Part shown: positions 1-29,059 of the stretch, in pieces | How positions within the stretch are numbered: the first letter of the stretch is position 1 | How the letters are laid out: each line of letters opens with the position of its first letter | Virus record (IMG/VR): IMGVR_UViG_3300032260_000017 | Coordinates: 1 to 29,059 of that record | Reading direction: 5' to 3' (one strand) | DNA from: a virus | Taxonomy: Duplodnaviria; Caudoviricetes | DNA length: 29,059 nucleotides | Position numbers and translations under genes: made by a program | Notes under the pieces: generated by a model | Databases searched by the model: none | Seen by the model: only the letters and a program-made list of their open reading frames with translations | Told to the model about the DNA's origin: nothing

Positions 1-12
1 GGCGGCTGGTCC

Positions 13-420
13 GTGCGGGACCTCCTCCTGGACCAGATCGCGGATCGTCACCCCTCGGAGCTCGAGGTGGCCGCGCGGATCGCGGGGCTCCCCCGCCGCG
101 CGCCCGGTGGCGGCCTCCGCCAGGTGGTGAGCCACGGGGAGCTGGTGCGGATCATCGCGGAGACCGAGCCCTCCCCGGCCGCGGCCCGCTATTGGGTGGA
201 CCAGGCGCGGCGCCTGAACGGCGGCCCCTTCGCCACGTGCCGCACGTGCCGCGCGGATCTCCCCTCTCCCCGCGCCCCGCACCCGTGCCACCCCTCCACC
301 TCCTCCACGTGCCCCGCGTGCGGCCTCACGGCCGCCCAGGCGGACGCGGGGGACGCCCAGGGCGTGGCGCTCGGGTGCCCGGAGTGCTGCCCCACGGAGC
401 ACGTGGGAGGCTCACGATGA
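13..420 (+). CDS. Hypothetical phage protein with Cys-rich (Zn-binding) C-terminus; may be 5'-truncated by the window edge
   Basis: Frame is open from base 1. C-terminus has CRTC, HPCH, CPAC and CPECC clusters. Stop overlaps the next ATG (ATGA, 417-420). Confidence 0.6.
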   Translation: MRDLLLDQIADRHPSELEVAARIAGLPRRAPGGGLRQVVSHGELVRIIAETEPSPAAARYWVDQARRLNGGPFATCRTCRADLPSPRAPHPCHPSTSSTCPACGLTAAQADAGDAQGVALGCPECCPTEHVGGSR

Positions 421-815
421 GCGCCGCGCCGTTCCGCCTGGTCCACCGTTGCCGGTGGATCGTGAAGCTGGTGATGGGTCCCCACCTGAACAATGTTCTC
501 GGGGACCTCTCCATCTGGGAGCTCGAGGACGGGACCCGCTTCGCCGTCCGGGAGAACCTCGGGCGCAAGGGTGACCAATTCTGGCGCGGAGGTGGCATCG
601 GCGCCGCCTTCGCCCACGGGAAGGCCACCGGCCTCCCCGAGGTGCTGGACCTCCTGGCGCCTCGAGACCGATGGGAGGAGATCGCGGAGCTGGTGCGCGC
701 CGCGGATCCCCTCGAACGCCCCGTCCGCGATCATCTCCAGATGACGCGGGAATGGGTGGAGTCCGAGGTAGCGCACCGAGCCCGCGTCCCCGCGATGACC
801 GTGGGAGCCGCATGA
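417..815 (+). CDS. Hypothetical protein (132 aa)
   Basis: ATGA coupling at both ends, GGAGG upstream, GC3-rich codons. Start MSAAPF lies inside ORF-track 192..815. Confidence 0.7.
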   Translation: MSAAPFRLVHRCRWIVKLVMGPHLNNVLGDLSIWELEDGTRFAVRENLGRKGDQFWRGGGIGAAFAHGKATGLPEVLDLLAPRDRWEEIAELVRAADPLERPVRDHLQMTREWVESEVAHRARVPAMTVGAA

Positions 816-1234
816 TGGAGATCCAGACCATGAAACACCCCGCCCTCCTCCTGGCCCTCGCGGCCGCCATCCTCCTCGGGGGCCTCGCCCTCATCCTCCA
901 GGCCAAGCCGGACCCCGCCCTCGAGGCGCTCGAGCTCCGCGTCCAGGCGCTCGAGACCTGGACCGAGGGGCTCGCGGAGGCCGCGTCCTCCGTGGACCTC
1001 GAGCTCTCCGAGCCCCAGGCCGCCACGGCCACGGGCGGCTCCCAGACGGCCGCCCAGCTCGGGGTGGATGTCCAGGCGCCGAACGCACGGATCGAACCCG
1101 AGCCCTACCGGATCACCTGGCGCGGCTCCACCCGCTACCTCTACGTGGACGGCGCGTGGCACGTCTGGAGCTCGAGCTCGAAGTGGGTCCGCCTCCCCGA
1201 GGGGTGGACCCCGGACTCCCGAGGTGAGCGGTGA
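812..1234 (+). CDS. Membrane-anchored hypothetical protein (N-terminal hydrophobic helix, short coiled coil, Trp/Tyr-rich C-terminus)
   Basis: LLLALAAAILLGGLALIL segment. ATGA overlap at 812; alternative start at 830 with GGAG SD. Confidence 0.7.
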   Translation: MMEIQTMKHPALLLALAAAILLGGLALILQAKPDPALEALELRVQALETWTEGLAEAASSVDLELSEPQAATATGGSQTAAQLGVDVQAPNARIEPEPYRITWRGSTRYLYVDGAWHVWSSSSKWVRLPEGWTPDSRGER

Positions 1235-1491
1235 GCGGCCTCCGGGAATGTGCCTGGTGTGGCGCGTACCTCGGGGAGGCGCCGGATCTCCCCGCGGGCC
1301 ACGTCACGCATGGGATCTGCGAAGGGTGCCACGGCCGCATGATGGCCGAGCTCAAGCGGCCGGGGTGGACCGGCCACATCCAGGAGAGGCGGGCGGATCG
1401 CGCGCGCGTGCGGCTCCTCCTCGGCCTCCTGGTCCTCGCCTCGGTGGTGATCGGGGCCGCCGTCCTTGCCTCGGTCCTTGTCCCACACTAG
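1231..1491 (+). CDS. Small Zn-ribbon protein (CAWC...HGICEGC) with C-terminal TM helix
   Basis: CxxC...HGICxxC motif, hydrophobic LLLGLLVLASVVIGAAVLASVLV tail, GTGA overlap. Confidence 0.7.
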   Translation: MSGLRECAWCGAYLGEAPDLPAGHVTHGICEGCHGRMMAELKRPGWTGHIQERRADRARVRLLLGLLVLASVVIGAAVLASVLVPH

Positions 1492-1531
1492 ACTCCGCCC
1501 CGGAGTCCATTCCAGAGGAGAACCGCCCCCC

Positions 1532-1762
1532 ATGCTCAAGCTCCCCACCTCAATCGAGGAGCTCACGCTCCACCAGGCGGCGGCCCTTGCCGGGTTCCGC
1601 TCCGCCTCCGATCTGGCCAAGGCGGCCGATCTGAACCAGCGAACCGTGGCCGGGATGATGCGTGGAGAGTCCGGCTATCCGGCCGCCCGTGCATCCGTGG
1701 CCGCCTCCCTCGGCCTCGAGGAGGCCGCTCTCGAGACCATCATCCAGAACAGCCGGACCTAG
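1532..1762 (+). CDS. Small XRE/Cro-like HTH DNA-binding protein (76 aa)
   Basis: SASDLAKAADLNQRTVAGMMRG...VAASLG fits the HTH_XRE pattern. GAGGAG SD before ATG 1532. Confidence 0.7.
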   Translation: MLKLPTSIEELTLHQAAALAGFRSASDLAKAADLNQRTVAGMMRGESGYPAARASVAASLGLEEAALETIIQNSRT

Positions 1763-1786
1763 ATCCGCGCCAGGAGACCCCCCAGA

Positions 1787-2893
1787 ATGAATCAGCACGA
1801 TCCCCAGAATGGCGGAGGATCCGCCATCGAGTCCGCGGAGGTGTTCGCCGTAGAGGTGGACGGCCTCCGCGCCATCCAGAGCGCCGAGATCGATACGATG
1901 ATCTCCACCGCCAAGGCATACCCCCGCGATCTCGCCCGCTTCACGCGGGGCGCCGCCCAGATGGCGTGCCGCTCCGAGGAGACCGCGATCTCCTGTTTCT
2001 ACCGGCTCGGCCGTGGCGCGAACGCCATCGAGGGACCCTCCATCCGCTTCGCGGAGATCCTCGCGGCCACGTTCGGAAACTTCCGCGTGGCTCATCGCCT
2101 GGTGACCGTGGCGCGGGAATACGTGGTGGTGGAGGGGATCGCCATCGATCTCGAATCCAATTTCGCGTACCGGACAGAGGTGACGGGCCAGATCGTCTAC
2201 GGGGCCGGGAACCGCAAGGCGGGCCAGCGTTACCCCGCGGACCAGATCCGCGTCACCATCCAGGCCACCGCGGCCAAGGCCGAGCGGAACGCCATCACCA
2301 AGGCCATCCCGCGCGCCGTCTGGGAGCCCATCCTCGATGAGGCCCGCGAGGTGGCGAAGGGGAAGGCGGACGATCTCCCGATCCGGCGCCAGAAGATGAT
2401 CGGCGCGTTCACCCTCTACGGGATCTCGGAGGAGATGCTCCTGGCCCGCGTGGAGGTGAAGGACCGGAACCAGCTCACCACGGACCACATCGTGGATCTC
2501 CGCACCGTCTACCAGGCGATCCACCGCGGGGAGATCGCGCCGGAGGAGGCGTTCCCGCCCATCGAGGAGGCCCAGGCGCCCGCCCCGGCCGCCAGCGGCA
2601 CATCCGCCGCTTCCGCGCCTCGGGCCGCCCAGGACCCCGGCAACGCCCCCCAGGCCCCGGATGAGGAGGAGCGGTCCACCTTGATCCGGACCTACACCCT
2701 CGCCCGGATGCGCGGGGACCCCGATGAGGTGATGGAGAAGCTCGGGGACGATGCCGCGCGCCAGCCCGCGGGGATGTCGAACGATGAGCTCCGCGCGGCC
2801 ATCTCGAAGCTCGAGGCCCCGCCGCTCGAGGGCGATGGCCCGAGCGCCGAGGAGCTGGACCAGGCCGGGGAAGGTGGTGGCGCCAATGCGTAG
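1787..2893 (+). CDS. Putative phage ssDNA-annealing recombinase (N-terminal conserved domain, low-complexity acidic C-terminus)
   Basis: IDTMISTAKAYPR...FYRLGRG...IEGPSIRFAE...AKAERNAI resembles a common phage family found in recombination modules. AGGAG SD. Function is inferred from architecture and context. Confidence 0.5.
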   Translation: MNQHDPQNGGGSAIESAEVFAVEVDGLRAIQSAEIDTMISTAKAYPRDLARFTRGAAQMACRSEETAISCFYRLGRGANAIEGPSIRFAEILAATFGNFRVAHRLVTVAREYVVVEGIAIDLESNFAYRTEVTGQIVYGAGNRKAGQRYPADQIRVTIQATAAKAERNAITKAIPRAVWEPILDEAREVAKGKADDLPIRRQKMIGAFTLYGISEEMLLARVEVKDRNQLTTDHIVDLRTVYQAIHRGEIAPEEAFPPIEEAQAPAPAASGTSAASAPRAAQDPGNAPQAPDEEERSTLIRTYTLARMRGDPDEVMEKLGDDAARQPAGMSNDELRAAISKLEAPPLEGDGPSAEELDQAGEGGGANA

Positions 2894-5282
2894 CCACCTC
2901 CTCGCCCAAGGGATGCGCGCCCGAGACCTGGATCTCGATCTCGGCCAGCTCACCCTCATCACCGGCCCGATGGGCTCCTCCAAGACCACCGCCGCGGACG
3001 CCCTCCGGTTCCTGGCGCTGGGCTACGTCCCCGCCCTCGGGAAGGCGGAGGCCGCCACGGCGGCCCTCCTCCGCGGCGGGGAGCTGGGCGTCCGCCTCGA
3101 GCTCGAGGACGGGCGTTCGATGTCCCGCACCCTCAAGCGGACGGGGAAGGGGATCAAGGGGGGCGCCTCCGCCTCCTGGATCGAGCCGAAGGCCAAGGCG
3201 TCCGAGCACGCGGCGGCCATCCTCACCCTGTTCGGGGAGGACGCCTCGGCCACCGCGGAACACCTGGACCTCCGGGAGCTCCTCAAGGCCACCCCGAACC
3301 AGCGGGCCGCCCGCCTCGAGGGCCTCCTGGCCGCCACCGCGTTCGCGCCGGAGGAGACCTTCACGTGGCTCCGGATCTATGCCACGTGCCGCATGGCACG
3401 CCAGGAGCGGATCCCGGACGATCTCACGGCCGCCACGGCCCTCGCGGATGGGCTGGTCCACGGCCTCTCCGAGCCCGAGCGGGCCGCCATCGGCCACGTG
3501 ATCGAGGAGCTCCGCGCGGTGTTCGATGAGCGTGGGCTCTCCGGCGCTCTGGACCAGGCGGGGGACATCCGCCGCACCGAGGCCACGGCCACGAAGCAAG
3601 GCCGCGCCGCACGGACGAAGATCGAGGACCGCCGCGCGGGGATGACGATCCCCACGGACACCATCGAGAGCCTCGAGCGGGCTCGGGACGCGGCCACCGC
3701 GGAACAGGCCGCCCTCGAGGAGCGGGTTCGCGCCTACCGTGGAGGAGCCACCGAGCGCCAAGGCGCCGCGGACGCCCTCACCGAGGCGCGCACCGTGCTC
3801 GAGGCGCTGGCCGAGGGGAACGCGGCGGCCGCCGCCGCTCTCTCCAGGTGCCAGGAGCTCCAGGCCGAGGCCGCCGCCGTGGTGATCCCGGACGCCCTCG
3901 AGGCGCCCACGCTCCCCGAGCTGGATCCCGCTCTCGGTGAGGCGATCCTCGAGGCCGAGCGGCTGGTCCGCGAGCACGCGGGGAAGGGCCTCACGCCCGA
4001 GCCCCAGGCGCCGGACCAGCTCCACCTCGAGGGGACCGATCACCTCGAGGAGGACGTGGCGGAGGCTCGCCACCGGCTGGCGTGCGCCGCGGGTGATCCG
4101 TGGCTCGAGGTGGTCCGGCTGGCGCGTGAGCTCACGGAATGGGCGGACGTGTCCGATGAGGCGGATCCCGTTCGGGACCGTGCCGCGGCGCTCCAGACGC
4201 TCGGCCAGGAGAACGGCCTGGACCAGGCCAAGCTCGAGGAGGCTCTCCTCCAGGCGGGCGCGGTTCTCGAAGCGGCCAAGGGCCGGAACGCCCAGCTCCA
4301 GAGCGCCTACAAAGCCCACGCGGCCGACCACGCCACCGCTCACGCGGCATGGGTGGAGGCCGAGGCGGCCCACGTCCTCGCGGGAGCGCATCTCCAGGTG
4401 GCTCTCGAGGAGGCCCAGGCCAAGCGGTCCACCGCCACCACCGAGCTCTCCCAGGAGCGCCAGCGGATCCTGGACGCTCACGGGGTGGACCTCGAGGCGC
4501 GGGACGCGGCCCAGGCCAAGCGGCGCCAGCTCGAGGAGGACGCGCGCGCCCAGGAGCGGAAGCACCGGGACCACGTTCGCGCCACCCAGGAGGCGGAGAG
4601 CGCCGCGTCCACCGCCCACGCTCGCCTCGAGGGGATGGCCATCCAGGAGGAGGTGGACATCGAGGAGGCCGCCACGGAGATCACCACCCTCGCGGGGAAG
4701 GTGACCGAGGCCCAGGCCGCCATCGATGTCCTCCAGGCGGCGGACGCCCTGGATGGTGAGCTCGGCACGCTCACCGAGGCCCTCGAGCTCGCCACCGTGC
4801 GCCTCGAGGCCGCCAAGGGATGCGAATGGGCGCTCCAGCGCCTCCGGGAGCGGGACCTGGCCGAGCGGGGGAAGCCCCTCACGGACCAGCTCCGCGCGTT
4901 CCTCCACGCGGCCGGGATGGCGGTGGAGCCCTACGTCCGCGCCAAGCCCCGCGCCCTGGACTTCGGGTGGGTGATCGATGGGCCGCCCGATGGAGAGGGC
5001 CTCCCCGCGGACGTGCCCCTCCAGGCCATGAGCGGCGGGGAAACCGTGCTCTACATGGCCGGGATGGCCGCGGCGGTGATCGGCCTCCGCGCGCCGGAGC
5101 TCCGCCTCCTCCTCATCGAGGGCGCGGAGTGCCAGGACCACCTCCGCCAGCTCATGGAGGGGTGTTCCGCGGTCTCCGAGGGTCTCACCCACGCCATCAT
5201 CACCACCCAGGCCGAGCCCGCGGATGGTGTTCCCGAGGGGTGGACCCACATCCGCACCCTCGAAGCGGCTCCCGTCACGTAA
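2886..5282 (+). CDS. SMC/Rad50/SbcC-like ABC ATPase with long coiled coil (798 aa)
   Basis: N-terminal LTLITGPMGSSKTT (Walker A-like), long Ala/Glu-rich coiled-coil-like middle, C-terminal MSGGE signature and LLLIEGAE Walker B-like strand. Start overlaps the upstream stop. Confidence 0.8.
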   Translation: MRSHLLAQGMRARDLDLDLGQLTLITGPMGSSKTTAADALRFLALGYVPALGKAEAATAALLRGGELGVRLELEDGRSMSRTLKRTGKGIKGGASASWIEPKAKASEHAAAILTLFGEDASATAEHLDLRELLKATPNQRAARLEGLLAATAFAPEETFTWLRIYATCRMARQERIPDDLTAATALADGLVHGLSEPERAAIGHVIEELRAVFDERGLSGALDQAGDIRRTEATATKQGRAARTKIEDRRAGMTIPTDTIESLERARDAATAEQAALEERVRAYRGGATERQGAADALTEARTVLEALAEGNAAAAAALSRCQELQAEAAAVVIPDALEAPTLPELDPALGEAILEAERLVREHAGKGLTPEPQAPDQLHLEGTDHLEEDVAEARHRLACAAGDPWLEVVRLARELTEWADVSDEADPVRDRAAALQTLGQENGLDQAKLEEALLQAGAVLEAAKGRNAQLQSAYKAHAADHATAHAAWVEAEAAHVLAGAHLQVALEEAQAKRSTATTELSQERQRILDAHGVDLEARDAAQAKRRQLEEDARAQERKHRDHVRATQEAESAASTAHARLEGMAIQEEVDIEEAATEITTLAGKVTEAQAAIDVLQAADALDGELGTLTEALELATVRLEAAKGCEWALQRLRERDLAERGKPLTDQLRAFLHAAGMAVEPYVRAKPRALDFGWVIDGPPDGEGLPADVPLQAMSGGETVLYMAGMAAAVIGLRAPELRLLLIEGAECQDHLRQLMEGCSAVSEGLTHAIITTQAEPADGVPEGWTHIRTLEAAPVT

Positions 5283-5288
5283 CCCCCT

Positions 5289-5412
5289 GGACCGGCTGGA
5301 GGTGGACGCCCAAGCGGCCACACCCGCCCACGTCGAAATCCCCCCAGCTCGCGCGCCCTCCACACATTTCCCCTTTTCTCCAGGCGCGCGCGGAGGAGCC
5401 TTCGGCCGGTCC
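5289..5412 (+). ncRNA. Structured intergenic RNA element candidate (cis-regulatory or sRNA)
   Basis: 14-bp closing stem 5289-5302/5399-5412 with 2 G-U pairs. Inner 8-bp stem 5350-5357/5383-5390 with a C/U-rich loop. Confidence 0.45.
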
Positions 5413-5432
5413 CTCTCTCGAGGAGGACCCTC

Positions 5433-7229
5433 ATGGATCCCCACACCCCTCCGATGACCCCGGATCGGCTCCTGGTGAGCCTGAACCCGGACCAGCGGGC
5501 GGCCGTCACGTCCACCGCGGACTCCCTGGTGGTGATCGCGGGAGCCGGGACCGGCAAAACCCGCGTCCTCGCGGCCCGGATCGTCCGCCTGGTGCGCCTC
5601 GAGGGCGTGGAGCCCGAGGCCGTTCTGGCGTTCACGTTCACGCGCGCCGCCGCCTCCGAGCTCCGCGGCCGCATCCAGGACGCCCTCGGCCTCGAGGCGG
5701 AGCGGGTGGAGATCACCACCATCCACGCATGGGCCATGAGCCTCCTCCGGCTGGCCGGTGGTCCCGAGGCTTCCCTCCAGGTGGCGGAGGAGGCCGAGGT
5801 GGAGGAGGAGCTCGGCCGCCTCTACGAAGGCGCCACGCGCCGTCCCGAGGCGGCCCAATGCGGGATCCGGAAGCTCCGCGAGGCCATCGGCCACATGGAG
5901 ACCCACGGGTGGAACCCCGAGCTCGAGTCCGCGGGGACCAGCTCGAGGGACGTGGCCGCGCGCCAGCTCCTCCGCGTCCTCCTGGCGCGGCTCCGCCAGA
6001 GCTACCTCATCCCCTACGCCGCGATCCTCCCGGCCCTCGCCACCCACATCGGCGGGTGTGTTCCTCTGGACCATGAGGGACCGTGCGCCGCGTGCGAACG
6101 CCTCGCGGCCTATCGCCACGTCCTGGTGGATGAGGCCCAGGATCTCTCCGAGCTCGAACAGCGGATCATCCGGTTCCTCGGGGAGGAGGCCCGCCGCCTC
6201 TACGTCCTGGATCCCCGCCAGAGCGTCTACGGGTGGCGCGGCGCCCAGCCGCTCAAGCCCTCGGACGCCACCGCCGTCCAGCCGCTCCGCCAGGGCTACC
6301 GCTACGGCGCCGAGCTGGCCGCGCGCGCCGCGGCCGTGGGCCGGGAGTGCTACGGCGGCGGGTGGGAATGGCTCGAGGATCACACCGTCACCCTCACGCC
6401 CGCGCCCCATGAGACCCCGGTGGCGGAGATCAAGCTCTCCACCGAACAGCTCGAGGACGTGGAGGACCTCTCCCCCCTGGATCCCCTCGAGATCCTCCTC
6501 CGGCACGTCCCGCCCGCCCGCTACGGCGGAGGCGCCGTCCTCACCAGGACGAACCGCGTGGCGGATCTCATCGTGGACCGTGAGCCCAACCGCTTCCACC
6601 GCGTCCGGAACGTGGTGGAGGACCCGCTCCGCGCCGCGATGGCGATGGCGCGGCTCTCCCTGAACCACGCGAACCCGTCCGCGTGCGCCCACCTCCTCCG
6701 CGTCCAGGGGATGACGGACACCCAGATCGAGATCCACCGGGGACGCGCGGGCCGCCGCCGCTCCCTCCTCGCCCAGATGCGGACGATGGACGTGGCCGAG
6801 ATCCCCTCCCTCATGGCGTTCCTCCCCGAGGAGGGGGCCGCCCGGAGGCTCCCGTTCGCCTCGGTGTTCGCGGCCGTTTGCACCGTGCGCCCCGATTGGG
6901 CGGACCAGCGTGACGGGATCCTCGAGCGCCTGGACCGGACGGGGATCTCCGAGGCCCCGCTCCCCCACGCCCTGGACCGGCTCGCGGATGAGCTCCGCCT
7001 GGACGGCGCGGGGTGGGACTACGCGGCCCGCCATGAGCTGGTGGGCGTGGGAACCGTCCACGGGGCCAAAGGCCGCGAATGGGACCACGTGGCCGTGGTG
7101 ACCCACGCGGGCTCCTGGCCCGCACCCGGAACCGATCCCGAGGAATGGCGGACCCTCTACGTGGCGCTCACGCGCGCGCGCCGGAGCGTCCGGATCCTCG
7201 AGCTCCCCGAATCATGGAGGCCCTGGTAA
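5433..7229 (+). CDS. UvrD/PcrA/Rep-family SF1A DNA helicase
   Basis: LNPDQRAAV (Q), AGAGTGKT (I), FTRAAASELRGRI (Ia), LVDEAQD (II), DPRQSVYGWRGA (III), TVHGAKGREW (V), LYVALTRARR (VI). GAGGAGG SD. Confidence 0.95.
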   Translation: MDPHTPPMTPDRLLVSLNPDQRAAVTSTADSLVVIAGAGTGKTRVLAARIVRLVRLEGVEPEAVLAFTFTRAAASELRGRIQDALGLEAERVEITTIHAWAMSLLRLAGGPEASLQVAEEAEVEEELGRLYEGATRRPEAAQCGIRKLREAIGHMETHGWNPELESAGTSSRDVAARQLLRVLLARLRQSYLIPYAAILPALATHIGGCVPLDHEGPCAACERLAAYRHVLVDEAQDLSELEQRIIRFLGEEARRLYVLDPRQSVYGWRGAQPLKPSDATAVQPLRQGYRYGAELAARAAAVGRECYGGGWEWLEDHTVTLTPAPHETPVAEIKLSTEQLEDVEDLSPLDPLEILLRHVPPARYGGGAVLTRTNRVADLIVDREPNRFHRVRNVVEDPLRAAMAMARLSLNHANPSACAHLLRVQGMTDTQIEIHRGRAGRRRSLLAQMRTMDVAEIPSLMAFLPEEGAARRLPFASVFAAVCTVRPDWADQRDGILERLDRTGISEAPLPHALDRLADELRLDGAGWDYAARHELVGVGTVHGAKGREWDHVAVVTHAGSWPAPGTDPEEWRTLYVALTRARRSVRILELPESWRPW

Positions 7230-7618
7230 TGGCCGAACAGCTCGAGCGTGGGAAGTGCCGCGGATGTCCCGCCACCATCGTCTGGATCCAGACCACCGGG
7301 GGGAAGGCCGTCCCGTGCGATGACGTGGCGTTCTCCGGCTACGTGATCCGCAAGGGGGCCAAGCCCATCCCCAAGGGATGGCGCCAGGGCTACACCGTGG
7401 CGGGGCGGGTGGTTCGCATCCTCCCGGACGCGGCGCCCCGTCCCCCGGCTCCGCTCCTCCCCGGCCTCGAGGAGCCCCCGCTCCTGGAGGAGAGGGCCAC
7501 CATCCGGGAGACCCATTTCGCCACGTGCCCGAAGCGCCAGCGGTTCCGCCAGGTCCAGGAGGACCGGAAGCGGAAGGCCGAGGAGCGCCAGGATCGGCGG
7601 GACCGAGGTGGCCGATGA
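7229..7618 (+). CDS. Hypothetical Zn-binding phage protein (CRGC-x-IVW...HFATCP)
   Basis: TAATG coupling. The CxxC...IxW...HFATCP pattern is common in small phage proteins. Confidence 0.75.
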   Translation: MAEQLERGKCRGCPATIVWIQTTGGKAVPCDDVAFSGYVIRKGAKPIPKGWRQGYTVAGRVVRILPDAAPRPPAPLLPGLEEPPLLEERATIRETHFATCPKRQRFRQVQEDRKRKAEERQDRRDRGGR

Positions 7619-8007
7619 TGCGCCAGATCGATCACGTCCGCGTGGCCCTCCTCTCTCGCGGGTGGTCTACGCCCTGGGAGCTCCAGAGCTACATCCTCGA
7701 GCGGTGGCGCTCGAAGCTCTCGGACGCCTCGATCACCGCCAGGATCCGCGAGATGCGCCAGATGGGCCTCGAGATCCCGAAGCGGCGCCGCCAGGGCTCG
7801 AGGGGCTTCGAGTACCAGATCCAGCTCGAGGGCGTGGCCACGTGCCGGGAGCTCTGGCTCGAGGAGGCCGTGGACATCGAGGCCGCTCTCCGCCGCCACG
7901 TGGAGACCCCGCCCGAACCCGAGCCCGAGCGGACCCTGTTCGATCTCGGGGCGCCGCCGCCCGATGACACCGCGGGCCGCCGCCCAGATGGAGGACGTAG
8001 ACGATGA
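7615..8007 (+). CDS. Winged-HTH DNA-binding protein
   Basis: W-S-T-x-x-EL...SDASITARIREMR..G..I.KRR...FEY pattern. ATGA coupling at both ends. Confidence 0.65.
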   Translation: MMRQIDHVRVALLSRGWSTPWELQSYILERWRSKLSDASITARIREMRQMGLEIPKRRRQGSRGFEYQIQLEGVATCRELWLEEAVDIEAALRRHVETPPEPEPERTLFDLGAPPPDDTAGRRPDGGRRR

Positions 8008-8546
8008 GCACCACGAAGCCGAAGGGCCGAGCGAAGGACCGACTTCCCCCGGATTTCGTCCGCGTGCGCGGGCTCACGCTCTGGCGTCCGTGGGCGCTCT
8101 CGATCCTCGCGGGACCGAAGCGGGTGGAGAACCGGCCGCGCGCCTGGTCCATCCAGGGCGAGCTCCTGGCGCTCCACAATGGGCTCCGCTTCCGCGATGA
8201 GGACGCGGCCGCAATTCACGAACAATGGGAGGGCTACATCCTGGCCCTCGAGCGCCACCCCGAGCTCATCCGCCCCGGCCACATCGTGGGCGTGGCCAAG
8301 GTGGCGAACGTCCTCGAGCTCTCCCGAGCTGGTGAGCGCCTCGAGCGGTTCGCGCCGTGGGCCACCGGCCCCTGGTGCTACGTCCTCCAGGAGCCCGTGA
8401 TCCTCCCCAAGCCCATCCCGTGGAAGGGTCAACAGGGCCTTTTCAACATCACCGGAGAGCCAGCCGATGAGATCCGCCGCGCCTGGTTCGCGGGCCGCGC
8501 GGATGTCGATGATCTGGACCTCGAGCATGGAGACCCCACCCGATGA
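8004..8546 (+). CDS. ASCH domain protein
   Basis: LTLWRPWALSILAGPKRVENR, LALH, GHIVGVA, GPWCYVL and KGQQGLF match ASCH signature motifs. Confidence 0.9.
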   Translation: MSTTKPKGRAKDRLPPDFVRVRGLTLWRPWALSILAGPKRVENRPRAWSIQGELLALHNGLRFRDEDAAAIHEQWEGYILALERHPELIRPGHIVGVAKVANVLELSRAGERLERFAPWATGPWCYVLQEPVILPKPIPWKGQQGLFNITGEPADEIRRAWFAGRADVDDLDLEHGDPTR

Positions 8547-9154
8547 CCCCCCTCCGAATCACCCTCCCCCTGGATCCCGGATCCCAGAGCCGCCCGCGGG
8601 CCTCGCTCATGGTGCGGAATGAGGACCTCCGCTCCGCCATCCTCCCCGGCTGGCGCGTTCGTGAGCTCGGCCGCGTGGTGGCCGCCGTTCGGCGGGTGTG
8701 CGCTGGCGCCATCCACATCACCGAGGGCCGGGATTCCCCCGCCGCGAAATGGAAGGGGGGCGCCCAGATGCTCCTCCGCGCGGCGCTCGCCCGGAAGGGC
8801 TACCAGCGCCCCGAGGCGGGCGTCCCCCTCGAGGTGTGGCTCTGGTTCTATTGGCCGTGGGCGAAATCCCACCACCGCAAGCGGACCCCGAAGCCCCTCG
8901 AGCTCCGCGCCCGCAAGCCGGACGGGGACAATGTGGAGAAGGCCGTCCTGGACGCCTGTTCCGGGCTCCTCTGGGAGGATGACAACCAGGTGAGCGTGGC
9001 CCATTGGGCGAAGCTCATGGCCCCCCAGGGCGAGCGTGGCCGCGTGGTGATCCAGGTGGCCGAGGCCCGCCCCGCGATGGAGTACGAACCCGCGAGGGAC
9101 TCGAGCTCCGGCCGATGGATCCCCGGCCTCGAGACCGTGAGCGCCGGACGATGA
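8543..9154 (+). CDS. rusA: RusA-family Holliday junction resolvase
   Basis: SQSRPR near the N-terminus; KPDGDNVEKAVLDACSGLLWEDDNQV catalytic motif. Confidence 0.9.
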   Translation: MTPLRITLPLDPGSQSRPRASLMVRNEDLRSAILPGWRVRELGRVVAAVRRVCAGAIHITEGRDSPAAKWKGGAQMLLRAALARKGYQRPEAGVPLEVWLWFYWPWAKSHHRKRTPKPLELRARKPDGDNVEKAVLDACSGLLWEDDNQVSVAHWAKLMAPQGERGRVVIQVAEARPAMEYEPARDSSSGRWIPGLETVSAGR

Positions 9155-9414
9155 GCTCGGACCAGGACAAGGCCGCCAAGGTGCGGGAGGGGACGCTCAC
9201 GATGGTCCAGGGGATGCGCGGACTCCGCCACGGATGGGAGCGCCTCCAGGAGGGCGCGCGGATCATCGCGGAGGTGGAGCCCCAGGCCGTGGCCCAGGCG
9301 ATGGAGATGGCCGCGGCGCTCTCCCCGATCATGGCCCAGCTCGGGCTGGCCATCGATCTCGCGGAGACCACCCTCCGGGCGATGGACCAGGACCAGGAAG
9401 GCGGCGGAGCATGA
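9151..9414 (+). CDS. Hypothetical helical protein (87 aa)
   Basis: ATGA coupling at both ends; typical codon bias. Confidence 0.65.
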   Translation: MSSDQDKAAKVREGTLTMVQGMRGLRHGWERLQEGARIIAEVEPQAVAQAMEMAAALSPIMAQLGLAIDLAETTLRAMDQDQEGGGA

Positions 9415-9716
9415 GGCGCGGAACGGTGATCTCGAGGCTCGCCCACCTGGGCGTGAGGACGTTCCGCGAGCTCGAGGGGATGGAGGTTCAGCTCCGCGAG
9501 GACATCGGCACCAGCGGCGGGGACCTGTTCCACAAGGGGACCGTGATGAGGGTCTCGAGCACCTCGGGCGGGTTCCTCCACCTCTGGCTCGAGAGCTCGG
9601 GGACCGGGATCCGGAAATCCCGAGGCGTCCGGAACGTGCGCCCGAAGCTGGTGGAGCCGGTGGTGGAGCCGGACCTCGAGACACCCGATGTAGACTCCGG
9701 AAGCGGAGAGGCGTAG
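9411..9716 (+). CDS. Hypothetical protein (101 aa)
   Basis: ATGA coupling; typical codon bias. Confidence 0.65.
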   Translation: MRRGTVISRLAHLGVRTFRELEGMEVQLREDIGTSGGDLFHKGTVMRVSSTSGGFLHLWLESSGTGIRKSRGVRNVRPKLVEPVVEPDLETPDVDSGSGEA

Positions 9717-9748
9717 AACAGAGCGCCCACGGGCGAGGGAGCGGCGGC

Positions 9749-10822
9749 ATGGCACACCAGACGGGAATCGATCTCCGATTGAACACGGGATGGGTTCGGC
9801 ACCTGAAAACGCGGAAGCTCATCCGGACGCTAGGCCACCGGGGAGCCTTCGCCCTCCTGGAGCTCTGGAGCTACGCCGCGGAGAACCACCCGGACGGGAT
9901 CCTCGAGGGGATGGAGCCGCTCGAGATCGAGGACGCGGCCGGATGGGATGGCGAGGCCGGGACGCTCCACGCGGCCCTCCTCCCGAAGGCCCAGGGCGGG
10001 TGCGGGTGGCTCGAGGAGGACGGGATCTCCCTCCACGATTGGGACGATCACCAGGAATGGCTCATGGGGGCCAGCGCCAGGAGCGCCGCCGCGAAGGTGG
10101 GCGCCCGCGCGAAATGGATGAGGAAGGCGGGGCTGGATCCCTCGAACCCGGACCACGTGAAGCGGTACGAAGCCCAGAGGAGGCGCCGCACATCCGCCCC
10201 GCAAAGCTCCCCGCATAGCGGGCCGCATAGCGAACCGCATGAGGAGCCGCAAAGCGAACCGCAGGAAACACCATCCGCCCCCGATGCCCCCTCTCCCTCT
10301 CCCACCCCCTCTCCCGATCCCTCTCCCCCTCCGCCCGCCTCCGCTCCGGATCTGGAGGAGGAGGGGGGCGTGGATCTCTCTCTCATCCAGAGCCTCGGCG
10401 CGGCCATCCGCTGGCATGGGGACGCCCGCCTCCTGGGCGTGGTGGTGACCGATCTCGGAGCCGCGGGGATTGATCTGGGATGGCTCCGCGGGTGGCTCGA
10501 GGAGACCTCCACCGTGGAGCGCCTGGTGGGGATGCTCCCGTTCGATGCCCGGAACGTGATCCTCGAGGAGGGCCGCCAGCGGCCGAACGCGGAACCGGAG
10601 CCCCCGGTGTGCGCCGCGTGCCTCGCCCACGGCGGGATCGTGGATCCCTACTCGAAAGCCCGCTCCGTCTACTTCGCCCACGTGGGGCCGGGGACCGATG
10701 ACCCCTCCGGCGCTGGCGTGCCCCTTTGCATCCCGCACCGAAACGCCTACGGCGCTCCGTGCATGGATCCCGATTGGAATCCCGAACCCCTACCTCCGCC
10801 CCCCGAGGAGCCCTCCCGATGA
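9749..10822 (+). CDS. Phage replication initiator (N-terminal wHTH-like domain, internal repeats, Pro-rich linker, Cys/His C-terminus)
   Basis: H-x-KTRKLIR.LG..G...LLELWSYAA...G..I.LHDW.DHQ is typical of phage replisome-organizer N-domains, followed by an iteron-like array and a PSPSP linker. Confidence 0.75.
   Translation: MAHQTGIDLRLNTGWVRHLKTRKLIRTLGHRGAFALLELWSYAAENHPDGILEGMEPLEIEDAAGWDGEAGTLHAALLPKAQGGCGWLEEDGISLHDWDDHQEWLMGASARSAAAKVGARAKWMRKAGLDPSNPDHVKRYEAQRRRRTSAPQSSPHSGPHSEPHEEPQSEPQETPSAPDAPSPSPTPSPDPSPPPPASAPDLEEEGGVDLSLIQSLGAAIRWHGDARLLGVVVTDLGAAGIDLGWLRGWLEETSTVERLVGMLPFDARNVILEEGRQRPNAEPEPPVCAACLAHGGIVDPYSKARSVYFAHVGPGTDDPSGAGVPLCIPHRNAYGAPCMDPDWNPEPLPPPPEEPSR
10199..10270 (+). 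repeat. Six tandem 12-bp iteron-like repeats with a CCGCA core; putative replication origin
   Basis: ccgcaaagctcc, ccgcatagcggg, ccgcatagcgaa, ccgcatgaggag, ccgcaaagcgaa, ccgcaggaaaca, inside the initiator gene. Confidence 0.75.
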
Positions 10823-11328
10823 CAGAACCCACCCAGATCCAGATCCTCGAGCAAGCCCTGGAGGCGAAGCTCCAAGCCCTCGAGCTCGATGGCTCCTCCG
10901 TGGTGATCGCCCGCCTGGTGCGGGATCCCGAGGCCAGCCCCGAGCACTACGGGGAGCGAGCCGCGGGCGTGATGCGCGCCCTCGCCCACGCCATCCGGGA
11001 GACCGGCTCGGACGTGCCCCCGATCCTGGTCACGGACCAGACCATCGCCATCCAGCTCGAGCCGAACCACCACCTCCTCCTCCGGGATCTCCACGCCCAC
11101 CTCGAGCGCCACCGCGTCAAGGATGACCCGGACGCTCTGGTCCTCTGGTCCAGGGAGCTCTCCGACCGGCTCCTCCAGGCCTTCGCCCCCCAGACCGAGG
11201 CCGCCCCGGATCCCCAGGTGGCCGAGCGTGACGCGGAGGAGCTGGGGAAGGGATCGGACCCGAAGCTCCCCACGGACGATCCCGAGCCGCGCGGTGGTTC
11301 GCGCGCCGATGGGCCGCTCCTCCGATGA
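10819..11328 (+). CDS. Hypothetical protein (169 aa)
   Basis: GAGGAG SD and ATGA coupling. Confidence 0.7.
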   Translation: MTEPTQIQILEQALEAKLQALELDGSSVVIARLVRDPEASPEHYGERAAGVMRALAHAIRETGSDVPPILVTDQTIAIQLEPNHHLLLRDLHAHLERHRVKDDPDALVLWSRELSDRLLQAFAPQTEAAPDPQVAERDAEELGKGSDPKLPTDDPEPRGGSRADGPLLR

Positions 11329-11528
11329 GGCGCCACGCGCGCCTGGTCCACGCTCTCGGCGGAGAGCCGGACCCGCTCCTCGATCAGATGATCCAGGCCA
11401 CCGAGCTCCGCCGAGCTGGCCGCCCGATCTCCGGGCTCCCCGAGCGCCCCGCGTGCTCGGAGTGCCACACCATTCCACCGAACCCGCACCTGGAAGGGTG
11501 CCCCCACCGCCGAGGAGGACCACGATGA
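11325..11528 (+). CDS. Small hypothetical protein with CSECH...HLEGC motif
   Basis: ATGA coupling at both ends; Cys/His cluster. Confidence 0.6.
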   Translation: MRRHARLVHALGGEPDPLLDQMIQATELRRAGRPISGLPERPACSECHTIPPNPHLEGCPHRRGGPR

Positions 11529-11818
11529 CCACCCCCCAGAACCCGAAGCCGATGAGCATGGAGGACCGCGCCACCGGGCTCCTCATGGAGGCCCTCGGCC
11601 TCGAGGAGGTTCCCGCGCGCCTCTCCGCCCAGGCCATCCTCGAGCTCCGCGCCGCCGCGGGGTGGGACACGATCACCGAGGACGGCCTCACCGAGCGCCT
11701 CGAGCTCCCCCGCTTGGGATGGCTCTACCGGACGCTGGGGTGGAGCGCCACCACCGCGGACCTCTCCGGATCCGAGGCCCTCACGTTCGTCCCCGATCCG
11801 AAAGGGCTCCTCCGGTGA
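11525..11818 (+). CDS. Hypothetical protein (97 aa)
   Basis: GAGGAGG SD and ATGA coupling. Confidence 0.7.
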   Translation: MTTPQNPKPMSMEDRATGLLMEALGLEEVPARLSAQAILELRAAAGWDTITEDGLTERLELPRLGWLYRTLGWSATTADLSGSEALTFVPDPKGLLR

Positions 11819-12003
11819 AGCTCACCGAAGCCCAGCGGAGGCTCCTCCATCGGACGCGCGCCCGCGGATCGAACGGGTGGCCCCTCGGCGGACCAGACAC
11901 CAGGCCCGCCCAGACCCTCATCCGGCTCGGCCTCGCATGGCGGAGGACCGGCCCACGTCCCACCCTGTTCCTCACCAGGACGGGGAAGGCGGCCACCCGA
12001 TGA
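11815..12003 (+). CDS. Small basic wHTH-like protein (62 aa)
   Basis: KLTEAQRRLL...TLIRLGLA...LTRTGKAA pattern; GTGA and ATGA coupling. Confidence 0.6.
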   Translation: MKLTEAQRRLLHRTRARGSNGWPLGGPDTRPAQTLIRLGLAWRRTGPRPTLFLTRTGKAATR

Positions 12004-12359
12004 GCCTCACCCACCAGGAGGAGCACGCCATCCACCTCGCGGTGGTCCAGCTCTGGCGTGGGTTCGATTCCCGCCAGGACAAACGGCGCGCGGGGACAAT
12101 GCTCCGCGATGAGCGGGCCGCGTTCCGGGTCTACTTCGAGAGCCTCTCCACGTGGATCGGTGACCGGGAAGCCCAGGAGGAGGCCGCGGAGGCTCGCGCC
12201 GTGGAGCTCCTCGGGGAGGAGAACCTGGCCACCATCCGGAGGCTCGGGGCGGCCACCCAGAGGAAGCTCCAGGAGGGAATCCTCCAGCTCATCCAGGAGG
12301 AGACTCCGATCCTCGAGCTCATGGAGGCCGAGACTCCGAAACAGGACACCCTCCGATGA
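12000..12359 (+). CDS. Hypothetical protein (119 aa)
   Basis: ATGA coupling; typical codon bias. Confidence 0.65.
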   Translation: MSLTHQEEHAIHLAVVQLWRGFDSRQDKRRAGTMLRDERAAFRVYFESLSTWIGDREAQEEAAEARAVELLGEENLATIRRLGAATQRKLQEGILQLIQEETPILELMEAETPKQDTLR

Positions 12360-12368
12360 GGTGCCGCG

Positions 12369-12378
12369 GGAGTAGGCT
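12369..12378 (+). promoter_or_regulatory. GGAGTAGGCT -10-like motif
   Basis: Intergenic; identical to the 10-mer at 18406-18415. Confidence 0.45.
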
Positions 12379-12444
12379 GGGCCGCTCGCCCGATGCCCCC
12401 CCGATGCGGGGGGCTTGGGGGGCGGGGCGTCCAGGAGGAGCGGC

Positions 12445-12648
12445 ATGGCGGCCAAGCCCAGAACGTGCGGCACCTGTTCCCATTGGGACGCGGTGGCCGG
12501 GGACGGCCTCGGCCGATGCACCCGCCTCCCGCCTCGAGGCCCCGATCCTCGGGACATCACGCGCCCGCCGCCCGAGACTCTCCTCCCGGCCTTCGCCTTC
12601 CCGATCACCCCGCGCGAGCTCAAGGGATGCGGGGAACACAAGCGGTAG
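12445..12648 (+). CDS. Small Cys-rich protein (CGTCSHW...GRC...GCGEH)
   Basis: AGGAGG SD; four-Cys pattern common in small phage metal-binding proteins. Confidence 0.75.
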   Translation: MAAKPRTCGTCSHWDAVAGDGLGRCTRLPPRGPDPRDITRPPPETLLPAFAFPITPRELKGCGEHKR

Positions 12649-12657
12649 AGGTGGCCG

Positions 12658-13047
12658 ATGAGCCGCCTCGAGGACCAGGCCCGCCGAGACCTGGAGGAGC
12701 GCATCGGCCGTGAGCTGGCGGAGGCGATGATCCCGGTGGAGCCCGCCCCCGAGGGGTTCCGCTTCGAGACCGTGGGGCCGCCGCTGAACCAGGCCACCAC
12801 CGGGGACGTGACGCTCGAGGGGCTCCAGGCGCTCATGGAGGAGCTCCCGCCGCCTGGGGATCCGGTGGTCCGCGTGGAGTGCGGGAGCCTCGCGGCCGTC
12901 CGTGCCGCGTGCGCCGAGCGGTATCCCCCCGAGCTCACCGGGGGCGTGATCCCCCTGTTCGGGTTCGTGCCCATCCACCAGGTGGCCGATCTCGGACCAG
13001 GCCAGCTCCGCGCCGTTCACGCCTCGGGCCTCGAGGTGATCCTGTGA
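12658..13047 (+). CDS. Hypothetical protein (129 aa)
   Basis: GAGG SD; typical codon bias. Confidence 0.7.
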   Translation: MSRLEDQARRDLEERIGRELAEAMIPVEPAPEGFRFETVGPPLNQATTGDVTLEGLQALMEELPPPGDPVVRVECGSLAAVRAACAERYPPELTGGVIPLFGFVPIHQVADLGPGQLRAVHASGLEVIL

Positions 13048-13262
13048 CCCCGGCCGGGAAGCTGGTCCAGGTGCTCCAGCGGGAGGGCGTCCGGCTCTGG
13101 CGTGAGGGGATCGCCCTCGAGGAGCTGGCCCGAGCGGAGACCCCGCCCACCCTCGAGGAGCTCGAGGGGCTGGCCGCCACCTACACCGAGGAGGCCCTGG
13201 CGTTCGCCTCCCTCCTGGAGGAGCTCCAGCTCGAGCGTGGCGCGCGCGTGCCCCAGGCGTAG
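13044..13262 (+). CDS. Hypothetical acidic helical protein (72 aa)
   Basis: GTGA coupling; typical codon bias. Confidence 0.6.
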   Translation: MTPAGKLVQVLQREGVRLWREGIALEELARAETPPTLEELEGLAATYTEEALAFASLLEELQLERGARVPQA

Positions 13263-13265
13263 GAT
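13256..13265 (+). promoter_or_regulatory. GGCGTAGGAT promoter motif (TAGGAT -10), copy 1
   Basis: The exact 10-mer recurs at 14084, 14853 and 21870, always just upstream of a gene start. Confidence 0.55.
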
Positions 13266-13286
13266 GAGCCCGAACGGAGATCCGCG

Positions 13287-14060
13287 ATGGGCTGGCGCCA
13301 CCATGAGTATCTGGCCGAGGTAGCGGCGGGCATGGTCCCGAACCGCTCGATCATGGTGGGCCTGGGCGAGCGGGAGACAATGGCCACCACGGCCGCGGGT
13401 GAGGACCTCTGGCGCGGGAATGAGCTCTCGCCCGCCCCCACCTCCCACACCACGATCCCCACCCCGGACTCCGCTGGCGAGGCGATGAGCGTGGTCTCCG
13501 AGTCCGCGGACGATGCGGCGGGTGGGACCGGCGCCCGGTCCGTGATGATCCACTACCTGGACCCCCTGGGCGATGACCAGGCGGAGGTGGTGGAGATGAA
13601 CGGGACCACCCCCGTCCCGATCCCGGCCACGATCCGGTTCGTGAACGATGTCCACGTGATGACCGCGGGCGCGGGCCTGGTCACCGCTGGCCACATCAAG
13701 GTCCACCAGACGGCGGACGCGGGGCTGGTCTACCAGATGATCGCGGCGGGCGGGAACAAGAGCCTGGTTCCCCACCGCATGGTCCCGCGCGGCCACTACC
13801 TCACCGTCCACGCATGGCACGCGGAGGAGGCCCAGGCCCGGAGGTGCGCCATCCGGATCCGCTCCACCTCCATCCACGGGACGCTCCTCCCTGGGGTGTT
13901 CCTGTTCCTGGACACGGCCTATCTCAAACAGACCGCCACCGGCCACCTCGAGCTGGCGGCCATGATCCCCGAGCTCGCCATCCTCAAGGTGAGCGGGTGG
14001 GCGGATGCGAACGGGGCGGAGGCGTCCTGTGGATGGTTCGGGGTCCTGGTCAAGACGTAG
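13287..14060 (+). CDS. Beta-rich hypothetical protein, possibly virion-associated (257 aa)
   Basis: GGAG SD. VVSESADD..GGTGARSV.I.YLD...EVVEMNGTTPV resembles a recurrent phage protein family (from recall, not searched). Confidence 0.6.
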   Translation: MGWRHHEYLAEVAAGMVPNRSIMVGLGERETMATTAAGEDLWRGNELSPAPTSHTTIPTPDSAGEAMSVVSESADDAAGGTGARSVMIHYLDPLGDDQAEVVEMNGTTPVPIPATIRFVNDVHVMTAGAGLVTAGHIKVHQTADAGLVYQMIAAGGNKSLVPHRMVPRGHYLTVHAWHAEEAQARRCAIRIRSTSIHGTLLPGVFLFLDTAYLKQTATGHLELAAMIPELAILKVSGWADANGAEASCGWFGVLVKT

Positions 14061-14083
14061 ACCAGGCCGAGCGGGCGAGGGCG

Positions 14084-14093
14084 GGCGTAGGAT
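14084..14093 (+). promoter_or_regulatory. GGCGTAGGAT promoter motif, copy 2 (leaderless start at 14101)
   Basis: TAGGAT at 14088-14093, 7 nt before an ATG with no SD. Confidence 0.6.
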
Positions 14094-14100
14094 GGGGCCG

Positions 14101-14634
14101 ATGAGCTCCTCCAATGGCCACGCCTCGAACGGCCTGAACGGCGCCACCCCGAACGGCCGCACGTGCCGCGGGTGCCGGATGGAGCTCACCGGCCGAAAGC
14201 GGACGTGGTGCTCCCCGGAGTGCTCGAGCGGGAAGCGGCCCCCGGTGGTGGAGCCGGACGCCACCGAGCGGGATCCCCTCCGATGGCTCCCCGCCCATGA
14301 TGACGATCTGAAAACGGAGAGGCTCAAGCGGCAAGCCCTCGAGGCGTTCCTCAAGGCCGCCGAAGGCCGGAGCGTGGAGGTGGCCCTGGGCGTCCTCCTC
14401 GAGATGGCGGCCGCCGATGGGAAGCCGGACGGGGAAGGCCGGAAGCGGCCCCGCTACCACGCGCGGACGCGGCGGCTGGCGGCCGAGGCGATCCTCCGAG
14501 CCACGGCCCAGATGGTGACCGGGAAGGACACCGGAACCGCGGGCGCGGGAGAGAACCCGCTGGCGGGCCTCTCCATCGAGGATCTGGGATCGGCGCTCCT
14601 CAAGCGGCGGACAGAGCAATTCGGGCCGCGATGA
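14101..14634 (+). CDS. Putative terminase small subunit with N-terminal Zn finger
   Basis: CRGC...CSPEC, then helical ALGVLLEMA...TRRLAAEAILR...LAGLSIEDL reminiscent of TerS oligomerisation helices. Lies upstream of TerL. Confidence 0.45.
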   Translation: MSSSNGHASNGLNGATPNGRTCRGCRMELTGRKRTWCSPECSSGKRPPVVEPDATERDPLRWLPAHDDDLKTERLKRQALEAFLKAAEGRSVEVALGVLLEMAAADGKPDGEGRKRPRYHARTRRLAAEAILRATAQMVTGKDTGTAGAGENPLAGLSIEDLGSALLKRRTEQFGPR

Positions 14635-14864
14635 TCGCGCGCATCCCCGAGACCCTACGCCTCCAGGTGGAGCGGCTCGGCCTGGTGATCCGCACCGTGG
14701 AGCGTGAGCTCGAGCTGGCGCGCGGGGAGCTCGAGGCGGAGGAAACCCAGCGCCTCTCCCTGGCCCAGCTCCAGCTCGAGGCCGCGCGTGATGAGCTCCG
14801 CCTGGTGCTCGAGAACAGGCCGCCACGTGGATCTGGGGAACGTCCACCTCCAGGCGTAGGATGA
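14631..14864 (+). CDS. Small coiled-coil protein (77 aa)
   Basis: ATGA coupling; heptad-like L/E pattern. Confidence 0.6.
   Translation: MIARIPETLRLQVERLGLVIRTVERELELARGELEAEETQRLSLAQLQLEAARDELRLVLENRPPRGSGERPPPGVG
14853..14862 (+). promoter_or_regulatory. GGCGTAGGAT promoter motif, copy 3
   Basis: Exact repeat, about 80 nt upstream of ATG 14943. Confidence 0.5.
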
Positions 14865-14942
14865 CCGTCCGGCCACGGCGGAGGCCACCTCGAGGGAGGC
14901 CCGCTCGGCCCCGCTCCATCCCCCTCGAGGAGACCCCCCACG

Positions 14943-15386
14943 ATGTCCGAGCCCCGTATCTCGAAGGTTCACCACAATCCCACCTCCGGCCTGGTCACCA
15001 TCCAATTCCACCACGTGGAGAATGATGGCCAGGACACCATCGAGAGCACGCTCAAGAGCAAGGACGCCCCGCTCCCCGCGTTCCTCGAGGCGCTCGGCGC
15101 TCTCTCCCCGGTGATCGTCAAGCTGGCCGAGCTCCCCGAGGGCTACCTGGACACCGTTCGCGGGGTCTCCCTCCACCGAGATCCGGAGGAGCCCGAGACC
15201 TTCACCGTGACCTATTGCGGGACGAAGCGGGTGGCCGCTTCCCATTCCCCGATCATCGTGAACACCCCGAGCGTGGCGCCGCCCGAGGATGACGGGGAGG
15301 AGAACCTCATCCCGAACGTCCTCGAGGCCGCGAAGGACTACCTGGCCGGGAAGCGAGCCCAGGCGGACCTCGGCCTCGAGGGGTAA
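14943..15386 (+). CDS. Hypothetical phage protein (147 aa)
   Basis: GAGGAG SD; C-terminal YLAGKRAQ.DL motif; typical codon bias. Confidence 0.75.
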   Translation: MSEPRISKVHHNPTSGLVTIQFHHVENDGQDTIESTLKSKDAPLPAFLEALGALSPVIVKLAELPEGYLDTVRGVSLHRDPEEPETFTVTYCGTKRVAASHSPIIVNTPSVAPPEDDGEENLIPNVLEAAKDYLAGKRAQADLGLEG

Positions 15387-15467
15387 ATCCCCCCGAATCT
15401 CAAGCCGGATTCAAGCTCGAGCGTCCTCCTATGAGGGGGCGTTCGGGCGCCCCGGTACGGTGGGGCC

Positions 15468-15905
15468 ATGCCGCCGATCACCCTCGAACCCACCACCCCG
15501 AAGGCCGCCACGCGCCAGCTCCCCCTGGTGCGGTCCATCGTCCGGGACCTCCTGGATGGGTGGGAGCGCCTCAAGCTCGCGGGCCGGGGCCGCCGCCACC
15601 TGGAGGAGCTCCGCGGGAAGCTCGCGGCGGGGCCGATGGAGCGGAAGCTCCTCGAGGACGTGGACCAGCTCACCGCCCGGATGGAGCACTACCTGGGGGA
15701 GCTCGAGCGCCTCGGCGCCGATTGCCCGGACATCGCGGAGGGGATCGTGGTGTGGCTCTGGAGAGCGCCCTGGGCTCTGGTCTGGATCGTCTGGGATCCC
15801 GAACGCTCGAAGGTGGACACCTGGTGTGCCATCACCGAGGAGCGGGTCCCGGACCTCGAGAACCGTCACCCCATCCCGAACCTCCTGGAGGACCGAACCC
15901 GATGA
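15468..15905 (+). CDS. Divergent DUF2203-like protein
   Basis: T...A.RQLPLVRSIVRDL, coiled coil, ELERLG...DIAEGIV.W...VWIVW.P....V..W...R.PI follows the DUF2203 layout. Leaderless: TACGGT 6 nt before ATG. Confidence 0.55.
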   Translation: MPPITLEPTTPKAATRQLPLVRSIVRDLLDGWERLKLAGRGRRHLEELRGKLAAGPMERKLLEDVDQLTARMEHYLGELERLGADCPDIAEGIVVWLWRAPWALVWIVWDPERSKVDTWCAITEERVPDLENRHPIPNLLEDRTR

Positions 15906-16087
15906 ACCCCACCATCCAGATCACGTGCGGCCTGGTCCTCATGGCGCTCGGCGCCCTGGTGGCGATGTGCCGCGAGGGTCCGAGCTCGAGGCCCCTCGCC
16001 ATCCGGCTCGCCATCGTGGACGTGGCCACCAGCTCCACCGGGTGCTGGTTCCTGGTGAGCGGCCTCTGGTGCTGGATCATGGGGTAG
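15902..16087 (+). CDS. Small membrane protein with two hydrophobic segments (61 aa)
   Basis: GGAGG SD, ATGA coupling, two hydrophobic stretches. Confidence 0.6.
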   Translation: MNPTIQITCGLVLMALGALVAMCREGPSSRPLAIRLAIVDVATSSTGCWFLVSGLWCWIMG

Positions 16088-17698
16088 GTGACCACCTCCC
16101 CGCCCGATCCCGCCGCCCTCGCCAAGGCCCGCCGCCATGCGGAGCTCTACCTCCTCTCGGCGCTCGGCCGGTTCGATCCGTGGGAGGTGGACGGGGAGAG
16201 CCCCCAGCGCCTCCTCATCCGAGGAGCTCGAGATCACCGCGTCCGGATCTACCGGGGCGGGAACCGCACGGGGAAAACCACCGTGGGCTCCGTGGACTCC
16301 GCTCTCCGGATCTGCGATTGGCACCCGTTCGTAGAGCTCCCCCCTCGAGGCCGGAAGCGCCGCGCCTGGATCGTGGGGGTGGATTGGGAGCACGGGATCG
16401 GGGAGATCATCTGGCCCGAGCTCAAACGGTGGCTCCCCGAGGCCATCCTCCCGCGCCGAAATATCACCTGGTACAAAGCCAAGGACCCCGAGATCCCGAA
16501 GGCGGCCGTGACCACCACCGGCTGGCGGATCGACTTCAAGAGCGCCGAAGCGGGCCGCTCCAAATTCCAGGGCGCGAAGCTGGACCTGGCGTGGATCGAT
16601 GAGGAGGTTCCCGGTGACATCGCGGAGGAGATCCGCGCGCGCCTGGTGGACCGGGGCGGATCCCTCCTGGTGACCGAGACACCCCTGGCCGGTGAACAAT
16701 GGCTCCTCGAGCTCGAGGAGGAGGAGCGGACCCAGGTGGTCACGGCCTCGATGTCGATGGCGGCCCAGGCCATCGTCCAGGACGTGGAGACCGGGGAGCT
16801 CGAGCCCATGCTGGACCAGGACGCGGTGAGCGCCTTCCTGGATGAGCTCCCCGAGAACCAGCGGAAGGTGAGGGACCTGGGGGAGCCCGGAGTCCGGGAG
16901 GGCCGGGTCTACAAGGAATGGAGCCCGCGGATCCACGTCCTGGCGCCGAAGGACGGGGCGCTGGTGGATGCCACCGGCCGGAAGCTCTACCCCTGGCCGA
17001 TCCCTCGAGGGTGGCCCAGGTTCGCGGCCATCGATTTCGGCTACGCCAATCCGTGCGCGGTGGTGGTGTGCGCCGAGGACCCCGCCTCCGGGACGCTCAT
17101 CGCGGAGCGTGGGCTCTACGCCTCGAGCGTCCGCGCCTCGGCCTGGGCTCGGATCCTCAAGGGGGAGCGAGCTCGAGGGCGCCCGCGGTTCCTCCCGAAC
17201 CTGGCCACCCACCTCATCGCGGACCACCAGGCGGACGAACGCGCCGAGCTCATGGCCGCGGGGATCCCCACCCAGCCCGCGCGGAAGGACGTGGTTCCCG
17301 GCCTCGAGACCGTGGAACGCTACCTCCACGTCCGCCCGAGCACCGGCCGCCCGAAGCTCTACGTGGTGGTCTCCCCTCGAGGCTCCCCGTTCCCGAGCCA
17401 CCCGGACGTGGGCCGGATGGACCTCCAGAAACTCGCATGGGAGCTGGGCCGCTACCGCTACCCCGAGCGGGGGAAGGCGAAACAGGACGGCCGGGACCTC
17501 CCCCTCAAGCGGGACGATCACGCGGCGGACGCCCTCCGCTACCTCCTCGCCTACCACGAACGGGTCCGCGGCTCCTGGCGCCTCCCCGCCACGCGCGGCA
17601 CGAAGCGCCAGCCGAAGGTGGCCACGCCCACCCGCGGAGCGGTGTTCGGGGCCTCGAGCGCCTCCGTGGCCGGAACCAGGCGGAAGCCCCGCCGATGA
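16088..17698 (+). CDS. Terminase large subunit
   Basis: GGNRTGKT Walker A, FQGA...AWIDEE Walker B, TETP coupling motif, AIDFGYANP and DDHAADALRY nuclease motifs. Confidence 0.95.
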   Translation: MTTSPPDPAALAKARRHAELYLLSALGRFDPWEVDGESPQRLLIRGARDHRVRIYRGGNRTGKTTVGSVDSALRICDWHPFVELPPRGRKRRAWIVGVDWEHGIGEIIWPELKRWLPEAILPRRNITWYKAKDPEIPKAAVTTTGWRIDFKSAEAGRSKFQGAKLDLAWIDEEVPGDIAEEIRARLVDRGGSLLVTETPLAGEQWLLELEEEERTQVVTASMSMAAQAIVQDVETGELEPMLDQDAVSAFLDELPENQRKVRDLGEPGVREGRVYKEWSPRIHVLAPKDGALVDATGRKLYPWPIPRGWPRFAAIDFGYANPCAVVVCAEDPASGTLIAERGLYASSVRASAWARILKGERARGRPRFLPNLATHLIADHQADERAELMAAGIPTQPARKDVVPGLETVERYLHVRPSTGRPKLYVVVSPRGSPFPSHPDVGRMDLQKLAWELGRYRYPERGKAKQDGRDLPLKRDDHAADALRYLLAYHERVRGSWRLPATRGTKRQPKVATPTRGAVFGASSASVAGTRRKPRR

Positions 17699-17780
17699 AA
17701 TCCGAGCCGCGAGGGCCTGGGCTCTCGAGGTGCTCGAGCTCGAGGGCCTCTCCACCAGGTGCCGGGATCGGCCTCCCCCG

Positions 17781-17893
17781 CCCAACTAGGGAATTCCCCG
17801 AGGCTATTCCCGGCTAATTGGGTGGAAATAGAGGCCCGCAAAGCCCCAGGAATGGCCCTCTCCGGGAGGTGCCGGATTTAGGTGTGAGATAAT
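17781..17893 (+). promoter_or_regulatory. Lower-GC control region: imperfect inverted repeat plus extended -10 (TG-A-GATAAT)
   Basis: cccaactag-ggaat...attcc-cgg-ctaattggg at 17781-17822; TGAGATAAT at 17885-17893, ahead of ORF 17940. Confidence 0.4.
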
Positions 17894-17939
17894 GGGGGGG
17901 ACGCGCGGGCGATAGGCGCCCGCCTCGAGGACCCCCCAG

Positions 17940-18176
17940 ATGACGAAACAGATCAAGCGTGAACCCTGGACCCACATCGCCCGCGGCCCGTTCTGCTACG
18001 GGTGGGGCATGACCCCCGAGGAGGCGGAGGCGAACGCCCGCCGCTCCATCCCCCGCGAGCACCGGAAGGCGGAGGTGGAGGTGTTCGAGATCCCGAAGGG
18101 GACCGAGTGCTCCATCTCCCACGTGGACGGGACGATCTCCTGGAGCGGTGAGGACATCCGGAAGGTGAGGCCGTGA
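17940..18176 (+). CDS. Small hypothetical protein (moron-like, 78 aa)
   Basis: GAGGA SD; YGWGMTPEEAEANA motif; GTGA coupling to the next gene. Confidence 0.75.
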   Translation: MTKQIKREPWTHIARGPFCYGWGMTPEEAEANARRSIPREHRKAEVEVFEIPKGTECSISHVDGTISWSGEDIRKVRP

Positions 18177-18412
18177 GCGGCCCCCAGGTGGAGGAGCTCT
18201 CGGGCTCCATCTCCCGCGAGCTGGTGGAGGGGGGGGCCATCATGGCGGCCCTCCCCGCCCACACGTGCGGGCTCCGTGCCCGGATGGCGGATCCCGAGCG
18301 GCCGGGGTGGTGGACCTGTACCAGGGTCCACGGCCACGATGGGGATCACGTGGCGCACGTGTTCACCTCGGACGGCCCTCGAGCTGTTGCCCGGTGGCCG
18401 GGGCCGGAGTAG
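18173..18412 (+). CDS. Small Cys/His protein (C...CTRVHGHDGDHVAH)
   Basis: GTGA coupling. The C-x-R-x-x-GH-x-G-x-H motif is common in small phage proteins. Confidence 0.7.
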   Translation: MSGPQVEELSGSISRELVEGGAIMAALPAHTCGLRARMADPERPGWWTCTRVHGHDGDHVAHVFTSDGPRAVARWPGPE

Positions 18413-18415
18413 GCT
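18387..18415 (+). promoter_or_regulatory. Sigma70-type promoter TTGCCC-17-TAGGCT for the downstream ncRNA candidate
   Basis: -35 at 18387-18392, exact 17-nt spacer, -10 at 18410-18415. Predicted TSS near 18421 coincides with the 5' strand of the closing stem. Confidence 0.6.
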
Positions 18416-18419
18416 CGGA

Positions 18420-18635
18420 GCGCCGAGTCCTCGAGGACCGGAGGCGGGGCTCCCCTTGGTGGGGGAGCCCGGAGTCCAGAGCGAAGGCCCGCCGCGAGAT
18501 CCAAGCCACCTCCGGGATGGTACGGAAAGCGGCGGGCCGCCCTCACCCTGGAGCGGGGCCGCAAGGCGTACCCCGGTGGTGGCGGATCGAGCCGCGGACC
18601 TAACGCCCGAGGATCACCACCTCGAGGCTCGGCGC
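18420..18635 (+). ncRNA. Unrecognised multi-branched structured ncRNA candidate (~215 nt)
   Basis: 16-bp closing stem, 9-bp and 10-bp perfect internal stems, GCAA tetraloop hairpin, several pseudoknot complementarities, upstream promoter; no credible ORF. Confidence 0.7.
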
Positions 18636-18666
18636 CTTCGATTCGGGCGTTCGGGGTCCGTGGCGT

Positions 18667-18672
18667 TAGACT
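18667..18672 (+). promoter_or_regulatory. TAGACT -10 for a probably leaderless portal mRNA
   Basis: 8 nt before ATG 18681, no SD, preceded by GGCGT. Confidence 0.5.
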
Positions 18673-18680
18673 CGCCCACC

Positions 18681-20864
18681 ATGAGCCGCCGCCATCGCAA
18701 GCGTCCGAACCCCCGCCGCCGCGCGGCCGCTCGAGGCCGCACCATTCGGAACCGCATCGGGGGCCAGCTCAAGCCGGGAGCCTCGGGGGCCTCCGTGGCC
18801 CGCCTCCTCGAGGGCGCCTCCGATGACTTCCTCCGGGACGATGACGATGGGGCCGGGATCTACCAGGGCCGCCGATCCGGCCGCGGTGGTGATGATGCGG
18901 AGCTCACGCCCGAGGAGCGCCGGAAGGCCGTCCAGAACAGCCGCTCCGCGTTCAAGCGTTCCGGGGCCTACGGCGCCGTCCTGGACCGGATCACGGATTT
19001 CGTCCTGGGCGATGGCGTGGCGATAGAGGTGAAGGACGAAGCCACGAACGCATGGCTCCACGATCTCCTCGAGCGCCCGGAGATCGCCTGGGATGAGAAC
19101 CTCCGGAAGCGGGTGAGCCGCCTCCTGGTGGATGGGGAGTTTCTCCTCTCCGCCTACGTCCAGGAGCGAGACCCCGGCCAGCCCTCGGGGAACGTGGTCC
19201 TCGGCCGGATGGACCCCCTCGGGATCTCCGAGGTGACCGCTCTGGCGCTGAATGAGGACCGGCTCCTCACCGTGGAGCTCGATCACGGATCCGGGATCCC
19301 GGCCGTCTGCTACCCGATGGCCGAGGTGGATGGACCGCTCCTCCGCCTGGTGATCGATGACGAAGGGAAGCCCCACCTGGCGCCGCTCGAGGGCGCCGAG
19401 GGCGAGACCGCGCGGGAGCGTTCCCTGGTCCAGCTCGAGAGCCCCGCCGATGTCACCGATGAGGACGCCAGCCTCGAGGACGCCCCCGCGGATCCCGTGG
19501 CCGATGAGCCCGAGCACCCCACCGAGGCCGCCACCGAGGCCGTGGCCGAGGAGGCCGTCCTGGCCGCGGTGTTCCTCTGGCAGATCAATACCCTCGGGAC
19601 GCGCGGAGCTCCCCTCCTCACGCGCCTCCTGGACAAGGCCGCCGTCCTGGATGAGGCCGTGGAGGAGATGGCCCGGAAAGCGGAGTACCTGAATCGCCAT
19701 TGGCTCCACATCGAGTACGAACCGAGCGGAGACCAGGAGAAGGACGAAGCGTTCGAGAAGCGGGCGATGGATTGGGCTACGCAGATGGAACCGGGCGCGT
19801 GCCTGGTGACCGCGAAGCCGAACGGGTCCGGAGGCGTGGAGGTTCACGTCAAGGTGGCGGACCTCAAGGTGGCCGATCAACAGGCCCTTTATGAGATCCT
19901 CCTGGACTACCTCCTCGGCTCCCAAGGGATCCCGCGGATGTGGTTCTCGAGCGGCGGAGACACGAACCGCGCCACGGCCGCCGAACAGGGAACCCCGATC
20001 TTCCGCTCCATCCGCACCCTCCAGAGCTACATCCAGGGCCGCATCCGTGCGGTGGTGGATTGGCTCCTCTGGCTCGGATCGAACGCGGGCGCCCCGGTGA
20101 ACCTGGACGCGGACATCGAAATCACGATGGCCGACGTGGCCAGCCGGGACTCCCTCCGTGACGTGGAGGAGGTGGCGGGCCTCGCCATCGCCCTCCGTGA
20201 GCTGGTGACGAACGGCGCCATCCGGGCCAGCGAGTCCGAGCGCATCCTCCGGAAGGTGCTCAAGGCCAAGTGGTTCGGGGACCTCCTCGAGGAATCGGAT
20301 CCGGACGCGGCCCGCGAAGGTGGCGCCGAGATCCCCGGCCAGCTCGAGGGCGCTCCGGCCCCCGCCGCACCCGCCGCCGCTGGCGAGCTCGAGGGCGTGG
20401 CCGCTGGCCCGCCCGAGGGAACGGCCGCCGCGGAGGAGGGGACCGAACCCTCCACCACGCTCGCCCCGCTCGAGGCGCCGGACGCGGATCCCGCTCACCA
20501 GGAGATGGCCCCGCCCGCCGCGGCCCCCTCGAGCTCCGAGCCCACGCCCGCCGCTGGTGGTGCCGCGAAGCCCTCGGACGCCCTCTGGGCTCCGGGCCAG
20601 ATCACGGCCATCACGGCCCTCATCGTCCAGGTCTCGAAGGCGGAGATTCCCCTCGAGTCCGCCGTGGCGCTCCTGGTGGCGAGCTCGCCTCTCGATGAGA
20701 GCGGCGCCCGCGAGATCCTCGAGCCCGCCGAACCGGAGGAGCCCGAGGAGACCCCCGGCACCCCGCCGCCTCCTGGAGCTCCGCCGCCGCCCCCGCCGCC
20801 CGCTCCTGGTGAGGAGCCCGAGGAGCCCGCCGCCGAGCCGGAGGCCGAACCCGCGGAGGCGTAG
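18681..20864 (+). CDS. Portal protein with acidic insertion and long Pro/Glu/Ala-rich C-terminal extension (727 aa)
   Basis: Position between TerL and the gpF-like gene; ITDFVLGDG, LLVDGE, GIPRMWF..GGDTNRATAAEQGTP portal-like motifs. Confidence 0.85.
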   Translation: MSRRHRKRPNPRRRAAARGRTIRNRIGGQLKPGASGASVARLLEGASDDFLRDDDDGAGIYQGRRSGRGGDDAELTPEERRKAVQNSRSAFKRSGAYGAVLDRITDFVLGDGVAIEVKDEATNAWLHDLLERPEIAWDENLRKRVSRLLVDGEFLLSAYVQERDPGQPSGNVVLGRMDPLGISEVTALALNEDRLLTVELDHGSGIPAVCYPMAEVDGPLLRLVIDDEGKPHLAPLEGAEGETARERSLVQLESPADVTDEDASLEDAPADPVADEPEHPTEAATEAVAEEAVLAAVFLWQINTLGTRGAPLLTRLLDKAAVLDEAVEEMARKAEYLNRHWLHIEYEPSGDQEKDEAFEKRAMDWATQMEPGACLVTAKPNGSGGVEVHVKVADLKVADQQALYEILLDYLLGSQGIPRMWFSSGGDTNRATAAEQGTPIFRSIRTLQSYIQGRIRAVVDWLLWLGSNAGAPVNLDADIEITMADVASRDSLRDVEEVAGLAIALRELVTNGAIRASESERILRKVLKAKWFGDLLEESDPDAAREGGAEIPGQLEGAPAPAAPAAAGELEGVAAGPPEGTAAAEEGTEPSTTLAPLEAPDADPAHQEMAPPAAAPSSSEPTPAAGGAAKPSDALWAPGQITAITALIVQVSKAEIPLESAVALLVASSPLDESGAREILEPAEPEEPEETPGTPPPPGAPPPPPPPAPGEEPEEPAAEPEAEPAEA

Positions 20865-20866
20865 AC

Positions 20867-21805
20867 GTGGCCCGCCGCGACTTCGAGACCCTGGCGAACC
20901 GCGAGATCAAGGCCGTCCTGGCCGAGCTCAAAGCGGGCCTCCGCGAGCTGGCGCGAACCGCCGCCGCCCCCATCCCCGAGATCCCGCTGGATCCCGCGGA
21001 CCCTCGAGGCCCCTCCACGTATGACCGGATGATCGGGGTGAGGCGGAAGCAAGCCCTGGAGCGTGCCATCGGGGACCTCGAGCTCGAGATCACCAGCCGC
21101 ACCGGAGAGGCGTTCGAGCTCGCGGGCTCCTCCGCCGCCCAGGAGGCCGCCGCCGCCAGCGGTGGAGAGGGCCTCCCAGGCGTGGGGATCAATGTCCGCG
21201 CCGTGGCCACCGCCCAGGCCAGCGCCGCCGCCGAGGTGCGGGGCGTGATGGATGGAGCTCGGGAGCGCCTGAACACGGCCGTCACCCGCGCGGTGGCGGG
21301 CCGGACCACGGCCGCCCAATTCGCGGAGGAGCTCGGGGACGCCTTCGATGTCCCCCAGCCCGCCCACCGGATCGAACGGATCGTCCGGACGGAGATGGGC
21401 GGGATCTGGATGGCGAACCAGGCGGAGGTGGATGAGCTCCTGGCGGACACCGGCCCCGATCTCATCCGCCGATGGGTGACCGTGGGCGGGAAGCGGGGGG
21501 ACGGCCGGAACCGGGACTCCCACACCGCTCTCCACGGCCAGGAGCGGGAGCTGGACGAACCGTTCAATGTGGGCGGCGGCCCGAAACCCGGATGGGCCGG
21601 AGGAGCCACCGCGTCCACCGAGCCCGGATCCCCCATCGGCCAGGAGGCGAAGGCTCCTCTGGCCGCGAACCTCCTGGCCGGGGAGCGGATCAATTGCCGC
21701 TGTCGGTTCGTGCGGATCCCCCGTTCGGAGGCCGTCCAGCCCTACATCCGCAAGCGGCGGAACCCCTCGAGGGCCGGAGCTCCGGACGATCTCGCCACCG
21801 GATAG
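20867..21805 (+). CDS. Phage head morphogenesis protein (Mu gpF / SPP1 gp7 family)
   Basis: RIERIVRTE, RRWVT...DGRNRDSH..LHGQ...DEPF, ERINCRC. Confidence 0.9.
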   Translation: MARRDFETLANREIKAVLAELKAGLRELARTAAAPIPEIPLDPADPRGPSTYDRMIGVRRKQALERAIGDLELEITSRTGEAFELAGSSAAQEAAAASGGEGLPGVGINVRAVATAQASAAAEVRGVMDGARERLNTAVTRAVAGRTTAAQFAEELGDAFDVPQPAHRIERIVRTEMGGIWMANQAEVDELLADTGPDLIRRWVTVGGKRGDGRNRDSHTALHGQERELDEPFNVGGGPKPGWAGGATASTEPGSPIGQEAKAPLAANLLAGERINCRCRFVRIPRSEAVQPYIRKRRNPSRAGAPDDLATG

Positions 21806-21850
21806 CGGTCCCCGTGCGGCTCGGATGCGGCCCGTATCCGGAGGGGAAGG

Positions 21851-21879
21851 TTTGCGGAGTCCCCATCCGGGCGTAGGAT
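21851..21879 (+). promoter_or_regulatory. Promoter (TTGCGG-16-TAGGAT; GGCGTAGGAT copy 4) for a probably leaderless capsid precursor mRNA
   Basis: TAGGAT at 21874-21879, 8 nt before ATG 21888, no SD. Confidence 0.6.
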
Positions 21880-21887
21880 CGGCACCC

Positions 21888-24179
21888 ATGCGGTTCAGCG
21901 GACGATTCATCGAGTCCGCGAACGGCGGCGGACGTTGGCGGGTGCGGCTCATCGAGGAGGGGACCTCCAAGCGGGGATTCCCCGTCTATCCCGCCCACGC
22001 CCTCCGCGAGGCCGCGAATGGCGGCCTGTTCGAGCTCCGGCCCTGTCTCCTCTACCCGAAGCTCTCGAGCACCGGCCAGCCGATAGGCGAGGACCACCAG
22101 AGCCGCATGGCCGCCGTAGGCCGCGGCGCCATGAACCAGGTGGGCCATTACGAAGCCACCCGATGGGTGGAGTCCGCGAACGGCCAGCCCGGATACGTGG
22201 CCGGAACCCTGGTCCTCGCTCTCGGTGATCCCGCCGCCGATGAGCTCGAGGCCAAGCTCACCCGCCTCGCGGAGTCCGGTGGACTCTCGAGCCTCGGCCT
22301 CTCAATCGATGCGGATGGGGATCTCACGCCCTCGGGCGCGGTCTCCCGTATCTACGAAATCTCATCTGTGGACGTGGTGACGAACCCCGGCATGGGGGGC
22401 AAGTTCTCCCACCGGATCGCCGCCTCTACCTCTGGAGCTCGAACGATGGACCTACTCAAGATTCTCCGCGAACGCTACGCCCGCCTCATCGAGGGCTACA
22501 ACGGTCCCGAGCTCGAGGCGTCCGTGGTGACCCACGTGGCCCGCCGCCTCCGTGAGTCCGAGGAGGCTCGGGAGTGTGCCATCGAGCTCCACCCGTCCGA
22601 GGAGCGTGATGGCGTCCGCGCCCGCCTCACCGAGGACGTGGCCGATGTCCTCTCCCTCCTGGACGAAGCCCAGATGCTCATCAGCATCGTCCGCGAACAG
22701 ATGCAACAGGCCGCGGGCGCCGCCATCGCGGCCGCCTCCGAGGCCCCGCCGTCCGCCCCGGCCCCGGCCCCCACGCCCACGCCCTCGGCCGCCGAGGAGG
22801 ACGCGGCCGCGAACCTCACCGAGAGCGAGACCACGCGCCGCCTCCGCGTGCTCGAGAGCCGCGAGTCCATGCGCGCCTTCGAGCACCAGGCCCGCCGCGC
22901 CAACCTCCCGCGCGCCTCCATCGCCCGCATCCGTGGCGCGCATGAGGGCCAGATCCTCGAGCCCGCCCAGATCACGCGCCTGGTGGAGTCCGAGGCCGCC
23001 ACCGTGGACTCGATCCTCCGCGAACGCGGCGGCCGCGTGGCCGTGGTCCGCGAGGGCCGGAACCGTCTGGTGGAGACCCTCGCCCACCTGTTCGCGCCGA
23101 ACCGTTGCCCGCTCCCCGCGGACTCCACGTTCGAGCGTCACGGGTTCAGCCTCCACCGCTTCACGGAGAGCGCCTGGGGCGTGGACCTCCGCCGCCTCCA
23201 GGAGGGCCAGAGCACCCGCCGCCGCCTCCGGGAGTCCGTGGACCAGACGAATTTCGATCAGGTCTACGCGGACGCCCTGAACCTGGCCGTCAACGCCACG
23301 TACCAGGGGGATCCCCAGATGGGGGACCAGGCGTGGCGCCAGATCGCGGCCATCGCCCCGGCCAGCGACTTCCGCACCCACAAGGACATCACGCTCGGCA
23401 ACTACGGGACGCTCCCGAGCGTGGCCAAGCGGAGCCCCTACACCAGCCTCACCACGCCCACGGATCGGCAGGAGACCTGGGCGCTCGGCAAGTACGGCGG
23501 GACCGAGGACATCGCCTGGGAGGACATGGTGGATGACAACCTGGGGGTGTGGCAGGAGATGGTCCGCCGCCTCGGGATGGCCGCCCGCGAGACCCTCAAT
23601 GATGCGGTGTTCAGCCTCATCCGCTTCGCCACCATGCCCACGATGAGCGACACGAACGCCCTTTGCGACTCGGGCCGCTCGCCCGCGAACGCGGGAACCT
23701 CGGTCCTCTCGAACGATGCCACCGGCTGGGCGAACCTCATGGCCGCCGCCACGGCCATGATGGGCCACACGGGCGGCGGCGGGAAGCCGAAGGGGATCAA
23801 GCCCTCGACGCTGGTGATCCCGAAGGAGAAAGCCCACATCGCGGGCGGCCTCCTCTCGGACTTCGGCGCGAACGCGGGGTCCACGGACTTCCCCGGCCGC
23901 CAGGGCCTCACCATCCTCGGGGTGGTGCTCCGGAACGTGGTGATCGACCTCTACACCTCGAACGCCACGGATTGGTTCGTGATGGCGGATCCCGCCGATG
24001 CGCCGGTCCTCAAGGTGGCGTTCCTGAACGGCCGCGAGGAGCCGGAGCTGTTCTTCGATGACAACGCGAACGTGTCCACGATGTTCACCCAGGACATCAT
24101 CCGCGCGAAGATCCGGCACGTCTGGAGCGCCTGGGCGTCCGATTGGGTCGGCATCCACGGAAACGATGCGGCCAGCTAG
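21888..24179 (+). CDS. Fused prohead protease - scaffold - major capsid protein (Mu gpT-like capsid domain), 763 aa
   Basis: N-terminal protease-like domain (EDH, GLSID, SVDVVTNPGMGG), helical scaffold-like middle, C-terminal SDFR...KYG...DDNLG...LVIP...WFVMADP...AFLNGREEP...KIRH typical of gpT-like capsids. Confidence 0.85.
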   Translation: MRFSGRFIESANGGGRWRVRLIEEGTSKRGFPVYPAHALREAANGGLFELRPCLLYPKLSSTGQPIGEDHQSRMAAVGRGAMNQVGHYEATRWVESANGQPGYVAGTLVLALGDPAADELEAKLTRLAESGGLSSLGLSIDADGDLTPSGAVSRIYEISSVDVVTNPGMGGKFSHRIAASTSGARTMDLLKILRERYARLIEGYNGPELEASVVTHVARRLRESEEARECAIELHPSEERDGVRARLTEDVADVLSLLDEAQMLISIVREQMQQAAGAAIAAASEAPPSAPAPAPTPTPSAAEEDAAANLTESETTRRLRVLESRESMRAFEHQARRANLPRASIARIRGAHEGQILEPAQITRLVESEAATVDSILRERGGRVAVVREGRNRLVETLAHLFAPNRCPLPADSTFERHGFSLHRFTESAWGVDLRRLQEGQSTRRRLRESVDQTNFDQVYADALNLAVNATYQGDPQMGDQAWRQIAAIAPASDFRTHKDITLGNYGTLPSVAKRSPYTSLTTPTDRQETWALGKYGGTEDIAWEDMVDDNLGVWQEMVRRLGMAARETLNDAVFSLIRFATMPTMSDTNALCDSGRSPANAGTSVLSNDATGWANLMAAATAMMGHTGGGGKPKGIKPSTLVIPKEKAHIAGGLLSDFGANAGSTDFPGRQGLTILGVVLRNVVIDLYTSNATDWFVMADPADAPVLKVAFLNGREEPELFFDDNANVSTMFTQDIIRAKIRHVWSAWASDWVGIHGNDAAS

Positions 24180-24277
24180 ACCACCACCAGGGTCCGGGCG
24201 GGGCTCCTCGAGCTCCGCCTGGTCCTCACCATTCCCCCGGAACCCGTAGAGGCCACGGCCTCGAGGAGCTCGCCCTC

Positions 24278-24712
24278 ATGGACCTCATGCTCATCGTCCT
24301 CGCCATCGGCCTCATGGCCGTCCTCCGCCTGTTCGCGTTCCCGCCTCCGGGGACTCCGATGGAGTGCCTCACGCTCCGGCAAGCCGAGGACATCACGGCC
24401 AGCGGGGACTCCATCGCCACGCTCCGCGTCCCCTTCCCGTGCCGGATCCACCAGATCGAGGCCGGGGTGGAGGAGATCGATGATGCGACGGACGTGGACA
24501 TCGACCTCGAGAACGGGACCGTGGATCTCTGTGATCCGCTCCCCGCCGCGGACTCCAGCGCCATCGTGGCCGGTGGCGTGATCGATACCCCGGACACGGG
24601 CGCCGAGGATCTCGCGGCCGGGGACATCCTCCACATGGACGTAGACATCACGGGCGGGACCGCTCCCACCGTGGTCGGCTGTTGGGCCAAGGTGTGGGTG
24701 ACCCGCACGTAG
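24278..24712 (+). CDS. Putative head decoration/cement protein with hydrophobic N-terminal leader
   Basis: Directly follows the capsid gene; GAGGAG SD; beta-rich acidic PFPCRI...LAAGDILHMDVD body. Confidence 0.6.
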   Translation: MDLMLIVLAIGLMAVLRLFAFPPPGTPMECLTLRQAEDITASGDSIATLRVPFPCRIHQIEAGVEEIDDATDVDIDLENGTVDLCDPLPAADSSAIVAGGVIDTPDTGAEDLAAGDILHMDVDITGGTAPTVVGCWAKVWVTRT

Positions 24713-24714
24713 GC

Positions 24715-24793
24715 CCCGGCCCCAACCAGCTCCGAGCCGGTGGGTCCACCTGGGGGGTGGCTCATCGGATTCGGATACCCCCCTCGGGCCGGG
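24715..24793 (+). other. Long interrupted RNA hairpin after the capsid/decoration genes (terminator-like or processing site)
   Basis: Stacked stems cccggccc/gggccggg, tccgag/ttcgga, ccggtggg/ctcatcgg and ccacc/ggtgg, with G-U pairs. Confidence 0.55.
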
Positions 24794-24796
24794 ACG

Positions 24797-24825
24797 TTCG
24801 CGCGTTCCGGCCCTTGGTCTAGGAT
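24797..24825 (+). promoter_or_regulatory. Promoter TTCGCG-17-TAGGAT, leaderless start at 24832
   Basis: TAGGAT at 24820-24825, 6 nt before an ATG with no SD. Confidence 0.55.
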
Positions 24826-24831
24826 GACCTC

Positions 24832-25551
24832 ATGGCAGAACCTCCGTTCGCAAACCAGGCCGCCTACGCCGCGAAGCTCCTCGAGCTGGTCCCGGACACC
24901 AAGGCCACCGTTTCCGATTCGGACCTGGTGGCGATGGGGCTGGACCGCTACTCCGAGGCGTTCCCCTCCTGGGAGACCGCGGACATCGGGGACGGGACCA
25001 CCTTCGAGTGGGATCTCTCCGCCTCACCGTTCGGCGGGTTCGAGCTCGGTTTCTCGGACGTGATGGGGATCGTGGTGGAGGAGCTCGATGGCTCGGGCGC
25101 CCCGTACCGGCCCCCGGTGAAGCTCCTGGAGGGCCGGGACCACTACCTGGACCGCCGCACCGTCACCACCGCGAAGCTCTACCTGGTGTTCCCCAGCGCC
25201 CCGCCGAGCACGAAGCACCGAGTCCGATGGCGGAAGCGGTGGCCCATCGCGGAGGTGGCCCTGGCCCACCAGCTCGCGGTGGTCTACCGGGCCGCGGCCT
25301 CGAAGTGCTCGAACCTCGCCACCGTCTACGCGGACACCGTGGACCCCTCCGCGAACGTGACCGATCTGTTCGATGGCTCCGAGAAGGTGGCCACCTATAA
25401 GGACCTGGTGGGCCATTGGATGCGCGAATTCCGCCGCGTCCTCGGGATCAGCGGCTCCGCCCAGGGCCTCGCCACCGGCAAGGCCCGCACCGGCCAAAAC
25501 CGGGTGTTCCCCGGCTCCCACCTTCGAGGCGGGACCATCGGGCGGGCGTAG
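24832..25551 (+). CDS. Putative head-tail adaptor protein
   Basis: Position after the head genes; helical N- and C-termini around a beta insert (LDRYS...AVVYRAAA..C..LA..Y). Confidence 0.6.
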   Translation: MAEPPFANQAAYAAKLLELVPDTKATVSDSDLVAMGLDRYSEAFPSWETADIGDGTTFEWDLSASPFGGFELGFSDVMGIVVEELDGSGAPYRPPVKLLEGRDHYLDRRTVTTAKLYLVFPSAPPSTKHRVRWRKRWPIAEVALAHQLAVVYRAAASKCSNLATVYADTVDPSANVTDLFDGSEKVATYKDLVGHWMREFRRVLGISGSAQGLATGKARTGQNRVFPGSHLRGGTIGRA

Positions 25552-26195
25552 TGCCCTCGGGCGTGAAGATCGTGGACGGCCGCGCGTTCGGGGTGATAAA
25601 GCCCCGAGCGGAGGCGGCCTCCCGCCAGGTGGTGGACGCGGTGGTGGCGAAGGGCCACCAGCTCATCTCCGAGGCCCTGGGCTCGGCCACGGACTCCGCG
25701 GGCCACCGGGGCCGCGAGGACACCGGAGCCGCGGGCCAAGCCCTCGAGCACGTCCTGGCGAAGCTCAAGGGCTCGAAGGTGGTGGGGGAGGTGATCGTCA
25801 ATCCCCCCGCGGACGAATATTGGAACGTGATCGAGGACGGCCGCCGCCCCGGAAAGCCCATCTCCGAGGTGGGCCAGGAGAAGGTGGCGCGGTGGGTGAA
25901 GCGGAAGCTGGGCCAAGCGGCCGCGGACTCCCTCATCCGAGGCGCCTCCCAGGCCGAGGAGGGCGCCCGGATCCGGTTCGCCCGCACGGACGGGACCGGC
26001 TTCCGCCGCGTGAAGCGGAGCCAGCGGGATCGCGCCATGCGGTCCCTGGTCTACCTGGTCCTCCGCAAGATCCGCACCGAGGGGACGCCCGGAATCCGGC
26101 CCTTCGGCAAAGCCGCGTCCAAGCTCCGGGGGGGAGAGGCGCGTAGAATCTCGAGGCGCACCGTTCGTGCGTTCGCCAGGAGGGGCGGCCGATGA
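25551..26195 (+). CDS. Putative neck/tail-completion protein (HK97 gp10-like), basic
   Basis: TAGTG coupling; DTGA...EYWNVIEDGRRPG...WVKRK...RKIRTEGTPGIRPF pattern. Confidence 0.65.
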   Translation: MPSGVKIVDGRAFGVIKPRAEAASRQVVDAVVAKGHQLISEALGSATDSAGHRGREDTGAAGQALEHVLAKLKGSKVVGEVIVNPPADEYWNVIEDGRRPGKPISEVGQEKVARWVKRKLGQAAADSLIRGASQAEEGARIRFARTDGTGFRRVKRSQRDRAMRSLVYLVLRKIRTEGTPGIRPFGKAASKLRGGEARRISRRTVRAFARRGGR

Positions 26196-26650
26196 CCCTG
26201 GACACCACCCGCGCCCTCATCGAGACCGTCCTGGAGACCGTGGCGGACATCGGCCACGTCCACCTCCACCCGCGCGTGGGGATCATCCGCGAGGAGGAGG
26301 AGGCCAAGCTCCTCACCGGCTCGAGCCCCACCCGGAAGGTTCAGGTGTGGGAGATCCAGACCGCTCCCGAGGTGTTCCACGATGGATGCGGCGGGCTCCA
26401 CCGGACGGAGCTCGAGGTTTCGATCACCGGCTGGTGGTACGTGGACGATAGCGGGGCCTCGAGAGAGGAATTCGCTACGCGGATCCGGGATGTATCCTTG
26501 GCGCTCATGGACCCCATCACCGGCTTCGCCCAGATCCTCGAGCCGGGGATCTCCGTGGTGATCGATGATGGACCGACAAAGCTCCGAAGCGGTCACGCGG
26601 CATGGCGGGGAACCCTGGACTTCCGCCTCCTGGACGTGGTGACCACCTAG
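26192..26650 (+). CDS. Putative tail terminator/completion protein
   Basis: 152 aa, directly before the tail tube gene; ATGA coupling. Confidence 0.6.
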   Translation: MTLDTTRALIETVLETVADIGHVHLHPRVGIIREEEEAKLLTGSSPTRKVQVWEIQTAPEVFHDGCGGLHRTELEVSITGWWYVDDSGASREEFATRIRDVSLALMDPITGFAQILEPGISVVIDDGPTKLRSGHAAWRGTLDFRLLDVVTT

Positions 26651-26665
26651 AGAGAGAGGCCCCAG

Positions 26666-27724
26666 ATGACCGTAGCCCTCGGAACCCTCGCAAAGCTCGC
26701 CCTGGTGAAGGGTGCCACCTGGGGGACGGCCGTGGCCCTCTCCACCGGCCACCGCGTCCCGTTCGTGAGCTCGAGCCTGGACTACCAGCGGGACCAGATC
26801 CCGAACGATGACATCAGCGGCCGCCCCATGCGCCAGAGCTCGGTCCTCGGAAACGCCTTCGTGGACGGGTCCGTGGTGATCTCCGGGGACTACAACCAGG
26901 CGCCCCACCTCCTCCTGGCCGCCGTGATGATGGGAACCGCGGGCGTCCCGACCACCGTGGAAACGGGGGTCTACAAACACGCTCTCCTCCTCGCGGCCGA
27001 TGTCCAGGGCCTATTCCTCTCCGCGGGCCTGGACTACGGCGGGGTGGACGTGTACGGGTTCGATTCGATCAAGCCCGTCCGGCGCCTCATCCAGATCGCC
27101 AGCGGCGGCCGCCTCGATGAGACCTACGAATTCCAGGGCCGAGGGGTGGACAAGACGCTCACCAGCCCCGGCTGGACCTACGCGGACGATCCCACCGATG
27201 GCGGGACGCTCCGGGTTCTCCACCGCCAGATGGTGGTCCGCGTCAACGCCTCGGCCGGTGGCGCCCTCGCCACCCCCGCGGATGTGGTCTACCCCACCCA
27301 GCTCGAGATCGACATCAACCGGGGCCACACCACGGAGTATGCCCAGGCGGGCGAGCCCGATGAGCCCACCCCCGCGGACTTCGGCTCCGTGACCGTGCGC
27401 CTCACGTTCTACGGGATGAGCGCCGCCCTCCTCACCCTGTTCCGGGACTCGAAGGATGACGGGACGCCCCTCAAGCTGGACGCGGTGATCGACCACGGGA
27501 CCCTCATCGGGGCCACCGAGAATTCCACGCGGGCGTTCTACCTCCCGAAGCTCATCGTGACCGAGTGCCCGAACACCGTCCCCGGCCCCGGCCGCGTGCC
27601 GATGTCCGTGGTGATGACCGCCCACCAGGCCGCCTCCGATCCCACGGGATTCCCCACGGGCTACGGCGCGGTGGAGCTGGTGGACGAATGGCAGAACGAA
27701 CAGAGTGCCGATCCCCTGGCCTAG
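26666..27724 (+). CDS. Major tail tube protein
   Basis: N-terminal K..TWGTAV...VPF.SSSL...G...VDGSV, YKH, FYLPKL; Thr/Gly/Val-rich; position before the tail chaperone. Confidence 0.75.
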   Translation: MTVALGTLAKLALVKGATWGTAVALSTGHRVPFVSSSLDYQRDQIPNDDISGRPMRQSSVLGNAFVDGSVVISGDYNQAPHLLLAAVMMGTAGVPTTVETGVYKHALLLAADVQGLFLSAGLDYGGVDVYGFDSIKPVRRLIQIASGGRLDETYEFQGRGVDKTLTSPGWTYADDPTDGGTLRVLHRQMVVRVNASAGGALATPADVVYPTQLEIDINRGHTTEYAQAGEPDEPTPADFGSVTVRLTFYGMSAALLTLFRDSKDDGTPLKLDAVIDHGTLIGATENSTRAFYLPKLIVTECPNTVPGPGRVPMSVVMTAHQAASDPTGFPTGYGAVELVDEWQNEQSADPLA

Positions 27725-27759
27725 CGGCGGATGGGGTGATCCAGGAAAGGACCGAGCCG

Positions 27760-28233
27760 ATGACGTACCGAATCCACCTCAATAGCGGGGACACCTTCGA
27801 GACCGAGGACCGCCCGGACGTGGTGAACCTCCCCCCCCCGGACGGCCGAACGGTCCTCCGGGCCATCGTGGGCGGGCGCGTGGTGCGCCGCCCCATCGAC
27901 GCCATCCATTCCGTGGAGGTGACCGATGAGGCCCGCGAATGGCACCCGGTGGAGATCGAGGAGCTCCACAAGGTCTCCGGGAAGGTGACCCAGCTCGAGA
28001 GCGGGCGCGGCGCCGAGCCCACGAAGCCCTCCCCCGCTCCCGTCCCGGCCTCGAGCTCGAGCTCCGAGGGCGGCACGGACACCCCGCCCGAGGACGCCCC
28101 GAAGGCCCTCCCCACGAAGCGGGCGGACCTGGTGGCCCTGTTCGAGGAGCGCCACCCGGACGTGGAGCTCCCCGCCAATGCGAAGGGCCGCGTGACCGTG
28201 GCCAGCCTCACCGCCGCCCTCTCGGCGGAGTAG
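27760..28233 (+). CDS. Hypothetical protein: small beta N-domain, Pro/Ser linker, C-terminal HeH/LEM/Rho-N-like helical motif
   Basis: AGGA SD; TKRADLVALF...VELPANA...TVASLTAAL. Confidence 0.65.
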   Translation: MTYRIHLNSGDTFETEDRPDVVNLPPPDGRTVLRAIVGGRVVRRPIDAIHSVEVTDEAREWHPVEIEELHKVSGKVTQLESGRGAEPTKPSPAPVPASSSSSEGGTDTPPEDAPKALPTKRADLVALFEERHPDVELPANAKGRVTVASLTAALSAE

Positions 28234-28274
28234 AGCTCCCCGCGGGGGGTCCCCGCACTACGAACAGCGAACCA

Positions 28275-28311
28275 GGGGCCGCCCTCATGTAGGGTGGCCC
28301 CTTCACGTTTT
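28275..28311 (+). terminator. Intrinsic terminator
   Basis: 11-bp stem ggggccgccct/agggtggcccc, loop catgt, followed by ttcacgtttt. Confidence 0.7.
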
Positions 28312-28365
28312 GGGCGCGGCGGAGCCCCTCGAGCTCCACGCGCCCCCATCCCCCGGAGGAGCACG

Positions 28366-28764
28366 ATGAGCGAAGCGAAGCCTGGACCGGCCATCCGAGG
28401 AATCCGCCTGGTGGAAGGCCCCGAACGCTCGAAGCTCGAGCTGGGCGGATCCACGTTCCACCTCCACCGGATCTCCCACGGGGAGATGGCGGACCTCCGG
28501 TTCGAGTGCTCCCCCCGCGGGATCCTGGACTCCCGCGCGTTCCATGAGGCGCTCTGGAAGCGGGTCCTGGTGGGATGGGAGGACCTGTTCATCGGCGCCG
28601 ATGGCGCGGCCGTGGAGCTGGTGTTCGATGCGAACCAGGTCCTCCGCGTGGCTCGAGCTCTCCCGGACACCGTGGCGGAGGCCCTCCTGGCCGAGGCGCG
28701 CGCCCCCCAATTCCTCCTCTCGAGTGCGGTGGGAAACTCCACGGGGTCCTCACCCAGCGCCTAG
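28366..28764 (+). CDS. Tail assembly chaperone (lambda gpG-like)
   Basis: GGAGGAG SD; LVGWEDL...G..VE..FD motif; slippery site near the 3' end. Confidence 0.8.
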   Translation: MSEAKPGPAIRGIRLVEGPERSKLELGGSTFHLHRISHGEMADLRFECSPRGILDSRAFHEALWKRVLVGWEDLFIGADGAAVELVFDANQVLRVARALPDTVAEALLAEARAPQFLLSSAVGNSTGSSPSA

Positions 28765-29059
28765 CGGGCGGGGACCCATTGGCGCGGCTCGAAGCCCGCC
28801 GCCTCGAGGAGGACGATTTCGATCACGCCGCGGAGGCCGCGGCCCTCGAGCGGGATGGGATCGTGTTCCCCCTCCCGGTGGTCTCGAGGTTCCTCCGGAT
28901 CTGGGATGTGATCCGCGCCGTGGGGTGGGAGAGCGCCTCCCAGCTCGCGCGGGCCACCTTCACCGGATGGGAGTGTGAGTTTCTGGGCGAAGCGGTGGCT
29001 ATGATGTCCGCGGCCGACCGAGCGGCGGAGCGGGAGGAGATGATCGATCTCTGGAGGCC
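28731..29059 (+). CDS. -1 frameshift extension of the tail chaperone (gpGT-like); runs off the window edge
   Basis: G GGA AAC at 28731-28737. The -1 frame reads GKLHGVLTQRLAGGDPLARLEARRLEEDDFDH... with no stop to 29059 and good codon bias. Confidence 0.8.

Follow-up and report, generated by a model that had tools for sequence, protein, structure and literature searches.

A 216-nt stretch between the large terminase and portal genes of this phage is non-coding, strongly self-complementary and preceded by a credible predicted promoter. We tentatively favour the reading that this stretch, which lies in an accessory insert, makes a free small RNA from its own promoter, with paired ends, one hairpin and a long rod, and that this RNA binds a protein through purine-rich loops. 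The candidate is probably an orphan accessory small RNA of the moron type.

The window, that is, the whole stretch of DNA that we analyzed (positions 1–29059), is a single virus record of 29 kb, about 40% complete and with a G+C content of 71%. Its plus strand carries replication genes and genes for a large terminase, a portal, a Mu-F-like head protein, a protease-capsid and tail tube proteins (PHROG/Pfam). The terminase-portal interval is 982 bp long and consists of a hairpin-rich gap, two small ORFs and a 268-bp gap containing the candidate RNA; its G+C content (0.70–0.73) is the same as that of the flanks. The features of the region are as follows:

16088–17698, plus strand: terminase large subunit gene, the left neighbour of the insert (phrog_2, E 5.5e-27; Pfam Terminase_6N)
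17699–17939, plus strand: first non-coding, hairpin-rich gap of the insert, the third-best folding window of the contig (z −3.5 and −3.4)
17885–17893, plus strand: putative extended −10-like site in the first gap, read from the sequence (TG at 17885–86, GATAAT at 17888–93)
17893–17938, plus strand: strong leader hairpin before orf78, ending 1 nt upstream of its ATG
17940–18176, plus strand: orf78, encoding a small protein without family assignment (coding score 0.39, in the range of true genes)
18173–18412, plus strand: orf79, encoding a small protein with Cys and His residues, also without family assignment (coding score −0.17, borderline)
18387–18415, plus strand: predicted sigma-70-type promoter TTGCCC-17-TAGGCT, which matches the phage's own TAGnnT boxes and fails a strict consensus scan
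18420–18635, plus strand: body of the candidate RNA, 216 nt, delimited by folding statistics, complementarity and the predicted promoter upstream
18420–18436 with 18620–18635, plus strand: closing stem of 16 bp interrupted by one bulge (a start at 18422 would leave 14 bp)
18447–18470, plus strand: predicted side hairpin of 9–10 bp with the loop UGGU or UUGGUG (pairing probability 0.98; region z −3.4)
18481–18606, plus strand: predicted long irregular rod with about 39 Watson-Crick pairs (helix probabilities 0.9–1.0; z −4.5)
18591–18664, plus strand: alternative long helix of about 21–25 bp (18591–18601 with 18654–18664; 18602–18611 with 18642–18651)
18667–18672, plus strand: TAGACT, predicted −10 box for a portal mRNA without a leader, located 8 nt upstream of the ATG
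18681–20864, plus strand: portal gene (phrog_533, E 1.2e-6)

Neither small ORF could be assigned to a family: orf78 gave no PHROG or Pfam match and its Atlas look-alikes were all under 0.9, and the only match of orf79 was itself. The Cys/His pattern of orf79 (HTC...WTC...HGH...H) may indicate metal binding; the 3' half of this ORF has a poor coding score. It should be mentioned that the first gap (17699–17939) is a second structured non-coding stretch within the same insert. Judging by the two closest homologues (79–81% identity), which begin with MSRR, the portal start is ATG 18681 rather than the in-frame upstream GTG 18276. The sequence of the candidate RNA is identical in contigs of sequencing runs X2 and X1 (the latter a possible source of the record), so the element is not an assembly artefact; contigs from five runs contained no variants at all, those of runs X3–X5 not reaching the element.

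All complementary segments listed in a preceding sequence-only reading were found at their positions and are complementary as described. The 226-nt stretch folds at −142.8 kcal/mol, and none of 200 dinucleotide shuffles folded as well (z −6.28); the interior without the closing stem still gave z −3.77 against such shuffles. Among 2,403 sliding 216-nt windows of the contig the element ranked first in composition-corrected folding energy (−4.6 SD), ahead of runners-up at −4.0 and −3.6 SD, and it was also first in energy gain among 240 tiles (tiles up to 26335). The second-best folding window (−4.0 SD) is located at 576–791 and overlaps ORFs. The tested reading frames of the stretch scored from −0.35 to −0.90, below all 84 true coding tiles (the 2nd percentile of true genes is +0.03).

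According to the folding model, the favoured ensemble of the closed RNA is dominated by the closing stem, one side hairpin and the long irregular rod. All folds predicted for the closed RNA contained the side hairpin. The rod contains purine-rich internal loops, including GA/GA and GAAA/AAGG, and ends in the apical loop UCACCCU (18543–49). The multibranched arrangement proposed earlier (tccag/ctgga, a 10-bp ggcccgccgc stem and a GNRA hairpin) had a pairing probability of 0.00 in the closed 216-nt RNA. The 16-bp closing stem, also part of that proposal, is indeed longer than any other inverted repeat of the contig, but 30 order-5 Markov simulations showed that an inverted repeat of 16 bp within 300 nt is expected about once per 29 kb. 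Half of this stem is a palindrome, CCTCGAGG, present in 43 copies in the window. What is notable about the closing stem is therefore its position at the predicted transcription start, not its length. Hexamer usage in the window (1–29059) is uneven in other respects as well: CCCGGG, GACGTC, GTCGAC, CGATCG, CAGCTG and CTGCAG are absent and CTCGAG occurs 163 times. This usage likely reflects host restriction pressure and could be used for host prediction.

The proposed promoter TTGCCC-17-TAGGCT stands well above chance by the spacing of its TTG, although a strict consensus scan returned no sites. The plus strand contains 18 TANNNT sites, 12 of them in the TAGnnT form, and TTG is rare (42 occurrences in 29 kb). 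Only three of the 18 sites have a TTG at a spacing of 16–18 nt; the predicted promoter of the candidate RNA is one of them, and the other two precede ORF starts, those of a small ORF near 1530 and of the capsid gene. Since six of the 18 boxes (14088, 15456, 18667, 21874, 24820 and 26493) stand 6–8 nt upstream of an ATG, leaderless mRNAs are suggested. Many genes, late ones included, look leaderless with promoters of their own, and U-less hairpins lie immediately upstream of several boxes. From the box-to-ATG spacing, the candidate RNA would begin at about G18422, inside the closing stem by two bases, which agrees with the earlier placement of the start at the first bases of this stem; the stem begins 4–6 nt past its −10 box, and the leaderless ATGs lie 6–8 nt past theirs. 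One caveat to the promoter call is that the TAG forming the first half of the −10 box doubles as the stop codon of orf79. The terminator scan revealed no U-tract terminators, though a U-less hairpin might serve as one. Boxes similar to the −10-like box of the portal gene can be read before the portal starts of three relatives (L002, L005 and L108). Because the portal gene has such a box of its own, it does not need the candidate RNA as a leader.

Homologues of the element were searched for in several collections. BLAST against phages gave 15 short matches, each covering at most 14% of the element, and against plasmids only three short matches; of 401 Planctomycetota genomes, 18 contained fragments of 26–58 nt and nothing longer. 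A single-sequence covariance model (R1), which is an insensitive tool, found nothing in sets of 151 and 40 genomes or in seven records of portal relatives. Pattern scans of viral contigs, five in all, returned 12, 16, 1, 7 and 55 loci, none of which was a homologue by nhmmer, by R1 (applied to 11 of 12 and 13 of 16 loci of two scans) or by reading, and exact patterns miss covarying homologues.

Scanning viral contigs with the portal and the terminase as single proteins likewise revealed no close relative. Excluding itself, the portal has 27 homologues, of which the closest (P0002–P0005) share 79–81% and 45–47% identity, and profile scans added distant relatives of 26–50% identity. One portal homologue (P0007, 898 aa) has a C-terminal extension with Pfam PF03496 (ADP-ribosyltransferase), a type of fusion more usual on MuF-type head proteins. 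Two portal relatives, the only host-linked ones found, are prophages in Planctomycetota genomes, a weak pointer to Planctomycetota as the host.

Eight distinct loci of portal relatives were compared, after the record's own locus (L007), duplicates (L008, L009, L010 and L109), loci with no upstream DNA (L006 and L011) and loci whose upstream DNA was not a terminase gene (L012 and L013) had been dropped. Terminase calls in these loci are based on position and reading rather than on a profile scan. Six of the eight, all distant (26–45% portal identity), have at most 51 bp between a terminase-like ORF and the portal and contain no insert, and the other two carry different cargo at this place. In L003 (3436–3800) the terminase-like ORF overlaps at its end with a TAGACT box, which is followed by a structured stretch of about 140 nt, a small ORF and the portal; this stretch has no Rfam match at the gathering level and is not similar by model R1, and it is a positional analogue of the candidate RNA. 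In L015 (3478–3991), a Planctomycetota prophage, the interval from terminase to portal holds a tRNA-Met(CAT) gene (3586–3660), an 82-aa ORF and a long hairpin with a run of T residues. Since relatives lack the insert or carry other cargo, the terminase-portal slot is a variable cargo site and the wider group has a packaging motor that does not depend on this RNA.

Antisense action was also considered. No antisense target was found on the contig, the longest exact antisense match being 13 nt against a background of 12–17. Action on the portal start was rejected, the duplex being weaker than for 73% of 296 random 30-mers. A direct match of 18 nt with the terminase gene (16878) proved to be background: matches of at least this length occur in eight of 107 tiles, and this pair accounts for two of the eight.

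Thus, the free-RNA reading is favoured by the non-coding character of the stretch, its first rank in folding, the promoter-like site, the paired ends, the lack of an antisense target and the variable slot. It can be hypothesized that transcription would begin near 18422 at the predicted promoter and end near 18635–18640, where no U-tract terminator is visible. The closing stem would join both ends and give a stable, end-protected RNA, expressed independently of the late operon, as morons are. Its partner would be a protein rather than an mRNA, contacting the purine-rich loops of the rod. The reading is weakened by the lack of a homologue and of a terminator-like site, by near strand symmetry, by the TAG shared with the orf79 stop codon and by the fact that windows without any proposed RNA reach −4.0 SD. 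Of the discrete, tertiary-folded RNA proposed earlier, a promoter-driven structured non-coding RNA outside Rfam is plausible, but a fold with multiple pseudoknots is unsupported.

The strand symmetry bears on an unlikely but serious alternative, in which nested inverted repeats arose at the DNA level, by local inverted duplication or as the decayed remains of a non-autonomous mobile element, without selection for a function as RNA. Pairing is almost purely Watson-Crick: the rod fold contains one G.U in 77 pairs, compared with a G.U share of 6–19% in folds predicted for 11 RNase P, SRP and 6S RNAs of Planctomycetota; only one of 72 genome tiles has a share as low. The minus strand folds slightly better than the plus strand (−144.1 versus −139.2; z −6.35 versus −6.28), and DNA parameters predict the same fold. 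This symmetry marks the complementarity as non-random and does not show selection as RNA. The orphan status of the element and a closing stem that alone is expected by chance fit the same origin. However, no flanking target-site duplication was seen, no second copy of the element was found on the contig, and no transposase or integrase was present among the 35 ORFs scanned in this 40%-complete record. Moreover, the stem begins at the start predicted by the promoter-like site, and it is the plus strand that has purine-rich internal loops. The A content of unpaired positions is 39%, compared with 29% in tiles, seven of 72 tiles being as high, and these A-rich unpaired segments lean weakly toward a plus-strand RNA.

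Equally unlikely is a cis-acting leader or insulator, suggested by the alternative helix at 18591–18664, which the sequence-only reading had missed and whose two strands extend over 18591–18614 and 18640–18664. The segment 18587–18670 folds at z −3.8, and in the model the helix competes with the closing stem in read-through transcripts, whereupon the 10-bp stem returns. Transcripts extending beyond about 18675 would then refold into the 10-bp stem and a long 3' hairpin that partly buries the portal start, so that read-through would be damped and the portal made mainly from its own leaderless mRNA. In agreement with this, the alternative fold replaces the closed rod in the predicted equilibrium when the 3' end lies at 18678–18696 or 18720–18756, the 3' helix stops 2 nt short of the portal −10 box, and no terminator-like site closes the RNA. 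For folding, the 80 nt upstream of this box rank in the top 0.9% of the genome, and the corresponding stretches of two further ATG-proximal boxes in the top 5–6%, but three of the six boxes have ordinary upstream folding. The flip is not monotonic with transcript length, reverting at 18702–18714, and is therefore within model error. The difference in accessibility is small, the start being unpaired with a probability of 0.22–0.47 in long transcripts versus 0.34–0.59 in leaderless ones. Besides, an insulator would have no need of a promoter of its own, and most relatives do without the element.

A compact RNA with several pseudoknots, possibly a ribozyme, built on the 10-bp stem (18486–18538) and three loop pairings is distinctly improbable. 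The three loop matches, of 7, 6 and 5 bp, appeared in only 2.4% of mononucleotide-shuffled loops, but 348 of 774 genomic 33-mers (45%) give three such matches, which places the earlier pseudoknot proposal at chance level. One of them, GGUACG/CGUACC, is instead predicted to be a nested helix of the rod. The nested core with the pseudoknot strands left free reaches −103.5 kcal/mol, and adding the three duplexes (−24.3) with no loop penalty gives about −128, compared with −135.1 kcal/mol for the rod fold. The six Rfam matches at E up to 10 include no ribozyme family, which argues against the ribozyme role raised earlier. We regard this model as disfavoured and go no further, because ViennaRNA cannot score pseudoknots and the 10-bp stem, favoured at transcript ends 18540–18580, would form first in transcription, possibly as a kinetic product.

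Still less probable is that the stretch encodes a 69-aa protein (GTG 18394 to TAA 18603) and folds incidentally. This ORF ends in TAA, a triplet seen only eight times on the plus strand, and the portal frame is likewise open across the region, but the coding score of the 69-aa ORF (−0.43) is under those of all 84 true tiles and it contains 11 rare codons. Its exact sequence is absent from the protein collection, with no homologue at E up to 1 and no Atlas match.

Integron attC sites have R boxes RYYYAAC and GTTRRRY, 55–141 bp apart, together with a paired L box that holds an extrahelical base. We consider it highly improbable that 18598–18671 is such a site or its remnant, the insert having arrived as a gene cassette: these 74 bp hold the sole RYYYAAC...GTTRRRY pair on either strand, CTAAC and GTTAG occur once each in the window, and a matching core TTAGGT lies at 17878–17883 near the insert start, but GTTAGAC is explained by overlap with the portal −10 box, the predicted fold is branched rather than a continuing single hairpin, the L box fits at 1/7 (plus) or 4/7 (minus) positions at canonical spacing and at 6/7 only with swapped spacers, and the stem beyond it pairs at 2/6 positions, compared with 5–6/6 for 27 of the 30 integron-associated sites whose L box is perfect. 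The AAC/GTT triplet and attC anatomy are described in 10.1101/030866, and the presence of attC clusters in phages is reported in PMC9892861. As a separate observation, two cassette arrays (L092 and L093) with 4 and 20 closely similar attC sites, most of 92–93 bp, were found in one Planctomycetota genome (G013), and integron integrases exceeded the cut-off in 41 of 251 Planctomycetota genomes.

Comparison with known RNA families gave no identity. Rfam 15 covariance models produced no match at the gathering threshold in the window and ARAGORN no genes, in line with the earlier statement that the stretch has no signature of tRNA, tmRNA, RNase P, SRP, 6S RNA or introns. The best match by E-value, whalefall-1 (21.8 bits against a cut-off of 37, E 0.004), covers the side hairpin only. 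Twister-, HDV- and T-box-like motifs were also considered and had no Rfam match either. No reverse transcriptase was found among 35 ORFs (Pfam) or 30 ORFs (PHROGs), which bears on RT-associated RNAs such as those of retrons. Bacterial RNase P RNA, recognised by a conserved P4 region and similarity to rnpB, was rejected: the element had no Rfam match, and plus-strand comparisons with four Planctomycetota rnpB gave z from −0.6 to 2.4, with a single minus-strand z of 3.9 among 22 comparisons; model R1 misses rnpB RNAs.

6S RNA, which binds the RNA polymerase holoenzyme and templates short product RNAs, resembles the element in its length of about 200 nt, a long closing stem pairing the ends and an overall rod. 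However, the element has no match to RF00013 at E up to 10, whereas three of five Planctomycetota genomes exceed the cut-off, and its 5' side is predicted to hold a stable hairpin instead of an open central bubble. Local alignment to three Planctomycetota 6S RNAs was not significant (z at most 1.8).

Among phage RNAs, the cabRNA of staphylococcal phages is likewise a structured RNA of the packaging module (PMC10686824). It maps within the terS/terL coding sequence and needs the TerS protein for its proper length, whereas the present element is intergenic with its own promoter-like site. The virus structured-RNA candidates of PMC10690425 are, like it, uncharacterised intergenic phage RNAs, and 'portal' appears 19 times among genes within 25 bp downstream of them in the covered part of that study. 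Those candidates are backed by alignments with covariation, and the element has no homologue found. Its description did not occur in the literature searched, PMC10690425 being covered in part, so that its models may bear on novelty.

The sequence-only reading had also raised a role in packaging or head assembly by analogy with the phi29 pRNA, which binds proheads, forms rings and is needed by the motor of all phi29-like phages. A core role of this kind is unlikely, because six of eight relatives have no insert, two carry other cargo and the portal has its own promoter-like site; the large terminase (phrog_2/Terminase_6N) is an ordinary one. The phi29 RNA is of similar size (174 nt, against about 215 here). 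Its three-way junction with two complementary interlocking loops has a possible counterpart in the junction predicted here, where a closing helix would carry two arms with loops that could pair over 4 bp (GGUG/CACC). Phi29-like phages are described as the only ones known to need a pRNA (PMC5066667). The two arms of the element are, in the model, very unequal in length, and it has no Rfam match. A self-associating packaging accessory, in which the short-arm GGUG of one molecule would pair with the apical CACC of its neighbour to form rings on the prohead, is therefore a very remote prospect. It is a weak reading, derived from the single post hoc observation of the 4-bp complement, which 5% of random genomic loop pairs also show (p about 0.05) and in which G18461 is 95% paired in the model. 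If true, this would extend such RNAs beyond the phi29 group for the first time, and loop covariation in close relatives, if shown, would make RNA-assisted packaging outside phi29-like phages testable.

Phage morons offer a parallel for the insert as a whole. Like them, it is an apparent addition in the late gene region that is absent from relatives and has its own promoter-like site; it differs in having no visible terminator and a G+C content like that of the flanks (PMC3594210). The cargo here would be a putative RNA and two small ORFs of no known family. Alone, an orphan RNA changes little; if transcribed, it would extend the accessory cargo found between the terminase and portal genes of tailed phages by one undescribed RNA.
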